This document shows positions 1-64,000 of a stretch of DNA of 64,000 nucleotides, piece after piece; within the stretch, counting starts at the first letter, position 1, and each line of letters opens with the position of its first letter. The stretch is from Escherichia phage vB_EcoM_EP32a. A model generated the notes under the pieces. It ran no database searches. It had not been told where the DNA came from and saw only the letters and a list, made by a program, of their open reading frames with translations. The position numbers and the translations under genes are program-made. The DNA lies in sequence record OR544954; one strand, written 5' to 3'.

Positions 1-264
1 AGAAACAGTATCCCCGCATGAAATTGGGTCAGCCATTTGAACGGCCTTTTTACCGGTGACGTATACTTTAGATGTACGAGGTTCAGTAACACCTCCATGA
101 GTCTCGTATGGTTTTTTAATTTCTGTATGAGGTGTTATTTGGTCTCCTGCCACAAGAACAGGAATACCGCCGGTGAACACTTTAGATTGGGAAGCATTTA
201 TTACAGTAGGAGGCCATGCTTCATGACCTGTTGTAACGCACTTGTCGTAACTTAAGCCAGACAT
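1..264 (-). CDS. 5.4: PAAR-repeat baseplate spike tip protein gp5.4, N-terminal part (gene runs past window start)
   Basis: Minus-strand ATG at 264-262; translation [33 protein letters not shown]... is recognisable as T4 gp5.4; sits directly downstream of the gene 5 operon. Confidence 0.8.
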
Positions 265-266
265 TT

Positions 267-782
267 TCACGGCCTCACATAAACGTAGTTTCGTAATTGA
301 TGAGCCCATTTGCTCCAATTTCCTACTATAGTTTTTGTATAAACCTTAGTAAGAGTTTTTTGTACTGGAGCCGGTGGAGGTTCTGTACCAGAGTCACTTC
401 TAGAACCGCCTGATGAACTTTCTTCTTGGTAGTTATAAATCATTTCAACCGTATAACTAAACACTTTACGAAGATTCTGAGGAGCTCTCCACAAATATAA
501 CTGGGTTGATTCATCTTTTGGTAAATCATCCCATGAAGATGCGGTTTCAAAATTATCATTTAATCGGTATTTCAATGCGTCTGAAGAAAAGCTAAACACA
601 CTTTCATATGTTCCATATAAACGATTACCATCTACCGTAATGCCTTGTGTCGGTTCATAATCTGTTATATTTATTGACACTAAAGTTTCGGTTGTTTCTA
701 ACTGTGGAGTAAAAAGGACGTCAATAGACGCCCCTTCCATGTCTTCTCCTAAGTCGGTATTTAAAGGAAGTATTTGTGCCAT
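267..782 (-). CDS. hypothetical protein downstream of gp5 (171 aa, T4 5.1 position)
   Basis: Six-frame ORF; start 4 nt after gp5 stop, stop 3 nt before gp5.4 start. Confidence 0.6.
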
Positions 783-785
783 ATA

Positions 786-2519
786 TTACCCAATATCAAT
801 ACGAGATCCGTCAACAGTGTATTGTCCTGAAGCTACTGAGCTCATTGTAGACATTGTTTCTGCCCAATCCCCTGCAACAGTCATATCAACATTACCGTTA
901 ACAGTCCATTTAACGTTTCCGTTGACGGTGTAATCATGATTCCCTTCGACCTGAGTTTTAGCATCACCTTTAACAAGAATATCTGCATTTCCGTCAACAA
1001 CTATTTTGATATTCCCCTTAACGTAAAGAGTTCCATCACCTTCAACAGTTTTAGTTTGATTACCACGAATAAAGATTGTGTCATTGCCGTCTATTTGATG
1101 GAGGCGGTCTGCCATGTTATAATATATTTCATTAGCGCCAACGTTAACAAGCTTATCGCCAGAAATCAAGAAGTTCCCATCACCATTAGTGATGTCATAA
1201 AGGTCTTCTACAGTTTTACGAGTACGACGCCCGGACGGAGAAACTTCCTCATATGACCCTGTTGGATGAACTAAGCGATAACGTTCATTACCTGGAGTAT
1301 CGTCAAATTCTTGGATATGACCACTTTCTGTTTCCATAGCATGAACGTATGGATACTCACCACGATAACTTGATTCTGGTTCTTTAAAAAGGATGCGTGA
1401 ATCTAATGGAACAGGAGGACCAGCCGGGTCTTCTGAATCGGTATTTCTAGTAACTAAATCGGCACCAACTCCTGGTGAAGGAGGTGTTTTAACAGGAACA
1501 CCGTATGATTCCATATTACCTGTTAAAATAATTGTTGTTACACGTGAAGCGCGTCCTTTAGTCTGTTGGAACCATAATGAATCGCGCCCAGATTTGTATG
1601 CAGTTTTCCAATCACCTTCGGCCATTGCTTTAAGCATAGTATTGAATTTTGCTACACCACCAACGCCCATTTGGAAGCACATGTTTTCTAATGCCATTTG
1701 GCGAGATCTGTTCATTTTAGCATAAACAGGACCCACTTTAGAATTAGAACGAATGTCTTTCTGCATCTTAGCAAGGTCTTTCTCAAATAACGCTGTTGCT
1801 TCTTCTAATGTAATAGTCCCGGGATTTCCTGTTACTTCACGCCCTACTTGATCAGATAACAATTTATTAATTCGAGACATATCTCGGGTCTTTTCCATTA
1901 CGATAAGGTGTCCAATACCTACTGTAGGATACCCGAGATGGTCCCAATACACTTTATCACGAAGACCTTCGTCACGACGTAACATTTCTGTTATTGTAAA
2001 ATTAGGGTCATCATCTTCTGGAATATTTGCTAAATCTGTATCATCTGGGTTTATACCATAATCCAAGTTGTTATCTTGAATTACGTTAGAGTTCGAATAA
2101 TAACCAGCTTCACCACCTTGGTTTAATACGTTCGTATCATTACCTAAACGTCGTGGATATTGACCTGTAGGGTCGGAAAAACCTTCGAGTCTATTAGGCT
2201 TTTCGCGTACAATTCCACCGTATGTACCGAGTACAATACCGTTTGTTTTCCATTTGTCTAAGAAATGACCATATACTCTAGTTCCTTCAACAGGACCTGT
2301 AACAGAACCACCAATACCTGACATTGACGCAGACGTAATAGGTTGAATAACAGTCATCCACGGAAGTTTTTCTGTAGGAATACCTTGTACGTCACCTTGT
2401 GCTCTCTGTGCCGGATGAAGACCAACGACTCGAACTCGAACTCGCCCTTGTTTTAATGGGTCCATTCTGTCCTCGACAACACCAACGAACCAATTAAGGC
2501 TACTGCTAATCATTTCCAT
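786..2519 (-). CDS. 5: baseplate hub subunit and tail lysozyme gp5
   Basis: 577-aa ORF (T4 gp5 is 575 aa); internal lysozyme domain (GYPTVGIGHL, GREVTG...EEA); C-terminal beta-helix repeats (VxGN/VDGN). Confidence 0.95.
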   Translation of the reverse strand: MEMISSSLNWFVGVVEDRMDPLKQGRVRVRVVGLHPAQRAQGDVQGIPTEKLPWMTVIQPITSASMSGIGGSVTGPVEGTRVYGHFLDKWKTNGIVLGTYGGIVREKPNRLEGFSDPTGQYPRRLGNDTNVLNQGGEAGYYSNSNVIQDNNLDYGINPDDTDLANIPEDDDPNFTITEMLRRDEGLRDKVYWDHLGYPTVGIGHLIVMEKTRDMSRINKLLSDQVGREVTGNPGTITLEEATALFEKDLAKMQKDIRSNSKVGPVYAKMNRSRQMALENMCFQMGVGGVAKFNTMLKAMAEGDWKTAYKSGRDSLWFQQTKGRASRVTTIILTGNMESYGVPVKTPPSPGVGADLVTRNTDSEDPAGPPVPLDSRILFKEPESSYRGEYPYVHAMETESGHIQEFDDTPGNERYRLVHPTGSYEEVSPSGRRTRKTVEDLYDITNGDGNFLISGDKLVNVGANEIYYNMADRLHQIDGNDTIFIRGNQTKTVEGDGTLYVKGNIKIVVDGNADILVKGDAKTQVEGNHDYTVNGNVKWTVNGNVDMTVAGDWAETMSTMSSVASGQYTVDGSRIDIG

Positions 2520-3094
2520 TATGCAATCTCCATCTCACGAATCAAATCTGTGATAAACGAGTTTATATCTTCTTTTGCAACAATTTTTATTTTACGAAGT
2601 TTTTCATTATCTAATACTGCCGCTTCATAAGTATCTACTGCAGCTAAAGGTCCTTTATATTGCGGATACTTACGAGCTTCATCACCTTTATCGTACCACA
2701 CTAAAGGCTCGTCCGGATATGAAACCAAATTGTAAAATTTCTCACGGTTCTCGTTAATATGATAAAGAATTTGGTCTCCGCCGGCATTTGCATATTTCTG
2801 AATAGAAGCTTGATACGCTGCTTCCTGAGATGTAATCCAACCATAATACGGGTCGTAGTTATCGTTGCACATCAAAAGAACCCAGTATAATTGTGGGTTT
2901 CCATAAATTATGTTTGCTAGTTCTTCAGGACGTGGAGAGCCTTTAATGTAATAAGAACGTAATCTATAATTGGCCGCCACACGCTTAAAGTACTCTTTAT
3001 AGTTACGAAATATGTCTGTCATAGGAATAGTAGGTGCATTCTTATTAACTGTTTTAGCACTATATCCTATTGGGTCGAAGAATGTAAATAACAA
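2519..3094 (-). CDS. 53: baseplate wedge protein gp53
   Basis: 191-aa ORF MLFTFFDPIGYSAKTVNKNAPTIPMTDIFRNY... matching T4 gp53; stop overlaps gp5 start. Confidence 0.9.
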   Translation of the reverse strand: MLFTFFDPIGYSAKTVNKNAPTIPMTDIFRNYKEYFKRVAANYRLRSYYIKGSPRPEELANIIYGNPQLYWVLLMCNDNYDPYYGWITSQEAAYQASIQKYANAGGDQILYHINENREKFYNLVSYPDEPLVWYDKGDEARKYPQYKGPLAAVDTYEAAVLDNEKLRKIKIVAKEDINSFITDLIREMEIA

Positions 3095-3121
3095 GATAGT
3101 CTCCTTCCAATATGAAATTGG

Positions 3122-3129
3122 TATAAATA
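3122..3129 (+). promoter_or_regulatory. late promoter (TATAAATA) for gene 4
   Basis: Exact T4 late-promoter octamer about 27 nt upstream of the gene 4 ATG. Confidence 0.6.
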
Positions 3130-3136
3130 ATAATAC

Positions 3137-3144
3137 TATTTATA
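3137..3144 (-). promoter_or_regulatory. late promoter (TATAAATA on minus strand) for gene 53
   Basis: Plus-strand tatttata is TATAAATA on the minus strand, about 43 nt upstream of the gp53 ATG; divergent from the gene 4 promoter. Confidence 0.55.
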
Positions 3145-3155
3145 AGGAGGACAAC

Positions 3156-3605
3156 ATGGCCTACTCTGGTAAATGGGTCCCAAAAAATTTAAAAAAATAC
3201 CGTGGAGACCATACCAAAATAACGTATCGTTCAAACTGGGAAAAATTCTTTTTCGAATGGTTGGATAAAAATCCAGAAATTATTGCATGGGGTAGTGAAA
3301 CAGCAGTAATTCCATATTTTTGTAATGCTGAAGGTAAGAAACGTCGATACTATATGGACATATGGATGAAAGATGCATCAGGCCAAGAGTTTTTTGTAGA
3401 AATAAAACCAAAGAAAGAAACTCAACCACCTATTAAGCCCGTAAATCTTACGACCGCAGCAAAGAAACGTTATATGAATGAAATCTACACGTGGTCTGTG
3501 AACTGTGACAAATGGAAAGCTGCTTCAGCTGTTGCTGAAAAGAGAAATATAAAATTTCGAGTTCTAACCGAAGATGGACTTAGGAAACTCGGATACAAGG
3601 GGTAA
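3156..3605 (+). CDS. 4: head completion protein gp4
   Basis: [43 protein letters not shown]... matches T4 gp4; start moved to the internal ATG preceded by AAGGAGG. Confidence 0.9.
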
Positions 3606-3607
3606 TT

Positions 3608-4429
3608 ATGAGCATATTCCAAATTATATCTGAAGGCGTACAAGCCCCTAAGATTGCTCAGTCTATGAATGAAAGAAAATGGATTGAGATAGGATTAGAA
3701 TACAAGAAAGCTAAAGAGAAAGGAATCACTGCAAAAGCATTTGCAGAATCAAAAGGAATAAAATACTCGTCGTTTACATCTGCAATGTCTAGATATGCAT
3801 CATCTATTAAGACTGCACAGAAAATTGAAACGCTTGAATCTAAACCTAAAAATAAACTCAATAAGCAAGAACGTCAACTTCTGATGATAAACTCGTTTCG
3901 CAGTTCAATACGAGAAAAGATTAGAAATGAAGGCGCAGCAGTAAACAACAAATCATCTAAGTGGTTTGTTGAAACAATTAAGAAAAGTGTAAAAGGTCAT
4001 AAAGTAGTCAAACCTACGCCAGGCAAAATTTATACTTACGTTTATGATGCTAAACATAAAGATACTCTGCCATACTGGGACCGATATCCTTTGATTATTT
4101 ATTTAGGATTAGGTAAACATAATTTGATGTATGGGTTAAACTTGCACTATATCCCACCTAAAGCGCGTCAACAGTTTCTTGAAGAATTGCTGAAGCAATA
4201 TGCTAGCACAACTACTATTACTAATAACACAAAGTTGAAAATAGACTGGAGTAAGGTGAAAGGATTTCAAGGTGCTGACAAAATGATTAAAGCATACTTG
4301 CCAGGCCACATTAGAGGAACAATAACAGAAATAGCTCCTAAAGACTGGGCTAACATAATCATGTTACCTACTCAGCAGTTTATGTCAAAAGGAAAACGTT
4401 TCTCTGCGAATACTGTTTGGAAATCTTAA
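3608..4429 (+). CDS. 2: DNA end protector protein gp2
   Basis: 273-aa ORF (T4 gp2 is 274 aa), conserved position between genes 4 and 3. Confidence 0.9.
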
Positions 4430-4531
4430 TTCTATTCTCTTCCGTTCGTCTGATATTCTATTGAACCGGATTAATGGAAGAGACCTAAAACCATTATACT
4501 GCATTTTTATTAAAGCGTTTTTGAGGTGCTT

Positions 4532-5116
4532 ATGACTCGTCCAGCGAGACAGATTTTTAACCAAACAAATATAACAAACTTTGTTGTGGATATCCCAGAT
4601 AGTACACGAACTTCAGGTTTTGTGCTCAATGCCCAAACGGCTCCATTGCCAGGTGTGAGAATTCCTGTTGTTGAAACTGTGACAGGCACAATGGGGCTAG
4701 GACGTGCAATGCGTGCAGGCACCACATTTGAATATGACCCTTTTATTGTACGATTTATAGTTGATGAAGACATGACGTCCTGGATGAACATGTATAAATG
4801 GATGCTCAGCACTAATAACTATATAACCGGCCATAATACAGCCCACTCTGATGGTCCTGAGTTTGTTACTTTGCACATTTTAAACAACAATAAGACCGAA
4901 GTAGTTTTGACGGCAAATTTCTATAAACCATGGATTTCTGATTTGAGTGAAATTGAATTTAGTTACACTGAAGACTCCGACCCTGCCGTTACGTGCGTAG
5001 CAACTATTCATTACGCTTATATGACGATAGAAAAAGATGGTGAAGTCATTGTATCTCAACAACCACGTCAAGCGGTCGAATCTAAATCCATTTCTAGACA
5101 CCCTTCCTTGCGTTAA
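4532..5116 (+). CDS. 3: tail completion / sheath stabiliser gp3
   Basis: ORF beginning MTRPARQIFNQTNITNFVVDIPDS...; ATG at 4532 preceded by GAGG. Confidence 0.85.
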   Translation: MTRPARQIFNQTNITNFVVDIPDSTRTSGFVLNAQTAPLPGVRIPVVETVTGTMGLGRAMRAGTTFEYDPFIVRFIVDEDMTSWMNMYKWMLSTNNYITGHNTAHSDGPEFVTLHILNNNKTEVVLTANFYKPWISDLSEIEFSYTEDSDPAVTCVATIHYAYMTIEKDGEVIVSQQPRQAVESKSISRHPSLR

Positions 5117-5143
5117 TCGCTTCTAGCTCCGTATGTTATAATC
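5117..5143 (+). promoter_or_regulatory. candidate middle promoter upstream of gene 1
   Basis: tcGCTTctA (MotA-box-like) followed 12 nt later by TATAAT, within an extended TGTTATAAT. Confidence 0.35.
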
Positions 5144-5169
5144 ACTCATAAATTATATGAGGAAAACCT

Positions 5170-5904
5170 ATGGAGCTAATCTTTTTAAGCGGCATCAAAC
5201 GTAGTGGTAAAGACACCACTGCTGATTACATCAATTCAAACTTTAAATCCGTAAAATATCAATTGGCATATCCAATTAAAGACGCTCTAGCAATAGCCTG
5301 GGGACGTAGGCATGCTGAAAATCCTGATGTATTCACAGAGTTGAAATACGAATACTTTGAAGGCATTGGATACGACCGTGAAACACCATTAAATCTCAAT
5401 AAGTTGGATGTTATTGAATTATTGGAAGAAGCGCTAATTTATTTGCAAAGCCAATATTTACCAATTAATAATGTTAAAGTATTATCATCGTTAGAAGGTG
5501 GATATTCGTATCTAGATATTAAACCATATGAAGCCCTGCGTGAAGCTATAAATAATATCAACGACACATGGTCAATCCGCCGTCTTATGCAAGCCCTCGG
5601 TACGGATGTTGTCGTTAATTTATTTGACCGTATGTATTGGGTTAAACTTTTTGCATTAAACTATATGGATTATATTGGAAGTGATTTCGATTACTATGTC
5701 GTAACCGATACACGTCAAGTCCATGAAATGGAAACCGCTAGAGCGATGGGTGCTACAGTTATTCATGTGGTTCGCTCTGGTACGGAATCCACCGATAAAC
5801 ATATTACAGAAGCTGGGTTGCCTATTGAAGAAGGCGATTTAGTTATTACAAACGACGGCTCTTTAGAAGAGCTTTATTCTAAAATTGAAACAATCTTAAG
5901 GTAA
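5170..5904 (+). CDS. 1: deoxynucleoside monophosphate kinase gp1
   Basis: P-loop FLSGIKRSGKDT; 244 aa (T4 gp1 is 241 aa); conserved synteny. Confidence 0.9.
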   Translation: MELIFLSGIKRSGKDTTADYINSNFKSVKYQLAYPIKDALAIAWGRRHAENPDVFTELKYEYFEGIGYDRETPLNLNKLDVIELLEEALIYLQSQYLPINNVKVLSSLEGGYSYLDIKPYEALREAINNINDTWSIRRLMQALGTDVVVNLFDRMYWVKLFALNYMDYIGSDFDYYVVTDTRQVHEMETARAMGATVIHVVRSGTESTDKHITEAGLPIEEGDLVITNDGSLEELYSKIETILR

Positions 5905-5908
5905 TAAA

Positions 5909-6594
<686 letters not shown>

Positions 6595-6607
6595 TTTTTA
6601 CAAAACA

Positions 6608-6637
6608 GTTTACATAAGGATGATGGTGTGTTACTAT
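6608..6637 (+). promoter_or_regulatory. early sigma70-type promoter (GTTTAC -35, TACTAT -10) within a palindrome
   Basis: GTTTAC at 6608-6613, -10 at 6632-6637, inverted repeat aggatgat...atcatcct around the -10. Confidence 0.5.
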
Positions 6638-6671
6638 CATCCTATCAAATAAACAGCCTCAAGGAAATAAA

Positions 6672-6959
6672 ATGAAAACCTATAAAGAATTTATATCACC
6701 TGTTGCTAACGTTTCTACTCTGACCGAAGCATCCCTTACTTCTGAAGTTATTAAAACAAATAAAGGACGTGAGGGTAAACCAATGATTAGTCTGGTTGAT
6801 GGTGAAGAAGTAAAAGGTACTGTTTACTTAGGGGATGGATGGTCTGCTAAGAAAGATGGCGCTACTATTGTTATCTCTCCGGCTGAAGAGACTGCACTGT
6901 TTAAAGCTAAGCATATTTCTGTAGCTCAGCTTAAAATTATTGCAAAAACTCTTCTGTAA
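6672..6959 (+). CDS. ipI: internal protein (ipI-like) with capsid targeting sequence
   Basis: N-terminal MKTYKEFI is the T4 CTS consensus; 95 aa, same as the T4 IPI precursor; T4 ipI position after 57B. Confidence 0.7.
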   Translation: MKTYKEFISPVANVSTLTEASLTSEVIKTNKGREGKPMISLVDGEEVKGTVYLGDGWSAKKDGATIVISPAEETALFKAKHISVAQLKIIAKTLL

Positions 6960-6963
6960 GTAG

Positions 6964-6992
6964 TTTACATGCTGATAGGACTATGTTATAGT
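6964..6992 (+). promoter_or_regulatory. early promoter cassette (GTTTAC ... TGTTATAGT) with palindrome around the -10
   Basis: GTTTAC 6964-6969, 17-nt spacer, TATAGT 6987-6992, flanked by ataggacta / tagtcctat. Confidence 0.55.
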
Positions 6993-7029
6993 AGTCCTAT
7001 CAAATCAAATGAGTAAATGGAGAAATAAA

Positions 7030-7215
7030 ATGAAACGCGCTGAACTGATTCGTAATGTTGCTGTAGTAATTGCTTCAATGGCTTTTAGTTTTTCGATGTT
7101 TGTAGGATTCATTTGTGGACTACTGACAACAACTGAAAACTCTATCTCATTGGTAGTAGCATTTCTAATCGGCTTAATCGCTATCGTTATGGATAAAATT
7201 GCAAAAGGTGAGTAA
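7030..7215 (+). CDS. small membrane protein
   Basis: ATG after GGAG SD; hydrophobic segments VAVVIASMAFSFSMFVGFICGLL and VVAFLIGLIAIV. Confidence 0.5.
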   Translation: MKRAELIRNVAVVIASMAFSFSMFVGFICGLLTTTENSISLVVAFLIGLIAIVMDKIAKGE

Positions 7216-7216
7216 A

Positions 7217-7579
7217 ATGAAATATCACGTATATGCTGATTTTGAAGCAAATCCTTCTAAAGACCCGGATTGTCGTTTGATACGTAATCCGTTTGATTCA
7301 GCAGCTCAAGCATGGACTTGGATTAAATCTAAATCGCCTGGTTATATGTTCTTTGAAGTAGTCGATGACAATGGTACACTGCATCCAGAACCTACAGAAA
7401 CTATTAATTTCCTTCTGTTTGCTGGTTATGACTGTTATCCTCTTGGTGGTATTGACGACCTTGTTGCTACAGGAAAAACTGTTGAGGCTCTTCGCGAAAT
7501 TTATAAAAACGCAGAAGAAAATTTTGACTGGTATCATATTGTCAGTGCACATACTTTTGAAGTGGTGGAACACTCATGA
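7217..7579 (+). CDS. hypothetical protein
   Basis: 120-aa ORF, ATG preceded by GGTGAG. Confidence 0.5.
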   Translation: MKYHVYADFEANPSKDPDCRLIRNPFDSAAQAWTWIKSKSPGYMFFEVVDDNGTLHPEPTETINFLLFAGYDCYPLGGIDDLVATGKTVEALREIYKNAEENFDWYHIVSAHTFEVVEHS

Positions 7580-7646
7580 TTCTTTACGCTAAAGTAAAAT
7601 CTGTCGAGAACGGATATGAAAGCGACTAGTCGATGACTATGGTATT

Positions 7647-7847
7647 TTGACTAATTTTGAAGTTGAAAAGGTTTATATCGACCGTTCATCTTCGCAAGTT
7701 AAATTACTCTGTGAAGATGATAAATTTAACACAGTGAACTTTGATTTCTTTATTGAAACAGAAAAAGGCCCTCTTGAATATGATATTTTCAAGAATCCTT
7801 TGAAATTACGTTGCATTGAATATAATTACATTAATATGGTACGGTGA
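7647..7847 (+). CDS. hypothetical protein (TTG start only)
   Basis: 66-codon ORF with no ATG; weak. Confidence 0.25.
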   Translation: MTNFEVEKVYIDRSSSQVKLLCEDDKFNTVNFDFFIETEKGPLEYDIFKNPLKLRCIEYNYINMVR

Positions 7848-7851
7848 TTAA

Positions 7852-8367
7852 ATGAATATTCGTTTAGGCAGTACAATTCCTAAGGGCTACGTAATTGATG
7901 TCACTACCTAGGAAAATGATGGTGACAACTATAAAACCAAAACATTGTTTGAAGTGGAAGAGCATGAGCTCCAACAGTTTAAATATCTCTTGAAGAAATT
8001 TAAGAGTCGTCATTCTAGCACTAAAGCCGAACGTTATTGTGGTAATACACCATTCAGTGATTGCTCGCTTTTAATCTATGAATACTTGGTTGAAGGGCTG
8101 TTCTCAGACCAGCTTTATCCAGAATTTATTAAAAAGGTCTTTGATATTGAAGTCGACCTCGGTAATAAATCTGAAGAAGACGAAGCGCGTGTATTTGACC
8201 TGTTCCATGAGAATGGATATTTAGTATCAGAAGGTCTCATTGATATTCTTGGCCATGCTTCTGAATACTATGATTACGATTTCTTGCGTGTAGTTGAACG
8301 TGTCGAATTTGCTTATATTGAAGAAGAAATCGTTTTGCCAACCGTTAAAATGGTTGATTTGCTTTAA
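7852..8367 (+). CDS. hypothetical protein, reading frame interrupted by in-frame TAG at 7909-7911
   Basis: ATG 7852 with GGTGA SD opens MNIRLGSTIPKGYVIDVTT, then TAG, then the same frame continues ENDGDNYKTKTLFEVEEHELQQ... to 8367. Confidence 0.4.
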
Positions 8368-8446
8368 GAATTATGTGTTATTATTAATTCATACCCTCTA
8401 TTACCAAAGGTGCTCTAAAGTGCCTTTCATAATAGAAAGTTATTTA

Positions 8447-8520
8447 GGCCCTGTAGCTCAATGGTTAGCAGCAGTCCCCTCATAAGGGAAAGGTTACCAG
8501 TTCGAATCTGGTCTGGGTCA
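8447..8520 (+). tRNA. tRNA with CAU anticodon (Met, or Ile-AUA if lysidine-modified)
   Basis: Manual cloverleaf fold: acceptor GGCCCTG/CTGGGTC, T-arm ACCAG-TTCGAAT-CTGGT, anticodon loop CTCATAA; D-stem imperfect. Confidence 0.7.
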
Positions 8521-8526
8521 TATATT

Positions 8527-8603
<77 letters not shown>

Positions 8604-8621
8604 ACTTTAAGTGAGGAAAAT

Positions 8622-9017
8622 ATGAAAGGCAATGTTTATCTGGTAGTTCATGATTTAACGTTTTATTTTAACGAACGTGAAACAGTTATTTCCGACCGGT
8701 TGATTAATTCGTTATATCAACACGCTGATTACGTTTATTTCCAAAATGAATTTGGCCATTGGAAGTTCATTAAAAACCGTTCTGGGTTAACTAGTTTTGA
8801 ATACTTTGACCGTAAAGACCTTTTAAACGAAATCCCATTGCAACATCGGTTCCAGAAACGCGAATCATTATATTATTGCCGTCATATATCAAATGCTGAA
8901 TGTGTTGATGAAGTAATTAATCTATGGCGTAGACGTAGAGAAAACAAATTGATGATATGTCAAAATAAGAAGCCGGGTCGCTACCGGCAAGTCGTCGGAC
9001 TGATGTTCCCTGAGTAA
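8622..9017 (+). CDS. hypothetical protein
   Basis: ATG after GTGAGGAAAA; the listed 8574 start would overlap the tRNA. Confidence 0.55.
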   Translation: MKGNVYLVVHDLTFYFNERETVISDRLINSLYQHADYVYFQNEFGHWKFIKNRSGLTSFEYFDRKDLLNEIPLQHRFQKRESLYYCRHISNAECVDEVINLWRRRRENKLMICQNKKPGRYRQVVGLMFPE

Positions 9018-9029
9018 GGACTGGTCTTA

Positions 9030-9280
9030 ATAAATCTTTACGATTTGTTAATATCCCCTTACATCACAGCAGAAACGGCGCACCGAATTATCGATTCGAG
9101 GAAATATCTTTGCCGTAAGCCGAGTAGCGTTTTTGACGGAACGTTCGGATATGGTCGAGATATGGCCTTTTAAAAATATTGAGTAGCGTCAACTGCTTAA
9201 TAACCGGGTTCGAATCCCGGCGTTTCGTACAAACACTTTGCCTTAGTAGGTGGAACCCCGACAAGGTTGCCGCAAGGCTT
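9030..9280 (+). ncRNA. candidate small stable RNA(s) (tRNA-like; analogous to T4 RNA C/D region)
   Basis: About 250 nt with no ORF next to the tRNAs; T-arm-like CCGGG-TTCGAAT-CCCGG at 9204-9220; repeated GAGTAGCGT at 9122 and 9181; ends at a terminator. Confidence 0.3.
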
Positions 9281-9308
9281 AGCCCCTTCCGAAAGGTCGG
9301 GGCTTTTT
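9281..9308 (+). terminator. rho-independent terminator
   Basis: GCCCCttccgaaaggtcGGGGC hairpin followed by TTTTT. Confidence 0.6.
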
Positions 9309-9320
9309 GAGGAAAATGTT

Positions 9321-9623
9321 ATGAGTCTTTACACTGAACTGAATAAAAAATCTGAAGAATCTGCTGAAACTATTTTTAAAAACGTGCAAAAGCGTATTTT
9401 AGAAAAGATGTATAACGCTGCAGCTAAAGGTGAAAAATCTTGCCGGTTTCCGATTAGGTGTTCTTCCGATTTATGCGCAAATACTATTGAATGGTTGGAA
9501 AGTGAAGGTCTTACGGTAGAGAAAAACCCGGCGACTTCTATTGGCAGTGAATCATATATTAGTATTTCTTGGGATAAATCAACAAAATTAAAAATAATGA
9601 TGTACAAGCACCAAGGATGGTGA
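9321..9623 (+). CDS. hypothetical protein
   Basis: ATG after GAGGAAAA; 100 aa. Confidence 0.5.
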   Translation: MSLYTELNKKSEESAETIFKNVQKRILEKMYNAAAKGEKSCRFPIRCSSDLCANTIEWLESEGLTVEKNPATSIGSESYISISWDKSTKLKIMMYKHQGW

Positions 9624-9659
9624 TACTATAGACTTATCAACTACAAAGGAGTAAACAAA

Positions 9660-9824
9660 ATGACTACTTTAATTATTTGGTTCGATGAAAATGAAGAAAC
9701 ATACTGTGTGAATATTGGTGAAAGTCCAATGCCTGAATTTGAATCCTCAGATAAAAACTCTGTTGTATCTTGGGCTGAAGGTTATAAAGCCGCTAAAGGT
9801 GACGTTGAAATAATTTACATCTAA
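9660..9824 (+). CDS. small hypothetical protein (54 aa)
   Basis: ATG after AAGGAG, downstream of a promoter-like TACTATAGAC element; below the ORF-track size cutoff. Confidence 0.4.
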   Translation: MTTLIIWFDENEETYCVNIGESPMPEFESSDKNSVVSWAEGYKAAKGDVEIIYI

Positions 9825-9870
9825 GTAAGTTTATGTTATAGTAATCACATCAAATAAAGAGGAAAACAAA

Positions 9871-10098
9871 ATGGCTAAAGTTAGTATTGATGTCGTTGAT
9901 TATGAATACACCGAAGAAGTTATTCGCAACCGACACCCTGAAGTTCGTATCGATTCAGTCCAAGATTCCAAGTTCTGGACAACTGAGCTTAATCTGAGTG
10001 GTCCTTATGAAGCTGTTAAGAAGTTCATGGTTGAAGAATACTGCGAAGGCATGCACCCTGAAGATGCAGAATTTTATGTCAACTTGATTAAAAAATAA
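9871..10098 (+). CDS. hypothetical protein
   Basis: 75-aa ORF after promoter cassette 9811-9845 and AGAGGAAAA SD. Confidence 0.5.
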   Translation: MAKVSIDVVDYEYTEEVIRNRHPEVRIDSVQDSKFWTTELNLSGPYEAVKKFMVEEYCEGMHPEDAEFYVNLIKK

Positions 10099-10168
10099 TT
10101 TACAAACTCTCGAGAGCAGAGTATAATGCTCTCGTTGGATAATAAACCACCAATTGAAAGGTAATAAT

Positions 10169-10762
10169 ATGAACACACTGAAGAAACTTGTTGAATTCAT
10201 CCGCACTAAACTGGGTACTGCTATGGCTAAAAATCTGACTGTCGAAGAACAGTATAACGCAGCTGCAGATAAGTTGATTACCCAAATCAAAGAACTAAAA
10301 ACGGCTTCTGTTAAATCTATTAATGAAGAAAAACGTATTCGCGAACTTGTTAATGAAAAGAATAAGCAAGCCGCTTCTAAGGAACGTGAAATTCGTAAGC
10401 TCCTGGCTGAAGGACAAGATGTTACTATGCATGCTAAGCTTGGTCTTCTGTATCGTCGAACTGCCGAACAACTTAATACAAAAGCTGACGGGTATGCCGC
10501 TATGCGAATTGAAATTGCTCGTAAGGTGGTTGAACTTGATGATGCTCGTCAGAATCTGGCAATCAAACTCGAATACATTCGTGAAACTCGAGCAGCCAAT
10601 GCCCTTGGTATCTCTACGGCTGATGATGTAATTGAAATCGCTGCACTGACTAAGGTTGATATCGAAGACACTCTGACTCGTGTTGAAACGTTCAATGGCA
10701 CTCCAGCCGGTGTCGAAACCACTTCTGCTGATGTACAAGAATATATTAACTCTTTGAAATAA
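10169..10762 (+). CDS. coiled-coil protein (possible PspA/IM30-like architecture)
   Basis: 197 aa, heptad-rich helical sequence; resemblance to PspA is by pattern only. Confidence 0.5.
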
Positions 10763-10770
10763 AATAATAC

Positions 10771-10794
10771 GGAGGACTCCGGTCCTCCTTTTGG
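10771..10794 (+). terminator. rho-independent terminator
   Basis: GGAGGACTccGGTCCTCC hairpin followed by TTTT. Confidence 0.6.
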
Positions 10795-10811
10795 ATAATA
10801 AAGGAGTTAAC

Positions 10812-11414
10812 ATGCGAAACCAAAATAATGATATTGACTCAATGTTCGAAGAGTTCCGAAATAAGGTAAATCCACCTACGTCTTTAGTTGATTCATTACG
10901 ATATGTTGCAACTGGACGTAAATGGTACTGGTCGTCTTCTTATGAGACTACTGAGAAAACGGCCAGCCATAGCAGAAAATCTTTATTAGCCCCAGGTATT
11001 ATGATTCATGATATCGGAGCTATTGCTAAACTAGTTGCAGACCATGATATTAGATTCACTGATTTCGTTGCTCCTACGTGGTCTGTTTGTTGTTTAAACA
11101 CTGAATGGGAATATATCAGCGAACGCTCTAAAGATTATTATGGTTTTAGAGACAAGCTTTTAAGGTCTAACATGTTTTATATTGATACAGAAGTTCTGGT
11201 CAATAATAAAAAATACTACTTCACTTTAATCATCGATTCTGAAACTATGTATGAAGGCAAGCCTTTGCTTAAGAGAGTTGATGCTTTAAGTGCTATTGAT
11301 GCGCTTTATGAAACTATGGTTGTTAGTCCTAATTTCACTAACAATTTAATCCTTGAGCAATTTATTATGGAATGTAGAGAATATGTCAAAGCCAACCCTA
11401 TACATGCCAAGTAA
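10812..11414 (+). CDS. hypothetical protein, C-terminal EQFIMECRE motif
   Basis: 200-aa ORF; ATG after AAGGAG. Confidence 0.55.
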   Translation: MRNQNNDIDSMFEEFRNKVNPPTSLVDSLRYVATGRKWYWSSSYETTEKTASHSRKSLLAPGIMIHDIGAIAKLVADHDIRFTDFVAPTWSVCCLNTEWEYISERSKDYYGFRDKLLRSNMFYIDTEVLVNNKKYYFTLIIDSETMYEGKPLLKRVDALSAIDALYETMVVSPNFTNNLILEQFIMECREYVKANPIHAK

Positions 11415-11778
11415 GCCCTGGGCGTATGAATACAAGCGTAAATTAATCCCAAATGAAGTACTATTTGGCCCTATTTTAGCTTTAGCATTTTTAATCTTTA
11501 TGATTATAGGAGCTGTTTTAGATTCTAGTGAAGTTATATCGTCTGATGCAGCATTTTCATTAATGTTCGTCGCACCACTTATTGTACCGTTTTTATTAAT
11601 GCCTATTAATTGGGTAGGATATTGGCACCAAGGCCGTCATCACAGAGCCCGATTAAGAGAATGGAAAGTTCAGTGCGCAAAAGCCCAAGCTCAGTATGAT
11701 GAAGCTGTTAAAAAGTATGAATATGAAGAAGCTATGGAATTCGTTAAGGAAATAAGATGCAAAAGCCTCAACTCTTAA
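11383..11778 (+). CDS. small membrane protein
   Basis: Hydrophobic segments ILALAFLIFMIIGAVL and MFVAPLIVPFLLMPI; start overlaps upstream ECRE motif. Confidence 0.5.
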   Translation: MSKPTLYMPSKPWAYEYKRKLIPNEVLFGPILALAFLIFMIIGAVLDSSEVISSDAAFSLMFVAPLIVPFLLMPINWVGYWHQGRHHRARLREWKVQCAKAQAQYDEAVKKYEYEEAMEFVKEIRCKSLNS

Positions 11779-12116
11779 CCGTATGGCCTTCTCTTGGTGA
11801 GAACATTCTAATTTTTATTATGAGTATTGGCATGGGATTTGCCTTTGGATTAGTTGGATTTCTTATTGACGGCGTTGTGTTAGGATTTATAGGGAACACT
11901 GGTGGATTCACAGACCAATGGCAGGACTTACGGTACACCCAAGCCTTTGCATCCATCGCATCATTTTGTACTGTAGTCTATTTTTACTACGATTTTATAA
12001 ACCACAACAAGAAAAATAAAAAGGTTTACGCTTCTCAAATGATTAGTTATAATGAACTCCTAGCTAGACGTGAAAATGAAACAATCGAAAACTTTATTAA
12101 GGAATGTAGAAAATGA
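11757..12116 (+). CDS. small membrane protein, C-terminal ENFIKECRK motif
   Basis: TM segments; conserved C-terminal motif. Confidence 0.5.
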   Translation: MQKPQLLTVWPSLGENILIFIMSIGMGFAFGLVGFLIDGVVLGFIGNTGGFTDQWQDLRYTQAFASIASFCTVVYFYYDFINHNKKNKKVYASQMISYNELLARRENETIENFIKECRK

Positions 12117-12418
12117 GTAAGATTATTGAAATTAAAGTACCAGAGTTTAATGATGCCAAATCCGCTTCAGATGCAATTTATAAACTTCTGAATCAAGCTG
12201 AACGTATCGAAGAAGAAGCAACAAAGATCGCAGACCAATATGCCGTATCATTTTCTGTAGGTGATTATGGTAGCGGTCGTACTTATTATCCTAAGGGTGA
12301 AATCGTATCCCAGTGGATGAAAGATGAAATTGAAAATAATGGCGGCGATGTTAAGCGTGAAGGTAATGGATACGTTATTACTGAAGGTGCTTGGGTTTCG
12401 TCTTCTGCGTTGTGCTAA
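12113..12418 (+). CDS. small protein, C-terminal GAWVSSSALC (paralog 1 of 3)
   Basis: ATGA-coupled ORF; shares C-terminal GWVxSSxxC with the next two ORFs. Confidence 0.5.
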   Translation: MSKIIEIKVPEFNDAKSASDAIYKLLNQAERIEEEATKIADQYAVSFSVGDYGSGRTYYPKGEIVSQWMKDEIENNGGDVKREGNGYVITEGAWVSSSALC

Positions 12419-12427
12419 GGAATCATT

Positions 12428-12700
12428 ATGTCTAAAGAACAAACCGAACTGGCTGAAGCTGTAGCAAAAATCTATGCAGCTATTGAGGCTGCCAAAGAAA
12501 TTGCTGATAAACAAAACACAACATTCAACTTGTACCCAGCTTATGGTATGGGTGGAACCTATCATTCACCCGGACATCTTAAAGCCGATCTTGAACGTTG
12601 TACAAAAAACGGCTATGCTGAATGGGCTGACGTTTACCAATACGACTACAACCTGAGCCTCGAAACTGGTGGTTGGGTCGCATCTTCTCACACTTGCTAA
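12428..12700 (+). CDS. small protein, C-terminal GGWVASSHTC (paralog 2 of 3)
   Basis: ORF after AAGGAA SD. Confidence 0.5.
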   Translation: MSKEQTELAEAVAKIYAAIEAAKEIADKQNTTFNLYPAYGMGGTYHSPGHLKADLERCTKNGYAEWADVYQYDYNLSLETGGWVASSHTC

Positions 12701-12709
12701 GGAAACAAT

Positions 12710-12907
12710 ATGTCTCGTGAATTAGATTGTGCTGTACGTACGGCAGTAGCTGCTCTGGAAAACCTGTTCCAAATTGCAACAGAAGAACGCGAAGAAGTTA
12801 CATTATGGATTGAAGATAACGCAGGTCTGAATCTCCAGGACGCGATCTCATTATCCCACAATAGTATCACTGTTCAAGGCTGGGTATCATCTAGTTATTC
12901 TTGCTAA
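12710..12907 (+). CDS. small protein, C-terminal QGWVSSSYSC (paralog 3 of 3)
   Basis: ORF after AAGGAAA SD. Confidence 0.5.
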   Translation: MSRELDCAVRTAVAALENLFQIATEEREEVTLWIEDNAGLNLQDAISLSHNSITVQGWVSSSYSC

Positions 12908-12913
12908 AACAGT

Positions 12914-12948
12914 TTACAACAAGATAGGGCTATGTTATAGTAGTCCTA
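12914..12948 (+). promoter_or_regulatory. early promoter cassette (GTTTAC ... TGTTATAGT) with palindrome
   Basis: agtttacaacaagatagggctatgttatagtagtcctatcaaaacaaatggag. Confidence 0.5.
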
Positions 12949-12969
12949 TCAAAACAAATGGAGTCCACA

Positions 12970-13209
12970 ATGATTTATTACGAAAGTATCGGAACCAAAG
13001 TGGTTGGCAAAACCATTACTCGTGAAAAGTTTGCAAAGATATTCGATATGCGTTATAAAAAATCTGAACACAAAGGCATCCGATTCGAAGATGCGCACTG
13101 TACAATTTGCCCTTATAATGAAGACATAAACGGTACAATCGTTCCATTGGTAGAAGCTTCACATGATGACCTCTGGGATGAATATAATATCGCATGTCGT
13201 GAAATTTAA
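12970..13209 (+). CDS. hypothetical protein
   Basis: ATG after the conserved leader caaatGGAG. Confidence 0.45.
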   Translation: MIYYESIGTKVVGKTITREKFAKIFDMRYKKSEHKGIRFEDAHCTICPYNEDINGTIVPLVEASHDDLWDEYNIACREI

Positions 13210-13237
13210 GTTAATGAATTAATCCGAGGAAAATATT

Positions 13238-14194
13238 ATGATGTTAGTTATTGGTTCTCGTGCACTTCACTATCACGGTCTTATTGATTCTAGCGCTATC
13301 AAAAATAGTGATTGGGACTTTATTGCGGACCAAGGTTCTTGGAATGCATTCAAAAATCAAATGATGGGTGTATATGTCCACCAAGATAACCCTGATGTCC
13401 AAGTTTTCAAATGCTTCCATAATGGTCGCGAAACTCATTTTGAAGCATATATTGTTCCGGCAATCACTAATGTCCGTGAATTAGTCGGTGAACTCACTCC
13501 TGAAGATTTCACATCTTCTTATGACCTTTTAAAATACGCCAAGAAAAATTTGACTAAAGACCGTTTGAACGGGTTTTACTGGGCAACTCCTGAGATATGT
13601 CTTGCAATTAAGATGTCTCATCGTTTCAAGAAAAATAATCCATTCTTTTTAAAGACTATGAACCATATTCAGTATCTTCGTGGTAAAGGTGTTACACTGA
13701 ACGATGAACTTACTGAAATTATGCTGAAACGCCAAAAAGAAACTTTGAACTATGCTCACCCTGTTCTTGACACTTCTAAAAGTGCGTTCTTTAAAGATGA
13801 CATCTATACATATGACCATGATACTATTCACGAAGCCATTGCACTAACAGACCGTCCGGCTTATATGTTTTACATGAAAGATGGTTCTGAAGTCATGACC
13901 TCACGCGAGAAGTTCGAATCATTACCGGAAATGGTCAAATTGGCCGGTGTATATGAAGAATCATGTGTACTAGCATTAGAACGTTCTCAGATTCCTAACG
14001 ACTTTAAAATCCATCCACGTGATAGTTTTATGATGGCCCTTGAAAAGGTCTGTACATCAATCACATCAGGATGGTTCCGTGAGTTCGCTTGGGAAAATTA
14101 TAGCAAAGTAGTAAGTATGTACCAAAGCTTAGGACACGACGATTACGTCAAGCGTTTCAAACAAAACTTTCATATGGTAAAACCTTTCAAATAA
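13238..14194 (+). CDS. hypothetical protein, possible nucleotidyltransferase fold
   Basis: 318-aa ORF; N-terminal IGSRAL...SDWDFIAD loosely fits the G-S...D-x-D NTase motif with atypical spacing. Confidence 0.5.
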   Translation: MMLVIGSRALHYHGLIDSSAIKNSDWDFIADQGSWNAFKNQMMGVYVHQDNPDVQVFKCFHNGRETHFEAYIVPAITNVRELVGELTPEDFTSSYDLLKYAKKNLTKDRLNGFYWATPEICLAIKMSHRFKKNNPFFLKTMNHIQYLRGKGVTLNDELTEIMLKRQKETLNYAHPVLDTSKSAFFKDDIYTYDHDTIHEAIALTDRPAYMFYMKDGSEVMTSREKFESLPEMVKLAGVYEESCVLALERSQIPNDFKIHPRDSFMMALEKVCTSITSGWFREFAWENYSKVVSMYQSLGHDDYVKRFKQNFHMVKPFK

Positions 14195-14274
14195 TTTCAC
14201 AAAACAGTTTACAAGGTCTGTAGTTGTTGATACTATAGACCTATCAAAACAAATGAGTGAATGGAGATATAAAA

Positions 14275-14475
14275 ATGACTACTTTGAATAAACGTTTCGG
14301 TAAAGCTAAACCTGGTTGTGCAGCAGAACGTCGTTATGTTTTCGCTCAGTTAGAAGATGTAGAGTATCAGATTAATCAAGTTCACATTACTGGTATCGAG
14401 CCTATGTGTGGCCTTGAAGCTCTTCGTGAAGTTCGTGATGGGTATCGTCGTGACATCGAAGAAATGTCAAAATAA
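14275..14475 (+). CDS. hypothetical protein
   Basis: ATG after a promoter cassette and aatGGAG leader. Confidence 0.45.
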   Translation: MTTLNKRFGKAKPGCAAERRYVFAQLEDVEYQINQVHITGIEPMCGLEALREVRDGYRRDIEEMSK

Positions 14476-14533
14476 GTGTACAAACTGATAGGACTATGTT
14501 ATAGTAGTCCTATTAAAACATGAGGAGAATATT

Positions 14534-14839
14534 ATGAAATTAGGCGAAACCAACCGAATTGGTCTTTTAACAATATTTGTATCACTTTTTTACGCAGCTC
14601 TTTCTGTTGCAGTATTACAAAAGGCTTACAGTATGGATGGTGTTCCTGGTTGTATATTTTTATCACCATTTTTGCTATTCGTTGGAGCTTTGTTATTATA
14701 TGCCACGTCTGGTTTCGACAATAATGTCTGGGTCAATTATAAACGTAAATTGTCTGAAGAAGAACACGCAGAAGCTCGTAAAAAAGCTATTGAATCTACC
14801 AATCTAGAAAATTTCATTAAAGAATGTCGAGGAAAATAA
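14534..14839 (+). CDS. small membrane protein, C-terminal ENFIKECRGK motif
   Basis: TM segments LLTIFVSLFYAALSVAVL and FLSPFLLFVGALLLY. Confidence 0.5.
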   Translation: MKLGETNRIGLLTIFVSLFYAALSVAVLQKAYSMDGVPGCIFLSPFLLFVGALLLYATSGFDNNVWVNYKRKLSEEEHAEARKKAIESTNLENFIKECRGK

Positions 14840-14967
14840 TATGAATAGTTCTAAAGTGTTTAATAGTCAAGCTCGTGCAGTAGGTGGTTTTGCTCACGCG
14901 ATTAAAAATGACCAGATTAAAAACGAGCCTATGTTCTTCAACTGTAGTATTTGATTCACGAGTCCAT

Positions 14968-15441
14968 ATGCTGATGCCTGGTTGGTATCCTGCTATTCCA
15001 GGTTATCACCATGACGATGTACCACGCCCGGATATTCCAGTTGGTCAACACTTTATTACTGCAGGACAACCTGACTATGACAATCCTCGCTATTTGTCTG
15101 AACACATTCTTGGTCTTGTTAACGCTGATGTGTGTCCTACTCATTTTGCAACAGGAACTGCAGAGTTCAGTCAGATTCCTGATGGCGAACTTATCTATCG
15201 CCAGTGGCACAAAGAAGTCCTCGAAAAAATCGAAAAAGGTGAACTAGAGAAATGGGAAGCTCCGGACCGTACTCTTCTTCAGTTTGATTGGCAAACATGG
15301 CACACTGGTTCTCGTGCAATTAGTAATGGATGGCGTTGGTTCGGACGTGTATCTCGTAATACAGACCGAGTTAAAAAGATTACCAATGAAATTCGTGTCA
15401 ATGCTCAAGTTTATCTGGAATTCCCTATGGAAGGCTGGTAA
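14968..15441 (+). CDS. hypothetical protein (possibly the shifted continuation of the 14851-14964 mini-ORF)
   Basis: 157-codon ORF from an ATG without an SD; a strongly SD-led 37-codon ORF (14851-14964) ends in another frame just upstream. Confidence 0.35.
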   Translation: MLMPGWYPAIPGYHHDDVPRPDIPVGQHFITAGQPDYDNPRYLSEHILGLVNADVCPTHFATGTAEFSQIPDGELIYRQWHKEVLEKIEKGELEKWEAPDRTLLQFDWQTWHTGSRAISNGWRWFGRVSRNTDRVKKITNEIRVNAQVYLEFPMEGW

Positions 15442-15932
15442 TGATTAACAAAACATATTGGTCTAATATTGACGACGGCAATGAAGGTATTTCATACTAT
15501 TCAGTAGATTGGACAGGATGTCCATCCTACTTAGTGAAACGTATTTGCCAAGAATTTAAAATCGACCAGCCAGCAGGTATTATCGTGAACAGATACATTA
15601 ATGGATATCAACCTATCGATGAAGTAATACGAACAACTCAAGCTGAGCTTGAAAAGTTTTTCAATAAGTGCCAATGGATAACAGGATGGATTATATTTGT
15701 ACCGTCTATATGGTTTTTCAGTACTAAGGTGAGTTCTTTCGGTTTTGTTGATATTATTGCTATCTTATTAGCATCTACTATCGTAAGTATTATTGGCGGT
15801 ATAATTGGTGGAGGTACTGTAGGCATCATTATTAATCTTATTAAAAGTAGTTTACAAGAACATAAAGACAAGATAAAAGCCAAGAATAATGAAGTTGAAC
15901 GTTTTATTACCGAATGCAGGAATTTGAGATGA
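15441..15932 (+). CDS. membrane protein, C-terminal ERFITECRNLR motif
   Basis: ATGA overlap; TM region WITGWIIFVPSIWFF...IIGGIIGGGTVGIIINLI. Confidence 0.5.
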   Translation: MINKTYWSNIDDGNEGISYYSVDWTGCPSYLVKRICQEFKIDQPAGIIVNRYINGYQPIDEVIRTTQAELEKFFNKCQWITGWIIFVPSIWFFSTKVSSFGFVDIIAILLASTIVSIIGGIIGGGTVGIIINLIKSSLQEHKDKIKAKNNEVERFITECRNLR

Positions 15933-16165
15933 GTATAGCAATTTACATTAAATCAGAATCATGTGATAGTTATCTGTACACATACGATAAAGATGTGTCA
16001 GAAGAAAAAATCAAAGACGACCTTAATACGGATCTTGATATGTTCTGTCCTATTGCAGATTACAAACTTGCGGTCTCTAATAGTGAAAGTCCATCTAAAG
16101 AAACGCGCATTGAAGAATTTATGTCCGAATTAATGGCCAAATCATGGGACCGAGATGATGAGTAA
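15929..16165 (+). CDS. hypothetical protein
   Basis: ATGA-coupled 78-aa ORF. Confidence 0.45.
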   Translation: MSIAIYIKSESCDSYLYTYDKDVSEEKIKDDLNTDLDMFCPIADYKLAVSNSESPSKETRIEEFMSELMAKSWDRDDE

Positions 16166-16613
16166 GAAAAATAAAGTGAAAGAACTATCAGCCGGTATTA
16201 TTTTCCTTACCGAAGATAAAGAATTATTCATGGGGCGTGTAACTGGTTCTCGTCCTAAAGGTTCTTTAGCTCATCGCTGGGATATTCCTAAAGGACGTGT
16301 CGAGCCCGGTGAATCTCCTATTGAAGCCGCTATTCGCGAATGCGAAGAAGAAACTGGGTTTACACAATATGACCCTGCCTTCCTGAAAGACCTAGGTGAA
16401 CATCATTACTCAGACAATAAGAATATTCATCTGTTCCTATATACCATCCCTGTAGAGCACGAGCAATTCAGAAACAGTGCTTGTAATTCCTATCATACAT
16501 TCCCAGACGGACGACAGATTCCTGAATTTGATGCGTTCGCTTTAATTAAACCTTCTCAATGGGAATATGTAATGGGCAAATCATTATATAAGGTGCTCAC
16601 TACCCTCCTATAA
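16155..16613 (+). CDS. nudE: Nudix hydrolase (NudE / e.1-like)
   Basis: Nudix box GRVEPGESPIEAAIRECEEETGF; immediately upstream of lysozyme as in T4. Confidence 0.8.
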   Translation: MMSKKNKVKELSAGIIFLTEDKELFMGRVTGSRPKGSLAHRWDIPKGRVEPGESPIEAAIRECEEETGFTQYDPAFLKDLGEHHYSDNKNIHLFLYTIPVEHEQFRNSACNSYHTFPDGRQIPEFDAFALIKPSQWEYVMGKSLYKVLTTLL

Positions 16614-16647
16614 GTAATAAATACCTCCTATAAACGTGGGAGGTATT
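16603..16647 (+). promoter_or_regulatory. SD-sequestering hairpin with embedded late-promoter-like TATAAAcg upstream of gene e
   Basis: tACCTCCtataaacgtgGGAGGTa: the SD GGAGG pairs with upstream CCTCC; direct repeat cctcctataa at 16603 and 16624. Confidence 0.45.
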
Positions 16648-17136
16648 ATGAATATATTTGAAATGCTTCGTAATGACGAAGGTCTTAGACTGACTTTATA
16701 CAAAGACACTGAAGGCTTTTGGACGATTGGCATAGGCCATTTAGTAACAAAGAACCCATCTTTAGCCGTAGCTAAAGCTGAACTTGACAGAATGATCGGA
16801 CGTAAATGCAACGGTACAATTACCCTTGATGAGGCTGAAAAGCTATTTAATGAAGACGTTGATAAAGCTGTTCGCGGAATCTTGGGTAATGCTAAACTTA
16901 AACCGGTATATGATTCTTTAGATGCAGTTCGTCGATGTGCATTGGTCAATATGGTCTTCCAAATGGGTGTAACAGGCGTCGCCGGTTTTACTAATTCTCT
17001 TCGTATGCTTCAACAGAAACGTTGGGACGAGGCGGCAGTAAATCTAGCCCAATCTAAATGGTACCGTCAGACACCTAATCGCGCGAAACGCGTAATCTCA
17101 ACATTTAAAACAGGAACTTGGAAAGCGTATATATGA
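16648..17136 (+). CDS. e: endolysin (T4 lysozyme e homolog)
   Basis: [32 protein letters not shown]... strongly similar to T4 lysozyme. Confidence 0.95.
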
Positions 17137-17414
17137 AAACATATAGTGAATTTTTATCAGAATCTATTCTTAACGAAGCTACTGACACATTTGCAACTAA
17201 GCTAGGTGCAGCTTTGGTTGAAGCTGAAAGTCTATTAGCACGTATTTCTGAACTTGCTAGTAAGATAGATACTCGCAAATTTGAACGTACCAGCGATATC
17301 GCTAAGCTTGAAGCCTTGTTGCGTATGTGTGATAAACCGGAAGAAATCGCTAAGAACGGCTCGCTGATGAAACAACGTCTTGAAAAATATATTTCAGGCG
17401 CTTCAGAAAAATAG
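17133..17414 (+). CDS. internal protein (ipII-like) with capsid targeting sequence
   Basis: Starts [10 protein letters not shown] (CTS consensus); 93 aa; between e and denV. Confidence 0.65.
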
Positions 17415-17416
17415 TG

Positions 17417-17455
17417 TTTACTTCCTCCAAGGGTTTTGATACTATACATTCATCA
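17417..17455 (+). promoter_or_regulatory. early promoter cassette with palindrome
   Basis: GTTTACttcctccaagggttttgaTACTATacattcatcaactacttggagg; inverted repeat cctccaag/cttggagg. Confidence 0.45.
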
Positions 17456-17472
17456 ACTACTTGGAGGAAATT

Positions 17473-17886
17473 ATGACTCGTATCAATTTAACACTTGTTT
17501 CTGAACTGACCGACCAACATCTTATGGCTGAGTATCGTGAATTACCACGCGTATTTGGTGCAGTCCGTAAACATGTTCAAAACGGTAAACGTGTAAAGGA
17601 TTTTAAAATCTCTCCAACATTTATCTTAGGCACAGGTCACGTAACATTCTTTTACGACAAACTCGAATTTTTACGTTTACGTCAAATCGAGCTAATCGCT
17701 GAATGCTTGAAACGTGGTTTCAAAATCAAGGACACGACTGTTCAGGATATTTCCGACATCCCTGCCGAATTTCGTAATAATTACGTCCCGTCCGAAGCGT
17801 CCATTGCGATAAGTCAAGCACGCTTAGATGAAAAAATTGCTCAACGTCCGACTTGGTACAAATACTATGGTAAATCAATTTACTAA
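17473..17886 (+). CDS. denV: endonuclease V (pyrimidine-dimer DNA glycosylase) DenV
   Basis: [35 protein letters not shown]... matches T4 DenV. Confidence 0.95.
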
Positions 17887-17893
17887 GGAAAAA

Positions 17894-18154
17894 ATGAAAA
17901 TGTATCAAGAATTTATCATTGAAGCAGATGCCAAAGACCCTAAATTTAAAGTTAAAGCTTTCATTGGTGATGCGGAAGACTTTGGCTCATTAAAACGTAA
18001 TGGGTATTCTTTCTTAGGTGGTGATGGTAAAGAAATCAACACCTATGCAAAACGTAGTGAAATTGCTTATGTTGTAGTAAGTCCTAAAGTAGATGTTGAC
18101 GATATTGGATACGATTTTAACAACTTCGGAATTATTTCTGGCGGTAAAGCTTAA
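17894..18154 (+). CDS. internal protein-like with capsid targeting sequence
   Basis: Starts MKMYQEFIIEA (CTS-like); 86 aa. Confidence 0.55.
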   Translation: MKMYQEFIIEADAKDPKFKVKAFIGDAEDFGSLKRNGYSFLGGDGKEINTYAKRSEIAYVVVSPKVDVDDIGYDFNNFGIISGGKA

Positions 18155-18157
18155 ATT

Positions 18158-18195
18158 GTTTACGCTTAAGTATTAATATGGTATAATTACTCTAT
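18158..18195 (+). promoter_or_regulatory. early promoter (GTTTAC -35, extended TGGTATAAT -10)
   Basis: ttGTTTACgcttaagtattaataTGGTATAATtactctatcaaaa. Confidence 0.55.
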
Positions 18196-18217
18196 CAAAA
18201 CAAACAAGGAAACAAAA

Positions 18218-18295
18218 ATGAAAACATATAAAGAATTTATCGCCGATCCAACCTGTAATAAGGTCGAGCCCAAGTGCGGTAATGGGTTTACATAG
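18218..18295 (+). CDS. 25-aa peptide carrying only a capsid targeting sequence (MKTYKEFIADPTCNKVEPKCGNGFT)
   Basis: ATG after AAGGAAACAAAA, downstream of a strong early promoter; first 8 aa identical to the ipI-like CTS. Confidence 0.4.
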   Translation: MKTYKEFIADPTCNKVEPKCGNGFT

Positions 18296-18351
18296 CGAGT
18301 CGAAGGACCTAACATGTGCCACGGAATGGCCCAAACCTTAAGAGAAATAAT

Positions 18352-18891
18352 ATGAGAACATTTTTAACTGGACCTTATCTATCCCTGATGAATGCTTTTA
18401 CACACCATTCTGATGCTAGAGTAGAAGAAATTTGTAAGAACGGTTATGTCCCGCCATTTGAAGAAGTACTCAAGCAGTACTGTACACTTCGTTTAGACGG
18501 CGGCCGACAATCCGGTAAATAAATTGCTGTGACTAACTTTGCTGCTAATTGGCTGTATGATGGTGGAACAGTTATTGTTCTTTCTAATACTTCAGCTTAT
18601 GCTAAAATTTCTGCTGGCAACATTAAAAAAGAATTTTCTCGTTATTCTAGCGATGATATTCGATTCCGTTTATTTACTGATTCTGTTCGTAGTTTTATTG
18701 GCAATGAAGGTTCTAAATTCCGTGGATTAACGCTTTCTCGTATTCTGTATATAATTGACGAGCCTATTAAAGCTCCTGATATGGATAAGATTTACAATGT
18801 ACATATTAAAACAGTCCAACACTGTTGCAAAAGCAAATATTGCATCGGCGGTAATGCTCGTCCTCAATTTTTTGTGATTGGAATGCAATGA
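18352..18891 (+). CDS. putative P-loop NTPase interrupted by in-frame TAA (18520-18522) directly after the Walker A lysine
   Basis: ...LRLDGGRQSGK-TAA-IAVTNFAANWLYDGG...ILYIIDEP in one continuous frame; GxxxxGK is followed by a stop where S/T is expected; Walker-B-like IIDE downstream. Confidence 0.4.
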
Positions 18892-19196
18892 TGACCACTA
18901 TTGAAGTTTTTGAGTATTGTTATAACAGTCCAGTATGCAATAAAAGGGCCCTTGTAGAAAATTACGAGATTTACCATTTTAAACCTAAACGATATCGTTT
19001 GACTAAAGGTCCGTTCGCAGGGCAGCAGGTTCTTTGTACTGCTCCTAATGCACGACTGATGACTAGTATTCCACATTTCAAAATGGAATTTATTGATGGG
19101 CCATTTAAGGGATTAATCACTCAAAGTTTAATGGCGTTTAATTCCGACCCATTTTTGATTAAAGAAAAATCTTGGATAAATTTATTTTCTAATTGA
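18888..19196 (+). CDS. hypothetical protein
   Basis: 102-aa ORF, ATGA overlap with upstream ORF. Confidence 0.45.
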   Translation: MMTTIEVFEYCYNSPVCNKRALVENYEIYHFKPKRYRLTKGPFAGQQVLCTAPNARLMTSIPHFKMEFIDGPFKGLITQSLMAFNSDPFLIKEKSWINLFSN

Positions 19197-19202
19197 GGTT
19201 AT

Positions 19203-19565
19203 ATGAAAGCATATCAAATTCTTGAAGGTGCACATAAAGGCACTATTTATTTTGAAGACGGTACTCAAGCCAGGATTATTGTCTCTAAGACTTTTAAAGA
19301 AGACGCTATTGTAGACCCGGAAATTTTCTACGGTTTGAATGCCCGTGAAATTGAAATTGAACATCAACCTAAAGTTAAAATTGAAGGTGGACAACATCTG
19401 AACGTTAACGTTCTGCGTCGTGAAACTCTAGAAGATGCAGTTAAGCATCCAGAAAAATATCCGCAGCTGACCATCCGTGTATCTGGTTATGCAGTTCGCT
19501 TTAACTCTCTGACTCCGGAACAGCAGCGTGACGTTATCGCTCGCACCTTTACTGAGAGTCTATAA
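19203..19565 (+). CDS. autonomous glycyl radical cofactor (GrcA/YfiD-like)
   Basis: C-terminal ...[59 protein letters not shown] carries the RVSGY glycyl-radical motif and matches, as I recall it, E. coli GrcA. Confidence 0.8.
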
Positions 19566-19789
19566 TGGCTAAATTGATTATAGAAGGGTCTGAAGATGTT
19601 TTAAAATGTTTTGCCGCCTGGTTTAGTTGCTCAGGCGAGCAATCATTCACTGAAGCATTTAGAATGGGTGATATTACTGGAAACTATCCGACAACTGATA
19701 TCACTGTACGTGGATATGGTATTAATGAGCCTATCCAATTGGTCGAATATGACCTTGCCACCGATGAGGAAATTCCTTATGTCGATTGA
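19565..19789 (+). CDS. hypothetical protein
   Basis: 74-aa ORF, ATGG-coupled to the GrcA-like gene. Confidence 0.4.
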   Translation: MAKLIIEGSEDVLKCFAAWFSCSGEQSFTEAFRMGDITGNYPTTDITVRGYGINEPIQLVEYDLATDEEIPYVD

Positions 19790-19912
19790 AGACATCAAAG
19801 GCTACAAGCCGCATACCGATGATAAAATCAGTAAAGTGAACGCTATTAAAGATGCAGAAGTTCGTGTCGTGCAGTATTTCGACCTGAGGAAAAATACTAA
19901 TGGCTAGAGTAG

Positions 19913-19962
19913 TTTACTTCTCCTCTAGTTGTGTTACTATAGACCTGTCAACTAGAGGAGAA
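19913..19962 (+). promoter_or_regulatory. early promoter cassette with 12-bp inverted repeat
   Basis: GTTTACttctcctctagttgtgTTACTATagacctgtcaactagaggag; near-identical copy at 60757-60806. Confidence 0.5.
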
Positions 19963-19968
19963 ATCAAA

Positions 19969-20427
19969 ATGACTATCAATTCAGACGTTTTTATCCGTCG
20001 TAATAAACTCCGTCGAATCTTTGAAACGGAGTTCCGCAAAATAAATGCCGGTATAAAAGATGCTGCAAAGTCTCTTGGACTACCAGGCTTTCATATCAAG
20101 TATTCTCAACATCTCTTAGATCGTGCCATCCAGAGAGAAATAGATGAGAATTACGTTTTTGAATTATTTCATAAAGTAAAAAATCACGTTAAAGAAGTTG
20201 CAGAATTTTTATCAATGCCGGCACGTCCAGATGTTGATGAAGATTTTGTCGAAGGTGTCGAGTATCGTCCAGGCCGTTTAGAAATAACTGACGGAAATCT
20301 TTGGTTAGGACTTACAGTTTGTCGCGAAAATCCGACATTCAAAATGAAGACTCTTCAATGTAGAATGGCTATTATTAACAGTAAACGACTACCAGGAAAA
20401 GCTTCTAAAGCAGTGATTAAAATCTAG
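19969..20427 (+). CDS. regB: endoribonuclease RegB
   Basis: MTINSDVFIRRNKLRR...KYSQHLLDRAIQREIDE...GRLEITDGNLWLG...LQCRMAIINSKRLPGKASKAVIK; 152 aa (T4 RegB 153 aa). Confidence 0.8.
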   Translation: MTINSDVFIRRNKLRRIFETEFRKINAGIKDAAKSLGLPGFHIKYSQHLLDRAIQREIDENYVFELFHKVKNHVKEVAEFLSMPARPDVDEDFVEGVEYRPGRLEITDGNLWLGLTVCRENPTFKMKTLQCRMAIINSKRLPGKASKAVIKI

Positions 20428-20435
20428 AGGTAAAC

Positions 20436-20978
20436 ATGAGAAAAGCACTACTCGCTGGTCTATTTGCTCTTTCATTATCAGCACATAGCTCCGAGCATAC
20501 TTTTAGTAATGTCCAACTCGATAACTTGAATTATGCTTATCAGTTTGGGGAACAGTTTTCTAAGGACGGAAAATTTAAAACGCATGAAAATATGCATAAG
20601 AAAGGACTTGGATACATAATGGCCGCAATACTATGGCAAGAATCATCTGCCGGTATTAATCTTAAAGATAAGAAAGGTCACCATGCGTATGGAATGTTCC
20701 AAAATTATCTACCAACAATGAGGGCAAGAATTAACCAGCTTGGTTATAATATGACTGATGCCCAAATTAAGAAAATGCTATCTAAGCGGTCTAATTCAGC
20801 CAGATGGGCTTATATCGAATTTTCTTATTGGTTAAATATACATAACGGGGATATAAGAAAAGCTATATCCTCATATAATGCGGGATGGAAGACAAGTGCT
20901 GGAAGTAAATATGCTTCTGAAGTCCTAGAAAAGGCTAATTACCTTAAATCAAATAAACTACTGGAAATAAAAGAATGA
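20436..20978 (+). CDS. secreted lytic transglycosylase-like protein (vs.1-like)
   Basis: Signal peptide MRKALLAGLFALSLSAHS; SLT-domain motifs ILWQESSAG, AYGMFQ, YNAG. Confidence 0.7.
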   Translation: MRKALLAGLFALSLSAHSSEHTFSNVQLDNLNYAYQFGEQFSKDGKFKTHENMHKKGLGYIMAAILWQESSAGINLKDKKGHHAYGMFQNYLPTMRARINQLGYNMTDAQIKKMLSKRSNSARWAYIEFSYWLNIHNGDIRKAISSYNAGWKTSAGSKYASEVLEKANYLKSNKLLEIKE

Positions 20979-21322
20979 CCAAAATGTTGGCTTTAATAGT
21001 TAGCTTGGTTTCATTTAACGCTCTTGCTAATACTACATATACTGATGTAACGGAGTATACAAACAGAACGGCGTCTGATTATTGTGGTAAAAGTCAAGAG
21101 TGTAAAGTAGATTTTTCACAAAAATTGTTATACGCGTATAAAGACGGAGAAAAAGATGGGGCGTCTAGTAGGTTCAAGGCGTCTACCTTAATTAAAAGAT
21201 ACTATAAAAAATGGCAAATATTAGAATGCTCGGTGGCGGAACCTAAAGATAAGGCAGCATGCAATTCTATGGTGGACCGTCTAGTTGACTCTTATAATAG
21301 AGGACTTGCAGCAAGTGATTAA
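20975..21322 (+). CDS. small secreted protein
   Basis: Signal peptide MTKMLALIVSLVSFNALA; four Cys in mature part. Confidence 0.5.
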   Translation: MTKMLALIVSLVSFNALANTTYTDVTEYTNRTASDYCGKSQECKVDFSQKLLYAYKDGEKDGASSRFKASTLIKRYYKKWQILECSVAEPKDKAACNSMVDRLVDSYNRGLAASD

Positions 21323-21782
21323 AAACTACATCAAGGGCGATATTGTCGCCCTGTTTTCTAAAGGTAATAATATTGCTCATGGGTGTAATTGTTTTCATAC
21401 AATGGGCGCCGGTGTAGCAGGCCAATTAGCAAAGGCTTATCCAAAAATTTTAGAAGCCGATAAACTTCAAACCGAATTCGGAGACGAGTCTAAACTCGGG
21501 TCTTATTCGGTTTATGAAAAATATTTTAAGACCCATAAAGCTTATTGCTTTAATCTTTATACGCAGTTTGAGCCTGGACCTAATTTTGAGTACTCTGCTT
21601 TAATGAATTGTATAATAGAATTAAATGAATTCGGAAAGAATAAGATAACAAAGCCTGTAATTTATATGCCAAGAATTGGTGCAGGTATCGGTGGTGGAAA
21701 CTGGGATGTCATCGAAGAGATTTTAGATACGTATTCCACTAAACTAGAAATTGTGATTGTTGATTGGGAACCATTATTATGA
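21315..21782 (+). CDS. macro domain protein (ADP-ribose binding / processing)
   Basis: GDIVALFSKGNNIAHGCNC...GAGVAGQL and PRIGAGIGGGNWDVI fit macrodomain signatures; start inferred at GTG 21315 after GAGGA (the ORF has no ATG before the domain). Confidence 0.6.
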   Translation: MIKNYIKGDIVALFSKGNNIAHGCNCFHTMGAGVAGQLAKAYPKILEADKLQTEFGDESKLGSYSVYEKYFKTHKAYCFNLYTQFEPGPNFEYSALMNCIIELNEFGKNKITKPVIYMPRIGAGIGGGNWDVIEEILDTYSTKLEIVIVDWEPLL

Positions 21783-21991
21783 ATATACATTATCCACATC
21801 CATATGACCCAAAGAATAAGGCAGTAATTATTCGTCAATGGGAACGCATTTGCCGTACCAAATGTCCAATTAATAGTCTACATGATGTAGATAAAGACTA
21901 CATTGGAACATTCGTTGAATATACCTTTATTGATAAGAAAGGTCGTAAACAGCATGTAGAAGAATACTGCTTAAAGGTGACATGGTTATGA
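21779..21991 (+). CDS. hypothetical protein
   Basis: 70-aa ORF. Confidence 0.4.
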   Translation: MNIHYPHPYDPKNKAVIIRQWERICRTKCPINSLHDVDKDYIGTFVEYTFIDKKGRKQHVEEYCLKVTWL

Positions 21992-22194
21992 GTCAAACAA
22001 AAATTCTTACAGGTGCTAAATGCGAAAAATGCGAATGGCCTGTAGTTTTTGCTTTATGCAATGACGAAATGGCTTGTGATTTTGATTATTGGTGTTACTG
22101 TTCGAACAAAGGTTGTAGCAATCATAAAGGTGAAGGGTTTTACTCAGGATTTTACCCTTACCCGGATTTCGTTAAAGAAGGTGAACCTAAATGA
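21988..22194 (+). CDS. Cys-rich small protein (putative zinc-binding)
   Basis: CEKCEW...CNDEMACD...WCYCSNKGC. Confidence 0.45.
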   Translation: MSQTKILTGAKCEKCEWPVVFALCNDEMACDFDYWCYCSNKGCSNHKGEGFYSGFYPYPDFVKEGEPK

Positions 22195-22373
22195 AATTGA
22201 CTAAAGAAGAGAAAACTAAACTGTTCGAACTTATCCATGACCTATTGGACGAGCAAGCAGCCACCAATGCGTACGATGAATATGCTCCTTTAACAGATGA
22301 AGAATATCAAGCATTGATGGAATCATTTGACAGGAAAGAACAAGAACTCATTGACTACGTGAATTCACTATAA
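22191..22373 (+). CDS. hypothetical protein
   Basis: 60-aa acidic ORF, ATGA-coupled. Confidence 0.4.
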   Translation: MKLTKEEKTKLFELIHDLLDEQAATNAYDEYAPLTDEEYQALMESFDRKEQELIDYVNSL

Positions 22374-22382
22374 GGGACTCTT

Positions 22383-22964
22383 ATGGCTAGTTTAATTTTT
22401 ACATATGCCGCTATGAATGCTGGTAAGTCTGCTTCATTACTTACTGCCGCACATAACTATAAAGAACGTGGCATGGGTGTATTAGTTCTTAAACCGGCTA
22501 TTGATACTCGCGATTCAAAAGGTGAAATAGTCTCTCGTATTGGTATTCGTCAGGATGCCAATATAATTACAAAAGACATGGATATCTTTGAATTCTATAA
22601 ATGGGCTGCAGCACAAAAGGATATTCACTGTGTATTTGTTGACGAAGCTCAGTTCTTAACTACTGAAAAGGTGTATCAACTTAGTCGTATTGTTGACGTA
22701 TACAATGTGCCGGTAATGGCATATGGACTACGAACAGATTTTAAAGGTAATCTATTTGAAGGTTCTCAAGCATTAATGGCTATTGCCGATAAGCTTGTTG
22801 AACTTAAAGGTGTCTGTCATTGTGGTAAAAAGGCCACAATGGTAGCTAGAGTCACGGAAGACGGACTTCCAATTACAGATGGCAGCCAAATTGAAATTGG
22901 TGATACCGATAGATATGTGTCATTATGCCGGAAGCATTGGAATGATTTGACAGGGTTGTTATAA
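22383..22964 (+). CDS. tk: thymidine kinase
   Basis: P-loop MNAGKSASLL; zinc ribbon CHCGKKAT...CRKHW; 193 aa as in T4 Tk. Confidence 0.9.
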   Translation: MASLIFTYAAMNAGKSASLLTAAHNYKERGMGVLVLKPAIDTRDSKGEIVSRIGIRQDANIITKDMDIFEFYKWAAAQKDIHCVFVDEAQFLTTEKVYQLSRIVDVYNVPVMAYGLRTDFKGNLFEGSQALMAIADKLVELKGVCHCGKKATMVARVTEDGLPITDGSQIEIGDTDRYVSLCRKHWNDLTGLL

Positions 22965-22967
22965 ATA
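22960..22967 (+). promoter_or_regulatory. late promoter TATAAATA
   Basis: Exact octamer about 25 nt upstream of the ATG at 22992. Confidence 0.5.
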
Positions 22968-22991
22968 CTAATATCTAACCAAGAGGTATAT

Positions 22992-23204
22992 ATGCAGCAA
23001 TTAAACGAAAGACAACTTCGTAATCTTACTGTAACCCAATTGGATGAAATCCGAAGAGAATTAGGACATTCTATTTCTCATTTAAACGAGGATATCCGTC
23101 AAACTGGTTCTAAAGCTGATTATACACGCAAGCGCAAGCTGGAAAAATACCTCGCAGATGTTAAGGCCGTCCAAAGGCGAAAAATAAATACTGGCCAAAA
23201 TTAA
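22992..23204 (+). CDS. hypothetical protein
   Basis: 70-aa ORF after AAGAGG SD. Confidence 0.45.
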
Positions 23205-23216
23205 CAGGAGGCCTAT

Positions 23217-23519
23217 ATGGCCTTAAGAGCGATAGCTGTCATGGCGATGCTGGGGTTTTTTGCAGCAACAACTCCTATCGTTGGTACTGCATATATCGAC
23301 CCATATTTTGATAACTTTATGGAATCAGGGATTAAAAACGTATATACTTTGTTTGAAATTCAAAATGTTGAGAATTCTGAAAAATTCTATAAGTATATGG
23401 CAAAGCATTACAAAAATAGTCCCTGTGATGATGCATTTGAATGTCATGAACAAGGCATAAAAACCGCCAGACAATTTGCTGAGTTCATGAAAATAAAATT
23501 AGAGCCTACATCTATCTAA
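23217..23519 (+). CDS. rI: lysis inhibition regulator RI
   Basis: N-terminal signal-anchor MALRAIAVMAMLGFFAA; DPYFDNFMESGIKNVYTLFE...CDDAFEC recognisable as T4 RI; 100 aa (T4 97 aa); position next to tk. Confidence 0.75.
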   Translation: MALRAIAVMAMLGFFAATTPIVGTAYIDPYFDNFMESGIKNVYTLFEIQNVENSEKFYKYMAKHYKNSPCDDAFECHEQGIKTARQFAEFMKIKLEPTSI

Positions 23520-23525
23520 TTTACT

Positions 23526-23553
23526 AGCCCCTTCCTTATGGTTGGGGCTTTTT
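23526..23553 (+). terminator. rho-independent terminator
   Basis: AGCCCCttccttatggttGGGGCT followed by TTTTT. Confidence 0.65.
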
Positions 23554-23620
23554 GGCATTTAGCAGTTTACTTTTCCTCAGGTTGTGTTATAGTAGTCCTT
23601 ACTTACTAGAGGAGAACATT

Positions 23621-23800
23621 ATGACACGTAAAGAAAAAATTTCTAAGTTAATGTTTTTGATTGAAGAGTACGCTAATGCGGTATCTGATTGGGAAAATGC
23701 TCATGGTTGCGAAGATGGAGACATCGACATTAACAGAGCTATGAAAAAGATGGCTGACGCCCACACCGAATTGCAAATGTATGTTAACGAGATTATGTGA
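23621..23800 (+). CDS. small hypothetical protein
   Basis: ATG after promoter cassette and GAGGAG. Confidence 0.4.
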   Translation: MTRKEKISKLMFLIEEYANAVSDWENAHGCEDGDIDINRAMKKMADAHTELQMYVNEIM

Positions 23801-23807
23801 GGATATT

Positions 23808-24014
23808 ATGCTTTACGATTATACTGGAAAATCTGAAGACGGTGTACTTGAGCTTTTATCTGAAAGCGCTGAAGATGACGATACGGTGGTGATGTTTTGT
23901 AAAAATGGTCCTGGGGATAAGGGATGGATTTATCTTCGCCAAGAAAATGACCTAATTGTTTTGGACCCTAAACAAGTTGAAGAACTTTATCAACATTTAA
24001 AACACAATCGGTAG
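23808..24014 (+). CDS. hypothetical protein
   Basis: 68-aa ORF after GTGAGGA. Confidence 0.4.
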   Translation: MLYDYTGKSEDGVLELLSESAEDDDTVVMFCKNGPGDKGWIYLRQENDLIVLDPKQVEELYQHLKHNR

Positions 24015-24178
24015 TTTACGTCTTGGTAGGACTATGATATAGTAATCCTACCAAAACAAATGGAGAACAAAATGAAACTTTTGCTTATCGCTTATGTTGT
24101 AGTACAATATAATTATCCGATGTTTACTTATAACATGGTAAACGGCATAGTGAATCTTATTGAAACGAGTATGGTAAA

Positions 24179-24358
24179 ATGACCCGTGAACAAGCTAATA
24201 AATTGATGGACCTTATCCATGACTTACGTGAAGCCGATTCAGATTTGAATGATGTAGCTTATCATGCGGTAAATGATAACGGAGACTTTTATGAAAATCA
24301 GGTTGATGCTTGCCAGAATGCTTTGGTGAATTTTGTTGAAACTTTAATTGGTGAATAA
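24179..24358 (+). CDS. small hypothetical protein (59 aa)
   Basis: ATGA-coupled to a 36-codon ORF at 24072-24182; below the track cutoff. Confidence 0.3.
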   Translation: MTREQANKLMDLIHDLREADSDLNDVAYHAVNDNGDFYENQVDACQNALVNFVETLIGE

Positions 24359-24359
24359 T

Positions 24360-24890
24360 ATGAAAACTGTAATTGAAACAACCGAGTTGTTTGGCGATTT
24401 ATGTATCGAAAAACGTGGTTATGCTTACGTTCTGACACAAGAAGATGATGCTGTTACTATTCTTCCTATGGAACTGGACAAGATTTTGAAACTCAATCCG
24501 CCCGGCCATGCATCTGTAATTAACATTGATGAAGACCTTCAAGTTCGTTTTTATCACGGTCTTTATAGTGGGGTTAATATCGAAACAGAAGATGAATGCC
24601 TTTCTATCAATAATTGGAAAACATTCGTCACTAAGGTGAAAGAATTCATAGAATCTGAAACTGCCAAAAAGGCCAAACTTCAATGGGCTAAATGCCGTAA
24701 TGCTTTTATTACAAATCAGGACCGCCCTGACTATACAACAGTCCTAGGCGTTAATCCTTCTTATGAAGACGGTGATGTCGTAGTTATTCGCCAAATTGAT
24801 GACCTTCGTCAACATATCGTTACATTAGACAAAGATGAAGCAGTTGCTCTTAAAGCTTATCTTGATTCTATTATCCCGACTTTGAAATAA
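24360..24890 (+). CDS. hypothetical protein
   Basis: 176-aa ORF, TAATATG coupling. Confidence 0.5.
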   Translation: MKTVIETTELFGDLCIEKRGYAYVLTQEDDAVTILPMELDKILKLNPPGHASVINIDEDLQVRFYHGLYSGVNIETEDECLSINNWKTFVTKVKEFIESETAKKAKLQWAKCRNAFITNQDRPDYTTVLGVNPSYEDGDVVVIRQIDDLRQHIVTLDKDEAVALKAYLDSIIPTLK

Positions 24891-24900
24891 GGAAATTATT

Positions 24901-25374
24901 ATGATTATCAATGAAAACTCTTGGCACTTTAAAATTTATGCCGCGTTCAATAGTACGTGGAATCGTCCGAAAACATTATGTGCTTATTTTTGGAAAACGC
25001 TAATCCCGGTATTGGCTGCTTCAATTATTGGATTTGCGATTTTAGCAGCAGTCACAATCATTGGCCAGGAAATTTTAACTAAATTCTTTGTTTTTAGCAG
25101 TCTATGGACATTAGTTCCAGCCTCAATTGGTGTAGGCATTTTGATTGTAGCAGTCATGGCTTTTATTGCTACCGGGGCGGTAATTGGTCCGTCTTGGTTG
25201 TTAGACAAATATAACGACAGAAAATATTATAAAGAAATTGAGTTCATTGCACAAAACCAAGAACGAATTAAAAATGGACTTGAGCCTATTGAACGTAAGA
25301 AATCATTAATAGGTGAATACCTTAAAGCTCGTAAAGAAAAAGTCTGTCCTACTCTTGAATATAAGGCTAAATGA
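24901..25374 (+). CDS. membrane protein
   Basis: TM segments LIPVLAASIIGFAILAAVTIIG and LVPASIGVGILIVAVMAFIATGAVIG. Confidence 0.5.
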   Translation: MIINENSWHFKIYAAFNSTWNRPKTLCAYFWKTLIPVLAASIIGFAILAAVTIIGQEILTKFFVFSSLWTLVPASIGVGILIVAVMAFIATGAVIGPSWLLDKYNDRKYYKEIEFIAQNQERIKNGLEPIERKKSLIGEYLKARKEKVCPTLEYKAK

Positions 25375-26360
25375 TGAAAACAATTATGAAAGGCTACTTT
25401 GGTAGCCACCTTTATGGAACGTCTACTCCTGAATCTGACGTCGATTTTAAAGAAATTTATGTCCCTCATGCTCGTGATATCTTGACCGGTAACGTTAAAG
25501 AACACATGAGCAAGAACACGAATAACACATCTTCTAAGAACACAAAAGACGACGTGGACCACGAGTTGTATAGTCTCAAATATTTCTTTAAACTAGCTGC
25601 GGATGGTGAAACCGTCGCATTAGATATGCTTCACACTCCACAAAGTCTAGTAGTTAAATCTGATTTGCCTGATGTATGGAAGTATATTCAAGATAACAGG
25701 TCTCGTTTCTATACCACTAACATGAAATCTTATTTAGGGTATGTCCGTAAGCAAGCTTCTAAATATGGTGTCAAGGGTTCTCGACTGGCTGTTCTTCGTC
25801 AAGCCCTTAAACGTTCTAATGAATGGGGACGATACTTTGATAATGGTGCCGTAATTCGTTTATCACATATGAAGAACGTTCTGCCTGTAGGTGAATTTGC
25901 TTTGTGGGTTGAAACCGAAAACGAGAAAACAGGTAAGCAAACATTCTATAATCTGTTAGACCGTAAATTCCAAGACACATTAACCAATAAAGAGTTCAAT
26001 GCCATCCTGGTTAAACTAGAAGAGAACTATGGTGAACGTGCTCGTAAGGCAGAAGCTAACGAAGGTATTGACTGGAAAGCATTGAGTCATGCATGTCGTG
26101 GTGGACTTCAATTATTGGAAATTTACAAAACCGGCGACCTGGTTTACCCACTTCAGGATGCTCCGTTTATTCTCGATGTTAAGCTTGGTAAACATACGTT
26201 TAAAACCGTACAAGAATTCCTAGAAGATATCGTTGACCAAGTTGAACATGCGTCAGAACAAGCTGCCAAGAACGGTATGCAACAAAAAGTAGATATGAGT
26301 TTCTGGGATGATTTCCTTGAGCAAGTCTATCTCGAAAATCATAATTCTTACTATAAATAA
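25371..26360 (+). CDS. nucleotidyltransferase-fold protein (Pol-beta superfamily)
   Basis: N-terminal GSHLYGTSTPESDVDF fits the hG[GS]-x(9-13)-[DE]h[DE] minimal NTase motif; 329 aa. Confidence 0.55.
   Translation: MMKTIMKGYFGSHLYGTSTPESDVDFKEIYVPHARDILTGNVKEHMSKNTNNTSSKNTKDDVDHELYSLKYFFKLAADGETVALDMLHTPQSLVVKSDLPDVWKYIQDNRSRFYTTNMKSYLGYVRKQASKYGVKGSRLAVLRQALKRSNEWGRYFDNGAVIRLSHMKNVLPVGEFALWVETENEKTGKQTFYNLLDRKFQDTLTNKEFNAILVKLEENYGERARKAEANEGIDWKALSHACRGGLQLLEIYKTGDLVYPLQDAPFILDVKLGKHTFKTVQEFLEDIVDQVEHASEQAAKNGMQQKVDMSFWDDFLEQVYLENHNSYYK
26352..26359 (+). promoter_or_regulatory. late promoter TATAAATA
   Basis: Exact octamer 33 nt upstream of the ATG at 26392. Confidence 0.5.
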
Positions 26361-26391
26361 GTAGATAAATAACCCTTAACTTGAGGTAAAT

Positions 26392-26673
26392 ATGAAAAAA
26401 TTAGCAATTGGTTTATTCGCAGTAATGATGGCATTCTCTGTTGGTGCTACCACGGGTGCAGCCAGCGGTAGTGCAGGAGCTGGTGGTAACCAGTCTTCTG
26501 GGCCTTCCAACGGTTCGGTAAATGCATCACATTCTCAGGGTATTGAGAATATCAAATCGAGCTATATTAATAGCACGGCCGGACAAGCAACTGAAGCATG
26601 GTCAAAGGGTCGAGTAGTTACTCGCTCCGTATTCTGTGATATGCCTAATTATGTTGCTAAGTGCGATAAGTAA
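26392..26673 (+). CDS. small secreted Gly/Ser-rich protein
   Basis: Signal peptide MKKLAIGLFAVMMAFSVGA; low-complexity G/S/A/N region. Confidence 0.5.
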   Translation: MKKLAIGLFAVMMAFSVGATTGAASGSAGAGGNQSSGPSNGSVNASHSQGIENIKSSYINSTAGQATEAWSKGRVVTRSVFCDMPNYVAKCDK

Positions 26674-26676
26674 ATG

Positions 26677-26697
26677 TGGGGACCTTCGGGTCCCTTT
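26677..26697 (+). terminator. terminator-like UUCG hairpin
   Basis: GGGGACCttcgGGTCCC followed by TTT. Confidence 0.45.
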
Positions 26698-26791
26698 AGG
26701 GGGTTAAAATATTTTTAAAAAGTAGTGTACATGCTTTTAGGATATGTTATTATAGACCTATCGAAACGAAATGAGTAAATTGGAGAATAAA

Positions 26792-27772
26792 ATGTTCAAC
26801 GTTCAAATCAAAAAAGGTATCTATCGTAATAACGAAATCTCTGGTTCTTATGTTGCCACAAAGACCTGGTTCCCGGCAAAGCTTAATCCTGAATGTTCCC
26901 ACTTAGGTGATGGTAAAATTTTCGTTATGATTGATGGTTCTGAACGTGGAGTATGGGTCTTCAAATCAGACATCGTAATGGAAGGAGTTGAGACGTCGCC
27001 AGTTGCAGTTGTTGAAAGCACTGAAGATATGAAAACTCGTATCAACAAACGCTTTAAAGTAATGAACATGATGACGAATGGCATTATCGATGGCAAAATT
27101 CGTTCACTCATTATTTCAGGTGCAGCTGGTATTGGTAAGACGTATTCTCTGGATAAAGCACTTAATAATGCTAATGATAATGGTTTCATCAAATACAAAA
27201 GCATTAATGGTAAAATCTCCGGTATTGGCCTTTACGAACAACTTTGGCTCAACCGTGATGCAGATAGCGTTCTCTTAATCGACGACGTTGATGTATTCTC
27301 GGATATGGATATCTTAAACCTTCTTAAAGCAGCATTAGATACCGGAGATAAACGCAAAGTTTGTTGGAGCACTGCGTCATCTTATCTCGAGGATAAGGGT
27401 ATTGATAAAGAATTTGAGTTTGAAGGTACTATCGTTTTCATTACAAACGTTGATATCGATAAAGAGTTAGAACGGGGTTCGAAACTTGCTCCACACCTTC
27501 AAGCTTTAGTATCTCGTTCAGTGTATCTCGACCTTGGAGTACACTCTAATGAAGAGATTATGGTTCGAGTTGAAGATGTAATATTATCTACTGACATGAT
27601 GCAGAAACGTGGTCTGACGGATGCAGAAACGTATAAAGCATTGTCCTGGATGAAGGCTAACGTATCTCGTCTTCGCAATGTATCATTACGTACGGCTCTT
27701 TATGTAGCAGATTTTATTTCAACCGATAAAGATGGTTGGGAGGAAATCTCGGAAGTTACTTTACTGAAATAA
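26792..27772 (+). CDS. P-loop ATPase (AAA-like)
   Basis: Walker A GAAGIGKTY, Walker B LLIDDVD; start at the ATG after the aatTGGAG leader. Confidence 0.6.
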   Translation: MFNVQIKKGIYRNNEISGSYVATKTWFPAKLNPECSHLGDGKIFVMIDGSERGVWVFKSDIVMEGVETSPVAVVESTEDMKTRINKRFKVMNMMTNGIIDGKIRSLIISGAAGIGKTYSLDKALNNANDNGFIKYKSINGKISGIGLYEQLWLNRDADSVLLIDDVDVFSDMDILNLLKAALDTGDKRKVCWSTASSYLEDKGIDKEFEFEGTIVFITNVDIDKELERGSKLAPHLQALVSRSVYLDLGVHSNEEIMVRVEDVILSTDMMQKRGLTDAETYKALSWMKANVSRLRNVSLRTALYVADFISTDKDGWEEISEVTLLK

Positions 27773-27909
27773 GCTTATAGGAAGTTCTTAGGTAACAAAA
27801 GCCATAAAGATGAATAATCATATGGCTTACCTCAAAGAAGGACACCAGGAACCTACTGAGGGCATAGAAATATTTAAAATAACGATGTACAAATCAAAGA
27901 GGATATGTT

Positions 27910-28197
27910 ATGGATTTTATGCAAAAAATTAAAGCCGCAGTCGAACTGTATGCTCATCGTATGGTTAGTTCTACGATGCAATATAGTGAGGAGGTTCGCC
28001 ATGACTCTTCCTTGAAAGGAAAAACTAAAGCCTTAATTACCTTAGATCGTTTGCAAAAGAATGCCATAGAGATGCTCCAGTACGACAAGGGTGTATATAA
28101 GAAAGAACAGGAAGAGAAACTTAAATCTGAAAAATTACAAAAAATCCCGAAGTCTGTTTGGTTCAGTGGAAAAAATACCGAAAAAAGTTTCTTTTAG
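27910..28197 (+). CDS. hypothetical protein
   Basis: 95-aa ORF. Confidence 0.4.
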   Translation: MDFMQKIKAAVELYAHRMVSSTMQYSEEVRHDSSLKGKTKALITLDRLQKNAIEMLQYDKGVYKKEQEEKLKSEKLQKIPKSVWFSGKNTEKSFF

Positions 28198-28255
28198 TTG
28201 TTTACAAGGTCTATGGTTATGTTATTATAGACCTATCAACTACTGGAGGTAAAAC

Positions 28256-28783
28256 ATGAACGCTAAAGATATTTTCAACCTGGTAAATTATAACGACGGT
28301 AAATTTAAATCTGAAGCACAAAGCAAGTTCTTTAATGACGTTGCTTATGGTAACGAGATTACCGTGGACGGAGGTCAGATTTTCAAATCTCGCTGGAATT
28401 GGATTGTTATCATCGATTCAGTTGGAATTGTGGAAGTCTACAAAAACACTAACAAAAAACGTACATTATTCTGGTCTCGTGAAACTAACGAGCAGTACAA
28501 AAAGGATAAAGCATCTCGTTTATCCAAAGTAACCCAGGAAGATATCGACTTCATCAAGAAAGATATCGAGATGTACGAAAATTTAATTGCTGAAGACCAG
28601 GCAGTACTCGATAAGTTTGATGAAATTAAAGCTTCTCGTGAAATCCCTGACTTCATGAAAGAAACAGTAAACGAACGATACGCTCTCACTTCAGAACGTA
28701 TTGCAAACTATACAAAACAGAAAGCAGAACGTATTAGTACTCTTCGGAAATTTGAAGAACGTTTAAAGACGGTTCACGCATAA
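28256..28783 (+). CDS. hypothetical protein
   Basis: 175-aa ORF after promoter cassette 28199-28250. Confidence 0.5.
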   Translation: MNAKDIFNLVNYNDGKFKSEAQSKFFNDVAYGNEITVDGGQIFKSRWNWIVIIDSVGIVEVYKNTNKKRTLFWSRETNEQYKKDKASRLSKVTQEDIDFIKKDIEMYENLIAEDQAVLDKFDEIKASREIPDFMKETVNERYALTSERIANYTKQKAERISTLRKFEERLKTVHA

Positions 28784-28845
28784 ACGCTTTACCCAAGGAC
28801 GGGTTATAATGGTTTTGAGTTCCAATTCAATCTGAGGAAATAGTT

Positions 28846-29841
28846 ATGAGCATTACATCTGATGCGGTAAAACATGAAATTAACGGTTTATGTGCTTCAC
28901 AGATTAAAGTGTGGTTTAAAGACCATAATGATCGCAGAGCACTTAATTATGAACGAATTGCTATCCAAGTTCATCAATTACTGGTTAGTAAATTTGATTT
29001 TCATATGCCGTCTGAAATCTATACTAATCTACCTCGAGCGCTTATTAAAGCGTGTAAAGGCTACGGAAAATCAATGGCTGATGGAATCTTCAGCGCGCTG
29101 AATAAACTTAACGTTCTGTCGATGATTAACTCTAACAACATCCTGCGTAATCTAGGACGTACTGATTTGTTCGGTCGTGAACAGTGTAAAATGCCTTTGA
29201 AATGGATTGTTGCTCATCTTAACGAGAACCAAACACGTTTTATGGCCGTAACAGCACGTTTACAAATGGGCCTAGATCGTCAGATGAACTTTAAAACTCA
29301 TCCACGTTATTCAGGTTCAACTGACTTTTATAAATGCGAGCTTCAAAAGGTTGCAGGCAAAACTGTCTTAGTAGTTCGTGTAACGTTTGAAGGACGACGT
29401 CAAGGATATTTTGACCTAATTGGCTCTGGTCTCAAACATTGTGGATTTATCGACGAAGTTGATATCAAGCGAGACGGCACTGGATACCGTATTGGATATG
29501 TTTGCACTCTTAAAGAAGAGATTTCGGGACCAGCACCAGGACTAAAAGACGTTAGATATAAAGACGAGCTAGTTGAAGAAATAAAAGAAGTTGAATATGA
29601 TATCAACCAAGAAGATGCTCTTAAAGACCTTATTGACGAACTAAACCAAGACGTTATTCCGGTTCAGAAATTTGAATCAAAACATGCTGAGCAAATCAAA
29701 TACTTTGAAGCTTTGATTAACGAACTTAATGTAACTATTCAGCAGACTGACGATGAAATCTCACGATTAGCAGGCTTAAATGGTAAAAATAAAACAGAAC
29801 GAGCTAATCTTATTCAAGTAGTAAAACTTCTTAAGGAATGA
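28846..29841 (+). CDS. hypothetical protein with C-terminal coiled coil (family member 1 of 3)
   Basis: 331 aa; globular N-terminal part plus helical C-terminus. Confidence 0.5.
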   Translation: MSITSDAVKHEINGLCASQIKVWFKDHNDRRALNYERIAIQVHQLLVSKFDFHMPSEIYTNLPRALIKACKGYGKSMADGIFSALNKLNVLSMINSNNILRNLGRTDLFGREQCKMPLKWIVAHLNENQTRFMAVTARLQMGLDRQMNFKTHPRYSGSTDFYKCELQKVAGKTVLVVRVTFEGRRQGYFDLIGSGLKHCGFIDEVDIKRDGTGYRIGYVCTLKEEISGPAPGLKDVRYKDELVEEIKEVEYDINQEDALKDLIDELNQDVIPVQKFESKHAEQIKYFEALINELNVTIQQTDDEISRLAGLNGKNKTERANLIQVVKLLKE

Positions 29842-29896
29842 TGTACAACCAAGGATGGTTGGAGTATAATAAATTTTTCAACATGAGGAATATAAA

Positions 29897-30727
29897 ATGG
29901 CTTTTATTACACGTAGAGAACTTATCAAAGAATTTACCTCTAACGCATATACTCCAGGACCTAATCCTATCCGTATGCCTGTAAAGACTCCTGAAGAGAT
30001 TGAGGAAATCTGTTCATATTATGGGATTACTTCTCGTAAGTTTACTCAATTTGAATGTGTTACTAACACACCCGTTAAAGAGTTCATTAAAAATGGCGAG
30101 TTCAGCCGTTTATTAGCCAAACAGAAACTTCGTAATTTTTGTATCGGCGGTGAAGGACAATATTTCGCTAAGCAGTTCCGAAATAACCTTAACAATCTGA
30201 TGGCCATTGCTTCTCGTATTCGTCCTCAAGCAATTAACATGAAACATTTGAAATATACTTACGATAAGTTAGAAATCATGGTTATCAGTGAGAACGAGTT
30301 CACTCTTACATATAATCCTAAGAATGATAACGTTGCTCGTGTATTCCACCAAGCACTGGAAGTTTTAGGCGATAATATCCACCAGATTAAAGCGATTTAT
30401 TCTCGTGAGCTTAATATTATTGACCCTATCAAGAATAAGGGCAATATCGCTATCCAGGCTCGTGTATCTATTGGTAAAAAGGTTCCTGCGCCATGGTGGC
30501 ACAAAGACTCTGAATACTATCAAAATCTTAAAAAGGAAAATGCATTGTTTGAAGCTCTTCTTCCGGCCGAAGATTACCATTACAATCAAATCAAGGCCAC
30601 TATGGACCAACTGTCTGTTGAACTTGACAAAGCACAAGCTAAGCTTCGTGATGCTCAACAAGTAGTTACCAATCTCCAGTTGCAGTACTCTAAACTTTTT
30701 AACGCAATGAATGCATTAAAATCATAA
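29897..30727 (+). CDS. hypothetical protein with C-terminal coiled coil (family member 2 of 3)
   Basis: 276 aa; preceded by caaccaaggatggttgGAGTATAAT cassette. Confidence 0.5.
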   Translation: MAFITRRELIKEFTSNAYTPGPNPIRMPVKTPEEIEEICSYYGITSRKFTQFECVTNTPVKEFIKNGEFSRLLAKQKLRNFCIGGEGQYFAKQFRNNLNNLMAIASRIRPQAINMKHLKYTYDKLEIMVISENEFTLTYNPKNDNVARVFHQALEVLGDNIHQIKAIYSRELNIIDPIKNKGNIAIQARVSIGKKVPAPWWHKDSEYYQNLKKENALFEALLPAEDYHYNQIKATMDQLSVELDKAQAKLRDAQQVVTNLQLQYSKLFNAMNALKS

Positions 30728-30789
30728 ATCAGTTTACAACCAAGGATGGTTGGAGTATAATGAATCTATCTTAACGAGAGGAAAATATT

Positions 30790-31740
30790 ATGACACGTTC
30801 ACATTACATTGATTATTTTGCAGGTCTTATCGCTAATGTTCATGCCCAACGTGCTTCTGGTTCATTAGGATTTGATGTTCCACACCGAGATGTAGTAAGT
30901 GGTATTCTTCGCGATTTTGGTACATATACCGGCCAAGAAAATCATATCTGTAAAGATACTCAAAATGCGTATTCTCATTCATTAGGGACACTGCTTCAAT
31001 GGTTCAAACGTTCTCGTTTATTATCTTCTACTGTAGCTCGCGATAACATTAAAAACTTTATGAAACCGAGCTTTATTAAATCTGTGACATCTAAAACCGA
31101 TTTGGTTGAATTCACTATTGTTAATGATGTTAAAAAGACTCATTTAGCTGATTGGTTATCTACCATTCCTGAAACTAAATTTGCTGATAAATTTGCTTGT
31201 GAATTCAATAACCAAGTGAATATGCTTTTTAAACATTCTCGTAAATTATTCACTGGCGGTGATGGTCGTACAAATAAAGTTCATGTTAAAGATTGGGTTA
31301 CTGCAGTATTCAAACCAACCGGTAATGGTAACGCATCATTATCAATTGATATCCAGGTTCCTTATTACTACTCATGTAATCTCGGTACCATGAAAGCCGA
31401 AGAAATTAAGAAGCACAATAAAACCGTTCGTTCGCTGTCTTATAAACTTCGCATGATGTTAAGAGTCATGGACGTGGTAGAAATGTATGATGAAACCGAA
31501 GATAATGGTTCAATGTTATACAGTTCTCGCATTCAAATTAAGTTGAAGAACCCTAACGAGTATAAGCCTAAGCCTATTAAAGAGCCTAAAGCAGAAAAAG
31601 TTGATAACTTAAGAGAAGAACGTGAGTACCTCAAATCTCGTCTGAAAGAAGTCGAAGCCCAGATTGCAGAACAAACTAAATCGTTAAAAGCTCTGAATGC
31701 GAAAGCGGACGGTTTACGAAATGCCATTGAGGTTTTATAA
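30790..31740 (+). CDS. hypothetical protein with C-terminal coiled coil (family member 3 of 3)
   Basis: 316 aa; preceded by a near-identical caaccaaggatggttgGAGTATAAT cassette. Confidence 0.5.
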   Translation: MTRSHYIDYFAGLIANVHAQRASGSLGFDVPHRDVVSGILRDFGTYTGQENHICKDTQNAYSHSLGTLLQWFKRSRLLSSTVARDNIKNFMKPSFIKSVTSKTDLVEFTIVNDVKKTHLADWLSTIPETKFADKFACEFNNQVNMLFKHSRKLFTGGDGRTNKVHVKDWVTAVFKPTGNGNASLSIDIQVPYYYSCNLGTMKAEEIKKHNKTVRSLSYKLRMMLRVMDVVEMYDETEDNGSMLYSSRIQIKLKNPNEYKPKPIKEPKAEKVDNLREEREYLKSRLKEVEAQIAEQTKSLKALNAKADGLRNAIEVL

Positions 31741-32045
31741 TGAAACTACGTCTTTTAGAGGATATTGACATGAGCACTAATCATGGCTTGGTTAAGTTTA
31801 TTGACGATAGTTCAAAGATTGAATTTGTTCAGCGAGATAAAATCCACGGTGAAGAAGAGTTCGTTCCTCCGGCATGGAACGAAATAATGAAAATGGTTGA
31901 ACGACGTGAAAATGCTGCCAAATCGGCAGCAAAACATCCATGCCCGGAATGTGGAACTATCCAAGTCCAACTGGTTAACTGGACCAGTGATAACTTGAAA
32001 TTGAAATGCCGTAAATGCTTCCACAAATTTGAGAGAACATTATAA
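31740..32045 (+). CDS. zinc-ribbon protein
   Basis: CPECG...CRKC pair; ATGA-coupled. Confidence 0.5.
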   Translation: MKLRLLEDIDMSTNHGLVKFIDDSSKIEFVQRDKIHGEEEFVPPAWNEIMKMVERRENAAKSAAKHPCPECGTIQVQLVNWTSDNLKLKCRKCFHKFERTL

Positions 32046-32458
32046 TGAGATATAGCCTTCGTTGTTTTATCGCAGCTTTAGTTTTTGCTATTATTCCATT
32101 CATTTGGAACAGCCAGAATACTTACATGGAAACTAAAGTAATTCCCGTGGAGGTAGTGGAATTAATCTCAGGCCAATCTACAGGAAAATATTCTAAATTA
32201 GAATTTATTGCAGTCTATAAAGATGAGCAAGGACGAGTTTTTGACAGGCGTATATCACCGTCGTTTTATACGCTTCTGAATAAAGGTGATACGATAGCTA
32301 TAGAAATTCGTGAGATGGATATCAAACAAACTACTAAAGATAACTTGATTTGGTTCTTTGGTACAGTGTTGTTGGTTTCTATCTGTATCACAGGTTTTAT
32401 TACATGTATTGTATTTGGCATTGCATATTTAATCGATGAAAGGAAAAATAATGTTTAA
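32045..32458 (+). CDS. membrane protein
   Basis: N-terminal and C-terminal TM segments. Confidence 0.45.
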   Translation: MRYSLRCFIAALVFAIIPFIWNSQNTYMETKVIPVEVVELISGQSTGKYSKLEFIAVYKDEQGRVFDRRISPSFYTLLNKGDTIAIEIREMDIKQTTKDNLIWFFGTVLLVSICITGFITCIVFGIAYLIDERKNNV

Positions 32459-32714
32459 AGTGTACGGGTATGACTCTACTATTCATAAATGCATTTATTG
32501 CGATAATGCGAAACGATTGCTGACTGTTAAGAAACAGCCGTTCGAATTCATTAATGTTATGCCAGAAAAAGGTGTTTTTGATGATGAGAAAATTGCTGAG
32601 CTTCTGACTAAGCTCGGGCGTGAAACAAAAGTCGGATTGACAATGCCACAGGTATTTGCTCCTGATGGAACTTTGATCGGCGGATTTGACCAACTGCGAG
32701 AATATTTTAAATGA
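32451..32714 (+). CDS. nrdC: glutaredoxin NrdC
   Basis: MFKVYGYDSTIHKCIYCDNAKRLL... matches T4 NrdC; CxYC active site; 87 aa. Confidence 0.9.
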   Translation: MFKVYGYDSTIHKCIYCDNAKRLLTVKKQPFEFINVMPEKGVFDDEKIAELLTKLGRETKVGLTMPQVFAPDGTLIGGFDQLREYFK

Positions 32715-32738
32715 GACCTGCGAGAATATTTTAAATGA
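32694..32738 (+). repeat. tandem direct repeat 2 x 21 bp (CTGCGAGAATATTTTAAATGA) separated by GAC
   Basis: Copy 1 is the last codons and stop of nrdC; copy 2 supplies the ATG of the next ORF. Confidence 0.85.
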
Positions 32739-33091
32739 CATATTCATTAAATCTTAAAGATTTCCAAGATGTATACGAAGTTTGTGCCAATGAACTTGGT
32801 CCTGATGCTCCAACTATTATTGAAGTTTTAAATGTGCTCCCTTCATCATTAGCTTACGAAGCCAAATCATGGGGTTGGAACGACACTGTCGTTCGTGATG
32901 ACCTTTACGTCCTGATGAACGATATGATGGTTAAAAAGGCAGAACCGGTTGCACCAATTGTTACCATTACCGTTGAAGAATATAATCGCCTGCAAGCCAT
33001 TGAAGAGCTTCTGTGGAACATTGAATGTGACCTGCCATCCGGACTAGAATCCTGGATTGATTATGAAGAGCTCAATAAACTCCGGGGTTAA
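32735..33091 (+). CDS. hypothetical protein
   Basis: 118-aa ORF whose ATG lies in the duplicated nrdC 3' end. Confidence 0.5.
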   Translation: MTYSLNLKDFQDVYEVCANELGPDAPTIIEVLNVLPSSLAYEAKSWGWNDTVVRDDLYVLMNDMMVKKAEPVAPIVTITVEEYNRLQAIEELLWNIECDLPSGLESWIDYEELNKLRG

Positions 33092-33219
33092 ACCATGGTA
33101 TTCGGCTCGATGGGAGACAGTCGAGCCAGACGTCGAAACAGTTTACAATGACGAAGAAACGTGTTATGATGAACCTTCAATAAATGAATTAATTGATATG
33201 GAAATGGGAAGAGATTATT

Positions 33220-33390
33220 ATGCAAGTTAAATTATTGTACCGTTTATTAAAAAATGGCAAGCATGATTGGTATTTGCTTATTAAAACCGATCCGAATTTT
33301 TTCTCTGGACAACCATTTACAGTTCGTCCTACTAAACGTCAGCTTCGCAAAGCTAAACGTTCCCATCGTAACTTTTATAGAGAATATTGA
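33220..33390 (+). CDS. small basic protein with C-terminal VRPTKRQLRKAKR
   Basis: ATG after GGGAAGAG; shares the VRPTKRQ[IL]R motif with ORF 61315-61527. Confidence 0.4.
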   Translation: MQVKLLYRLLKNGKHDWYLLIKTDPNFFSGQPFTVRPTKRQLRKAKRSHRNFYREY

Positions 33391-33391
33391 T

Positions 33392-33817
33392 ATGAATATT
33401 TCTGAAACTCGCGGTAAATGGTTCAAGATTGTTAAAGAAGACGAAGAACTCCAAGATAAGTTTCCTGAATTAAAGAAAGATACGATCATCAAGGTAATTG
33501 GTACTACTACCGAAGATGGTTATGGCGACCATGGCATTATCGAAGTGATGTTGAACACAGGTGAGAAACTTTGCATCTATGACCGTGATACTTCTCTTTG
33601 GTGCTTCTGGGAATCCCATTCAATAGATGAACTCGAAGAAATTGATTCGGCTGATATTGCGGATGTGCTAGGTAGTAAACTTGGTGAATTCGAAGGTGAA
33701 CGAATTTCTTATGCATTAGCTAAATTAGCTGGACAAGAAAATAACGACGGCTATGAAGGTAACCTGATGCAAGCAGCCGCAGAATACATTGAATATTTAG
33801 AAAGACGTTTAAGTTAA
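33392..33817 (+). CDS. hypothetical protein (T4 pin position)
   Basis: 141-aa acidic ORF between nrdC and gene 49. Confidence 0.45.
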   Translation: MNISETRGKWFKIVKEDEELQDKFPELKKDTIIKVIGTTTEDGYGDHGIIEVMLNTGEKLCIYDRDTSLWCFWESHSIDELEEIDSADIADVLGSKLGEFEGERISYALAKLAGQENNDGYEGNLMQAAAEYIEYLERRLS

Positions 33818-33852
33818 TAAATACCCTTATCTATTTATGGTAAGGGTTTATT

Positions 33853-34326
33853 ATGTTATTATCTGGCAAATTATACAAAGAAGAAAAACAAAAATTTTAT
33901 GATGCACAGAATGGTAAGTGTCCTATTTGCCACCGTGAATTAGACCCTGATGTTCAAGGTAACCATCTTGACCACGACCACGAATTAAACGGGCCAAAAG
34001 CAGGTAGAGTTCGTGGGTTACTCTGTAATCTGTGCAACGCAGCAGAAGGCCAAATGAAGCATAAGTTCAACCGTTCCGGTCTTAAAGGACGTGATGTCGA
34101 CTACCTCGAATGGCTTGAAGCTCTTCTTGCTTATTTGAAACAAGATTATTCTGATAATAATATCCATCCTAATTTTGTTCCAGACAAAACTAAAGAGTTC
34201 TCAAGACTAGGTAAAGAGGAAATGATGACTGAGATGCTTCAAAGAGGATTTGAATATAATGAATCTGATACCAAAACACAATTAATAGCTTCATTCAAAA
34301 AGCAGCTTAGAAAGAGTTTAAAATGA
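33853..34326 (+). CDS. 49: recombination endonuclease VII (Holliday junction resolvase) gp49
   Basis: MLLSGKLYKEEKQKFYDAQNGKCPICHRELDPD...HLDHDHELNGPKAG; 157 aa as in T4. Confidence 0.95.
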   Translation: MLLSGKLYKEEKQKFYDAQNGKCPICHRELDPDVQGNHLDHDHELNGPKAGRVRGLLCNLCNAAEGQMKHKFNRSGLKGRDVDYLEWLEALLAYLKQDYSDNNIHPNFVPDKTKEFSRLGKEEMMTEMLQRGFEYNESDTKTQLIASFKKQLRKSLK

Positions 34327-36140
34327 AAATTGAAAAAGAAATTGAAGGATTAATTCATAAAACTAATAAAGATCTTTTGAACGAGAATGCTAATAAAGAT
34401 TCTCGTGTTTTTCCAACTCAACGGGACCTTATGGCTGGTATTGTGTCTAAGCACATTGCCAAAAATATGGTCCCGTCTTTTATTATGAAAGCACATGAAA
34501 GCGGAATTATCCATTTCCATGATATTGATTATTCCCCTGCTCTTCCATTTACTAATTGCTGTTTAGTAGATTTAAAAGGAATGCTTGAAAACGGGTTTAA
34601 GCTAGGTAATGCTCAAATTGAAACGCCTAAATCGATTGGTGTTGCTACTGCAATTATGGCACAAATTACCGCACAGGTTGCTTCACATCAGTACGGCGGA
34701 ACGACTTTTGCTAATGTAGATAAAGTACTTTCTCCTTATGTTAAACGCACCTATGCAAAACATATTGAGGATGCAGAAAAATGGCAAATTGCTGATGCGT
34801 TGAATTATGCCCAATCTAAAACAGAAAAAGACGTATACGATGCATTTCAAGCTTATGAGTATGAAGTAAATACTCTTTTTAGCTCAAACGGTCAAACGCC
34901 TTTTGTAACAATTACATTTGGTACTGGAACTGACTGGACTGAACGAATTATTCAGAAAGCAATTCTGAAAAATCGTATTAAAGGTCTTGGTCGTGATGGA
35001 ATAACTCCTATTTTCCCTAAACTTGTTATGTTCGTTGAAGAAGGTGTTAATCTTTATAAAGACGATCCGAACTATGATATTAAGCAGCTTGCGTTAGAAT
35101 GTGCAAGCAAAAGAATGTATCCTGATATTATTTCGGTTAAGAACAATAAAGCTATCACTGGTTCATCTATTCCTGTTTCTCCAATGGGTTGTCGTAGTTT
35201 CTTGAGTGTATGGAAAGATTCGACTGGAAATGAAATTCTTGATGGACGTAATAATCTTGGTGTTGTAACACTGAATCTTCCTCGTATTGCGTTAGATTCT
35301 TATATTGGAACACAATTCAATGAACAGAAATTTGTTGAGCTATTTAATGAACGAATGGATCTGTGTTTTGAAGCCTTGATGTGTAGAATTAGTTCTTTAA
35401 AGGGTGTTAAAGCAACTGTTGCTCCTATTCTTTACCAAGAAGGTGCATTCGGGGTTCGTCTTAAACCTGATGACGATATAATTGAGTTATTTAAAACCGG
35501 TAGAAGTTCAGTGTCCTTAGGATACATTGGTATTCACGAATTGAATATTCTTGTCGGTCGTGATATTGGACAAGAAATTTTAACTAAAATGAATGCTCAT
35601 CTTAAGCAGTGGACTGAAAGAACCGGTTTTGCTTTTAGCTTGTATTCTACTCCTGCTGAAAACCTGTGCTATCGCTTCTGTAAACTTGATACCGAGAAAT
35701 ATGGAAGTGTAAAAGATGTTACTGATAAAGGCTGGTACACTAATAGTTTCCATGTTTCAGTAGAAGAAAATATCACTCCGTTTGAAAAGATTTCTCGCGA
35801 AGCCCCATATCATTTCATTGCGACTGGCGGACATATTTCTTATGTTGAACTTCCAGATATGAAAAACAATTTAAAGGGTCTTGAGGCTGTATGGGATTAT
35901 GCTGCACAACATTTAGATTATTTTGGTGTTAATATGCCAGTAGATAAATGTTTTACATGTGGAAGTACTCATGAAATGACTCCTACTGAAACCGGATTTG
36001 TTTGTTCTATTTGTGGAGAAACTGACCCTAAAAAGATGAACACCATAAGAAGAACATGCGGTTATCTTGGAAATCCTAACGAACGCGGATTTAATCTCGG
36101 CAAAAATAAAGAAATCATGCATAGGGTTAAACACCAATGA
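34323..36140 (+). CDS. nrdD: anaerobic ribonucleoside-triphosphate reductase NrdD
   Basis: 605 aa as in T4 NrdD; C-terminal glycyl-radical region and Cys cluster CFTCGSTHEM...CSICGE; no intron. Confidence 0.9.
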   Translation: MKIEKEIEGLIHKTNKDLLNENANKDSRVFPTQRDLMAGIVSKHIAKNMVPSFIMKAHESGIIHFHDIDYSPALPFTNCCLVDLKGMLENGFKLGNAQIETPKSIGVATAIMAQITAQVASHQYGGTTFANVDKVLSPYVKRTYAKHIEDAEKWQIADALNYAQSKTEKDVYDAFQAYEYEVNTLFSSNGQTPFVTITFGTGTDWTERIIQKAILKNRIKGLGRDGITPIFPKLVMFVEEGVNLYKDDPNYDIKQLALECASKRMYPDIISVKNNKAITGSSIPVSPMGCRSFLSVWKDSTGNEILDGRNNLGVVTLNLPRIALDSYIGTQFNEQKFVELFNERMDLCFEALMCRISSLKGVKATVAPILYQEGAFGVRLKPDDDIIELFKTGRSSVSLGYIGIHELNILVGRDIGQEILTKMNAHLKQWTERTGFAFSLYSTPAENLCYRFCKLDTEKYGSVKDVTDKGWYTNSFHVSVEENITPFEKISREAPYHFIATGGHISYVELPDMKNNLKGLEAVWDYAAQHLDYFGVNMPVDKCFTCGSTHEMTPTETGFVCSICGETDPKKMNTIRRTCGYLGNPNERGFNLGKNKEIMHRVKHQ

Positions 36141-36607
36141 ATTATGATAGATTTTATCCTTGCGATTTTGTGAATGGCCCTGGTTGCAGGGTCGTTCTTT
36201 TCGTTACAGGTTGTTTGCATAAATGCGAAGGGTGTTATAATAAATCAACATGGAACGCTAGAAATGGTATTCCATTCACGGGTGAAACACTAGAGCAATT
36301 AATTGAATGTTTGAATAATGATTATATAGAAGGATTAACTATAACTGGAGGAGACCCTCTCTATCCCGATAACAGAGATGTTGTTCATTGCATTGCTCAA
36401 ACAGTAAAAAATCTTTATCCCAATAAAAGCATTTGGTTGTGGACAGGATATAAGTTTGAAGATATTAAACAACTAGAAATGCTTAAATATGTTGATGTTA
36501 TTATTGATGGGAAGTATGAGAAAAATCTTCCGACCAAAAAACTGTGGCGAGGATCAGATAATCAGCGACTTTGGTCAAATACCGATGGGGTGTGGAAACA
36601 TGATTAA
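36137..36607 (+). CDS. nrdG: anaerobic RNR activating enzyme NrdG (radical SAM)
   Basis: GCRVVLFVTGCLHKCEGCYN (CxxxCxxC); ATGA overlap with nrdD. Confidence 0.9.
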   Translation: MNYDRFYPCDFVNGPGCRVVLFVTGCLHKCEGCYNKSTWNARNGIPFTGETLEQLIECLNNDYIEGLTITGGDPLYPDNRDVVHCIAQTVKNLYPNKSIWLWTGYKFEDIKQLEMLKYVDVIIDGKYEKNLPTKKLWRGSDNQRLWSNTDGVWKHD

Positions 36608-36717
36608 ATTGAATTACATTATGGATACTATAAATGATATGATTTTTCGTTTTGGTCCAGAATTTTATTCGCAGTATAGTTTGGTGTTTATCAATGCTTA
36701 GTTAATTAAGGGTAAAT

Positions 36718-36933
36718 ATGTATAAATTTCGTAAAGGTTTAGCTGATTTTCTTACAACTGTAACGTTCTTTTTGTTTATGGCAGTTGGAGCTATTTTTCT
36801 TATTCCTTTTACTGTTGTATTTTTCTTGATTAGTTTAATTTCTCCGGAAAAGGGTTTATCCTCCAGCGAATTCAATGAACGTTTGGACAAAATTACTAAT
36901 AAACTGAATTCTGTTCTTGATAAAAAGGCTTAA
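36718..36933 (+). CDS. small membrane protein
   Basis: TM segment FLFMAVGAIFLIPFTVVFFLISLI. Confidence 0.45.
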   Translation: MYKFRKGLADFLTTVTFFLFMAVGAIFLIPFTVVFFLISLISPEKGLSSSEFNERLDKITNKLNSVLDKKA

Positions 36934-36935
36934 TT

Positions 36936-37253
36936 ATGATTAGTTTTGAGCGGTATGTGGTAGAGAGTTGGAAAGGTTTTGATATGTTCGGTAATGACTA
37001 TTATTTTTACGAATGTAATCTGAACCCAAGCTTCTGGGCTGGACGTGAACGAGATCTCGAAGAAATTAATGCTCGTGCCGAATTGTTAGGTGAACTGCCT
37101 ACAGTTTATTTTACCTTTGATGAATCCGGCTTCGTTATCCAGGTTTATTTTCCTGAAGAAAACTCTGGCGAGGATTCTGTTAATCCTCCTTATTGGGCTT
37201 ACCAAGGAATTATTTCTCGTGGAACAAAACTCGAACTTAAAGAACAAGATTGA
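36936..37253 (+). CDS. hypothetical protein
   Basis: 105-aa ORF. Confidence 0.45.
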   Translation: MISFERYVVESWKGFDMFGNDYYFYECNLNPSFWAGRERDLEEINARAELLGELPTVYFTFDESGFVIQVYFPEENSGEDSVNPPYWAYQGIISRGTKLELKEQD

Positions 37254-37542
37254 AATTTATGGCATCCCTGAAGAAGTAGGACGTTGTCCGGGATGTTATA
37301 CTGTTACAAAACTTTTAAAGGAGCTCAATGCTCCTTATACATTTTATAAAGTCCTCACTAATAATGGTAAGATTGAATATGACCGTCCTTTAATCGTATC
37401 TCTTGCTAAACGTGCAGGATTCACTTCACTTAATATTCGTTATCCTGTCATATTTTTAAATGATAAGAAACAAAAGAATATTGCAGAGTTTAAAAAGACC
37501 TTGATTTCATTAGGATATGACTCTGATATCATAGAAGATTGA
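37219..37542 (+). CDS. nrdH: glutaredoxin-like NrdH (start uncertain; no in-frame ATG)
   Basis: KIEIYGIPEEVGRCPGCYTVTKLL... with CPGC active site; candidate start GTG 37219 after AAGGA, or ATT 37249; overlaps upstream ORF. Confidence 0.6.
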   Translation: MEQNSNLKNKIEIYGIPEEVGRCPGCYTVTKLLKELNAPYTFYKVLTNNGKIEYDRPLIVSLAKRAGFTSLNIRYPVIFLNDKKQKNIAEFKKTLISLGYDSDIIED

Positions 37543-37641
37543 CCAGGTGCCGCCTGGTCTTCTTTATCTCATTTCTAATATAATCCATTGGAATCTTCAC
37601 TTCACTATCTCCTTGTGCCACTCTCAAATCAAAAAATATTT

Positions 37642-37700
37642 TCATAAAACAGTTTACATCCTCAATAGATGTGTTAAGATTAAACCATCTACTATAGAGG
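37642..37700 (+). promoter_or_regulatory. early promoter cassette
   Basis: caGTTTACatcctcaatagatgtgTTAAGATtaaaccatctactatagagg. Confidence 0.4.
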
Positions 37701-37708
37701 AAAATAAA

Positions 37709-37891
37709 ATGACAATTGAAGATAAAGAAATTAAGGTCGACCAGTACTATTCTGTCAACGGTAGTGCAGTACAGATAACCAGAGTTTCAAGCCTGGATGT
37801 TTGGTACCGTTCGATCAAATATCCGGAAATTGGTGAAATGCTTTGTGACCGTGGTATCTTCTGTTCAATTGCGAAGGAAATTAAGCCATGA
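37709..37891 (+). CDS. small hypothetical protein
   Basis: ATG after AGAGGAAAATAAA. Confidence 0.4.
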   Translation: MTIEDKEIKVDQYYSVNGSAVQITRVSSLDVWYRSIKYPEIGEMLCDRGIFCSIAKEIKP

Positions 37892-38136
37892 TTAGTTTAG
37901 ATTCAAAGAAAGTTGTTCTATCTCTTAATGTAAATAACGAACGTCCGATATTCATTACCATTTCCGATTTGAATGTTGAAATTGCTAATGGCGTCCGTAC
38001 TTATCAAACGTCTAAAACACAATGGGACTATATCCCAATGTTGACTCTTACTCAGCGTTTAGAATCAATCGGTCTTAAAGACCTTTCAGTAAGTGAAGTG
38101 AATTTTATCAAACGTATTGTATCAATCAACCTCTGA
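37888..38136 (+). CDS. hypothetical protein
   Basis: 82-aa ATGA-coupled ORF. Confidence 0.4.
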   Translation: MISLDSKKVVLSLNVNNERPIFITISDLNVEIANGVRTYQTSKTQWDYIPMLTLTQRLESIGLKDLSVSEVNFIKRIVSINL

Positions 38137-38143
38137 GGTACTT

Positions 38144-38437
38144 ATGGGTAAAACGTATCGTCGTAAAGATTTGAAAGTTCGCGATTACGACTATTTTGGT
38201 AAGCGTAAAGCTCCTGATGGTGTTAGCCACAAAGACATGGTTGAAAACATTTTCCGCTCAGATAAATGGAAACGTATGAAAGGCGTTGATTCTGAAGTCA
38301 AGAATGAAATGAATCGACAACTCCGCAAAGAAGTTCGTAAGTTGAAAAAAGATGTTTACAGTAAAGAAGAGTATGATTATAATACTTCTCATACTGAAGC
38401 CAAACGTAAAGCTAACGAATGTTATCGTTACAGTTGA
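38144..38437 (+). CDS. small basic protein
   Basis: Lys/Arg-rich 97-aa ORF after GAGGTA. Confidence 0.4.
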   Translation: MGKTYRRKDLKVRDYDYFGKRKAPDGVSHKDMVENIFRSDKWKRMKGVDSEVKNEMNRQLRKEVRKLKKDVYSKEEYDYNTSHTEAKRKANECYRYS

Positions 38438-38444
38438 GGAAATT

Positions 38445-38579
38445 ATGAATATCAAACGAATGCTTTTTAAGCAGGGATTATATACTTTAAATGTTAATCC
38501 AAAGGGTGATACAACTAAATGGTCTGTAAATGACTGGATTAAGTTCATCGATGAAAATGGGGCGTGGAACACAAAATGA
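38445..38579 (+). CDS. small hypothetical protein (44 aa)
   Basis: ATG after GAGGAAA. Confidence 0.3.
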   Translation: MNIKRMLFKQGLYTLNVNPKGDTTKWSVNDWIKFIDENGAWNTK

Positions 38580-38779
38580 ATCCTGAAAATATTGTGTCAT
38601 GGCAAAAGCTTCGTGAAGAACGTGCCGAATTCTTTGCCAATATGAAACTCAACGGTGTTGAGGATGAAGACTTTTTACGTTGGTTCTGGATTTACAAATA
38701 CAAAGAATGCCAGCACGCTGTACTACTGACTTGTGCAGTTATGTACGAAGGCTGGAAAGGCGCTAAAAAGTTCGGTTAA
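38576..38779 (+). CDS. hypothetical protein
   Basis: ATGA-coupled 67-aa ORF. Confidence 0.4.
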   Translation: MNPENIVSWQKLREERAEFFANMKLNGVEDEDFLRWFWIYKYKECQHAVLLTCAVMYEGWKGAKKFG

Positions 38780-38852
38780 TAATATACAACGATAGGAAGA
38801 CATGTTATTATCTTCCTATCGTCTTAAAATGAGGAAAATATCATGGCCCAAG

Positions 38853-38912
38853 AATTAGATTTTATTACAAACTCTTGAGAGCAGAGTATAATGCTCTCTC
38901 ATTGGATAATAA
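38853..38912 (+). promoter_or_regulatory. early promoter cassette with inverted repeat around GAGTATAAT (near-duplicate of 10088-10150)
   Basis: attacaaactcttgagagcaGAGTATAATgctctctcattggataataaa versus 10091 atttacaaactctcgagagcaGAGTATAATgctctcgttggataataaa. Confidence 0.5.
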
Positions 38913-38931
38913 AATAACCGAGGAAAATAAT

Positions 38932-39264
38932 ATGTCTACTAAAATCAAAAACGTAGTTAATTCTTTCGCTTTCGATAAAGTTGTTGCTCTTCTGGAATCC
39001 GGCAATATTGTTACTCCTCAAGTCCTTGACGCGTGGGAATTCCGTCTTTATGAAATCATGCAAAAACACGACCAGAAAATTGGACGTAATTCTATTCGTG
39101 AAATTCTAGTACAATATATTCTTTCTGAATTTGACGTTGCTGCATTTGGTGTTGAATCTAAAGCTTATCAGAAACATGAAATCTCTGAAAAGACTATCCG
39201 TCGTATGAAAAATCAACGTAAGAAAAAATTCGTTGACCTGAAAATTGTTAAGGCGGTAAAATGA
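38932..39264 (+). CDS. hypothetical protein
   Basis: 110-aa ORF after GAGGAAAATAAT. Confidence 0.45.
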   Translation: MSTKIKNVVNSFAFDKVVALLESGNIVTPQVLDAWEFRLYEIMQKHDQKIGRNSIREILVQYILSEFDVAAFGVESKAYQKHEISEKTIRRMKNQRKKKFVDLKIVKAVK

Positions 39265-39488
39265 GCGTATTAACAGAATCTTTGATTAATGACCTGCGTC
39301 TAGCTGGTTACGAAGTTGGTACAAATAGCCTAGGTCTTTCTCAGATTGAAGGGCTTGGATTTATCCTAGAATATGAATTCAAACAATGGTGGCTATATGC
39401 TACGGCTGACGATGCGTTGAATATCGATTTCGTTGACCAATTTGATTCGTTGGATGATGCTCTTGAAGCAGCAAAGGAACTAGAATGA
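39261..39488 (+). CDS. hypothetical protein
   Basis: ATGA-coupled 75-aa ORF. Confidence 0.4.
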   Translation: MSVLTESLINDLRLAGYEVGTNSLGLSQIEGLGFILEYEFKQWWLYATADDALNIDFVDQFDSLDDALEAAKELE

Positions 39489-39754
39489 AATTAACTCGAA
39501 TCAGTATAACTGAAGAAAAGCTGGGCGAATTTTATGTTGACGAATACATGAAAGTCACGTATTTTCCATTCGTTAAAGGTGTTGGTTTTTGGGAAACTCA
39601 TGTATCTCAATTAAACGAAGGCGACTATAACGAAACTCATGAGAACTTTTTAGATTTTCTTTATAATGCCGGTCTTACTGAGCTTTATATCGATATCCAT
39701 GAGTTCAAACGTTTAATGGAAAAAGTGTTTCAGGCTTATTGTTTGCTCCGATAG
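39485..39754 (+). CDS. hypothetical protein
   Basis: ATGA-coupled 89-aa ORF. Confidence 0.4.
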   Translation: MKLTRISITEEKLGEFYVDEYMKVTYFPFVKGVGFWETHVSQLNEGDYNETHENFLDFLYNAGLTELYIDIHEFKRLMEKVFQAYCLLR

Positions 39755-39763
39755 TATCTCGTG

Positions 39764-39802
39764 CTTTAAGATAGGTCTCTAAATATTATGATATAATAGA
39801 CC
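39764..39802 (+). promoter_or_regulatory. promoter upstream of gene 55 (MotA-box-like TGCTTTAAG plus -10) with palindrome
   Basis: tgctttaagaTAGGTCTctaaatattatgatataatAGACCTA. Confidence 0.4.
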
Positions 39803-39826
39803 TATGAATTGAGCTAAGAGGTACTT

Positions 39827-40384
39827 ATGACTGGACAAAAACCTAAAAATAACTATGTGAATAATAAAGAGCTTCTCGCCGCTATAATCGAGTGGAAAAA
39901 GGAGCTCTTAAATAATAAAGACCCAAACAAAATTATTCGTCAGAATGATACCATCGGTTTAGCAATTATGCTTATCGCCGAAGGCCTGTCCAAACGTTTC
40001 AACTTTTCAGGATATACCCAGTCTTGGAAGCAGGAGATGATTGCAGATGGGATTGAAGCCTCTATTAAGGGACTTCATAATTTCGACGAAACTAAGTACA
40101 ATAACCCACATGCATACATAACTCGAGCTTGTTTTAATGCTTTTGTCCAACGTATCAAAAAAGAACGTAAGGAAGTTGCAAAGAAATATAGTTACTTCGT
40201 TCATAATGTCTACGACAGTCATGACGATGATATGGTAGCGTTGGTAGATGAAACGTTTATTCAAGACATCTACGATAAAATGACGCATTATGAAGAATCC
40301 GCTTATAAAGCTCCTGGGGCTGAAAAGAAGGAAGTTGTTAGCGATTCGCCTAGTTTGGATTTTTTATATGAGGATGACAATTGA
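39827..40384 (+). CDS. 55: late-transcription sigma factor gp55
   Basis: 185 aa as in T4 gp55; [26 protein letters not shown]... Confidence 0.85.
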
Positions 40385-40583
40385 CATCTCTAACTACTTA
40401 GAAGAACCTTTTGACGAAGCAATCCCTTATTTGGTAAAACTGTTGGGTCGTGAATTTAAAATTAATTTTGACATCGACCCTTTGAACCCACATGACGTGT
40501 CATTTTCGATAAATGGGACTCCGGTTGAGTATGAGTTCTGTATTGAAGAGGATGGACGTTTTTATTTTAATTTAATGAGATAA
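40374..40583 (+). CDS. hypothetical protein
   Basis: 70-aa ORF overlapping the gp55 stop. Confidence 0.35.
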
Positions 40584-40584
40584 T

Positions 40585-40908
40585 ATGACTACCGAGATTA
40601 TTGAAAATAAAGAAGCAGAAGATGCAGTAGCTAAAATGCTACAAGAAATCCAAAAGAAAAATGAAGCTGAAGCACGTAAAAAATCCGAAAAGATTCTTAA
40701 AAAGAATCGTTTTGAACTAAACCGTCTTTATGCTCACGCTCAAGAAGCAGCAATTCAAAACAACTTCGAAGCTTACGAATATGCTATTAAGAAATCTCGG
40801 GATATTCTACGCCAACCATATAATGACAAGTTAATTAAAATCCAGTGGGTTACTACTCGTCAGGCTATTGAGGACATCATTAATGGCGCTAGTTCAAACA
40901 AAGTTTAA
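40585..40908 (+). CDS. hypothetical protein
   Basis: 107-aa ORF. Confidence 0.45.
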   Translation: MTTEIIENKEAEDAVAKMLQEIQKKNEAEARKKSEKILKKNRFELNRLYAHAQEAAIQNNFEAYEYAIKKSRDILRQPYNDKLIKIQWVTTRQAIEDIINGASSNKV

Positions 40909-41089
40909 ACGTCTGAAGCTGAACGCAGGGTTCACCCTTAAATTGGGAGGTCCTCTTTGTGTTAAAATCTCTGAAAAGGAATATCACGACTGTTCTATTA
41001 CAGAAATTTGTCCGCCTATTGTAAAGGCAGACCCAAAACAACTCGTGTGGGTTGATTCATTTCAAGTTAAGAAATGGTGGAAACGATGA
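40883..41089 (+). CDS. hypothetical protein
   Basis: 68-aa ORF. Confidence 0.35.
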   Translation: MALVQTKFKRLKLNAGFTLKLGGPLCVKISEKEYHDCSITEICPPIVKADPKQLVWVDSFQVKKWWKR

Positions 41090-41128
41090 GAGAAATCGAT
41101 TTAGGTATTTTCTGAGAGGTGCTTATGC

Positions 41129-41302
41129 ATGACGAACATCCCGACTTCTGAAAATTTCGATAAAATCCATAAAGGCAAAGCAGAAAGAATGAGACGTTTT
41201 AAAGAGTCTTATGATAAAGCTAAAGCCGAAGGAACTATTACATACAAGCCCATTCGATTTAAAAGTTCAAATGAGCCTCTGTACGGTGTACTATGTGGAT
41301 AG
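41129..41302 (+). CDS. small hypothetical protein (57 aa)
   Basis: ATG after GAGAGG; below the track cutoff. Confidence 0.35.
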   Translation: MTNIPTSENFDKIHKGKAERMRRFKESYDKAKAEGTITYKPIRFKSSNEPLYGVLCG

Positions 41303-41329
41303 GAACTCTTCGGAGTTCCTTTTTTTTTT
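41302..41329 (+). terminator. rho-independent terminator (UUCG hairpin plus T9)
   Basis: GGAACTCttcgGAGTTCC followed by TTTTTTTTT. Confidence 0.8.
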
Positions 41330-41353
41330 GCTTTATAGCCGGATGATAGAATG
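41328..41353 (+). promoter_or_regulatory. middle promoter for gene 47 (MotA box TTTGCTTTA plus TAGAAT -10)
   Basis: MotA-box consensus at 41328-41336, -10 about 12 nt downstream, 22 nt before the gene 47 ATG. Confidence 0.5.
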
Positions 41354-41375
41354 AATTAACTAATGAGGAAATAAT

Positions 41376-42395
41376 ATGAAAATTTTGCACTTAGGCGACT
41401 TCCATATCGGAGTCAAACAAGATGACCCATGGGTTCAAGATATTCAACGTGATGGTATTCGTCAAGCAATTGAATACTCTAAGAAACACGGGATTAAAAC
41501 TTGGATTCAGTACGGTGATTGGTTTGACGTCCGTAAAGCAATAACACATCGTACGATGGAATTCAATCGTGAAATCGTTGATATGATTTCTAAAGCAGGC
41601 ATTCACGTTCATGTCACGATAGGAAACCATGACATGGCGTTTAAGAATACAATAACACCTAACACTGTTTCTGAATTGTTAACTCAATTTGAAAACTTTA
41701 CTATTTACGAACATCCAACTACTGTAGATTTTGACGGATGTCTGATTGATATCGTTCCATGGATGTGTGAAGAAAATACGGGTGAAATCTTAGAGCACAT
41801 CAAGACTTCTTCTGCGGCGTATTGTGTTGGGCACTGGGAATTAAATGGCTTCTATTTCTATAAAGGAATGAAGTCTCATGGGCTTGAACCTGATTTCTTA
41901 AAGACCTATAAACAAGTCTGGTCTGGCCACTTCCACACAATCTCTGAAGCTGCTAACGTCAAATATATTGGGACACCATGGACCCTTACTGCAGGCGATG
42001 AGAACGACCCGCGCGGATTCTGGGTATTTGACACTGATGTTGAACGTATGGAATTTATTCCTAATGAAACAACATGGCATCGACGAATCACTTATCCGTT
42101 TAAAGGCAAAATCAATTATTCTGATTATACTAATCTAGCCGTACGTGTTATAGTATCAGAAATTGATTCAGAGTTGACTAAGTTTGAATCTGAACTTGAA
42201 AAAGTAGTTCACTCTCTTCGTATGGTTTCTAAAGTTGATAACAGTGTTGAATCTGATGATGACCAGGAAATCGAGATTAAATCACTTCAAGATATCATTA
42301 AAGAATATATTGACGCGATTCCAGATATCTCAGACGAAGACAGAGAAGCGCTGGTTAAATATTCTAACGAACTTTATATTGAGGCAACACAATGA
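41376..42395 (+). CDS. 47: recombination endonuclease subunit gp47 (Mre11/SbcD-like)
   Basis: Phosphoesterase motifs LHLGDFH, GDWFD, GNHD, GHWE; 339 aa as in T4. Confidence 0.95.
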   Translation: MKILHLGDFHIGVKQDDPWVQDIQRDGIRQAIEYSKKHGIKTWIQYGDWFDVRKAITHRTMEFNREIVDMISKAGIHVHVTIGNHDMAFKNTITPNTVSELLTQFENFTIYEHPTTVDFDGCLIDIVPWMCEENTGEILEHIKTSSAAYCVGHWELNGFYFYKGMKSHGLEPDFLKTYKQVWSGHFHTISEAANVKYIGTPWTLTAGDENDPRGFWVFDTDVERMEFIPNETTWHRRITYPFKGKINYSDYTNLAVRVIVSEIDSELTKFESELEKVVHSLRMVSKVDNSVESDDDQEIEIKSLQDIIKEYIDAIPDISDEDREALVKYSNELYIEATQ

Positions 42396-42649
42396 CTTTA
42401 GATGAATTTAACAATGCCGGGCTCAGCCTTGAAGTTGAAATGGACGTTAAAGATGATGATGGATTCGAGAACACTATCAAGTATTGGATTGAGCCATTAC
42501 GCGTTGAAGGCAATGAAGTTAAAGCAGTTCATGTCTGCACCGACTGGGCTATTGAATTTAGCTTTAATATAATGGACAACGATACTCCTGGCTCTATTCT
42601 TAAAATGGCCGAAGCGTGTATCGAGGATGCGTATAATGACGAAGACTGA
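42392..42649 (+). CDS. hypothetical protein (46.x position)
   Basis: ATGA-coupled 85-aa acidic ORF. Confidence 0.45.
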   Translation: MTLDEFNNAGLSLEVEMDVKDDDGFENTIKYWIEPLRVEGNEVKAVHVCTDWAIEFSFNIMDNDTPGSILKMAEACIEDAYNDED

Positions 42650-42875
42650 TTATGAAATCCATCGTCATGAATTTAGTATTGGTGACGGTTATATTGGTAT
42701 CGTTGAATGGACCGAGAATTACGAGGAATCAACTCCTCGTTTCTTTGGAACAATGTATGTTACCTGTGAGTACGCACCAGGTGTTGTTATGTATGCAGAA
42801 CTAGATGAATATTTTGCTGATAGAGATGACATGTTAAAATATGTAGAGGACTTCATTCGAAGAGAATACATATGA
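42636..42875 (+). CDS. hypothetical protein (46.x position)
   Basis: 79-aa ORF. Confidence 0.45.
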   Translation: MTKTDYEIHRHEFSIGDGYIGIVEWTENYEESTPRFFGTMYVTCEYAPGVVMYAELDEYFADRDDMLKYVEDFIRREYI

Positions 42876-44392
42876 AATCATTTAAATTAAATCGTGTTCG
42901 TTATCAAAACATCATGTCGGTAGGTGGGAATCCTATTGATATCCAATTAGATAAAGTCCAAAAGACATTAATCACTGGTAAAAATGGCGGTGGTAAATCT
43001 ACGATGTTAGAAGCCATTACTTTCGGACTTTTCGGTAAACCATTTCGTGATGTTAAGAAAGGACAAATCATTAACAGCACGAATAAGAAAGAGCTCTTAG
43101 TTGAGCTTTGGATGGAATTCGATGGTAAAAAATACTTCATTAAACGTGGCCAAAAGCCCAATATTTTCGAAATCTCCGTTGACGGTGTTCGTCTTGATGA
43201 ATCTGCCAGCAGTCGCGACTTCCAAGAAGAATTTGAACGTAGCATCGGAATGTCATACGCGTCTTTTAAACAAATCGTTGTGCTTGGGACGGCAGGGTAT
43301 ACCCCTTTCATGGCTCTTAGCACCCCTGCTCGTAGAAAACTTGTCGAAGACCTTTTAGAAGTCGGCACACTCGCTGAAATGGATAAAATCAATAAGTCTC
43401 AAGTTCGAGAACTTAATTCCCAGGGACAAGTTCTCGATGCCAAGAAAGATGGTATTATCCAACAAATTAAGATTTATAACGAGAATATCGAACGTCAAAA
43501 GAAATTATCTGGTGATAATGTAGCGCGTCTACAGAATATGTATGACGACCTAGCCAAAGAAGCTCGTTCATTAAAAGCAGAAATCGAAGAAGCTAATGAG
43601 CGACTACTTAATATCGTTCTTGACGAAGACCCTACTGAGGCATTCAACAAGATAGGACAAGAAGCATTCTTGATTAAATCTAAAATTGACTCATATAACA
43701 AAGTTATTAAGATGTATCATGATGGCGGTACATGTCCTACTTGTGCATCACAGTTGCACCAGGGTGATCCTATTGTCTCTAAGATTACCGATAAGCTTCA
43801 CGAATGTAATCACTCATTCGAGCAACTTACATGTCACAGAGATAATCTGAGTGTCCTAGTGGACGAATATAGAGCTAATGTTAAGACTAAACAGGACCTT
43901 GCATCTGATATTCGCACCAAGAAACAAGCAATGATTGCCACTATTGATAAAGCTAAGAAAGTTAAAGCTGCAATAGAGCAAGCCTCAGCAGAATTTATCG
44001 ACCATGCCGATGAGATAGCTTTGCTTCAAAAAGAACTTGATAAAATCATTAAAACAAAATCAGATATCGTTCTTGAAAAATACCATCGTGGTATTATCAC
44101 AGATATGTTAAAAGATTCTGGTATTAAAGGTGCTATCATTAAAAAATATGTGCCTCTGTTCAACAAGCAGATTAACCATTATCTTAAAATCATGGAAGCT
44201 GATTACGTGTTTTCTATTGATGAAGAATTCAATGAATCTATAAAATCACGTGGTCGTGAAGATTTTAGTTATGCTTCATTTAGTCAAGGTGAAAAAGCGC
44301 GTATCGATATCGCATTGTTGTTTACATGGCGAGATATTGCTGAAAAGGTCTCTGGCGTTAGAATCAACAAACGTGTTCATTATTTGTCATAG
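42872..44392 (+). CDS. 46: recombination endonuclease subunit gp46 (Rad50/SbcC-like), frame broken near 44366-44372; the H-loop segment continues in another frame to 44471
   Basis: Walker A GKNGGGKST, coiled coil, signature FSQGEKARIDIAL; after ...VSGVRIN the frame stops (KRVHYLS*), while the shifted frame reads TNVFIICHRDHDPQAYGQHLQMSKVGRFTVMTVS; no Walker B/D-loop between signature and H-loop. Confidence 0.85.
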   Translation: MKSFKLNRVRYQNIMSVGGNPIDIQLDKVQKTLITGKNGGGKSTMLEAITFGLFGKPFRDVKKGQIINSTNKKELLVELWMEFDGKKYFIKRGQKPNIFEISVDGVRLDESASSRDFQEEFERSIGMSYASFKQIVVLGTAGYTPFMALSTPARRKLVEDLLEVGTLAEMDKINKSQVRELNSQGQVLDAKKDGIIQQIKIYNENIERQKKLSGDNVARLQNMYDDLAKEARSLKAEIEEANERLLNIVLDEDPTEAFNKIGQEAFLIKSKIDSYNKVIKMYHDGGTCPTCASQLHQGDPIVSKITDKLHECNHSFEQLTCHRDNLSVLVDEYRANVKTKQDLASDIRTKKQAMIATIDKAKKVKAAIEQASAEFIDHADEIALLQKELDKIIKTKSDIVLEKYHRGIITDMLKDSGIKGAIIKKYVPLFNKQINHYLKIMEADYVFSIDEEFNESIKSRGREDFSYASFSQGEKARIDIALLFTWRDIAEKVSGVRINKRVHYLS

Positions 44393-44475
44393 AGACCATG
44401 ACCCACAAGCTTATGGACAACATCTTCAAATGAGCAAAGTTGGACGATTTACTGTAATGACTGTTTCATAAACGC

Positions 44476-44510
44476 TTTAACACGATGTGGTTATAATGAC
44501 CACATCAAAT
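44476..44510 (+). promoter_or_regulatory. promoter-like palindrome with TATAAT
   Basis: cgATGTGGTtataatgACCACATcaaattaaatggag. Confidence 0.35.
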
Positions 44511-44525
44511 TAAATGGAGAACAAC

Positions 44526-44714
44526 ATGGAGTATTCAACTGGCCAACATCTTCTCGTTGTCCCTGAAATTAAAAAATATGTTTTGACCAATACGTTTTCA
44601 GGTGAAGAACATATTGTTACTGAACAAATGCTCAAATCTGCTTTTAAAGATGAGTATAATAAAATAATGTCTAATCGCAATTCCGCATGGACAGTTACCG
44701 ACTTCTACGAATAA
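44526..44714 (+). CDS. 45.2: gp45.2-like small protein
   Basis: 62-aa ORF between 46 and rpbA, as in T4. Confidence 0.55.
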   Translation: MEYSTGQHLLVVPEIKKYVLTNTFSGEEHIVTEQMLKSAFKDEYNKIMSNRNSAWTVTDFYE

Positions 44715-44726
44715 GAGAGAAATAAT

Positions 44727-45143
44727 ATGTTTACTACTGCTAAAGGTTTCACTGCTGCTGATCTGAAAGTTACTTCTATCCGTACTGACGCTAACCCACA
44801 TAACCATAATCGTGTTCGTAAAGCATGGGTCCTGCATTGTGATGACGCAAGTGCTAAAAAACTCCAATCTTTGCCACAAGAAACTCGTTTTATGATTTAT
44901 GGTTTTATTGATAATGATGTATCTGATATGTGGATTCATCTGATGCATAAGCACTATAAAGATTCTATTGAAGCTGGTGGAAAAATCGTTCTTGATAAAG
45001 ACGGTTCTGAGCGTCTGGAAGATTTCTATTGTGTTGACGCTGACGAACAACTAATTGCAGCTGGCGAAATTGTTGCTTCTAAAATTCCAGAATATATTGA
45101 ATCACTGCCTGAAGCTATTAAAAAGCAGATGGTTGCTGCATAA
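44727..45143 (+). CDS. rpbA: RNA polymerase-binding protein RpbA-like
   Basis: 138-aa ORF directly upstream of gene 45 (synteny). Confidence 0.55.
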   Translation: MFTTAKGFTAADLKVTSIRTDANPHNHNRVRKAWVLHCDDASAKKLQSLPQETRFMIYGFIDNDVSDMWIHLMHKHYKDSIEAGGKIVLDKDGSERLEDFYCVDADEQLIAAGEIVASKIPEYIESLPEAIKKQMVAA

Positions 45144-45185
45144 TAAATTTGTTATAAACTTTGAATTGTCTTGAAAGGAAATAAA

Positions 45186-45872
45186 ATGAAACTGTCTAAA
45201 GATACTATCGCTATTCTGAAAAACTTTGCCTCTATTAACTCCGGCATTCTGCTGAGTCAAGGTAAATTTATTATGACTCGTGCAGTTAATGGCACCACTT
45301 ATGCGGAAGCAAATATCTCTGATGAAATTGATTTTGACGTAGCACTTTATGATTTGAATAGCTTCTTAAGCATTTTGAGTCTAGTGTCTGATGATGCTGA
45401 AATTTCAATGCACACTGATGGCAATATTAAAATTGCAGATACACGTTCCACAGTTTATTGGCCTGCCGCTGACAAGAGCACCATTGTTTTTCCTAATAAG
45501 CCAATTCAATTCCCGGTGGCTTCTGTGATTACTGAAATTAAAGCTGAAGACCTTCAACAATTGCTTCGAGTTTCACGTGGTCTTCAGATTGATACAATTG
45601 CTATTACAAATAAAGATGGTAAAATTGTTATCAATGGCTATAATAAAGTTGAAGATTCTGGTCTAACTCGTCCTAAGTATTCTTTGACTCTTACCGATTA
45701 TGATGGTTCTAACAACTTTAACTTCGTAATCAATATGGCTAATATGAAAATCCAGCCAGGTAACTATAAAGTAATGTTGTGGGGAGCTGGTGATAAAGTT
45801 GCAGCCAAGTTTGAAAGCTCTCAAGTAAGTTATGTTATTGCGATGGAAGCCGATTCTACTCACGACTTCTAA
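45186..45872 (+). CDS. 45: sliding clamp gp45
   Basis: MKLSKDTIAILKNFASINSGILLSQGKFIMTRAVNGTTYAEANISD... matches T4/RB69 gp45; 228 aa. Confidence 0.95.
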   Translation: MKLSKDTIAILKNFASINSGILLSQGKFIMTRAVNGTTYAEANISDEIDFDVALYDLNSFLSILSLVSDDAEISMHTDGNIKIADTRSTVYWPAADKSTIVFPNKPIQFPVASVITEIKAEDLQQLLRVSRGLQIDTIAITNKDGKIVINGYNKVEDSGLTRPKYSLTLTDYDGSNNFNFVINMANMKIQPGNYKVMLWGAGDKVAAKFESSQVSYVIAMEADSTHDF

Positions 45873-45947
45873 GTCAAAGCTTTACGTTTATTGTGATACG
45901 ATTATGGAGGAGAAATCCTCCAGTTTAATGATAATGAGGAAAATTAC

Positions 45948-46910
45948 ATGATTACTATCAATTCCAAAGAACACATTCTAGAACAGAAATATCGTCCTTC
46001 TTCCATTGATGAATGTATTCTGCCTGCGTATGACCATGAAACATTCAAGTCTTTAGTATCTAAAGGAAAACTTCCTCATATTATTTTACACTCTCCATCT
46101 CCTGGTACCGGTAAAACCACCGTGGCAAAAGCATTATGTAACGATATCAACGCTGAAATGATGTTTGTCAACGGTTCTGATTGTAAAATTGATTTTGTAC
46201 GCGGTCCGTTAACTGCATTTGCTCGTTCAGTCTCAATGGAAGGCAAACCTAAAGTTATTGTTATTGATGAATTTGACCGTAGTGGCCTCGCCGAATCACA
46301 ACGTCACCTTCGTACATTCATGGAAGAATTCTCTAGTAACTGTTCTATTATTATTACTGCCAACAACATCGATGGAATTATTGAACCATTACGTAGTCGT
46401 TGTCGAGTTATTGAATTCGGTCGTCCGACTGAAGAAGATAAAATCTCAATGATGAAGAAAATGATTCATCGCATGGTTGAAATCTGTAAGAACGAAAATA
46501 TCGAAATCGCTGATATGAAAGTTGTTGCAGCTCTGGTTAAAAAGAACTTTCCGGACTTTCGTCGTACAATTGGTCAATTAGACCAGTACTCGTCTAAAGG
46601 TGTTCTTGATGCAGGTATTTTGTCTATTGTAACCAATGATCGTGGCACGGTAGATGATGTCATAGAAGCAATGAAAAATAAAGATATCAAACAGCTTCGT
46701 GCGTTAGCTCCAAAATATGCCGCTGATTATTCATGGTTCATCGATAAATTAGTTTCTGAGTGTTATGACAAAGTTGCACCAGGTAAAAGTATTATTTCGC
46801 TTTATGAAATTGCAGGCGAAAATAATAAGTTTCATGGATTAGCAAGTAATATTGAATTACATGTTATGTATATGCTTCTTCAACTGACCTGCGAACTGAC
46901 TTGGAAATAA
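45948..46910 (+). CDS. 44: clamp loader large subunit gp44 (AAA+)
   Basis: Walker [11 protein letters not shown], Walker [12 protein letters not shown] motif; 320 aa. Confidence 0.95.
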
Positions 46911-46911
46911 T

Positions 46912-47475
46912 ATGAACTTATTTGATGATGACGTCCAACTTAACGAGCACCAAATTGCATGGAAGTCTAACGACGCTGATGCGATTCAAAAATGTGCTGA
47001 CATGTTTAAAGAAAAACCTGAGAATGAATTCTTTAAAATCATTAATGCTATTAATGAAAAGAAATCTATGTCAATTGCTCAGGTCGACTACTCAAAATTT
47101 ATGGTTGAGAACTCATTATCCCAGTTTCCAGAATGTATGCCCGCAGTTTACATGATGAACTTGGTCGGTTCTGAATTAAGTGATGAAGCACACTTCAACT
47201 ATATGATGGCCGCCGTTCCGCGTGGCCGACGATTCTCTAAATGGGCTAAACTAGTTGAAGACACTTCAGAGTTACTAGTTATCAAACTGTTGATGAAACG
47301 TTACACAATCAACATGAATGATGCTACCGAGTATAAGCGGCTCCTTGAAAAAAATAACAAGTTGCCAATAGTCCTTAAAGAACTGAAGGCCATGGTCACT
47401 GATGAGTTTCTCAAAGAAGTTACAAAAAATGTGAAAGAACAAAAACAATTTAAAAAATTAGCATTGGAATGGTAA
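46912..47475 (+). CDS. 62: clamp loader small subunit gp62
   Basis: 187 aa as in T4; immediately after gene 44. Confidence 0.85.
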
Positions 47476-47477
47476 AA

Positions 47478-47846
47478 ATGATTGAAATTAAATTGAAGAA
47501 CCCCGAAGATTTTCTTAAAGTCAAAGAGACTCTGACCCGTATGGGCATCGCTAATAACAAGGATAAAGTTCTTTATCAGTCCTGTCATATCCTCCAAAAG
47601 CAAGGTAAATATTACATCGTCCACTTTAAAGAAATGTTGCGTATGGACGGGCGTCAAGTTGATATTGATGGTGAAGACTACCAACGACGTGATTCGATTG
47701 CCCAGTTGCTTGAAGACTGGGGATTGATTGTTATTGAAGACTCTGCTCGTGAAGATCTGTTTGGCCTAACTAATAACTTCCGTGTTATCTCTTTTAAACA
47801 GAAAGATGACTGGACTTTGAAAGCAAAATATACAATTGGTAATTAA
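47478..47846 (+). CDS. regA: translational repressor RegA
   Basis: MIEIKLKNPEDFLKVKETLTRMGIANNKDKVLYQSCHILQKQGKYYIVHFKEMLRMDGRQV matches T4 RegA; 122 aa. Confidence 0.9.
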   Translation: MIEIKLKNPEDFLKVKETLTRMGIANNKDKVLYQSCHILQKQGKYYIVHFKEMLRMDGRQVDIDGEDYQRRDSIAQLLEDWGLIVIEDSAREDLFGLTNNFRVISFKQKDDWTLKAKYTIGN

Positions 47847-47852
47847 AGCAAT

Positions 47853-47866
47853 GGGACTTCGGTCCC
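47853..47866 (+). terminator. UUCG hairpin (terminator or RNA stability element)
   Basis: GGGACttcgGTCCC; weak T-run (attt). Confidence 0.35.
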
Positions 47867-47899
47867 ATTTGGAGTATAATAAGTTCATCAACAAACAAA

Positions 47900-47927
47900 A
47901 GACAATAACTCGTCTAAAGGAAATTAA
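47900..47927 (+). promoter_or_regulatory. gene 43 translational operator (hairpin with 8-nt loop AAUAACUC next to the SD)
   Basis: AGAC-aataactc-GTCT followed by aAAGGAaattaaATG; matches the T4 gp43 autoregulatory operator as I recall it. Confidence 0.5.
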
Positions 47928-50639
47928 ATGAAAGAATTTTACTTAACGGTTGAACAGATTGGTGATTCAATTTTTGAACGTTACATCGATTCTAATGGCC
48001 GTGAACGTACTCGTGAAGTAGAATATAAACCATCGCTGTTTGCTCATTGTCCAGAAAGTCAGGCTACGAAATATTTCGATATCTACGGTAAGCCGTGTAC
48101 TCGTAAGTTGTTCGCTAATATGCGTGATGCCTCCCAATGGATTAAACGCATGGAAGATATCGGACTTGAAGCACTTGGCATGGACGATTTCAAATTGGCG
48201 TATTTGTCTGACACTTATAACTATGAAATCAAATACGACCATACAAAAATTCGTGTGGCTAACTTCGACATCGAAGTAACATCTCCGGACGGGTTCCCTG
48301 AGCCGTCACAAGCAAAACATCCTATTGATGCTATCACCCATTATGACTCAATTGACGACAGGTTCTACGTATTTGATCTATTGAATTCTCCATATGGTAA
48401 TGTGGAAGAATGGTCTATCGAAATTGCAGCTAAGCTTCAAGAACAAGGTGGTGATGAAGTTCCATCCGAAATTATCGACAAAATCGTTTATATGCCGTTT
48501 GATAATGAAAAAGAATTATTGATGGAATATCTCAACTTCTGGCAACAGAAAACTCCTGTCATTTTGACTGGATGGAACGTTGAGTCATTTGATATTCCAT
48601 ATGTGTATAACCGAATCAAGAATATTTTTGGCGAATCTACTGCGAAACGTTTATCACCACATCGTAAAACTCGCGTTAAAGTTATCGAAAACATGTATGG
48701 TTCTCGTGAAATCATTACATTGTTCGGTATCTCTGTTCTTGATTACATTGACCTTTACAAAAAATTCTCTTTTACTAATCAACCGTCGTATTCTCTGGAT
48801 TACATTTCAGAATTTGAATTGAACGTTGGTAAACTGAAATATGACGGCCCTATTTCTAAGCTTCGTGAAAGCAATCACCAACGATATATTTCTTATAACA
48901 TTATCGACGTGTATCGTGTATTGCAAATTGATGCTAAGCGTCAGTTCATCAACTTGAGTTTGGACATGGGTTATTATGCTAAGATACAGATTCAATCTGT
49001 GTTTAGCCCAATTAAAACATGGGATGCTATTATTTTTAATAGCCTTAAAGAGCAGAACAAGGTGATTCCACAAGGTCGTTCTCACCCGGTTCAACCTTAT
49101 CCTGGCGCTTTTGTTAAGGAACCTATTCCAAATCGATACAAATATGTAATGAGTTTCGACCTTACATCTCTGTATCCAAGTATTATTCGCCAAGTGAATA
49201 TTAGCCCAGAAACAATAGCAGGAACGTTTAAAGTAGCTCCATTGCATGATTATATTAACGCTGTTGCTGAACGTCCTTCTGATGTGTACAGTTGCTCTCC
49301 TAACGGCATGATGTATTATAAAGACCGTGATGGTGTAGTTCCAACTGAAATCACTAAAGTCTTTAATCAACGTAAAGAACATAAAGGTTATATGCTTGCG
49401 GCTCAACGTAATGGTGAAATAATTAAAGAGGCGTTGCATAATCCTAATCTTTCTGTTGACGAACCATTAGATGTTGATTATCGTTTCGACTTTAGCGATG
49501 AGATTAAAGAAAAGATTAAAAAGTTGTCTGCTAAATCTCTTAATGAAATGTTGTTTAGAGCTCAACGTACTGAAGTTGCAGGTATGACTGCCCAAATTAA
49601 CCGTAAATTGCTTATCAACTCACTTTATGGTGCACTTGGCAACGTTTGGTTCCGTTATTACGATTTGCGTAATGCTACTGCAATCACAACATTTGGTCAA
49701 ATGGCTTTACAGTGGATTGAACGTAAAGTTAATGAATATCTGAATGAAGTTTGTGGCACAGAAGGTGAAGCTTTCGTTCTTTATGGTGATACAGACTCTA
49801 TTTACGTATCTGCTGATAAAATTATCGATAAGGTTGGTGAATCTAAATTCCGTGATACCAACCATTGGGTAGACTTCTTAGATAAGTTTGCACGTGAACG
49901 TATGGAACCAGCTATTGATAGAGGTTTCCGTGAAATGTGTGAATACATGAACAATAAACAACACTTAATGTTCATGGACCGAGAAGCTATCGCTGGTCCT
50001 CCGCTTGGTTCTAAAGGTATTGGTGGATTCTGGACTGGCAAGAAACGTTATGCATTAAACGTGTGGGATATGGAAGGCACTCGTTACGCTGAGCCTAAAC
50101 TCAAAATCATGGGTCTCGAGACTCAGAAATCTTCGACTCCTAAAGCAGTACAGAAAGCTCTTAAAGAATGTATTCGTCGTATGCTTCAAGAAGGTGAAGA
50201 ATCATTACAAGAATATTTTAAAGAGTTTGAAAAAGAATTCCGTCAATTGAATTATATTAGCATCGCGTCGGTATCTTCTGCGAATAACATTGCTAAATAT
50301 GACGTAGGTGGATTCCCTGGTCCCAAATGCCCGTTCCATATTCGTGGAATTCTGACGTATAACCGGGCTATCAAAGGTAATATTGATGCTCCACAAGTTG
50401 TAGAAGGTGAAAAAGTATATGTTCTGCCTTTACGTGATGGAAACCCATTCGGTGATAAATGTATCGCATGGCCTTCTGGTACTGAAATCACAGATTTAAT
50501 TAAAGACGACGTACTTCATTGGATGGACTACACTGTTCTCCTTGAGAAGACATTTATTAAACCACTTGAAGGATTCACATCAGCAGCGAAACTCGATTAC
50601 GAGAAGAAAGCATCTCTGTTCGATATGTTCGATTTTTGA
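47928..50639 (+). CDS. 43: DNA polymerase gp43 (family B)
   Basis: 903 aa; exonuclease motifs FDIEV, YNIIDV; polymerase motifs DLTSLYPSII, KLLINSLYGALG, YGDTDS; long stretches match the RB69 gp43 sequence as I recall it. Confidence 0.97.
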   Translation: MKEFYLTVEQIGDSIFERYIDSNGRERTREVEYKPSLFAHCPESQATKYFDIYGKPCTRKLFANMRDASQWIKRMEDIGLEALGMDDFKLAYLSDTYNYEIKYDHTKIRVANFDIEVTSPDGFPEPSQAKHPIDAITHYDSIDDRFYVFDLLNSPYGNVEEWSIEIAAKLQEQGGDEVPSEIIDKIVYMPFDNEKELLMEYLNFWQQKTPVILTGWNVESFDIPYVYNRIKNIFGESTAKRLSPHRKTRVKVIENMYGSREIITLFGISVLDYIDLYKKFSFTNQPSYSLDYISEFELNVGKLKYDGPISKLRESNHQRYISYNIIDVYRVLQIDAKRQFINLSLDMGYYAKIQIQSVFSPIKTWDAIIFNSLKEQNKVIPQGRSHPVQPYPGAFVKEPIPNRYKYVMSFDLTSLYPSIIRQVNISPETIAGTFKVAPLHDYINAVAERPSDVYSCSPNGMMYYKDRDGVVPTEITKVFNQRKEHKGYMLAAQRNGEIIKEALHNPNLSVDEPLDVDYRFDFSDEIKEKIKKLSAKSLNEMLFRAQRTEVAGMTAQINRKLLINSLYGALGNVWFRYYDLRNATAITTFGQMALQWIERKVNEYLNEVCGTEGEAFVLYGDTDSIYVSADKIIDKVGESKFRDTNHWVDFLDKFARERMEPAIDRGFREMCEYMNNKQHLMFMDREAIAGPPLGSKGIGGFWTGKKRYALNVWDMEGTRYAEPKLKIMGLETQKSSTPKAVQKALKECIRRMLQEGEESLQEYFKEFEKEFRQLNYISIASVSSANNIAKYDVGGFPGPKCPFHIRGILTYNRAIKGNIDAPQVVEGEKVYVLPLRDGNPFGDKCIAWPSGTEITDLIKDDVLHWMDYTVLLEKTFIKPLEGFTSAAKLDYEKKASLFDMFDF

Positions 50640-50679
50640 TATAATGTCATGGACGGTAAACTAATTAAATGAGAGAAAT

Positions 50680-51315
50680 ATGAAAACTACTCCTATTACT
50701 ATCGCTATTGACGCAATCATAAAACAAGCTTCTTCTTTGGCCGCTATGGCCAAAGTAATTAGTCAAAACCCTGCTCGTTATAATGCTATTCTAGAAACTC
50801 TTCGACGCCCTGGACTTAGTAATTATGAAAGCCGGGTAATTATTACAGGTGTTGGTAAGAATGCTAATATCGCAACTAAAGCTTCCGAGACTTTTGCTTC
50901 ACTAGGTATTCCTAGCATGTATTTGAACACCGGGCATTATTCTCATGGTGATGCAGGATTTATTGCGCCTAATGATGTGTTGATTCATATTAGTCGTTCT
51001 GGTAAAACTGAAGAAATGATAGGTGTTGCTAAACATCTTCGTATGATTCGTCCTCAGGTTAAACAGATTCTGTTACATTGTAACCCAGACATTCCACAAG
51101 AATACGAAGCTCTTTTTGATTATACGTTCTGTACCGGTATCGCGGTAGAAGTTGACGAGAACTCTTTGGCTCCGACTATGTCCACTACATTGTTGTTAGC
51201 GCTTATCGATACGTTTGCTATCAACCTTTCGTCTGAACGCGGATTTACCTCTAATGACTTCCTTAAGTTCCACCCTGGTGGTGCACTAGGTGCCATGTTA
51301 CGAGGCGAACAATGA
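50680..51315 (+). CDS. SIS-domain sugar phosphate isomerase, KdsD/GutQ-type arabinose-5-phosphate isomerase-like
   Basis: VIITGVGKNANIATKASETFASLGIP, HGDAGF, ISRSGKTEE, LAPTMSTT, RGFTSNDFLKFHPGGALG align with the KdsD SIS domain by eye; 211 aa, single SIS domain. Confidence 0.8.
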   Translation: MKTTPITIAIDAIIKQASSLAAMAKVISQNPARYNAILETLRRPGLSNYESRVIITGVGKNANIATKASETFASLGIPSMYLNTGHYSHGDAGFIAPNDVLIHISRSGKTEEMIGVAKHLRMIRPQVKQILLHCNPDIPQEYEALFDYTFCTGIAVEVDENSLAPTMSTTLLLALIDTFAINLSSERGFTSNDFLKFHPGGALGAMLRGEQ

Positions 51316-51443
51316 AAGCAATAACAATAGGACTTTTACTATTGATGCTTGTCATGACTATCTACTGGAGCTTAATGGCTCCAGTAATGATTCCAACACT
51401 TGTAATTGGATGGATTATGATTGGACTACAAGCAAAGTATGAA

Positions 51444-51468
51444 TGCTTTATCTAGAATAGTGTACAAT
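51444..51468 (+). promoter_or_regulatory. middle promoter (MotA box aaTGCTTTA, -10 TACAAT)
   Basis: MotA box 51444-51450, TACAAT at 51463-51468, 29 nt before the ATG at 51497. Confidence 0.45.
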
Positions 51469-51496
51469 ACTCCTACTTACCAATGAGGACTTCAAC

Positions 51497-53182
51497 ATGA
51501 AAAAAGCTGTTATTCTTGGTGCTGGACTGGCAACTCGTTTGTATCCAATAACGCATCATATTCCTAAGGTGCTTGTTAACTATAAACAAGACACTATTCT
51601 GAGCAATTTGTATACAATTTATTCTGACCTTGGCGCAGATGAAATTATTGTAGTAGTTCATTCAAAATTTGCTGAAACCGTTCGAGCTTATTGTGAGCAA
51701 GAAGGGTTCAATGTGACTATTCGTACAGTTGATGAAGCGTATGGTTCTGCTTATGCTCTTGCTAAATTATACAAAGATTTAGATGGCCATAACGTAATTG
51801 TTAACTGGTGTGATATTATTCCTGATTTTGGTTCATGGTCTTGGAATGTTAACGCAATCTATGTTAAGGGTGATGAATGTCGATATAATTTCGACGGTGA
51901 AAATATCACTAACGTAGGTTCAACGGGTGGTAATGTTGTAGGAATTTACCAGTTCAAAGACTGGGAATTCTATATGGGTTCTACTGATGAGGAAATTCAT
52001 GAATACTGCAAAGGACGTGATTTCGTAGAATTCCTTTACGGGAGTGCATTCAATAAATCAGAGCTTATGAATCTAATTGATTTAGGTGATATGCCTAAAC
52101 TTGAAAAAGCTCATGAAGTTCGTGAACTTAATCGTAGTTTTAATGCAGTTGAAATTGGTGAAGAAACTGTAACTAAATTCGCATTAACCGAACAGGGTCG
52201 AGCTCTTCAGAAAGATGAGATTTCATGGTATCTTAAAGTGAAATCAGATTCAGTTCCTCAGTTAGTTTCTGTTAATGAAAATAACTTTGAAATGGAACGC
52301 ATTAAAGGTAAGCCGGCATTTGAATATATTAAATCCAAATCAAGTCTTGCTCGTCCACAAATTGTTGATGCAATTTTAGATGCACTGAAATTCAGCACAG
52401 ACACTTATTTTGTAAGTCCTGAAACTGTTCGTCGTGATTTCACTAAAGAATTCTATACGAAAGTTATTGATCGTTGTGAAAGCATTCAGCCATTGATTGA
52501 TTCATTTGGTAAAATCACACATGTGAACTACACTAAGATTGGACGTCTGAAGCCAATGCTGAAACAAGCTTTAGAACACCTTATTCGTTATCATAACCGT
52601 TCTCAGGGACAGTACTCTGTTATTCACGGTGACCCGAACTTCAGTAATACTATGATTACTGATAATGGCGAAGTCAAGTTTATCGACCCTCGTGGATATT
52701 TTGGTGAAACCAAGATTTACGGGCCAAAATTGTATGACGAAGCTAAAGTGCTTTATGCTGTTTCAGGTTATGATGAATTCAATGCTAATCCAACCTGGGG
52801 ACAGTTTACTATTGATGAAACAACTTGTAATGTGACTATTAACATCAATCCATTAGTTTACAAATATGGAAAGATGAGTTCGTTTAACGAGTATCATCAT
52901 TTGGCAGTGGCAATTATCTGGATTGCATTAGGTGGTTATTTCAAGAATAATCCACTTAAAGCGGTAGCCGCATATTATAAAGGTATGGAACTTCTGACTA
53001 AGCAATTACGTAACATGGGCCGTGTACTTCAGGACGGCTCTATTAGTTATGACGTAGCAGAACCTGTAACGGCTACTCTGATTACAAAAAATCCTGGTAA
53101 ATGGGTACTAACTGATAAAGAAACTGGTGTTTCCTATCGTCCAATCGGTGGCGATATCACTCATCAATGGGAACGAATCTAA
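51497..53182 (+). CDS. bifunctional sugar-1-phosphate nucleotidyltransferase (N-terminal) / APH-ChoK-fold kinase (C-terminal)
   Basis: N-terminus AVILGAGLATRLYPITHHIPKVLV (G-x-G-x-x-R, LicC/MurU-like); C-terminus VIHGDPNFSNTMITDNGEVKFIDPRG (HGDxxxxN catalytic loop plus D of the APH/choline-kinase fold); 561 aa. Confidence 0.75.
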   Translation: MKKAVILGAGLATRLYPITHHIPKVLVNYKQDTILSNLYTIYSDLGADEIIVVVHSKFAETVRAYCEQEGFNVTIRTVDEAYGSAYALAKLYKDLDGHNVIVNWCDIIPDFGSWSWNVNAIYVKGDECRYNFDGENITNVGSTGGNVVGIYQFKDWEFYMGSTDEEIHEYCKGRDFVEFLYGSAFNKSELMNLIDLGDMPKLEKAHEVRELNRSFNAVEIGEETVTKFALTEQGRALQKDEISWYLKVKSDSVPQLVSVNENNFEMERIKGKPAFEYIKSKSSLARPQIVDAILDALKFSTDTYFVSPETVRRDFTKEFYTKVIDRCESIQPLIDSFGKITHVNYTKIGRLKPMLKQALEHLIRYHNRSQGQYSVIHGDPNFSNTMITDNGEVKFIDPRGYFGETKIYGPKLYDEAKVLYAVSGYDEFNANPTWGQFTIDETTCNVTININPLVYKYGKMSSFNEYHHLAVAIIWIALGGYFKNNPLKAVAAYYKGMELLTKQLRNMGRVLQDGSISYDVAEPVTATLITKNPGKWVLTDKETGVSYRPIGGDITHQWERI

Positions 53183-53568
53183 TGCACCGTGTAGAAAACA
53201 TGCTTAATCTTTGTTTTGATGTCGACGATTGTATAACAGAGTGGAATAACAATCGTGATTACGTGAACTTCAAGCCAGACGTCGAAATGGTGACTGCCAT
53301 TAATGCCCTGTATGATGCAGGGCATACCATAACGCTTTACACTGCTCGTGGTATGAAGTCAGTAGGTCCTGGACGTATAGCAATTGATATTCTCCCAAGT
53401 CTGATTCAGAACTTGGCAAACATTGGCTTGAAGTACCATAATTTGCTAACACATAAACCAGTATATGATTGGATTATCGACGACAAAGCTATGCGTCCTG
53501 ACGAATTCAAAGCTCTTATGAATAAAGGCGAATTCGAAACATTTAAATCGTATAAACCGAATCTATAA
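53182..53568 (+). CDS. HAD-superfamily phosphatase-like protein
   Basis: Motif I-like FDVDDCIT, motif II ITLYTARG, motif III/IV HKPVYDWIIDDKA; start taken at the ATG overlapping the upstream stop. Confidence 0.55.
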   Translation: MHRVENMLNLCFDVDDCITEWNNNRDYVNFKPDVEMVTAINALYDAGHTITLYTARGMKSVGPGRIAIDILPSLIQNLANIGLKYHNLLTHKPVYDWIIDDKAMRPDEFKALMNKGEFETFKSYKPNL

Positions 53569-53628
53569 TAATTTAAGTAAGACCTGCAAAAAAAAACCAT
53601 CGCGTCAATTAACGTGAGATGCAAAAAA

Positions 53629-54789
53629 ATGAATACTTTTAAAATCGGAACGAATTTTGATTTAGCTCTTCTTGATAAAATCGTAGAGCTCAATAAAACT
53701 TATCCTAATAGCTTGATAAACGAAGTATACGGCTCTACAAGAGAAATGGCTTTTGTAGCAGCCAGACCTGATTTTAGGCTTCCTGACGTTGACAAAAAGA
53801 TGTTAGAAGATTACGTTAAACGTTGTAACGAATTAGGTATTTGCTTTAACTATACACTCAACACGATAAATCCTGGTTCAAAAAGAGAACTAGTTGAGTG
53901 GAAGAAGAAAGCTATTCAGGATTATGTTCAGTATCTTTGGTCAATAGGCGTATGGCGTATTACTATCGCTAACCCTGTTGTTATGGAAATTGTTCGTGAA
54001 GTCAATAAAGACATTGAGATTGAAGTTTCAACAATTCTACATGTCGATGCTGTAACTCAAATAAAATACTTACATGACCAATACAATATCAAAAAGGTCT
54101 GCTGTGGAATTCATAAGAACCGTTCAGTTTCTTTCCTGAAGCGTGCAGCAGAGTTTTGCAATAAGAACAATATAATATTTGAAGTTCTTGTAAATGAGTT
54201 CTGTTCTAATGCTGGTAAAGGGTATACAACACATTGTAGCTATCGTGACTCTTGCTATATTTTCCATAGTACTGATGTTACAGCTGATGATGCTAAATCC
54301 TTAAACGGGTATCCTATGCAGCACTGTATTAAAGCTCGTGATACAGACCCATTTAACTGGTTGAGAACTCGTTTTGTTCGTCCTCAAGATTTGAAACTTT
54401 ATAATGATATTGGTATCACTCAATTCAAAGTTTCAGGACGTACAGGTAGCACAGACTACATTTTGAAAGTTCTTGAAGCATACGCTTCTGAAAAGTTTGA
54501 AGGTAATTTGTTAGAACTGTGGAAGCCTTTAGAGACTATTTTCACTCTTGAAAACGAAACTGAGTTTTCACATACAGTAAATATTGAAACCTCTTTGTTA
54601 GATGGCTTTTTAGAAAAAAGGTGGTTCAGACATCCAGATTTCGATTGTGCTAATGAAATCTGCGGGACGACGTGTACATATTGTGAAAGATATTATAAAC
54701 GTCAATTATCTAAAAACGGGTTAGCAGAAAACTCTATATCTATTATTGATATAACTAACTCTGATGACGCTTTGAGGTACCCGGAATGA
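53629..54789 (+). CDS. hypothetical Cys-cluster protein (possibly peptidase-U32-like)
   Basis: 386 aa; NEFCSNAGKGYTTHCSYRDSC resembles the U32 signature E-x-F-x2-G-[SA]-h-C-x4-G-x-C; C-terminal C-x4-C-x3-C-x2-C; assignment tentative. Confidence 0.45.
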   Translation: MNTFKIGTNFDLALLDKIVELNKTYPNSLINEVYGSTREMAFVAARPDFRLPDVDKKMLEDYVKRCNELGICFNYTLNTINPGSKRELVEWKKKAIQDYVQYLWSIGVWRITIANPVVMEIVREVNKDIEIEVSTILHVDAVTQIKYLHDQYNIKKVCCGIHKNRSVSFLKRAAEFCNKNNIIFEVLVNEFCSNAGKGYTTHCSYRDSCYIFHSTDVTADDAKSLNGYPMQHCIKARDTDPFNWLRTRFVRPQDLKLYNDIGITQFKVSGRTGSTDYILKVLEAYASEKFEGNLLELWKPLETIFTLENETEFSHTVNIETSLLDGFLEKRWFRHPDFDCANEICGTTCTYCERYYKRQLSKNGLAENSISIIDITNSDDALRYPE

Positions 54790-55025
54790 TTTCTAGAAAA
54801 ACTTTTAATCACCGACTTAATGAAGAGATTTTGACTACGAAACTGAACACTAACGAACAAATTCTTAAAAAGGCCCTGATGGGCCTGTTTGAAATTAAAG
54901 CGGCTAAAGTGATTAAAGAACCTGTTCAATTGGAATACTACGCTGATGCATTTCTTCATAGTGTTCTTGGAAGTATCGATGCTGAAGCTTTACGTTATAT
55001 CAACATTGTCAAGAAATTCAAATAA
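54786..55025 (+). CDS. hypothetical protein
   Basis: 79-aa ORF ATGA-coupled to the preceding gene; not membrane-like, so unlikely to be Imm. Confidence 0.4.
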   Translation: MISRKTFNHRLNEEILTTKLNTNEQILKKALMGLFEIKAAKVIKEPVQLEYYADAFLHSVLGSIDAEALRYINIVKKFK

Positions 55026-55066
55026 GCTTTACGAATTGAGTATATAATAATTGTATTGAGGTAAAC

Positions 55067-55783
55067 ATGGGAAAACATAACACAATGAAATATATCAAAG
55101 CCGCAGATTTTCAAACCGCATTTAAAGCAGTCAATCGTGAAATTTTAGAAAACCCGGAATTCGTAACTGATTCTCGTATTGGACGTTGTAATGAAATTGG
55201 GTCTATGACAGTAGTTGTTGACACTCCATCATCATTCAAAATGACAGACCCACGTATTAACCGCATCTCTTATGAATATGCCGAAGACTTCTGGAAGTTT
55301 ATGATTTCTGGTGGTACCAACGCAGAAGAAGCGTTTAAGGCATATCCTAATGTCGCTAAATTTATTTCTAAACCAAAATCAGATGTTTTGCCGGCGAACT
55401 TCAACACTTTCTATGGTCCTCGCATTGCGGCCCAGCTACCGGCTCTTCTAAAAGAACTTAAAGAGAAGCCTAACTCTCGAAGAGTTGTGTTCCAAATTCT
55501 AGAAAGTTCTGATCAGGCTTTGCTTGATTCGGACGAAACGCTTGAATATCCATGTACTGACTCAGTGACTTATTATATTCGTGATGGTAAGCTTTATACC
55601 CACTGTCATATGCGTTCCCAGAACTGTGCTGTTGTTATGCAGTTGGATTTTTATCTCCAAGGAAAATTACTTCATTATATCGCTAACGAATGTGGTGTAG
55701 AAGTTGGTGATTATACTCATACCATGGTAAGTGCCCATGTGTTTGAACGTGATTTTGATTATGTTAAAGGATTCCTTGACTAA
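55067..55783 (+). CDS. 42: dCMP hydroxymethylase gp42 (thymidylate-synthase fold)
   Basis: NSRRVVFQI, YPCTDSVTYYIRDGKLYTHCHMRSQN, VSAHVFERDF correspond to T4 gp42 motifs (DSRRG, CTNTVQYLIRD, SLHVYSRHF); 238 aa. Confidence 0.8.
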   Translation: MGKHNTMKYIKAADFQTAFKAVNREILENPEFVTDSRIGRCNEIGSMTVVVDTPSSFKMTDPRINRISYEYAEDFWKFMISGGTNAEEAFKAYPNVAKFISKPKSDVLPANFNTFYGPRIAAQLPALLKELKEKPNSRRVVFQILESSDQALLDSDETLEYPCTDSVTYYIRDGKLYTHCHMRSQNCAVVMQLDFYLQGKLLHYIANECGVEVGDYTHTMVSAHVFERDFDYVKGFLD

Positions 55784-56682
55784 TGGCTATTTTCCGCGTA
55801 CCTATCTTGAGTATGCGGTCTTATGAAACTGGACAGTATGCTATCCTTAAGGATGGCAACTTCCAACTTCATTTGCACCGTGCTAATCCAGGTGATGTGA
55901 TTACATATCCACGTAATGCATCTGATATTAAAGAATGCGAACGTCTTTTTCCGGAATTTAAGTTTGTTCCATTATGGTATAAAGATAACGCGTATAACAC
56001 TCGTAAATATTTCTGGTCTGAAAATGAATTTGTGGTTGATTCATTAATTGCTTATTATGATTGTGATTTTCTAATCACAGATATCACCGGATATGATGGC
56101 GCTTTTGACGTAGAATTCAATTTCAATATCACTGCAGACCCTAATAAACCACGTTTTTATATTGATGAATTCTTAAAAACCGACATGTTGTCTGTTAATC
56201 GTTCACTTCAAACTACTGTGTTGAATGAACGTCAAAAAGAAGTGCTGGTTAACGCAGGTGCAGATGGTAATAAGATTATCGTAACACAGAAAGTTATACG
56301 TCCTTCCGTCATGCAGCGTCTTGTAGGTGATTTGGCTCCTATTCATCTAGATGGTATTTTTCATCCATTTCGAATTAGTGACCCATGCTATCGTTTTGAA
56401 CAAGTGGTTGAATGCGCAATTCAATTAGGTCAACCGCTTTATATAACTGATCCAAATAATAGTTTCGACAGAAATAAGTATCCTGAAGAAGCGCTGATTC
56501 GAATTTTTAATCCAACTAAAACTGAGTACTATCAAATTCTTAAAGGACGTCCGAAGATTCAATATTTCGAAAATCCTGAAGAAGTATTCCATCCAGGTCT
56601 TGGTGAGTTCATCTACTTTAATGCTTTAATTTCTTCACCGTATAATATACCTAAATACGAAGATGTCGTAATCGAGGAATAA
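55783..56682 (+). CDS. hypothetical protein in the beta-glucosyltransferase slot (candidate hmC-DNA glycosyltransferase)
   Basis: 299-aa ORF ATGG-coupled to gene 42, between 42 and uvsX where T4 has beta-gt; no similarity to T4 beta-gt by eye; function from position only. Confidence 0.45.
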   Translation: MAIFRVPILSMRSYETGQYAILKDGNFQLHLHRANPGDVITYPRNASDIKECERLFPEFKFVPLWYKDNAYNTRKYFWSENEFVVDSLIAYYDCDFLITDITGYDGAFDVEFNFNITADPNKPRFYIDEFLKTDMLSVNRSLQTTVLNERQKEVLVNAGADGNKIIVTQKVIRPSVMQRLVGDLAPIHLDGIFHPFRISDPCYRFEQVVECAIQLGQPLYITDPNNSFDRNKYPEEALIRIFNPTKTEYYQILKGRPKIQYFENPEEVFHPGLGEFIYFNALISSPYNIPKYEDVVIEE

Positions 56683-56683
56683 A

Positions 56684-57232
56684 ATGGCTAAAATTATTTT
56701 AGTAGACGGGCCTGATAATGCTGGTAAAACAACTTTCATTAATGACATAATGGAAATTAGTGAAAGATATGTAAAGATTGATTTCCCTAAACGAACAGTT
56801 GATGGGCGTTTCGATGTTAAGTCTCGAAATGAAGTTGGCTGTTTCGAAACGATGTTGAATTATTTAGACCCTACTAAGATTTATCTATTAGACCGTGGAT
56901 ATATTAGTAACTGGGTTTATGGACGTATTCGACAAGATGCGGACTCGGTTCTTGACGTTTATGAACAGGATTATGTTCGTCTTTGCCAAAACCATGATGT
57001 GTTCACAATTATTTTAACCCGTAACGAAATGACTGAAAGTTTTGAAGACGACCTTATTACTTTGTCTTCATTCGGTTTTAATACAGTCATTTCACATTTT
57101 GAAGAGTTTGCAATTCATAACAAAATCCAAACGTATCAATTACTTAATCATGATGGTTCTAACAAAGTTATAGGATTTAATGCAAGTGAACGTAATAATT
57201 TGATTACAGAAATCATTAAATGGGCTCGTTAA
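56684..57232 (+). CDS. P-loop kinase, thymidylate-kinase/dNK-like fold
   Basis: IILVDGPDNAGKTTFIND, LLDRGYISNWVYG (DR motif); 182 aa; separate from gene 1. Confidence 0.55.
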   Translation: MAKIILVDGPDNAGKTTFINDIMEISERYVKIDFPKRTVDGRFDVKSRNEVGCFETMLNYLDPTKIYLLDRGYISNWVYGRIRQDADSVLDVYEQDYVRLCQNHDVFTIILTRNEMTESFEDDLITLSSFGFNTVISHFEEFAIHNKIQTYQLLNHDGSNKVIGFNASERNNLITEIIKWAR

Positions 57233-57251
57233 GAGCCATTTAAAGTTTTAA

Positions 57252-57281
57252 ATGCTGTATAACTCTTAGTATATAATCATC
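57252..57281 (+). promoter_or_regulatory. middle promoter upstream of uvsX (MotA-box-like AAATGCTGTA plus TATATAAT)
   Basis: MotA-like box 57252-57261, -10 about 12 nt downstream. Confidence 0.4.
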
Positions 57282-57330
57282 TTATCTTTTAAACATGAGT
57301 AAAATATAATGATGCCTATGGAAAAATACA

Positions 57331-58503
57331 ATGTCTGATTTAAAATCTCGTCTGATTAAAGCTTCTACTTCTAAAATGACTGCAGACTTGACTAAGTCTA
57401 AGCTGTTTAATAATCGTGATGAAGTCCCTACTCGTATTCCGATGTTGAATATTGCATTAGGTGGTGCTCTGAATGCAGGATTGCAATCAGGCTTGACTAT
57501 TTTTGCTGCTCCTTCTAAACACTTTAAAACGTTGTTTGGACTAACTATGGTTGCAGCATATATGAAGAAATATAAAGATGCAATTTGTTTGTTCTATGAT
57601 TCAGAATTTGGTGCTTCAGAATCTTATTTTCGTTCAATGGGTGTTGATTTAGACCGTGTAGTTCATACACCAATTCAGTCAGTAGAACAACTTAAAGTTG
57701 ATATGACTAATCAGCTTGACGCGATTGAACGCGGTGATAAAGTTATTATCTTTATCGATTCAATCGGTAATACTGCATCTAAGAAAGAAACTGAAGATGC
57801 ATTGAACGAGAAAGTTGTAGGTGATATGTCTCGTGCTAAGGCACTTAAATCTCTTTTCCGTATTGTGACCCCGTATCTGACTATTAAAGATATTCCGTGT
57901 GTTGCAATTAACCATACCGCAATGGAAATTGGCGGATTGTATCCTAAAGAGATTATGGGCGGTGGTACAGGTATTCTTTATTCTGCTAACACTGTATTCT
58001 TTATCTCTAAACGTCAGGTTAAAGAAGGTACAGAATTGACCGGTTATGACTTCACGTTGAAAGCAGAAAAATCTCGTACAGTTAAAGAGAAATCTACTTT
58101 CCCGATCACGGTTAATTTCGATGGTGGTATCGACCCATTCAGTGGCTTGCTAGAAATGGCAACTGAAATCGGTTTTGTGGTTAAGCCTAAAGCCGGGTGG
58201 TATGCTCGTGAATTCCTTGACGAAGAAACAGGTGAAATGATTCGTGAAGAGAAATCGTGGCGTGCTAAAGCTACTGATTGTGTAGAATTCTGGGGACCGT
58301 TGTTTAAACACAAGCCTTTCCGTGACGCAATTGAAACTAAATATAAACTAGGTGCTATCTCTTCTATTAAAGAAGTTGATGACGCTGTTAACGACCTTAT
58401 TAATTGCAAAGCAACAACTAAAGTTCCGGTTAAAACTTCTGATGCTCCGTCTGCAGCAGATATAGAAAACGACCTTGACGAAATGGAAGATTTCGATGAA
58501 TAA
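57331..58503 (+). CDS. uvsX: recombinase UvsX (RecA-like)
   Basis: MSDLKSRLIKASTSKMTADLTKSKLFN...; Walker A AAPSKHFKT; 390 aa (T4 391 aa). Confidence 0.95.
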   Translation: MSDLKSRLIKASTSKMTADLTKSKLFNNRDEVPTRIPMLNIALGGALNAGLQSGLTIFAAPSKHFKTLFGLTMVAAYMKKYKDAICLFYDSEFGASESYFRSMGVDLDRVVHTPIQSVEQLKVDMTNQLDAIERGDKVIIFIDSIGNTASKKETEDALNEKVVGDMSRAKALKSLFRIVTPYLTIKDIPCVAINHTAMEIGGLYPKEIMGGGTGILYSANTVFFISKRQVKEGTELTGYDFTLKAEKSRTVKEKSTFPITVNFDGGIDPFSGLLEMATEIGFVVKPKAGWYAREFLDEETGEMIREEKSWRAKATDCVEFWGPLFKHKPFRDAIETKYKLGAISSIKEVDDAVNDLINCKATTKVPVKTSDAPSAADIENDLDEMEDFDE

Positions 58504-58837
58504 TCTCGATGATTTAAATCTAGAAATCGTTGATGAATCCCCTTCTTTGGAAGGGGAGGACATTCGCAAAGAACGAGTGTTTAATGAATCTCTTAAAATT
58601 GTCCGTTCAGCAATGGAAAATGTCATTCAAGAGATTCTGATTACACTTGAAGACGGTTCCCATCATATAGTCTATATTACAAAACTAGACTGGGTTGATG
58701 GTAAAATCGTAATGGACTTTGCAGTTCTTGACCAGGACAGAAAAGCAGAACTTGCGCCACATGTTGAAAAATGTGTTACAATGCAAGTACAACAAGCTTT
58801 TAATGAACGGACCAAGAAAAAATTTAAATTCTTTTAA
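58496..58837 (+). CDS. 40: gp40-like protein
   Basis: 113-aa ORF between uvsX and 41 (synteny); start overlaps uvsX stop. Confidence 0.55.
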   Translation: MNNLDDLNLEIVDESPSLEGEDIRKERVFNESLKIVRSAMENVIQEILITLEDGSHHIVYITKLDWVDGKIVMDFAVLDQDRKAELAPHVEKCVTMQVQQAFNERTKKKFKFF

Positions 58838-58846
58838 GGAGTTATC

Positions 58847-60289
58847 GTGGTAGAAATTATTTTGTCTCATCTAGTATACGACCAGGCTTATTTTTCTAAG
58901 GTCTGGCCTTATATGGATTCTGAGTATTTTGAGCGTGGACCGGCAAAAAACGTCTTTAAAATTATAAAGAGCCACGTTAACGAATATAATGCAATGCCGT
59001 CTATCAATGCATTAAAGGTGGCTTTAGATAACAGTTCTTTAACTGAAGCTGAATATAAAGGAACTTCAGACCTAATTGAAAAATTGGCTGATACTCCTGA
59101 AGACCATGAATGGCTGGTTAAAGAAACTGAGAAATATGTCCAGCAAAAAGCGATGTATAATGCTACGTCCAAAATCATTGAGATTCAGTCTAATGCTGAA
59201 CTACCTCCAGAACAACGTAACAAGAAAATGCCTGACGTAGGAGCTATTCCTGATATTATGCGTCAAGCACTTTCAATTTCGTTTGATAGTTATGTTGGAC
59301 ATGACTGGATGGAAGACTACGAAGCACGCTGGCTTTCTTATCTAAATAAAGCACGTAAGGTCCCGTTCAAATTAAACATTCTGAATAAAATCACTAAAGG
59401 TGGTGCTGAAACAGGTACACTGAATGTTTTAATGGCCGGTGTTAACGTTGGTAAATCTTTAGGCCTTTGTTCACTTGCTGCAGATTATCTTCAAACAGGT
59501 CATAATGTTCTTTATATTTCCATGGAAATGGCTGAAGAAGTTTGTGCTAAGCGTATAGATGCAAACATGCTTGACGTATCACTCGATGATATCGATGATG
59601 GTAACGTATCTTATGCCGAATATAAAGCCAAGATGGAAAAATGGCGTTCAAAATCCACATTAGGACGTTTAGTAGTTAAACAGTATCCTACTGGTGGAGC
59701 TAACGCTAATACATTTCGTGCATTGCTTAATGAGTTAAAACTTAAGAAGAACTTTGTGCCATCTGTAATCATGGTTGATTACTTAGGTATTTGTGGGTCT
59801 TGTCGTATCAGAGTTTACACTGAAAATAGCTACACATTAGTTAAAGCTATCGCAGAAGAACTTCGTGCATTAGCAGTAGAATCTGAAACAGTTCTATGGA
59901 CTGCAGCTCAAGTAGGACGTGCAGCATGGGATGCTTCGGATATGAACATGAGTGATATTGCAGAATCAGCAGGTTTACCAGCAACGGCAGATTTCATGTT
60001 GGCTGTAATTGAAACCGAAGAACTTGCACAAGCTGAACAACAACTTATCAAACAAATCAAATCACGATATGGTGATAAGAATAAGTGGAATAAATTCCTG
60101 ATGGGTGTACGTAAAGGCAACCAGAAATGGATTGAGATTGAGCAAGAAGGCATGAACACACCTAACACAGTAAATGAAAACGCAGGTGCTCAGATGCGTC
60201 AGGCAGAGGTGAATCGTACGGAACGCGTAGGTAAAGCCAAAGCAACACGGGCTGACCTAGATAGCTTAGCCAATGAGTTAAAATTTTAA
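58847..60289 (+). CDS. 41: replicative helicase gp41 (DnaB-like)
   Basis: MVEIILSHLVYDQAYFSKVWPYMDSEYFE...; Walker A MAGVNVGKSL; GTG start after AAGGAG; 480 aa. Confidence 0.95.
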   Translation: MVEIILSHLVYDQAYFSKVWPYMDSEYFERGPAKNVFKIIKSHVNEYNAMPSINALKVALDNSSLTEAEYKGTSDLIEKLADTPEDHEWLVKETEKYVQQKAMYNATSKIIEIQSNAELPPEQRNKKMPDVGAIPDIMRQALSISFDSYVGHDWMEDYEARWLSYLNKARKVPFKLNILNKITKGGAETGTLNVLMAGVNVGKSLGLCSLAADYLQTGHNVLYISMEMAEEVCAKRIDANMLDVSLDDIDDGNVSYAEYKAKMEKWRSKSTLGRLVVKQYPTGGANANTFRALLNELKLKKNFVPSVIMVDYLGICGSCRIRVYTENSYTLVKAIAEELRALAVESETVLWTAAQVGRAAWDASDMNMSDIAESAGLPATADFMLAVIETEELAQAEQQLIKQIKSRYGDKNKWNKFLMGVRKGNQKWIEIEQEGMNTPNTVNENAGAQMRQAEVNRTERVGKAKATRADLDSLANELKF

Positions 60290-60294
60290 TAAAA

Positions 60295-60313
60295 AGGAGA
60301 CTTCGGTCTCCTT
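60295..60313 (+). terminator. UUCG hairpin terminator after gene 41
   Basis: GGAGACttcgGTCTCC followed by TTTCGGGG. Confidence 0.5.
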
Positions 60314-60377
60314 TCGGGGTTTACATCTTCCTCTAGGCATGATATGATGTACTTACACCAACCAAGAGGAAAACATT

Positions 60378-60752
60378 ATGAATATGTCTCAAGCAATTTT
60401 TACTGCAATCACCGAAAACACAACTGTTGAAGTAGTTTCTCCACTGGCAACCTACGTTATTCTTGCTCCTAAAACTATTGTATCTCGTATGGAAAACATG
60501 GGCAAACGTATCGTACAAATTGTTGGAGCCGGAAATCAAAAACTTGATTATCTGCGAACCATCAAAGCTTATGAACATTTCCAACTCGAAAAAGGTTCTC
60601 CTATCCAGGTAGAACTTGTAAATGGTGATATCGTTCGAGCAATGTTCCATCATTTCTATGCATTGAATGACCCATCTAAAGCGGTTCGTTTAATTGCATA
60701 CGACGCAAACCAAAACGAAATCAACGCAGATATATCTAAATTACGTTTTTAA
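60378..60752 (+). CDS. hypothetical protein
   Basis: 124-aa ORF after AGAGGAAAACATT. Confidence 0.5.
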   Translation: MNMSQAIFTAITENTTVEVVSPLATYVILAPKTIVSRMENMGKRIVQIVGAGNQKLDYLRTIKAYEHFQLEKGSPIQVELVNGDIVRAMFHHFYALNDPSKAVRLIAYDANQNEINADISKLRF

Positions 60753-60756
60753 GTTT

Positions 60757-60806
60757 ACTTCTCCAGTAGTTGTGTTATTATAGACCTATCAACTACTGGA
60801 GAACAA
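60757..60806 (+). promoter_or_regulatory. early promoter cassette (near-duplicate of 19913-19962)
   Basis: GTTTACttctccagtagttgtgTTATTATagacctatcaactactggag. Confidence 0.5.
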
Positions 60807-60807
60807 A

Positions 60808-61125
60808 ATGAAAACCATCGATTGTAAAGCAGAATTTAAGATTTTTTATCACGGTTCAAGTAGTTCAGCTAACATCGAAAACATGCTTTGTCCTCCTGAG
60901 GAAACAGGAGTTCTGTCTGAAACTGGGCGTAAGAAAAACTTGGATCGTGTATTCTTTACCGAAGATATCGGTTTAGCAAAGATTTATGCAGGACGAGCAG
61001 CACGCTCTTATGGAGGTGAACCACGTCTCTATCGAGTAATTTCTCCGGTAGATGTAGTTCAAATGAATGATACTAAAGGCGCTACAGTTTATCACGCTGA
61101 ATGGGCATTTTGCGAGGAAATATGA
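60808..61125 (+). CDS. hypothetical protein, possible Arr-like ADP-ribosyltransferase fold
   Basis: FYHGSSS, RVFFTEDIGLAKIYAGRA, EPRLYRVISP resemble Arr motifs (FYHGT, IYFS...AVWGA, YIYIVEP) by eye; 105 aa. Confidence 0.5.
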   Translation: MKTIDCKAEFKIFYHGSSSSANIENMLCPPEETGVLSETGRKKNLDRVFFTEDIGLAKIYAGRAARSYGGEPRLYRVISPVDVVQMNDTKGATVYHAEWAFCEEI

Positions 61126-61313
61126 GCAAATTAACTAAAGTTACTTTTATTGGTTGGTTTAAAAGCGGTGAGATGTTCACTAAAGATATCATGTTATCAG
61201 GCGACCGTGAAGAAATCGAGTGGGTTGCGGTACAACTTGCTGAAGTGAACAAAGCATTAGTTAAAGCATTTGTTAATGACGAGAAAGTTTTTGAAGCTGA
61301 TTTCAGAGGATAA
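61122..61313 (+). CDS. small hypothetical protein
   Basis: 63-aa ATGA-coupled ORF. Confidence 0.4.
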   Translation: MSKLTKVTFIGWFKSGEMFTKDIMLSGDREEIEWVAVQLAEVNKALVKAFVNDEKVFEADFRG

Positions 61314-61314
61314 T

Positions 61315-61527
61315 ATGTATTCAACTGTGTTTAAACCATCAACATACGAATTTGCATCAACTACACAATGGAAAGCTCTTATTCTGGAAGGATGGGAACT
61401 AATGATGGACTGTGAAGCATCTGAAAAGTTTCCACACGGCAAAGTGGACTTCGTTAAATTTGCTGTACGTCCGACTAAACGACAGATTCGTCAAGAAAAA
61501 CGCAAATTTCGAAAAAGTTTAAAATAG
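61315..61527 (+). CDS. small basic protein with C-terminal VRPTKRQIRQEKRKFRK
   Basis: Shares the xVRPTKRQ[IL]R motif with ORF 33220-33390. Confidence 0.4.
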   Translation: MYSTVFKPSTYEFASTTQWKALILEGWELMMDCEASEKFPHGKVDFVKFAVRPTKRQIRQEKRKFRKSLK

Positions 61528-61587
61528 CTGTTTACAAGCACCACATACTGTGTTACTATCTTTCTATCAACTACAGAGGAAATTGAA

Positions 61588-61956
61588 ATGAAAAAATTAA
61601 TCGCTTTAGCAATGGTATTTGGATTAACCGGATGTGGTGCCCATGGCTTTATTCCTAATAACGTTGGCCAACTGATTTACAATCCGAATGTTAAACAGTA
61701 CAACCAACCTAAAGTTGAAGTGGAAGACCCGGTTACTGTAGGTAATCGAATGATTCAAGCCGATGCTCATGCTCAACGTTATCGTGATTCCGATACTGTA
61801 GCTATGTCAAAAGAACAGCGCGTTAAAGAACATTGCTTACAGGCTACTGAAATCGCATTCATTCGCTATGTTGAAACAACTGGTAAAGAGCCTACCCAGA
61901 AACAAATCGCGAATAACTATGTCCAGTGTATTGAACGTTTAAACAAATTTAATTAA
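61588..61956 (+). CDS. lipoprotein
   Basis: Signal peptide with lipobox MKKLIALAMVFGLTGC. Confidence 0.6.
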   Translation: MKKLIALAMVFGLTGCGAHGFIPNNVGQLIYNPNVKQYNQPKVEVEDPVTVGNRMIQADAHAQRYRDSDTVAMSKEQRVKEHCLQATEIAFIRYVETTGKEPTQKQIANNYVQCIERLNKFN

Positions 61957-62017
61957 TTGGTTTACACCAAAGTTAAAATAAGATACTATAAACATAACAA
62001 ATCAAGAGGAAATTAAC

Positions 62018-62266
62018 ATGGAATTATTCGTAGCTAGTTCAGTAGCAGTTTTAATCGCAGGTATTGGTTCAATCATCATTTACATGTTGCCTTGGGTAAT
62101 CGCACTTATTCGTGGCACAAAAAGCACAACAGCAATCTTCTTTGTATCTTTACTCTTTAACTGGACGATGGTTGGTTGGATTGGAACTTTAATTTGGTCT
62201 ATCGTTGCCGAAAAGAAATCGGCTCAGCAGCCTCAACAAGTAATTATTATTCGCGAAAAAGAATAA
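62018..62266 (+). CDS. small two-TM membrane protein
   Basis: Two hydrophobic segments; 82 aa. Confidence 0.5.
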   Translation: MELFVASSVAVLIAGIGSIIIYMLPWVIALIRGTKSTTAIFFVSLLFNWTMVGWIGTLIWSIVAEKKSAQQPQQVIIIREKE

Positions 62267-62329
62267 ACTTGTTTACATTATAGATGGACTATAGTATAGT
62301 AGTCCTATCAAATCAACTAAGGAGTTAAA

Positions 62330-62623
62330 ATGAAAAAGTTATCATTAGCAGCAATCTTACTTGCAGTATCATGTGCACCGGCTCCAGTTACGGCAGGTTA
62401 TGATAAAGACCTCTGTGAGTGGTCAATGACTGCAAATCAAGAAGATGTTGAACAACAAATCTTCTCTGATATCATGAACATCACTAAACGAGACCGTCCT
62501 AATATGGTTAATAAAGTTGTTCAACAACTTAAATCTGGCGGTATCATGCAGTACAATTATGTTTTGTATTGTGACCCTAATTTCGATAACAAAGATATCG
62601 TAACCGAAATCACAGGTGAATAA
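62330..62623 (+). CDS. sp: spackle periplasmic protein (superinfection exclusion / lysozyme inhibitor)
   Basis: Signal peptide MKKLSLAAILLAVSCAPA; GYDKDLCEWSMTANQ...SGGIMQYNYVLYCDPNFDNKDIVTEITGE matches T4 Sp as I recall it; 97 aa. Confidence 0.8.
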   Translation: MKKLSLAAILLAVSCAPAPVTAGYDKDLCEWSMTANQEDVEQQIFSDIMNITKRDRPNMVNKVVQQLKSGGIMQYNYVLYCDPNFDNKDIVTEITGE

Positions 62624-62624
62624 T

Positions 62625-63275
62625 ATGATTTATTACATGCACAAAAACGCGCCGTTTAAATATGGTAAATTTCCTAATGCACAATGTTATAATATAACGC
62701 CGAACGAAAATAATAATGGATACCATATTGGTATAATTTTTGTAATTGTTAAAGATAACGAAATCGTTGCCTGGGCAGATTTTAAAGGTACAACATATGA
62801 TGTTAATCCCGTGCCTTTCACATATTACAATATAATGGATTTGGCATATGATTATAATTGGTTTAATCATGACGCGTTGGCTCATATTGAAGGTGTAGGA
62901 TTTGACATCTCATATTCTAGTTATTCATTATGTCCTATGAGCCGAGCTCACGGTAAAGATGCATCATATCTTTCATTTCGGAAACGTGTAAACTTCAAAC
63001 GTAGTACAGAGTATGTTGGTGGGCTCTTTGTTAAAGATAATAAAATAACCCGTATTAGTTATCCTTTAAGTGTAGGTCAAAAAGATGTTGATGTTGATTT
63101 AGACTTAACTGAAAGTAACATTAATCGTATTGCTTCTGTATATTTTGATATCGATGAAAAAATTGTAGTGTGTGGATACGAATTACCACCTGAAGAAAAG
63201 GCTGAAACAATTGAAGTCGAATTAGAAATTTCTGTTGATGACCAAATATTTAATGCATTTATGAATCGAGGTTAA
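62625..63275 (+). CDS. hypothetical protein
   Basis: 216-aa ORF. Confidence 0.45.
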   Translation: MIYYMHKNAPFKYGKFPNAQCYNITPNENNNGYHIGIIFVIVKDNEIVAWADFKGTTYDVNPVPFTYYNIMDLAYDYNWFNHDALAHIEGVGFDISYSSYSLCPMSRAHGKDASYLSFRKRVNFKRSTEYVGGLFVKDNKITRISYPLSVGQKDVDVDLDLTESNINRIASVYFDIDEKIVVCGYELPPEEKAETIEVELEISVDDQIFNAFMNRG

Positions 63276-63276
63276 A

Positions 63277-63474
63277 ATGACTACTGCAATTTGCACTGGT
63301 TCTAAAATTAGTGTTTTTACAAGTTTTGAAGATTATGAAGTTGTTTCAAAACACCAATGCCATATTAGCGTAAAAGCTAATGACGGTGTAATTTGGAATA
63401 TTCCACAGTATGAAGGCACTACATATGAAGTCACAGATATAAATGGTGACAAAGCAATCTTTGTAATTGATTAA
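63277..63474 (+). CDS. hypothetical protein
   Basis: 65-aa ORF. Confidence 0.4.
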   Translation: MTTAICTGSKISVFTSFEDYEVVSKHQCHISVKANDGVIWNIPQYEGTTYEVTDINGDKAIFVID

Positions 63475-63493
63475 ATATACTCAGGAGGTACCT

Positions 63494-63961
63494 ATGGGTA
63501 TTATTAACACTGCAATAGATTCTGTTTACGCATATAAGTTTATTCGACTAATGCAAAAACCTTTTACCGAATGGAAAGCATACGAAGCCAAAATCATCGA
63601 TGAACGTGGAAGTGTTCTTAAACGTCCTTCTACTCCTGAAGAGAAAGCGGCTTATACACCTTTTCATGCTTCAGTTCGTTCAATGAAGCGAATGATGAGC
63701 ACTGTTCCAGGTCTTAATGGAATGGCCTCAATGATGTCTGCCTGGAGTGCTGTAGCTTCACGCTATAACATTACGGAAGAACAACAGAAAGAAATATTTA
63801 AAGAACTCCCTTTATTTGAGGATATGGTTGCTGGTGATTCAGGTGGCAACCCTCAAGCTATTGCATCAGGAACAACTACAGGTGCAGTCGTAAATAAAGG
63901 TCCAGAACAAATTCCTTCCAAGAAAAGAAAGCGAATTAAAGTAAATATTAATAAGTTGTGA
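63494..63961 (+). CDS. hypothetical protein
   Basis: 155-aa ORF after GGAGGTACCT; basic C-terminus. Confidence 0.45.
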   Translation: MGIINTAIDSVYAYKFIRLMQKPFTEWKAYEAKIIDERGSVLKRPSTPEEKAAYTPFHASVRSMKRMMSTVPGLNGMASMMSAWSAVASRYNITEEQQKEIFKELPLFEDMVAGDSGGNPQAIASGTTTGAVVNKGPEQIPSKKRKRIKVNINKL

Positions 63962-64000
63962 TATGATGGCCTTAAATTAATAAGGCCTCTGGAGAATACT

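Follow-up and report, generated by a model that had tools for sequence, protein, structure and literature searches.

A Mosigvirus macrodomain orthologous to T4 Tk.4/AdfM, a probable eraser of DarT2 modification on phage DNA

Gene arrangement at the locus

The DNA analysed here, a 64,000-nucleotide stretch of Escherichia phage vB_EcoM_EP32a (OR544954; hereafter the window), originates from a Mosigvirus, an RB69-like T-even phage. Its plus strand carries, in order, regB, vs.1, vs, the macro ORF, tk.3, two small ORFs and tk (Table 1). The macro ORF runs to the TGA at 21780-21782 and encodes 155 aa. A preliminary description had claimed a macrodomain protein at exactly these coordinates, and all the motif strings that it quoted (KGDIVA, NIAHGCNC, MGAGVAGQL and MPRIGAGIGGGNWD) are found in the translation. 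Over the 2-kb piece around the macro ORF, identity reaches 98-99% with Mosigvirus genomes (phages AV110, mobillu and mar005P1) and 80-90% with several hundred other T-even records, among them T4, whose own gene stands at 81%. With overlaps of 8 nt with vs and 4 nt with tk.3, the gene fits tightly between its neighbours in the early vs-tk block. A promoter scan of 19500-23300 returned 11 sites against 13.2 expected from shuffled sequence; as this is no excess, no promoter is claimed.

Table 1. Positions of the macro gene, its signals, its conserved motifs and the neighbouring genes in the window
Feature	Position	Strand	Remarks
regB	19900-20427	+	
vs.1	20436-20978	+	
vs (valyl-tRNA synthetase modifier)	20975-21322	+	directly 5' of the macro gene, 8 nt overlap (GTGATTAA); PHROG 1256, 3.3e-35; relatives' annotations
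Shine-Dalgarno GAGGA	21300-21304	+	10 nt 5' of the start codon; read from the sequence
Macrodomain gene, T4 tk.4/adfM ortholog	21315-21782	+	155 aa, stop codon included; Pfam Macro, PHROG 335, T4 Tk.4 identity, AF2
GTG start codon	21315-21317	+	within the last vs codons (GTGATTAA overlap); aligns with the T4 ATG
Hairpin, then GTTTTCT	21334-21362	+	8 bp stem, 3 nt loop (AGGGCGAT/ATT/GTCGCCCT); macro codons 7-16; terminator scan
H22-G-C-N25-C motif	21378-21392	+	N25 is the conserved active-site Asn; H22, G23 and N25 invariant
MGAGVAG (residues 30-36), first Gly-rich (GxG) ADP-ribose phosphate-binding loop	21402-21422	+	G31 nearly invariant; G33 and A35 invariant
N80-L-Y-T-Q84 strand	21552-21566	+	Q84 at the position of the catalytic Lys of TARG1 (K84) and DarG (K80)
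P-R-I-G-A-G-I-G-G-G-N-W, second Gly-rich loop	21669-21704	+	P119, I121, G122 and G124 invariant; W130 nearly so; G126 at TARG1 D125
tk.3 (DUF7202)	21779-21991	+	start overlaps the macro stop by 4 nt (ATGA); Pfam DUF7202, 3.8e-38; relatives' annotations
tk	22383-22964	+	

The macro gene had also been described as lying downstream of a secreted transglycosylase. The SLT-like vs.1 does lie upstream and has a signal peptide, but it is two genes up, with vs in between, and its Pfam SLT match of 18.8 bits falls below the cut-off of 21.3.

Several annotations in this region deserve comment in their own right. In phage mobillu, vs.1 is named ‘endoribonuclease’, and in several records tk.3 is named ‘putative ABC transporter ATP-binding protein’; neither name is backed by family searches. 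The N-terminus of Vs resembles a signal peptide (MTKMLALIVSLVSFNALANT), an unexpected feature given that the enzyme it is said to modify is cytoplasmic, and vs is the most depleted T4 gene in minimal medium according to the HIDEN-SEQ preprint. Finally, regB is listed from the ATG at 19900 (175 aa), while the PHROG profile starts only at residue 24, around 19969, as do the genes annotated in relatives, giving a protein of ~152-153 aa as in T4.

As had been remarked, the macro ORF has no ATG ahead of the domain: none is in frame between the TAG at 21282-21284 and the domain, and the first, M30, lies at 21402. Two non-ATG candidates are available, TTG 21285 and GTG 21315. The GTG, proposed earlier on account of the GAGGA before it, holds, because T4 has an ATG at the aligned position with an in-frame TAG directly 5' of it; the same T4 stop and start codons exclude the TTG. 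The GAGGA is also present in T4, 10-11 nt 5' of the start, where an old T4 record annotates a ribosome binding site, and the same 468-nt CDS is annotated in the GenBank records of close relatives, most of which use the GTG. The record of phage NBG1 instead begins the gene, after a predicted terminator, at the ATG corresponding to 21402. Such a start would drop the first two strands together with the invariant HGCNC motif, and the loss of this motif marks the NBG1 gene model as wrong. Comparison with T4 gives a dS of 1.25 and a dN of 0.084 (dN/dS 0.067), which identifies the macro ORF as a coding sequence under strong purifying selection, rather than a chance ORF.

A GC-rich hairpin resembling an intrinsic terminator lies within the macro gene, just 3' of the vs stop codon. 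RNA folding of this region gives -19.1 kcal/mol (z -2.48), with the T-run pairing with the Shine-Dalgarno region in the minimum-energy fold. T4 and phage BW-1 also have the hairpin, and it is the element annotated as a terminator in the NBG1 record, where that annotation led to the truncated macro gene. It could serve in the attenuation of transcription arriving from vs, or in the gating of translation.

Orthology to T4 tk.4/adfM

The product of the macro ORF shares 85.2% amino acid identity, over 155 of 155 residues, with T4 ORF 60.5, which is Tk.4, and the gene sits between vs and tk.3, the same place that tk.4 occupies in T4. The macro ORF is the Mosigvirus ortholog of T4 tk.4/adfM, a known gene: near-identical proteins have been deposited in GenBank as macrodomain proteins and the T4 ortholog has been named and characterised genetically.

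A T4 transposon library grown on E. coli that expressed DarTG2 yielded one significant hit, tk.4, a gene that was dispensable when DarTG2 was lacking; a clean knock-out of tk.4 rendered T4 sensitive to DarTG2 (bioRxiv 10.1101/2025.11.20.689424, a preprint of November 2025). The evidence in that work is genetic, and removal of ADP-ribose from DNA by T4 AdfM is its proposal. The authors noted structural similarity to M. tuberculosis DarG and, as T4 needs tk.4 to resist the DNA-ADP-ribosylating DarTG2, named the gene adfM, for anti-DarT factor macrodomain (bioRxiv 10.1101/2025.11.20.689424). This requirement fits the earlier observation that T2 and T4 without the anti-DarTG1 factor AdfN are still resistant to DarTG2 (PMC11825919). 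Reversal of DarTG-type ADP-ribosylation defences, which the preliminary description had put forward as a possible role, has thus since been reported for the T4 ortholog by both screen and knock-out (bioRxiv 10.1101/2025.11.20.689424).

Macrodomain fold and family assignment

A Pfam search returned Macro (PF01661) at 27.6 bits, above the gathering cut-off of 22, with residues 22-136 covering model positions 2-117 of 118, and PHROG 335 matched at 8.7e-67. The AlphaFold (AF2) model, computed from an alignment of 71 homologues, has a pLDDT of 95.2 and a pTM of 0.90. Its alternating strands and helices form the three-layer α/β/α fold with a mixed central sheet that is typical of macrodomains, so that domain search and model agree on the macrodomain reading first made from the letters alone.

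Searched against the PDB with Foldseek, the model gave 137 matches at E <= 0.001, the best 50 of which comprise macrodomains and designed hydrolases built on a macrodomain scaffold. The order of these matches was TARG1, Poa1p, T. aquaticus DarG, BT1257, M. tuberculosis DarG and SCO6735, followed by viral macrodomains. A profile search of PDB sequences recovered the same proteins, namely BT1257 (4e-17), TARG1 (7e-17), SCO6735 (4e-14), Poa1p (8e-14) and M. tuberculosis DarG (6e-13). DarG was the only family matched in PADLOC and NCBIfam, and weakly (33 bits, 8.8e-9, and 32 bits, 7.5e-8, respectively). On the strength of the Pfam match, the model with its structural neighbours, the profile search and the weak DarG match, the product is a single-domain macrodomain of the TARG1/ALC1-like group; it is a relative of DarG and not a DarG member.

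Names given to relatives in GenBank vary, and include ‘macro domain protein’, ‘phosphatase’, ‘Poa1p_like’ and, in a Mosigvirus record, ‘Tk.4 conserved hypothetical protein’. The phosphatase (Poa1p-like) designation is that of the PHROG label and of several GenBank records.

Active site

Both Gly-rich loops, whose absence would have spoken against a macrodomain, are present and conserved in 150 homologues. The first aligns with MGAGIA of TARG1 and MGKGIA of DarG; the second, in which IGAGIGGG spans residues 121-128, aligns with PRIGCGLDRLQW of TARG1. Across 71 phage or metagenome and 80 bacterial homologues, H22, G23, N25, D49, N80, Y82 and Q84 never vary, and G33, G122 and G124 are likewise invariant.

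In hhalign and HMMER alignments Q84 stands opposite TARG1 K84, and G126 opposite D125. The catalytic dyad of TARG1 is therefore absent, and Lys/Asp catalysis of the TARG1 type is ruled out. Similarly, the residue that hhalign pairs with Q84 in the M. tuberculosis DarG macrodomain is the Lys of ‘FPTK’, the catalytic K80, and N25 pairs with N23 of PhiKZ gp104. The window protein shows the pattern of the SCO6735 type, with a Gln at the catalytic Lys position of DarG and TARG1 and without the Asp of the TARG1 dyad.

SCO6735 of Streptomyces coelicolor cleaves thymidine-linked ADP-ribose from DNA; it carries Gln85 at the catalytic Lys position of DarG and TARG1, the substitutions Q85A and Q85E abolish activity, and its authors propose a water-activated mechanism with no acid-base residue (PMC9411070). 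With an invariant Q84 at the Lys position, and the essential Gln85 of SCO6735 at the same position, an equivalence that is derived through the TARG1 and DarG alignments, the T4/window type appears to be, like SCO6735, an enzyme of the Gln type. By numbering, H22 and N25 would correspond to H24 and N27 of SCO6735.

The same residues bear on a different reading, in which the protein is a Poa1p-type small-molecule enzyme, an ADP-ribose-1''-phosphate phosphatase or O-acetyl-ADP-ribose deacetylase that clears NAD-derived by-products or signals, with the DarTG2 phenotype of T4 being secondary. In both sequence (1e-8) and fold (TM ~0.8), Poa1p ranks with the best matches, although identity in the structural comparison is only 24%, and it shares the H-x-C-N-C motif. 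The active-site residues of Poa1p are His23 and Ser30 (mutated in PDB 6LFS/6LFT); in the pairwise sequence alignment H22 stands by position at His23, T29 falls at Ser30, and Poa1p has Ser rather than Gln at the position of Q84. The ‘phosphatase’ label of PHROG 335, and the name O-acetyl-ADP-ribose deacetylase that JGI gives to homologues, point the same way but are transferred annotations, not tests. The stand-alone bacterial homologues and their varied neighbourhoods (see below) would suit a housekeeping enzyme. Against this, the only experimental phenotype of the ortholog is a specific sensitivity to DarTG2, a DNA-modifying toxin. In addition, no T-even phage is known to run the Tpt1/KptA pathway, from which Appr1p arises. 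We thus hold a Poa1p-type role to be quite improbable.

Protection might also be conferred without catalysis, by direct binding and inhibition of DarT2 or by the binding of ADP-ribose alone. When SCO6735, DarG and TARG1 are made catalytically dead, each of them inhibits DarT in vitro by interacting with it (PMC9411070), and the window protein does lack the TARG1 Lys/Asp dyad. However, the residues that are invariant across phages and bacteria without DarT (H22, N25, Q84 and both Gly loops) make up an active site and not a DarT-binding surface, and there is no counterpart of the C-terminal DarT-binding domain of DarG in a protein of 155 aa that covers positions 4-146 of 338 of the DarG model. 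As these active-site residues are common to bacteria without DarT, protection by binding alone is very unlikely.

Distribution among phages and bacteria

Of 50,697 phage records searched by tblastn, 2,844 contain relatives. These occur in T-even phages and their kin, with hosts in Escherichia, Klebsiella, Salmonella, Acinetobacter, Aeromonas and Vibrio, and also in other groups, Felixounavirus and Pseudomonas phages among them. A bacterial scan with one genome per species found 244 relatives, the best 80 of which, at 32-45% identity, belong to Rhodobacterales, Verrucomicrobiota, Desulfobacterales, Bacteroidota and others. These 80 closest homologues are mostly stand-alone ORFs of 150-190 codons.

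A tblastn search with a single P. aeruginosa DarT2 query, covering the window and the 80 bacterial loci (within 4 kb), found nothing significant for DarT (best E 2.9). Same-strand neighbours of the bacterial homologues are heterogeneous among the 25 commonest of 74 families, comprising PALP, Exo_endo_phos, EamA and others, with NADAR in three cases; as the survey covers these 25 families and one DarT2 query, rare DarT neighbours may be missed. Within this limited sensitivity, the stand-alone ORFs, the lack of a detectable DarT2 and the mixed neighbours give no sign of a lineage lifted from a DarTG operon, and an origin as an orphan antitoxin was rejected on these grounds.

Some features of the bacterial loci may be recorded separately. 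PALP and Exo_endo_phos are the commonest neighbour families overall (among the 25 commonest of 74). A gene for a NADAR domain, the other ADP-ribosyl-base hydrolase family, is the same-strand neighbour of three stand-alone homologues. The Rhodobacterales loci have a recurrent layout, with genes of ~325 aa upstream and ~400 aa downstream of the macro homologue.

In a further reading, the enzyme might chiefly serve proteins or RNA that have been ADP-ribosylated by the phage transferases Alt, ModA or ModB, or by other defence transferases of the host, with DNA as one activity among several. The fold relatives TARG1 and SCO6735 strip ADP-ribose from proteins as well as from DNA (PMC9411070), many host proteins are ADP-ribosylated by T-even phages (PMC9503650), and the subfamily is widespread in bacteria without a linked DarT. 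Yet in the T4 screen tk.4 was dispensable without DarTG2 and was the sole hit in its presence, no phenotype concerning protein or RNA has been reported, and the data can be explained with no wider substrate range; we therefore regard this as unlikely to be the main role, though it may be an additional activity.

Proposed function

Taken together, we consider it likely that the macro ORF, as the Mosigvirus ortholog of tk.4/adfM, specifies a small ADP-ribosylglycohydrolase made up of a single macrodomain, which undoes the DarT2 modification of phage DNA, probably by chemistry of the SCO6735 type. By analogy with the relatives SCO6735 (PMC9411070) and PhiKZ AdfM (PMC13309987), which cleave dT-ADPr DNA in vitro, the most likely mechanism would be the removal of ADP-ribose from DarT2-modified thymidines in phage DNA. 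We infer that the window allele would act as T4 tk.4 does, with dT-ADPr DNA as substrate and Gln-dependent catalysis.

In this model, the regB-vs-tk gene block would supply the enzyme early in infection. In a host carrying DarTG2, the DarT2 toxin would ADP-ribosylate thymidines in single-stranded phage DNA and so block replication. The two Gly-rich loops of the phage enzyme would bind the ADP-ribose, and the bond between the ribose and N3 of thymidine would be cleaved. Placement of the substrate and of an activated water would fall to the invariant Q84, along with H22 and N25, probably as in SCO6735, and a catalytic Lys such as that of DarG is probably not used. Cleavage would restore the DNA and leave the phage resistant to DarTG2.

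Two qualifications apply to the substrate. Activity on dT-ADPr is argued from analogy with SCO6735, at ~22% identity, as the family is without the catalytic Lys that DarG needs. Furthermore, as the bacterial members stand alone, with no neighbouring DarT, the subfamily may originally have acted on another substrate, and the targets of the phage enzyme may be additional or different ones.

On this reading the gene would be a counter-defence determinant that probably explains the DarTG2 insensitivity of this T-even group, with a bearing on host-range prediction and the choice of therapeutic phages. Mechanistically, the T4-type AdfM is not a copy of DarG but probably a Gln-type enzyme like SCO6735, set apart from its PhiKZ namesake, a distinction that can guide both mutagenesis (N25 and Q84) and nomenclature.

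Comparison with known macrodomains

The closest characterised system is T4 Tk.4. Both proteins have 155 aa, the same Shine-Dalgarno and start position, and all the invariant residues. They differ by 24 substitutions, including G127 in the second Gly loop (K127 in T4), and in the start codon, which is ATG in T4 and GTG in the window; T4 is a Tequatrovirus, whereas the window comes from a Mosigvirus.

Among the cellular macrodomains, human TARG1/OARD1 differs in its K84/D125 dyad, replaced by Q84/G126 here. Bacteroides BT1257 (2FG1) shares the N...Q motif, and yeast Poa1p shares H-x-C-N-C but is a phosphatase of a small molecule.

The DarG macrodomain (M. tuberculosis 5M3I, T. aquaticus 5M31/5M3E) has the same fold (Foldseek 1e-7 to 2e-7, TM ~0.75) and, for the T4-type AdfM through T4 tk.4, the same opponent, DarT2. 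Nevertheless, the window protein scores 32 bits against the DarG model (NCBIfam NF048014), for which the equivalog cut-off is 250, and covers positions 4-146 of 338 only. DarG has a C-terminal DarT-binding domain and a catalytic Lys, K80, in ‘FPTK’, whereas the 155-aa window protein has no such domain and a Gln at that position. The low score, the missing domain, the missing Lys and the absence of an adjacent darT in the single-query search rule out membership of DarG.

PhiKZ gp104, also named AdfM, is a phage-encoded single macrodomain that counters DarTG2 and has the active-site Asn in common with the window protein (N23 there, N25 here). It removes ADP-ribose from DarT2-modified ssDNA in vitro, and its N23A variant is less active (PMC13309987, Cell Rep 2026). 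It differs in being imported into the phage nucleus. The gp104 sequence (taken from PMC13309987) scores 137.8 bits against the DarG model, matches M. tuberculosis DarG at 9e-25 and carries FPTK, all of which identify it as a DarG-like protein of the Lys type. Aligned with the window protein by hhalign, it gives 1.8e-10 at 21% identity. Judged by their sequences, two separate macrodomain lineages carry the name AdfM, the Lys-type, DarG-like PhiKZ gp104 and the T4/window type, with its Gln and its 30-32 bits.

By contrast with DarG, the likeness to SCO6735 (PDB 5E3B) extends to the arrangement of the protein as well as its active site. Both are stand-alone, single-domain ALC1/TARG1-like macrodomains with a Gln at the Lys position, without the TARG1 Asp and without an adjacent DarT, although they share ~22% identity and SCO6735 is bacterial rather than viral. 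These comparisons lead us to suggest, tentatively and as a scenario somewhat short of probable, that T-even phages and chimalliviruses recruited two macrodomain lineages against the same toxin. PhiKZ AdfM would be an orphaned DarG macrodomain that keeps its catalytic Lys. For the T4/window AdfM, the source would be a subfamily of stand-alone macrodomains (HGCNC...NxYTQ), widespread in bacteria and unlinked to DarT, and the enzyme would work by a Lys-independent, Gln-dependent, SCO6735-like mechanism. If so, the HGCNC...NxYTQ subfamily, with members in ~2,800 phage genomes and many bacteria, would be a general eraser of base-linked ADP-ribose whose substrate range may exceed that of DarG.

Follow-up and report, generated by a model that had tools for sequence, protein, structure and literature searches.

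The T4 NrdC.11 ortholog of a Mosigvirus is an RlaP-family nucleotidyltransferase with a proposed role in tRNA repair

RNA repair as a means of viral counter-defence was first exemplified by the PseT/RnlA system of phage T4, and RloC-type nucleases have been proposed to beat this pathway through nucleotide removal. The RlaP nucleotidyltransferases (NTases), named by Burroughs and Aravind for their association with RNA ligase genes, are predicted to restore the lost nucleotides of broken RNA ends ahead of ligation (summarised in PMC7824862). The addition of one or two NMPs is known only for the enzymes of Pseudomonas fluorescens and P. aeruginosa, which are encoded in rtcB-rlaP-rtcA operons; they act on the 3'-OH of RNA and not on DNA or protein, with Mn2+ as the optimal metal and little NTP specificity (PMC12776372). 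On a mimic of a cleaved tRNA they act preferentially at the broken anticodon loop rather than at the acceptor end, and they partly rescue the aminoacylation of a tRNA that is short of one nucleotide (PMC12776372).

Phage T4 NrdC.11 has already been linked to these enzymes. Orthologs of nrdC.11 were matched to a nucleotidyltransferase domain (COG3541) in a study published in 2006 (PMC1524935), and a December 2025 preprint puts the T4 protein in the RlaP family as an uncharacterised member of SSN cluster 5 (PMC12776372). The protein described here, the NrdC.11 ortholog encoded by a 64,000-nucleotide stretch of the Escherichia phage vB_EcoM_EP32a genome (OR544954; hereafter the window), is thus already known as the product of a widespread T4-like gene assigned to a named family.

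The gene, its neighbors and its homologs

The gene and the two markers that flank it are:

25371..26360, + strand: coding sequence of the nrdC.11 ortholog, an uninterrupted ORF of 329 amino acid residues with a TAA stop
22383-22964: thymidine kinase gene (tk)
32436-32714: nrdC, with a glutaredoxin/thioredoxin fold

Since tk and nrdC lie on either side of the ORF, the placement of this gene in the tk-nrdC region by an earlier note on this DNA was correct. The ATG at 25371 shares the tetranucleotide ATGA with the stop of the preceding gene. The next ATG, at 25374, would give a protein of 328 residues and is the start used by most database homologs; it could possibly be the true start of the window gene as well. 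Scans for promoters and terminators around the gene gave results no better than those for shuffled sequence.

The overlapping gene directly upstream (24901-25374) encodes a 157-residue multi-pass membrane protein (phrog_944). It is preceded by a gene (24348-24890) for a 180-residue protein of the T4 y05I-like "putative transcription factor" family, in which both halves are matched (PF24449 at 3.5e-41 and PF24448 at 1.3e-19) and which, judged from the T4 map position alone, is the MobD.1 counterpart. Downstream lies a 93-residue ORF (26392-26673) with a signal peptide, a Gly/Ser/Ala-rich region, a phrog_2243 assignment and a weak YbgS-like match. The next gene (26771-27772) is the homolog of T4 nrdC.10 and encodes a 333-residue P-loop protein (GAAGIGKT) of PHROG 1250, a group of unknown function; its matches to AAA_22, AAA_16 and STAND-NTPase models are all sub-threshold. 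At some distance, positions 8447-8603 hold two neighboring tRNA genes, tRNA-Met (CAT; 8447-8520), which is without an encoded 3' CCA, and tRNA-Arg (TCT), which has an encoded terminal CCA.

T4 NrdC.11 (AAD42629.1) is the product of the same gene in the same tk-nrdC position, likewise with the nrdC.10 ATPase gene downstream; the two proteins share 77.7% identity over 100% coverage (tblastn), with lengths of 336 (T4) and 329 residues (window). The earlier note had stated that the T4 core includes no protein of such a size that carries the motif. Because T4 encodes this syntenic protein at the same map position, the claim that there is no T4 counterpart is wrong. The two loci differ in their details. 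A MobD homing endonuclease gene stands directly upstream in T4, whereas the membrane-protein gene occupies this place in the window. The nrdC.10 gene follows nrdC.11 directly in T4, and in the window it is also the next homolog, but the small signal-peptide ORF has been inserted ahead of it, in a place where T4 has no gene. No nrdC.10 homolog takes this position in Vibrio phage CZ01. The T4 nrdC.11-mobD.3 block is dispensable in the laboratory (PMC9825161), a property that fits an accessory counter-defence role without lending it positive support.

The DNA shows 98% identity to numerous RB69-like (Mosigvirus) coliphages, among them APCEc01 and the O157 typing phages. The NTase itself is 100% identical to the vB_EcoM_EP32a entry and 99% identical to its counterparts in APCEc01 and in the O157 typing phages. 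Homologs were found by tblastn in 1520 phage records, T4 included, with query coverage of 80% or more in 1445 of these. When 1.84 billion cluster representatives were searched exhaustively, 3241 relatives were found at E <= 1e-3, of which 739 reach E <= 1e-30; the best 150 of the 3241 are mostly 300-370 residues long and align from end to end. A homolog search with the window protein itself gave matches of 98-100% identity only, which are unusable for an alignment, and the diverse set used for alignment and modeling was obtained by querying with the ortholog from Vibrio phage CZ01.

A Pfam search matched residues 7-207 to PF10127 (RlaP, "RNA repair pathway DNA polymerase beta family") with 49.8 bits (E 4.9e-13), above the gathering cut-off of 23 bits, and the protein also matches PHROG 388 ("nucleotidyltransferase") at E = 1.3e-125. 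T4 NrdC.11 scores 46.6 bits and the bacterial long forms score 53-56 bits against the same Pfam model, with a match confined to the N-terminal part (residues 3-138 at most); the ortholog of the KVP40-like Vibrio phage CZ01, at 22.1 bits, falls slightly under the threshold. The window protein matches no CD-NTase/SMODS, OAS, CCA-adding enzyme or poly(A) polymerase model in Pfam or NCBIfam and none of the PADLOC defence models. Comparison with the CD-NTase, MNT, OAS and poly(A) polymerase families, which the earlier note had proposed as a check, gave no match above threshold, and the family is RlaP. We conclude that the window ORF is securely identified as the Mosigvirus (RB69-like) ortholog of T4 NrdC.11, a two-domain RlaP-family NTase of the Pol-beta superfamily.

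In many deposited phage genomes the NrdC.11 ortholog is labeled "thioredoxin." This looks like an error propagated from the gene name nrdC.11, and the label, as it stands in many GenBank entries, is wrong for a protein of this type.

Active site and predicted fold

The conserved motifs and predicted domains of the protein are as follows; the domain limits are those of an AlphaFold2 model:

25401..25448, + strand: residues 11-26, GSHLYGTSTPESDVDF, with the G11-S12 nucleotide-binding turn and the D23-x-D25 metal-binding carboxylates
25551..25565, + strand: D61-V-D63-H-E65, on the beta-strand formed by residues 62-68
26070..26099, + strand: D234-W-K236-A-L-S-H240-A-C-R243 (DWKAxSHAxR), a near-invariant motif in the C-terminal half
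25371..25775, + strand: predicted N-terminal alpha/beta NTase domain (approximately residues 1-135), with strands at 3-10, 24-31, 45-49 and 62-68
25986..26354, + strand: predicted C-terminal helical domain (residues 206-328)

The first of these motifs conforms to the Pol-beta pattern G-[GS]-x9-13-D-x-[DE] and, given the PF10127 and PHROG 388 scores, the assignment to the Pol-beta NTases is well beyond chance. The ORF and the N-terminal motif reported in the earlier note are real, and its proposal of an NTase fold holds. Across 338 diverse homologs that were aligned, G11 is present in 336, S12 in 316 (Ala in 18), D23 in 332 and D25 in 333. D63 is Asp in 326 of the 338 and Glu in nine; in the hhalign comparison its partner is an Asp that canonical RlaP conserves ("lDinGWD"), and D63 is probably the third catalytic carboxylate. 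The Pol-beta signature (G-S turn, DxD and third Asp) is present and aligns with the GS...DYD...lD of canonical RlaP. The active site of the NrdC.11 ortholog is intact, and its residues are retained in approximately 98% of the homologs; loss of the catalytic acidic residues, which the earlier note had named as evidence against its proposal, is not seen in these proteins.

A second block of conservation is found in the C-terminal half, where K236 (336/338), H240 (335/338), R243 (338/338), P260 (337/338) and G273 (335/338) are retained, as are D234 and W235. The DWKAxSHAxR motif is probably an NTP- or RNA-binding helix that faces the cleft. Its region is paired by hhalign with the "K.Y.YAlR" of canonical RlaP, in an alignment that is not significant and is suggestive only.

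The AlphaFold2 model, built from a 123-sequence alignment (mean pLDDT 91.9, pTM 0.79), shows two domains joined by a long helix (residues 119-155) and, after it, a small beta insertion (residues 177-201). With 329 residues and two predicted domains the protein is not the "minimal" nucleotidyltransferase of the earlier note, and against the MntA model it scores 12.9 bits, where the cut-off is 60. It shares with canonical RlaP the Pol-beta NTase domain carrying GS, DxD and D, and both kinds of protein occur in cellular RNA-repair operons. The modeled layout may also correspond to that of the PfRlaP crystal structure, in which an N-terminal NTase domain and a helical C-terminal domain form a cleft. 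The window protein is about 60-70 residues longer, and only residues 3-131 can be aligned with the canonical short form at the profile level (hhalign, 93% probability); the C-terminal half gives no significant alignment with canonical RlaP by the same method (0.2% probability). This divergent half, with its own DWKAxSHAxR motif and the modeled beta insertion, sets the two apart, and the sequence of the C-terminal domain is peculiar to the NrdC.11-type clade, for which we use the term long RlaP.

In fold searches with the model, the C-terminal domain resembled the KNTase C-terminal and HEPN domains. Kanamycin nucleotidyltransferase/ANT(4') and the NTase-like structure 3C18 share 9-10% identity with the window protein at TM-scores of approximately 0.25-0.4; the substrates of KNTase/ANT(4') are small molecules, and these enzymes show no family-level sequence match to the window protein. 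Hailong HalB (PDB 9dbh) shares 16% identity. HalB is a protein of 217 residues that makes DNA oligomers and has the HalA channel as its partner in a host defence system (PMC13276650), whereas a HalA-like partner is absent here. No CD-NTase or OAS structure was found among the best 50-60 fold matches listed per search. Sequence and profile searches of a PDB copy without the PfRlaP crystal structure gave no relevant match.

Membership in several other NTase groups was considered and rejected. Minimal NTases (MNT/MntA antitoxins) have about 100-140 residues and a HEPN toxin gene beside them, and the two-domain window protein has no adjacent HEPN gene. Membership in the Hailong HalB group fails for want of a HalA membrane effector gene alongside, in the CD-NTase/OAS group for want of a model match or of a fold match among the best 50-60 listed, among the CCA-adding enzymes for want of a family match and among the aminoglycoside NTases for want of a family-level sequence match.

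Gene context of the long RlaP form

Canonical RlaP proteins score 175-268 bits against PF10127, as opposed to 22-56 bits for the NrdC.11-type clade. Because this clade is divergent, the link to RNA repair was examined for the clade itself. The DWKAxSHAxR motif was used as a pattern to scan 185,579 species genomes, which yielded 168 full-length cellular relatives. Eighty of their loci, bacterial or archaeal and with products of 33-52% identity, were fetched, and the neighboring genes were clustered and identified with Pfam. An RNA-repair-type neighbor is present in 28 of the 80 loci if a canonical RlaP paralog is counted, and 15 of the 80 have an RtcB, Pnkp, Hen1 or Ro60-like gene within 6 kb. 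By gene, RtcB occurs in seven loci, Pnkp in seven, Hen1 in five and a Ro60-like vWA protein in four, while a T4-type kinase-phosphatase is a neighbor in one. As a rough estimate, inferred rather than computed, fewer than one locus would be expected to have such neighbors within 12 kb by chance.

In at least 15 of the 80 loci a canonical RlaP of approximately 255-290 residues is encoded directly downstream of the long form on the same strand, the reading frames often overlapping or abutting. Two of the loci illustrate the arrangement:

Asticcacaulis, L052:2088-7802: Hen1, Pnkp, long RlaP and short RlaP, in this order
Nitrosospira, L033:1558-9161: Ro60-like protein, RtcB, an unidentified ORF, long RlaP, short RlaP and Hen1

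Long RlaP is likewise followed by short RlaP in loci L079 and L082. That cellular relatives of NrdC.11 sit in RNA-repair operons is new here; the tandem long/short pairs may have been described already.

The phage loci are of a different kind. No homolog of RtcB, Pnkp, Hen1 or Ro60 is found in the whole 64-kb window, T4 pseT and rnlA lie approximately 78-81 kb from nrdC.11, and three distant homologs on jumbo-phage or metagenome contigs have no ligase or RNA-repair gene as a neighbor. At the level of whole genomes, close Mosigvirus relatives that possess this gene also carry rnlA (FL18, AV111) or pseT (mar005P1). The numbers of phage records with NrdC.11, RnlA and PseT, respectively, are 286, 287 and 286 for the host genus Klebsiella, 83, 83 and 83 for Shigella, 69, 69 and 70 for Acinetobacter, and 56, 56 and 56 for Enterobacter. 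This co-occurrence by host genus is weak evidence, because any near-core T4-like gene would match equally well.

A proposed role in tRNA fill-in and the alternatives

We think it rather probable that the NrdC.11 ortholog is an RlaP-family NTase which carries out tRNA fill-in beside PseT and RnlA/RnlB. By comparison with the characterised Pseudomonas enzymes, it would employ two metal ions, probably Mn2+, and would add one or two NMPs, template-free, to a broken RNA 3'-OH. Its presumed partners during infection are the PseT polynucleotide kinase/phosphatase and the RnlA/RnlB RNA ligases, encoded elsewhere in the genome. Where a host anticodon nuclease of the RloC type excises nucleotides from a tRNA, the ortholog would put nucleotides back, and ligation of the refilled molecule by the phage enzymes would return a full-length, usable tRNA. 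The fill-in hypothesis is already in the literature, and the operon contexts of the long form strengthen it. Four points weigh against this role. Phage nrdC.11 is not adjacent to ligase or kinase genes in the window, in T4 or on the three jumbo-phage contigs; only the N-terminal part of approximately 130 residues aligns with canonical RlaP; many bacteria retain the long form beside the characterised short one, as if its function differed; and the characterised RlaP has little NTP specificity, which raises the question of how the correct nucleotide would be restored. The RNA 3'-OH chemistry is itself attributed to the protein by analogy with relatives whose detectable sequence similarity to it is confined to the catalytic domain.

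Another target for an enzyme of the same family and with the same RNA 3'-OH chemistry is conceivable, albeit unlikely. Such an enzyme might repair or complete the CCA ends of tRNAs, either phage tRNAs without an encoded CCA or acceptor ends trimmed by host nucleases, or it might tail mRNA or tRNA fragments for decay. The window tRNA-Met, which has no encoded CCA, speaks for the CCA version, but the host provides a CCA-adding enzyme of its own, and the protein matches neither the CCA-adding nor the poly(A) polymerase families. In total E. coli RNA the Pseudomonas RlaP labeled full-length tRNAs and rRNAs beside fragments, which favors a wider range of targets, yet on the cleaved-tRNA mimic it favored the acceptor end less than the broken anticodon loop, which argues against CCA repair (PMC12776372). 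Tailing for decay is difficult to reconcile with the cellular operons, where the partners are ligases and end-healing enzymes and not decay factors.

The earlier note had suggested a nucleotide-signal synthase or a modifier, and we regard both a signal enzyme (CD-NTase, OAS or cGAS-like) and an enzyme that modifies proteins or small molecules as very improbable. A modifier might AMPylate host HEPN RNase toxins in the manner of MntA or adenylylate small molecules in the manner of KNTase. The modeled likeness to KNTase/ANT(4') and, in the C-terminal domain, to HEPN points in this direction, and PrrC and RloC, both anticodon nucleases, are themselves HEPN enzymes. The MntA score, however, is far below its cut-off, the Rx4-6H motif of HEPN domains is absent (the conserved motif being K-x3-H-x2-R), and E. 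coli proteins are not substrates of RlaP (PMC12776372). Signaling is opposed by the lack of SMODS, OAS and CD-NTase matches in Pfam, NCBIfam and PADLOC, and of CD-NTase or OAS structures among the best 50-60 fold matches listed. Among the functions which the earlier note had listed, "nucleic-acid tailing enzyme" comes nearest to the best-supported role, and signaling is left without support.

Equally remote is a HalB-like synthase whose product, a short oligo(d)A or some other oligonucleotide, would serve as a decoy or disturb host defences that sense such molecules, for example by holding a Hailong-type channel closed: the likeness to HalB, at 16% identity, is limited to the NTase-plus-helical fold that both have, RlaP adds no more than one or two nucleotides and does not extend DNA (PMC12776372), the cellular relatives lie beside RNA ligases instead of a HalA-like partner, and PADLOC gives no match.

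To return to tRNA fill-in, bacteria often hold both RlaP forms next to each other, which suggests that the long form does something that the short form does not; adjacent long and canonical paralogs in one operon hint at non-redundant roles. A tentative extension, which we hold to be doubtful, is that long RlaP constitutes a functionally distinct subfamily and the missing third component of the PseT-RnlA system, perhaps specialised in tRNA- or nucleotide-specific fill-in. Its basis is the position of the long form directly upstream of canonical RlaP in operons with Pnkp/Hen1 and RtcB, together with its own DWKAxSHAxR motif; T4-like phages carry the long form only. If this third component exists, T4 tRNA repair would be effective against anticodon nucleases that excise nucleotides, such as RloC. 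Should NrdC.11 indeed restore the nucleotide, a third enzyme would join the textbook pathway, and a function would be assigned to a gene that more than 1500 sequenced phages conserve.

Follow-up and report, generated by a model that had tools for sequence, protein, structure and literature searches.

Three adjacent NrdC.6-, NrdC.5- and NrdC.3-type genes of a Mosigvirus as candidate members of a diverged, putatively counter-defence superfamily of T4-like phages

One of the closest described systems to the genes considered here is nrdC.5 of phage T4, which restores plating on dsr1-carrying cells when borne on a plasmid (Srikant et al., eLife 2022, PMC9391042). An evolved T4 clone that had lost nrdC.5 still grew on the laboratory host MG1655, but ECOR17 and MG1655 with cloned dsr1 restricted it (PMC9391042). 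Two further small T4-type proteins are known to act against bacterial defences: gp49.2 inhibits OLD (PMC13096335) and NrdC.1 inhibits Septu (bioRxiv 10.1101/2025.11.20.689424). Activity against Dsr1 is the only role known so far in the nrdC.3-nrdC.6 gene set, and no functional data on NrdC.3, NrdC.4 or NrdC.6 were found in the literature. T4-type phages also carry promoter-early stem-loop (PeSL) cassettes (Arbiol et al. 2010, PMC2839356; Comeau et al. 2014, PMC4122927).

The window analysed here is a 64,000-nucleotide stretch of Escherichia phage vB_EcoM_EP32a (OR544954), an RB69-like, T4-type coliphage of the genus Mosigvirus. A preliminary description of this DNA reported three consecutive genes in the tk-nrdC hyperplastic region, here called A, B and C. 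The list of open reading frames confirms their coordinates and lengths, all on the plus strand, and the tk and nrdC genes flank the region (Table 1). Gene C overlaps the start of an nrdC.2-like gene at 31740. Among the neighbours are T4_y05I (24348-24890), which encodes a putative transcription factor, and a gene for an NrdC.10-like AAA ATPase. By position between tk and nrdC, A corresponds to T4 nrdC.6, B to nrdC.5 and C to nrdC.3. The explanation that we mildly favour is that the three are anciently diverged members of a superfamily confined to T4-like phages, expressed from their own promoters and acting as putative counter-defence host-range factors.

Table 1. Coordinates of the genes, promoter-like elements and protein regions in the window
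Feature	Positions	Strand	Basis or remark
tk	22383-22964		PF00265
Shorter cassette relative before A, ACGCTTTA-N13-TATAAT, hairpin ACCC-AAGGAC-GGGT	28784-28810	+	sequence
Gene A, 331 aa, NrdC.6-type	28846-29841	+	ORF
A residues 82-139, conserved core motifs LSxxNxxxILRN ... NQxRxxAxxARL	29089-29262	+	best local hhalign region against B and C families
A C-terminal amphipathic helix, residues 281-330, end LLKE	29686-29835	+	AlphaFold helices 281-308, 313-330
Early-promoter cassette before B, TGTACA-N17-TATAAT	29842-29870	+	10/12 promoter positions
Hairpin CAACCA-AGGA-TGGTTG, spacer of B cassette	29846-29861	+	
Gene B, 276 aa, NrdC.5-type	29897-30727	+	ORF
B residues 61-108, the superfamily's two motifs FSRLLAKQKLRNF ... 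FRNNLNNLMAIASRI	30077-30220	+	aligned with A and C motifs
B C-terminal heptad helix, about residues 224-276, end ALKS	30566-30724	+	heptad score 0.95 (residues 228-255)
Early-promoter cassette before C, TTTACA-N17-TATAAT	30733-30761	+	11/12, region's best promoter match
Hairpin in C cassette, spacer and hairpin identical to those of B	30737-30752	+	
Gene C, 316 aa, NrdC.3-type	30790-31740	+	ORF
C residues 72-153, the superfamily's two motifs SRLLSSTVARDNIKNF ... FACEFNNQVNMLFKHSRKL	31003-31248	+	hhalign B-C alignment
C C-terminal helix, residues 275-315, end IEVL	31612-31734	+	AlphaFold helix 275-315; heptad score 0.88
nrdC, glutaredoxin	32436-32714		

Each protein can be assigned to a T4 type by similarity and by slot. 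Protein A is 30 % identical to T4 NrdC.6 (E 2e-18), with significant full-length similarity, and its gene follows nrdC.8 as in T4. It is also similar to Gaprivervirus and Dhakavirus members (E 2e-27) and matches PHROG 2257 (2e-127), while its close homologues carry PF26899. A word-indexed protein search with A returned four relatives, almost all close, and a search for related loci gave two loci with a single protein and T-even phages only with the A-family alignment. No cellular relatives of the A family were found in a whole-library HMMER search, in which six proteins matched, all of the A family. The AlphaFold model of A, made without any B or C sequences, has a mean pLDDT of 69.7, with residues 1-145 at 80-91. 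Its core motifs fall on invariant columns of the A-family alignment, its heptad peak lies at residues 281-308, and the C-terminal helix is conserved family-wide.

Protein B shares 23 % identity with T4 NrdC.5 (E 9e-10), and its gene sits where nrdC.5 does in T4, with an nrdC.6-type gene before it and an nrdC.4/3-type gene after it. Against Pfam PF23882 (DUF7235), which has a cut-off of 30, B scores 344.5 bits (E 7.9e-103). The match is split into two stretches because B lacks the variable linker, which measures 34-46 aa in most (Mosigvirus) relatives; the tail is conserved within the NrdC.5 family. The NrdC.3/NrdC.4-type assignment of C follows from its similarity to T4 NrdC.3 (56 % identity, E 1e-119) and its slot before nrdC.2. 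C also matches PHROG 1435 (2e-105), with PF26897 carried by homologues, and 33 relatives, almost all close, were returned by a word-indexed search. T4 NrdC.4 is a more distant relative, with a weak direct match (E 5e-5) and an hhalign value of 85.5 % against the first, thinner C-family profile, in which T4 NrdC.3 was included. For C, the AlphaFold model is poor (pLDDT 51.9), and its search against BFVD gave an NrdC.3 homologue only. A PDB sequence search gave no solved structure for A, B or C, the searches revealed no homologue of cellular origin, and PADLOC and NCBIfam returned nothing meaningful.

The putative counter-defence function is suggested by the setting, a non-essential tk-nrdC region in which T4 and T6 experiments have shown counter-defence genes to be abundant. 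A, B and C would serve as accessory host-range factors by neutralising immune proteins of the bacteria, with the variable N-terminal part recognising a particular defence protein and the C-terminal helix driving oligomerisation or docking. B corresponds to T4 NrdC.5, through which growth on cells with the SIR2-type Dsr1 is restored, while A and C might act equivalently against other defence systems. It has to be weighed against a role in host takeover or regulation, in which these would be early proteins binding host transcription, replication or membrane machinery and the effect of NrdC.5 on Dsr1 would be indirect. The early promoters and the neighbouring putative transcription factor and AAA ATPase are consistent with such a role, as is the fact that the mechanism of NrdC.5 against Dsr1 is not established. 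However, loss of nrdC.5 in the T4 clone was harmless on MG1655, with restriction appearing on ECOR17 and with cloned dsr1 (PMC9391042). The trio is also only 23-56 % identical to T4, whereas identity is 78-91 % in the flanking NrdC.8, NrdC.10 and NrdC, a divergence beside conserved neighbours which, together with the hypervariable linker, is more typical of arms-race genes and fits what may be an arms-race gene set. A host-takeover role is thus fairly unlikely.

The counter-defence reading also treats the three proteins as one superfamily, the T4 members of which would be NrdC.6, NrdC.5 and NrdC.3/NrdC.4. Their predicted shared build would consist of a helical N-terminal domain, in which the two conserved motifs lie, a small beta-beta(-beta)-alpha-beta-beta subdomain, a hypervariable, probably disordered linker, and an amphipathic C-terminal helix of ~45 residues with which the protein always ends (...LxxAxxxLK). 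The common layout proposed in the preliminary description, a globular N-terminal part followed by a heptad-rich C-terminal helix, is borne out by the heptad score, which is highest over the final ~50 residues in each protein, and by long C-terminal AlphaFold helices in A and C, which point to coiled coils. In both models a low-confidence linker precedes the terminal helix and the N-terminal part is helical and beta-alpha-beta. The relationship is not visible in direct pairwise BLASTP among the three, which gave no signal (E at least 0.23).

Profile comparison recovers a relationship, and did so only after orthologues from other genera had been added, the enriched profiles covering four genera; with thin alignments of near-identical sequences, hhalign found only the C-NrdC.4 pair significant. 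Full-length homology links the B and C families, with hhalign probabilities of 94-97 % (E 1e-7 to 5e-10), for example 95.3 % with E 2e-8 over 246 columns, and 94-96.7 % with larger alignments. The A and C families align at 70.5 % (E 4e-5), and the A family aligns with the merged B and C families at 89-93 %, with E 2e-6 in local mode (89.3 %) and 4e-8 in global mode. A search of 657 local ORFs with the merged B and C HMM gave A-family proteins as all 12 best non-member matches, and a word-indexed search with a mixed alignment returned 23 relatives, almost all close, and missed the T4 proteins themselves.

For A, these results bear on the alternative that the layout is convergent, in which at least A would be an unrelated protein that happens to combine a globular head with a coiled-coil tail, its weak profile match reflecting helical composition. 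Such convergence would account for the lack of significance between the A and B families alone (hhalign E 0.04-0.1), for the failure of the A-family HMM on its own to find any B or C member with HMMER, and for the modest TM-scores in Foldseek. However, the alignment of A with the merged families (score 50.8) covers A residues 73-190, outside the coiled coil, and its score exceeds all 120 column or block shuffles (maximum 32.7), including block shuffles that keep local composition. The two motifs also occur in equal order in all families. Structure prediction agrees: the order of secondary-structure elements is equal in the independent models of A and C (C model pLDDT 52), and the A model retrieves by fold an NrdC.3 homologue, A0A449C4K0, in BFVD (E 1.4e-3, probability 0.98); this comparison rests on secondary-structure order and Foldseek matches with TM 0.25-0.54. 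Convergence is therefore improbable, and the paralogy first suggested by the layout is supported.

Foldseek with the A model also retrieves 300-335-aa proteins from T4-like phages of Acinetobacter, Klebsiella, Pectobacterium and Enterobacter (E 1e-5 to 6e-8). One of these matches appears, judged by its length, to be Acj9p122, which as a single sequence is undetectable by hhalign. In phage Acj9 the gene for this protein lies between nrdC.10 and gene 49.

The common ancestry favoured here is old. The order NrdC.8, 6-type, 5-type, 4/3-type, NrdC.2 recurs in T4, QL01, WG01, VR26 and P8, and the trio keeps its synteny across Tequatro-, Mosig-, Dhaka- and Gaprivervirus, each gene having a positional orthologue in T4, Dhakavirus, Gaprivervirus and a Yersinia phage. 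Since the paralogs A, B and C are less than 20 % identical to each other, these syntenic orthologues place their split before that of the T-even genera. The preliminary description had read the trio as a paralogous expansion; as a recent tandem duplication in this phage lineage, spread by a repeated promoter cassette, this is highly improbable, because the adjacency, similar size and layout of the genes, the identical cassette of B and C and a natural NrdC.5::NrdC.3 chimera showing that paralogs can recombine are outweighed by the low paralog identity, by the closer orthologue of each gene in the matching slot of four genera, and by a cassette that is the orthologous third-slot promoter in all four, so that the promoter alone, not coding sequence, was copied before B.

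The near-identical cassettes reported before two of the genes are real: the 25-mer CAACCAAGGATGGTTGGAGTATAAT occurs exactly twice in the 64 kb, at 29846 and 30737, upstream of B and C (none expected in 100 shuffles), and the two cassettes are identical over 27 nt. They are T4-type early promoter modules and are not evidence for joint duplication of the coding sequences. The C-type promoter with its CCAAGGATGG spacer has orthologues in T4, QL01, VR26, P8 and ECML-359, and an orthologue of the cassette precedes the NrdC.4/3-type gene in four genera. The hairpin covaries, with an invariant AGGA loop and closing CCA/TGG; its stem is short and not unusually stable (energy against shuffles, z -0.3 to -0.6). 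An intrinsic terminator is rejected on this energy, no better than that of shuffles, and on the absence of a U-tract after the hairpin.

Upstream of A lies a degraded, shorter relative of the cassette, ACGCTTTACCCAAGGACGGGTTATAAT, in an arrangement that also follows the nrdC.8 gene in T4, QL01 and VR26. By the published T4 consensus, this site resembles a MotA-type middle promoter. A sigma-70 early promoter is rejected here, as the TTTACC-TATAAT spacer is only 11 nt. B and C would thus each have a T4-type early promoter and A a middle-promoter-like site, and with a promoter-like match before each gene, each probably has its own promoter. A GAGG-type Shine-Dalgarno precedes each ATG behind the two early-promoter cassettes.

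A wider proposal, which we regard as possible if doubtful, is that the NrdC.3/4/5/6 superfamily forms a modular counter-defence platform in T4-like phages of Escherichia, Yersinia, Acinetobacter, Klebsiella and Pectobacterium. A C-terminal coiled coil and core motifs, both constant, would carry a fast-evolving recognition surface, each paralog would be directed at a different immune system, with Dsr1 as the first known target, and the promoter-hairpin cassettes would let phages exchange paralogs. If the genes form one family with a shared architecture, every T-even phage offers three to four further candidates for counter-defence or host range, as do the relatives in Acinetobacter, Klebsiella and Pectobacterium phages. 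Specificity would then be suggested to lie in the variable N-terminal part and the linker, and the common function in the C-terminal helix. This bears on how T4-like phages for therapy are selected or engineered.

Compared with T4, which has four members including both NrdC.3 and NrdC.4, the EP32a phage has three. A and C correspond in position and layout to T4 NrdC.6 and NrdC.3 as orthologues, NrdC.4 being a paralog; A keeps its C-terminal helix, whereas the T4 reference nrdC.6 carries a frameshift and no longer encodes this helix. B resembles T4 NrdC.5 in slot, motifs and a C-terminal helix ending in ..NALNAL(K/N). However, it has only the low identity given above and lacks the variable linker, so its activity against Dsr1 should not be assumed.

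The hairpin element in the promoter spacer resembles the published PeSL elements. As in PeSLs, short conserved intergenic modules recur between variable genes of the hyperplastic region; the PeSL arrangement comprises a TTTACW-N17-TAYWAT early promoter, stem-loop, Shine-Dalgarno and start codon, and both the promoter and the Shine-Dalgarno are found here. However, the hairpin lies inside the -35/-10 spacer, whereas that of published PeSLs is just upstream of the promoter. Finally, although gp49.2 (anti-OLD) and NrdC.1 (anti-Septu) have no sequence relationship to A, B or C and are much smaller (about 80-106 aa), they share with them a non-essential early-gene neighbourhood and membership of small phage-only families without known domains.

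The three neighbouring genes A, B and C (NrdC.6-, NrdC.5- and NrdC.3-type, respectively) were all found as consecutive ORFs on the + strand where the preliminary description had placed them, and the positions of tk, the rI antiholin gene, nrdC and the endonuclease VII gene confirm that the trio lies within the tk-nrdC region. The segment is ~97 % identical to many RB69-like coliphages, such as vB_Eco_F31 (Mosigvirus). The T4 counterparts by sequence are NrdC.6 for A (30 % identity, E 2e-18), NrdC.5 for B (23 % identity, E 9e-10) and NrdC.3 for C (56 % identity); C also resembles NrdC.4, more weakly. Pfam DUF7235 clearly includes B (344 bits). A and C themselves match nothing but PHROGs of unknown function; their close homologues are assigned to the precomputed families PF26899 (A) and PF26897 (C). 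Searching the whole library by HMMER with the A family returned six proteins only, all from phages. A, B and C add new members to T-even families that are already known but for the most part uncharacterised.

Positions of the features discussed
Feature	Position	Strand	Remark
RegB gene	19900-20427		in window
tk	22383-22964		
rI antiholin	23217		
Gene A	28846-29841	+	ORF, 331 aa
Gene B	29897-30727	+	ORF, 276 aa
Linker deletion site in B	30550-30560		B residues ~219-222
Gene C	30790-31740	+	ORF, 316 aa
nrdC	32436		
Endonuclease VII	33853		
Hairpin copy	9609-9622		inside promoter spacer
Hairpin copy	28791-28804		inside promoter spacer
Hairpin copy	29846-29861		inside promoter spacer
Hairpin copy	30737-30752		inside promoter spacer

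Dhakavirus QL01 and WG01, Gaprivervirus VR26 and Yersinia phage P8 all have the gene order NrdC.8, NrdC.6-type, (71-aa ORF), NrdC.5-type, NrdC.4-type, NrdC.2, and ORF-level matches place the same three families in the loci of Gaprivervirus ECML-359 and TH54. In the window phage the third slot holds an NrdC.3-type gene; T4 possesses NrdC.4 as well as NrdC.3. This order, conserved across genera, indicates that A, B and C each represent an old orthologous lineage rather than a recent copy. Directly upstream of the trio, a 175-aa NrdC.8-like protein (28256-28783) with a helical, charged C-terminal tail is the top non-family match of the A-family HMM, at a non-significant E of 0.09-0.4; it could be a relative of reduced length, or the likeness might be only compositional. 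An NrdC.7-like membrane protein (32045-32458, 42 % identical to T4 NrdC.7) is encoded between an nrdC.2-like gene and nrdC, while T4 NrdC.7 lies between nrdC.8 and nrdC.6.

Direct BLASTP among A, B and C detected no relationship, and profiles from near-identical sequences gave little signal between families; the informative profiles were those in which orthologues from other genera had been added to each family. With these, hhalign aligned the B and C families over their full length (95.3 %, E 2.3e-8, 246 columns; 94 % local and 96.7 % global with larger alignments), beginning at a common N-terminal MTRxEYI/ITRRELI, and the A and C families over 210 columns (70.5 %, E 3.9e-5). The A and B families alone gave no significant match (E 0.04), so the membership of A rests on its link via C and on the merged B+C profile, which it matches at 89.3 % (E 2.1e-6, score 50.8; global mode 93.2 %, E 4.4e-8) over A residues 73-190, outside the coiled coil. 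Shuffled A alignments scored at most 26.2 (60 column shuffles) and 32.7 (60 block shuffles), and when the B+C HMM was run against 657 local ORFs the best 12 non-member matches were all A-family proteins. All families share (L/I)Sxxx(A/N)xxxLxN(F/Y), followed by FxxNxxxx(L/M)Axx(A/S)R(L/I), and LxxAxxxLK at the extreme C-terminus. Of the paralogous expansion initially proposed, the paralogy is borne out by these profile matches, but a recent expansion is contradicted by the orthologues in the same slots of other genera; sequence comparison thus supports A, B and C as ancient paralogs. This evidence for one superfamily uniting these T-even families is a useful addition.

The heptad-rich, helical C-terminal region described earlier is recovered in the heptad score, whose peak falls within the final ~50 residues in all three proteins, and in the long terminal helices of the AlphaFold models of A and C. 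The A model, built from A-family sequences only (mean pLDDT 69.7; 80-91 for residues 1-145), begins with seven helices, followed by beta-beta, alpha and beta-beta elements, then a disordered linker (residues 225-277, pLDDT below 50) and a terminal helix. The C model is poor (pLDDT 51.9) and has the same element order. Foldseek searches of BFVD with A matched NrdC.6-type proteins first, then, at E 6e-8 to 1e-5, uncharacterised 300-335-aa proteins from T4-like phages of Enterobacter, Acinetobacter, Pectobacterium and Klebsiella, and also A0A449C4K0, a homologue of NrdC.3 (E 1.4e-3, probability 0.98); several weaker matches were common to the A and C searches. Acinetobacter phage Acj9 contributed the match E5EPQ6 (325 aa), which from its length is apparently Acj9p122 (36836-37813, 325 aa); Acj9p122 sits between nrdC.10 and gene 49 and as a single sequence gave no hhalign match. 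On this likely identification, the predicted fold family seems not to be confined to the T-even genera but to occur also in a distant T4-like subfamily, in a similar neighbourhood.

The trio is 23-56 % identical to its T4 counterparts, compared with 78-91 % for the flanking NrdC.8, NrdC.10 and NrdC. Linkers are hypervariable across relatives; those related to A differ from one another by a 7-aa indel. B has no linker, whereas nearly all Mosigvirus relatives have one of 34-46 aa, giving NrdC.5-type products of 276 aa in B and 310-319 aa in linker-bearing relatives; only two phage records match B at >= 95 % identity, at least one also short. Some phages show signs of decay, namely an NrdC.4-type gene broken into two ORFs (193 + 158 aa) in one IMG/VR genome (L013 6950-7980) and a C-type gene reduced to its last 46 codons in phage ACG-C40 (NC_019399, 47515-47652). 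The T4 reference nrdC.6 (NC_000866) is frameshifted at the nrdC.6-nrdC.5 junction (about 51996-52140); the conserved C-terminal helix ISIQQYDDEIFRLSGLSSKAKSEREKLIKIVDLLKS survives in a different frame, encoded across the annotated nrdC.6 3' end and 'intergenic' DNA before nrdC.5, and the intact product in other T-even phages has 281-295 aa. Protein P0037, from metagenomic and phage contigs (~167 kb), is a natural chimera of T4-type NrdC.5 residues 146-272 and NrdC.3-type residues 141-316, implying an inter-paralog deletion that took out nrdC.4.

T4 can do without nrdC.5 on laboratory hosts, and the gene restores plating of a T4 deletion clone on cells with the ECOR17 SIR2-type defence gene dsr1 (PMC9391042). 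Among proteins encoded nearby, gp49.2 counters OLD (PMC13096335) and NrdC.1 counters Septu (bioRxiv 10.1101/2025.11.20.689424); no NrdC.1 homologue was seen among the window ORFs compared with T4. B falls in both the NrdC.5 family and the NrdC.5 slot and, judged on these, is linked to a documented counter-defence protein, although the two may differ in Dsr1 specificity. The literature on NrdC.3, NrdC.4 and NrdC.6 yielded no functional data. All three proteins are inferred to be accessory counter-defence or host-range factors, in which the variable part would serve recognition and the constant C-terminal helix oligomerisation or docking.

The near-identical cassettes noted before two of the genes prove to share an exact 25-mer, CAACCAAGGATGGTTGGAGTATAAT, with exactly two copies in the window (none expected by chance), 27-51 nt upstream of the B and C start codons; a shorter relative precedes A. 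Each of the two cassettes is an early promoter of the T4 type (TGTACA or TTTACA, N17, TATAAT), and the site before C is the top promoter match in the region. The third-slot promoter is orthologous in T4, QL01, VR26, P8 and ECML-359, with the spacer CCAAGGATGG kept. The cassette is absent before the NrdC.5-type gene in Dhakavirus and Gaprivervirus, where the 71-aa ORF precedes that gene; together with the identity of the copies before B and C, this suggests that the B cassette arrived by transfer of a promoter module and not by gene duplication. Upstream of A (28784-28810), the motif is ACGCTTTA-N13-TATAAT, an arrangement that recurs downstream of nrdC.8 in T4, QL01 and VR26 and, by the T4 consensus, resembles a MotA-type middle promoter more than an early one.

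The CCAAGGATGG spacer forms a hairpin, NNCCA-AGGA-TGGNN, also present in T4 and at two further loci (L005, L009). Across nine distinct copies the loop and closing pairs are invariant and the outer pairs covary (90.7 % paired); the covariation score is 0.62, against 0.15 in shuffles (0/500) and <= 0.12 with the partner slid. The folding energy of the hairpin taken alone is unremarkable. In several copies GGAG, the cleavage motif of RegB, which the window encodes, directly follows the stem. This covarying promoter hairpin is a useful addition of the analysis. The cassette arrangement resembles the PeSL modules of T4-type phages (PMC4122927), in which, however, the stem-loop lies upstream of the promoter rather than inside it.

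Follow-up and report, generated by a model that had tools for sequence, protein, structure and literature searches.

The window, the whole 64,000-nucleotide stretch analyzed here, belongs to a Mosigvirus (an RB69-like T-even phage), and a 24-kb stretch of it is ~97% identical to many Mosigvirus genomes. The genes around the locus lie in the order nrdC.3, nrdC.2, nrdC.7, nrdC, ORF118, 49.1, a small ORF, pin, 49 (endonuclease VII), and nrdD, and those just upstream of nrdC overlap from stop to start by 1 to 8 nt. We found that nrdC (32451 to 32714, plus strand) encodes an 87-aa T4-type glutaredoxin/thioredoxin that matches the phrog_22 thioredoxin domain and, weakly, PF00462. The gene lies inside an ORF at 32436 to 32714, and we took the methionine of MFKVYGY as its start, as annotated in relatives. 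The longest frame begins 15 nt upstream, at 32436 (MKGKI-MFKV...), and its first part, 32436 to 32458, sits in the end of an nrdC.7-like membrane-protein gene (32045 to 32458). The MFKV start is used in most relatives' nrdC annotations; the longer one appears in two records, ATK47 and RB69. In an exact-protein lookup, the only contig on record with the window's NrdC protein was SCS57.

Downstream of nrdC lies ORF118 (32735 to 33091, plus strand), whose 118-aa product matches phrog_11244 over positions 1 to 118 of 118 and is the equivalent of RB69ORF092c/091c. We considered whether it corresponds to T4 gp49.2 and rejected this, as the two do not align. The exact ORF118 protein was found on no other contig in the exact-protein lookup. 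ORF118 is modular. Residues 64 to 118 match phrog_3402, which is labeled "antitoxin," and this part forms a separate ORF, listed as 69 aa, in Tequatrovirus-like contigs. One contig has it joined to a 71-aa N-terminal module that is unrelated. The loci concerned are 32735 to 33091 of the window, 1462 to 1671 of L009, 1426 to 1635 of L010, 1321 to 1710 of L011, and 507 to 671 plus 688 to 864 of the RB69 locus (L027). For the RB69 counterpart, the annotation lists two ORFs (092c and 091c), suggestive of a frameshift or stop in the RB69 gene.

At the junction of the two genes, the sequence CTGCGAGAATATTTTAAATGA occurs twice on the plus strand, at 32694 to 32714 and at 32718 to 32738, with the spacer GAC at 32715 to 32717. 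The copies are identical at 21/21 positions. They are the only 2 matches to this sequence in the 64-kb window when up to 3 mismatches are permitted, and 100 dinucleotide-preserving shuffles gave 0 such pairs by chance. A check of gene tails across the window found nrdC to be the sole gene whose tail is duplicated downstream. Copy 1 is native to nrdC, whose coding sequence it closes with the codons L R E Y F K and the stop TGA, and it holds an ATG at 32711 to 32713 that overlaps this stop. Copy 2 is a noncoding stretch that supplies the upstream region of ORF118 and its start codon, the ATG at 32735. The initial annotation had given the letters and positions of the two copies and the GAC between them exactly as we find them, and it was also right that the first copy ends NrdC and that the second provides the ATG of ORF 32735 to 33091. 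It went on to describe the arrangement as a tandem duplication of the nrdC 3' end. The array is an imperfect one for that description: the repeat period is 24 nt, the shared run is 21 consecutive bases, and 22/24 positions are equal. The units are not equal over the whole period, and one 24-nt tandem duplication of a single-copy form does not give the junction.

We compared the junction with those of related genomes, as the initial annotation had proposed. When 50,697 phage records were searched with a 656-nt nrdC-ORF118 query, 134 records covered at least 80% of it. The closest records matched either in two pieces spanning 947 nt (656 + 291) or in one piece of 632 nt (656 - 24), and none spanned 656 nt. 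Likewise, a 136-nt junction query gave spans of 427 or 112 nt among the top matches and never 136 nt in one piece. A search of IMG/VR with ORF118 returned 8 loci, 2 of them close, and we therefore sampled loci from GenBank phage records, from which we fetched and read the junctions of 13 genomes of one form (state B) and 10 of another (state A). The window has a third form, state C, with the junction word AAATGAGACCTGCGAG.

In state A, which is found in RB69 and mar005P1, for example, there is a single copy of the repeat, and the nrdC stop overlaps the ORF118 start as ATGA. The mar005P1 junction reads ...TTTAAATGACATATT. In state B, which is found in SCS57 and APCEc01, for example, both copies are present and lie 315 nt apart around a gene for a 98-aa homologue of T4 gp49.3. 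The spacing is exactly 315 nt in 13/13 state-B genomes. From the searches, we estimate ~77 state-A and ~57 state-B records; the 98-aa 49.3 gene is carried, at an identity of at least 80%, by ~57 records. In SCS57, the copies enclose a segment of 294 nt that reads GTATTG...GAACAATAAC, ending in CAATAAC. It encodes the 98-aa protein, whose gene starts at the ATG overlapping the nrdC stop. This protein belongs to PF26871 (Phage_T4_Y04L)/phrog_4203 and is 42% identical to the product of the T4 region annotated as gp49.3. Homologues of gp49.3 overlap the nrdC annotation in several other T4-like genera.

State C appeared in no other collection searched: the 50,697 phage records (top matches), IMG/VR, JGI metagenomes, and GTDB genomes. 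Searches with the exact junction and with a pattern allowing a 0- to 30-nt spacer gave nothing comparable in IMG/VR or GTDB genomes. In JGI metagenomes, the spacer pattern gave nothing comparable and one unrelated match, L006 (Ga0105252_10136743, positions 8 to 58, minus strand), which reads ...AATAAATGA-(23 nt)-CAACTGCGAGAAAATTTTAAATG on a 1-kb metagenome contig with G+C-rich flanks. L006 contains an exact 20-nt match to the variant copy GAAAATTTT within otherwise unrelated sequence, and it is probably a chance match or a chimeric contig.

Copy 2 lies downstream of the 49.3 stop in 13/13 state-B genomes, with 0 to 2 mismatches. Position 10 of this copy is A in 6/13 and T in 7/13, and the window has T. 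The base after ATGA is G in 9/13 and A in 4/13, and the bases preceding copy 2 are TAAC in 8/13 and TAAA in 5/13. Two state-B genomes, PTK (L022) and ST0 (L023), have T rather than A after the ORF118 ATG (ATGT...), which changes codon 2 from Thr to Ser, and PTK copy 2 also has CCGCGAG. The noncoding copy 2 is otherwise well kept, with 0 to 1 changes in 18 nt across the 13 genomes. To judge by this pattern of changes, such conservation would fit a copy of recent origin or, equally, one under constraint because translation starts there.

This comparison fixes the correct start of ORF118. The initial annotation had proposed that the duplication created the start codon, which we can discard, as the same ATG starts the same gene in single-copy relatives, where it overlaps the nrdC stop as ATGA. 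Indeed, the ATGA at the end of nrdC (32711 to 32714 in the window, 880 to 883 in the T4 locus L003, and 677 to 680 in the Citrobacter phage Moon locus L005; also in L009 to L011) is a recurrent cassette boundary at which unrelated downstream genes start in different T-even genera. Four genes start at the ATG of the nrdC stop: T4 49.3, Moon ORF84, a 71-aa Tequatrovirus-like gene, and Mosigvirus ORF118. The ATG of copy 1 is the 49.3 start in T4 and in the state-B Mosigviruses and the ORF118 start in state A. These four starts lend support to the idea, conceivable if rather doubtful, that the nrdC tail (...GAATATTTTAAATGA, stop plus start) acts as a portable junction module and that genes of the nrdC-pin region are gained, lost, and swapped by crossovers there. 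If so, the fossil copy before ORF118 and the three allelic states would show that system in action, with crossovers falling at a translation-start sequence, as they do at promoters in the promoter-early stem-loop (PeSL) cassettes.

We next consider how state C arose. State C is state B minus 291 nt. Removing TATTGATT...GAACAATA (291 nt) from SCS57 reproduces the 105-nt junction of the window with 1 mismatch, and there is a single valid placement of this deletion, at the GAC spacer (32715 to 32717). The G of the spacer corresponds to the first base after the ATGA of 49.3 (codon 2, AGT), and the A and C correspond to the final A of TAA, the 49.3 stop, and to the single intergenic base ahead of copy 2, respectively. 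The lone mismatch, at 32727, falls at a site that is polymorphic (A/T) among state-B phages, and 7/13 have the T of the window. The window's nrdC has 6 mismatches to that of SCS57 and at least 14 to that of each of 22 other genomes compared. In all of the state-B Mosigviruses read (13/13), the gene lies between the same two copies, and the bases left in the window match the ends of the cassette, although GAC could alternatively come from an upstream Asp codon.

Thus, a nonhomologous deletion probably removed 49.3 and left both flanking copies, making the junction a scar of gene loss in a variable region. We infer both the direction of change and the mechanism from these alignments. According to this model, the ancestor had the order nrdC, 49.3, ORF118, and the final 21 nt of nrdC stood on both sides of the 98-aa 49.3 gene. 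On the left would have been the real nrdC end, and its ATGA would have formed the nrdC stop and the 49.3 start. A single nonhomologous deletion of 291 nt in the window's lineage would then have taken all of 49.3 except its 5' ATGAG and the final A of its stop codon, bringing the copies to 24 nt apart. We also considered whether 49.3 had moved elsewhere in the window and rejected this, as we found no gp49.3 homologue elsewhere in the 64 kb. Because both copies remain, this deletion differs from a repeat-mediated one, which would have left a single copy, the RB69 state.

Several observations count against the deletion. There is no direct microhomology at its end points, which is unusual among phage deletions. 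The lost segment begins with TATTG and ends with CAATA, a 5-nt inverted repeat to which we give little weight and which may be due to chance. The parental haplotype, ATGAGT...TAAC-CTGCGAGAATATTTT with T at position 10 of copy 2, is absent from the 13 state-B genomes sampled, so one extra substitution, a gene conversion, or an unsampled recombinant is needed. Finally, mar005P1, a state-A phage, is identical to the window within 30 nt on either side of the junction.

The last two observations bear on a local duplication, which comes close to the reading of the initial annotation. Slippage in an RB69-like ancestor of state A would have duplicated the final 27 nt of nrdC (GACCAACTGCGAGAATATTTTAAATGA) in tandem, and the second unit would later have lost CAA; another route is a 24-nt duplication with two subsequent substitutions. 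A 27-nt duplication plus a 3-nt deletion in mar005P1 gives the 105-nt junction with 0 mismatches. The window copies are identical at 21/21 positions, an Asp codon GAC lies 6 nt before copy 1, and state A is the commoner form in the genus. This explanation keeps some weight as long as the exact parental state-B haplotype is unsampled. Against it, two independent structural changes are needed within 27 nt, while the flanks are free of indels over ~3.4 kb; the deletion route requires one event and a known polymorphism. We found no indels and ~120 substitutions between the window and either SCS57 or mar005P1 over ~1.7 kb on each side, which makes a one-indel history much more probable than a two-indel one. 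A single 24-nt tandem duplication in any of the 10 state-A relatives still differs from the window at 2 or more positions, since the inserted unit begins with GAC and the unit before it has CAA in that place. Nor do the ends of the proposed unit share microhomology. The perfect 27-nt duplication intermediate, AAATGAGACCAACTGCGAG, was not found with the junction query in the 50,697 phage records or with the 0- to 30-nt spacer pattern in IMG/VR, JGI metagenomes, and GTDB genomes. Lastly, a local duplication makes the match of the spacer to the ends of the relatives' cassette a coincidence. We therefore rate it as unlikely and below the deletion. Of the scar that the initial annotation proposed, the illegitimate recombination stands, and the slipped or tandem duplication most likely does not, as the copies already exist 315 nt apart in 13/13 state-B relatives. 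The wider flanks, with 122 mismatches to SCS57 and 127 to mar005P1 and ~97% identity to both state-A and state-B phages, cannot give the direction of change because these genomes are mosaic.

We also considered a junction that is not natural: an error of assembly or sequencing (such as a consensus made chimeric by a mixed A/B population), a product of in vitro recombination, or a 49.3 deletion made in the laboratory. In its favor, state C is unique among the collections searched, the window's exact ORF118 protein has no second contig, and 291 nt is a multiple of three. Collapse of a 21-nt repeat in an assembly graph, however, gives state A and not two copies spaced by GAC. The junction ATGA-GAC-CTGCGAG contains words, those across ATGAGACCTGCG, that are absent from states A and B, so misjoined reads or a chimera of the two would not make this junction. 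A clean engineered deletion normally keeps the stop codon or removes one repeat, whereas here the stop codon itself is cut. Elsewhere, the region is collinear with that of relatives. Taken together, these points make such an origin highly improbable.

Because G...AC flank the 291 nt, the sequences themselves fit either direction of change, and state C could in principle be the precursor, with the duplication coming first and state B produced later by insertion of 49.3 between the copies. State B, though, has its left junction in common with T4 (the 49.3 N terminus is M-S-I-D-L, compared with M-I-E-L in T4), so that this junction is ancestral, and 49.3 overlaps the nrdC annotation in several other genera too. 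In addition, the insert would have had to land without a start codon and in frame after ATGAG, and state C is known from one genome compared with ~57 for state B. We regard this order of events as the least credible of all, with next to no chance of being correct, and retain the loss of 49.3 from a state-B ancestor.

In T4, nrdC and 49.3 share the same ATGA overlap, and since this is the T4 arrangement too, state B has an ancestral junction on its left. Between 49.3 and 49.2, the T4 sequence, GAAAAATGAAT, lacks the nrdC tail, which argues that the right copy was imported with ORF118. On the basis of these junction sequences, copy 2 is best read as an older fossil of an nrdC 3' end that came with ORF118. 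As a fossil nrdC tail, it implies that ORF118 once adjoined nrdC directly, as it does in state A (RB69-type genomes). A genome with nrdC-49.3 and one with nrdC-ORF118 would have given rise to state B by crossing over, unequally or illegitimately, and the fossil tail would be the record of that older event. The 21-nt repeats of state B are in turn an obvious substrate for a deletion that can regenerate state A, which explains how the RB69-type state can arise from one bearing 49.3.

The deletion would also have left a short reading frame at the junction. Because 291 nt is 97 codons, the 49.3 frame is kept, and what remains of it is a 7-codon mini-ORF at 32711 to 32734 on the plus strand (MRPARIF*; ATG AGA CCT GCG AGA ATA TTT TAA). 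It starts at the ATG that overlaps the nrdC stop and ends in a TAA directly followed by the ORF118 ATG. States A and B have an ATGA overlap of the nrdC stop with the next start; in the window, the nrdC stop and the ORF118 start do not overlap and lie 20 nt apart. Judged from the layout of the frames, the mini-ORF could serve as a bridge that relays termination-reinitiation coupling from nrdC to ORF118. ORF118 may also simply initiate on its own leader. The 18-nt leader and ATG of ORF118 are the same as in states A and B, with a GAG motif 10 nt upstream and an A/U-rich spacer, so at the level of sequence its expression signals are unchanged. Copy 2 is in the nrdC frame as well, and read-through of the UGA would add DLREYFK to NrdC. 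Scans of the plus strand found no promoter-like or terminator-like site at the repeat, and we found no stable hairpin or significant RNA structure there (z = 0.5). We therefore rejected a promoter, terminator, or RNA-structure role for the repeat.

The apparent tandem duplication is better understood as what a lost gene left behind. It provides a small, clean illustration of the shuffling of small early genes at stop/start overlaps in T-even phages. Outside annotation and the comparative genomics of phages its significance is small, as it reflects the ordinary plasticity of the T-even variable region.

The locus can be set beside several known systems. Like the target-site duplications made by mobile elements, the state-B repeats are direct and flank an inserted gene. 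Scans of one state-B relative found no match to a nuclease, transposase, or integrase and no terminal inverted repeats beyond the 5-nt TATTG...CAATA. We rejected this origin, as the insert encodes only the small 98-aa PF26871/phrog_4203 protein. An unequal crossover between two gene orders better accounts for a 21-nt duplication lying exactly at a gene end plus start codon.

PeSL cassettes allow T4-like phages to shuffle their modules (Arbiol et al. 2010; Comeau et al. 2014, PMC4122927). As in these cassettes, the variable gene is bordered by repeats of a short, conserved regulatory sequence, which is a possible crossover point. In contrast to them, the 21-mer joins a coding tail to a translation start rather than a promoter to a terminator, and it occurs at one locus only; the repeat contains no early-promoter consensus joined to a stem-loop or terminator. 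Elsewhere, the window does carry PeSL-like direct repeats, in families of 36 to 89 nt (GTTTACA...TATGTTATAGTAGTCCTATC), that resemble T4 early promoters joined to stem-loops. One family lies at 6603 to 6653, 6958 to 7008, 9808 to 9858, 12907 to 12957, 14202 to 14252, and 14471 to 14521, and others lie at 26706 to 26762 plus 28181 to 28237 and at 29844 to 29879 plus 30735 to 30770.

In phage operons, genes can be translationally coupled through an ATGA stop/start overlap, and termination-reinitiation can proceed through short ORFs. States A and B have such an overlap at the nrdC stop. The window keeps the ATGA, now leading into the 7-codon ORF, which ends in TAA directly before the next ATG; unlike in coupled pairs, its nrdC stop and ORF118 start do not themselves overlap.

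The closest parallel is with indel polymorphism in T-even genomes. Such genomic polymorphism was reportedly described by Repoila et al. in 1994 (EMBO J), and Singer and Westlye are said to have found in 1988 that T4 rII deletions form between short direct repeats. In the hyperplastic regions of T4-like phages, indel polymorphism has been ascribed to illegitimate or short-homology recombination (PMC2993671; PMC4122927). Two features set the window apart from these indels: its deletion used neither the 21-nt repeats nor direct microhomology, so that both copies survive, and its allele occurs in no other record searched. The likenesses are that a small nonessential early gene is present or absent between conserved neighbors, that the boundaries fall at gene starts and stops, that short direct repeats flank the variable gene, and that the single-copy state of RB69 is the exact product of recombination between those repeats. 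The window therefore carries a third allele, so far unique, at a junction that is otherwise dimorphic in Mosigviruses for the presence or absence of 49.3, and this is a well-known kind of variation.
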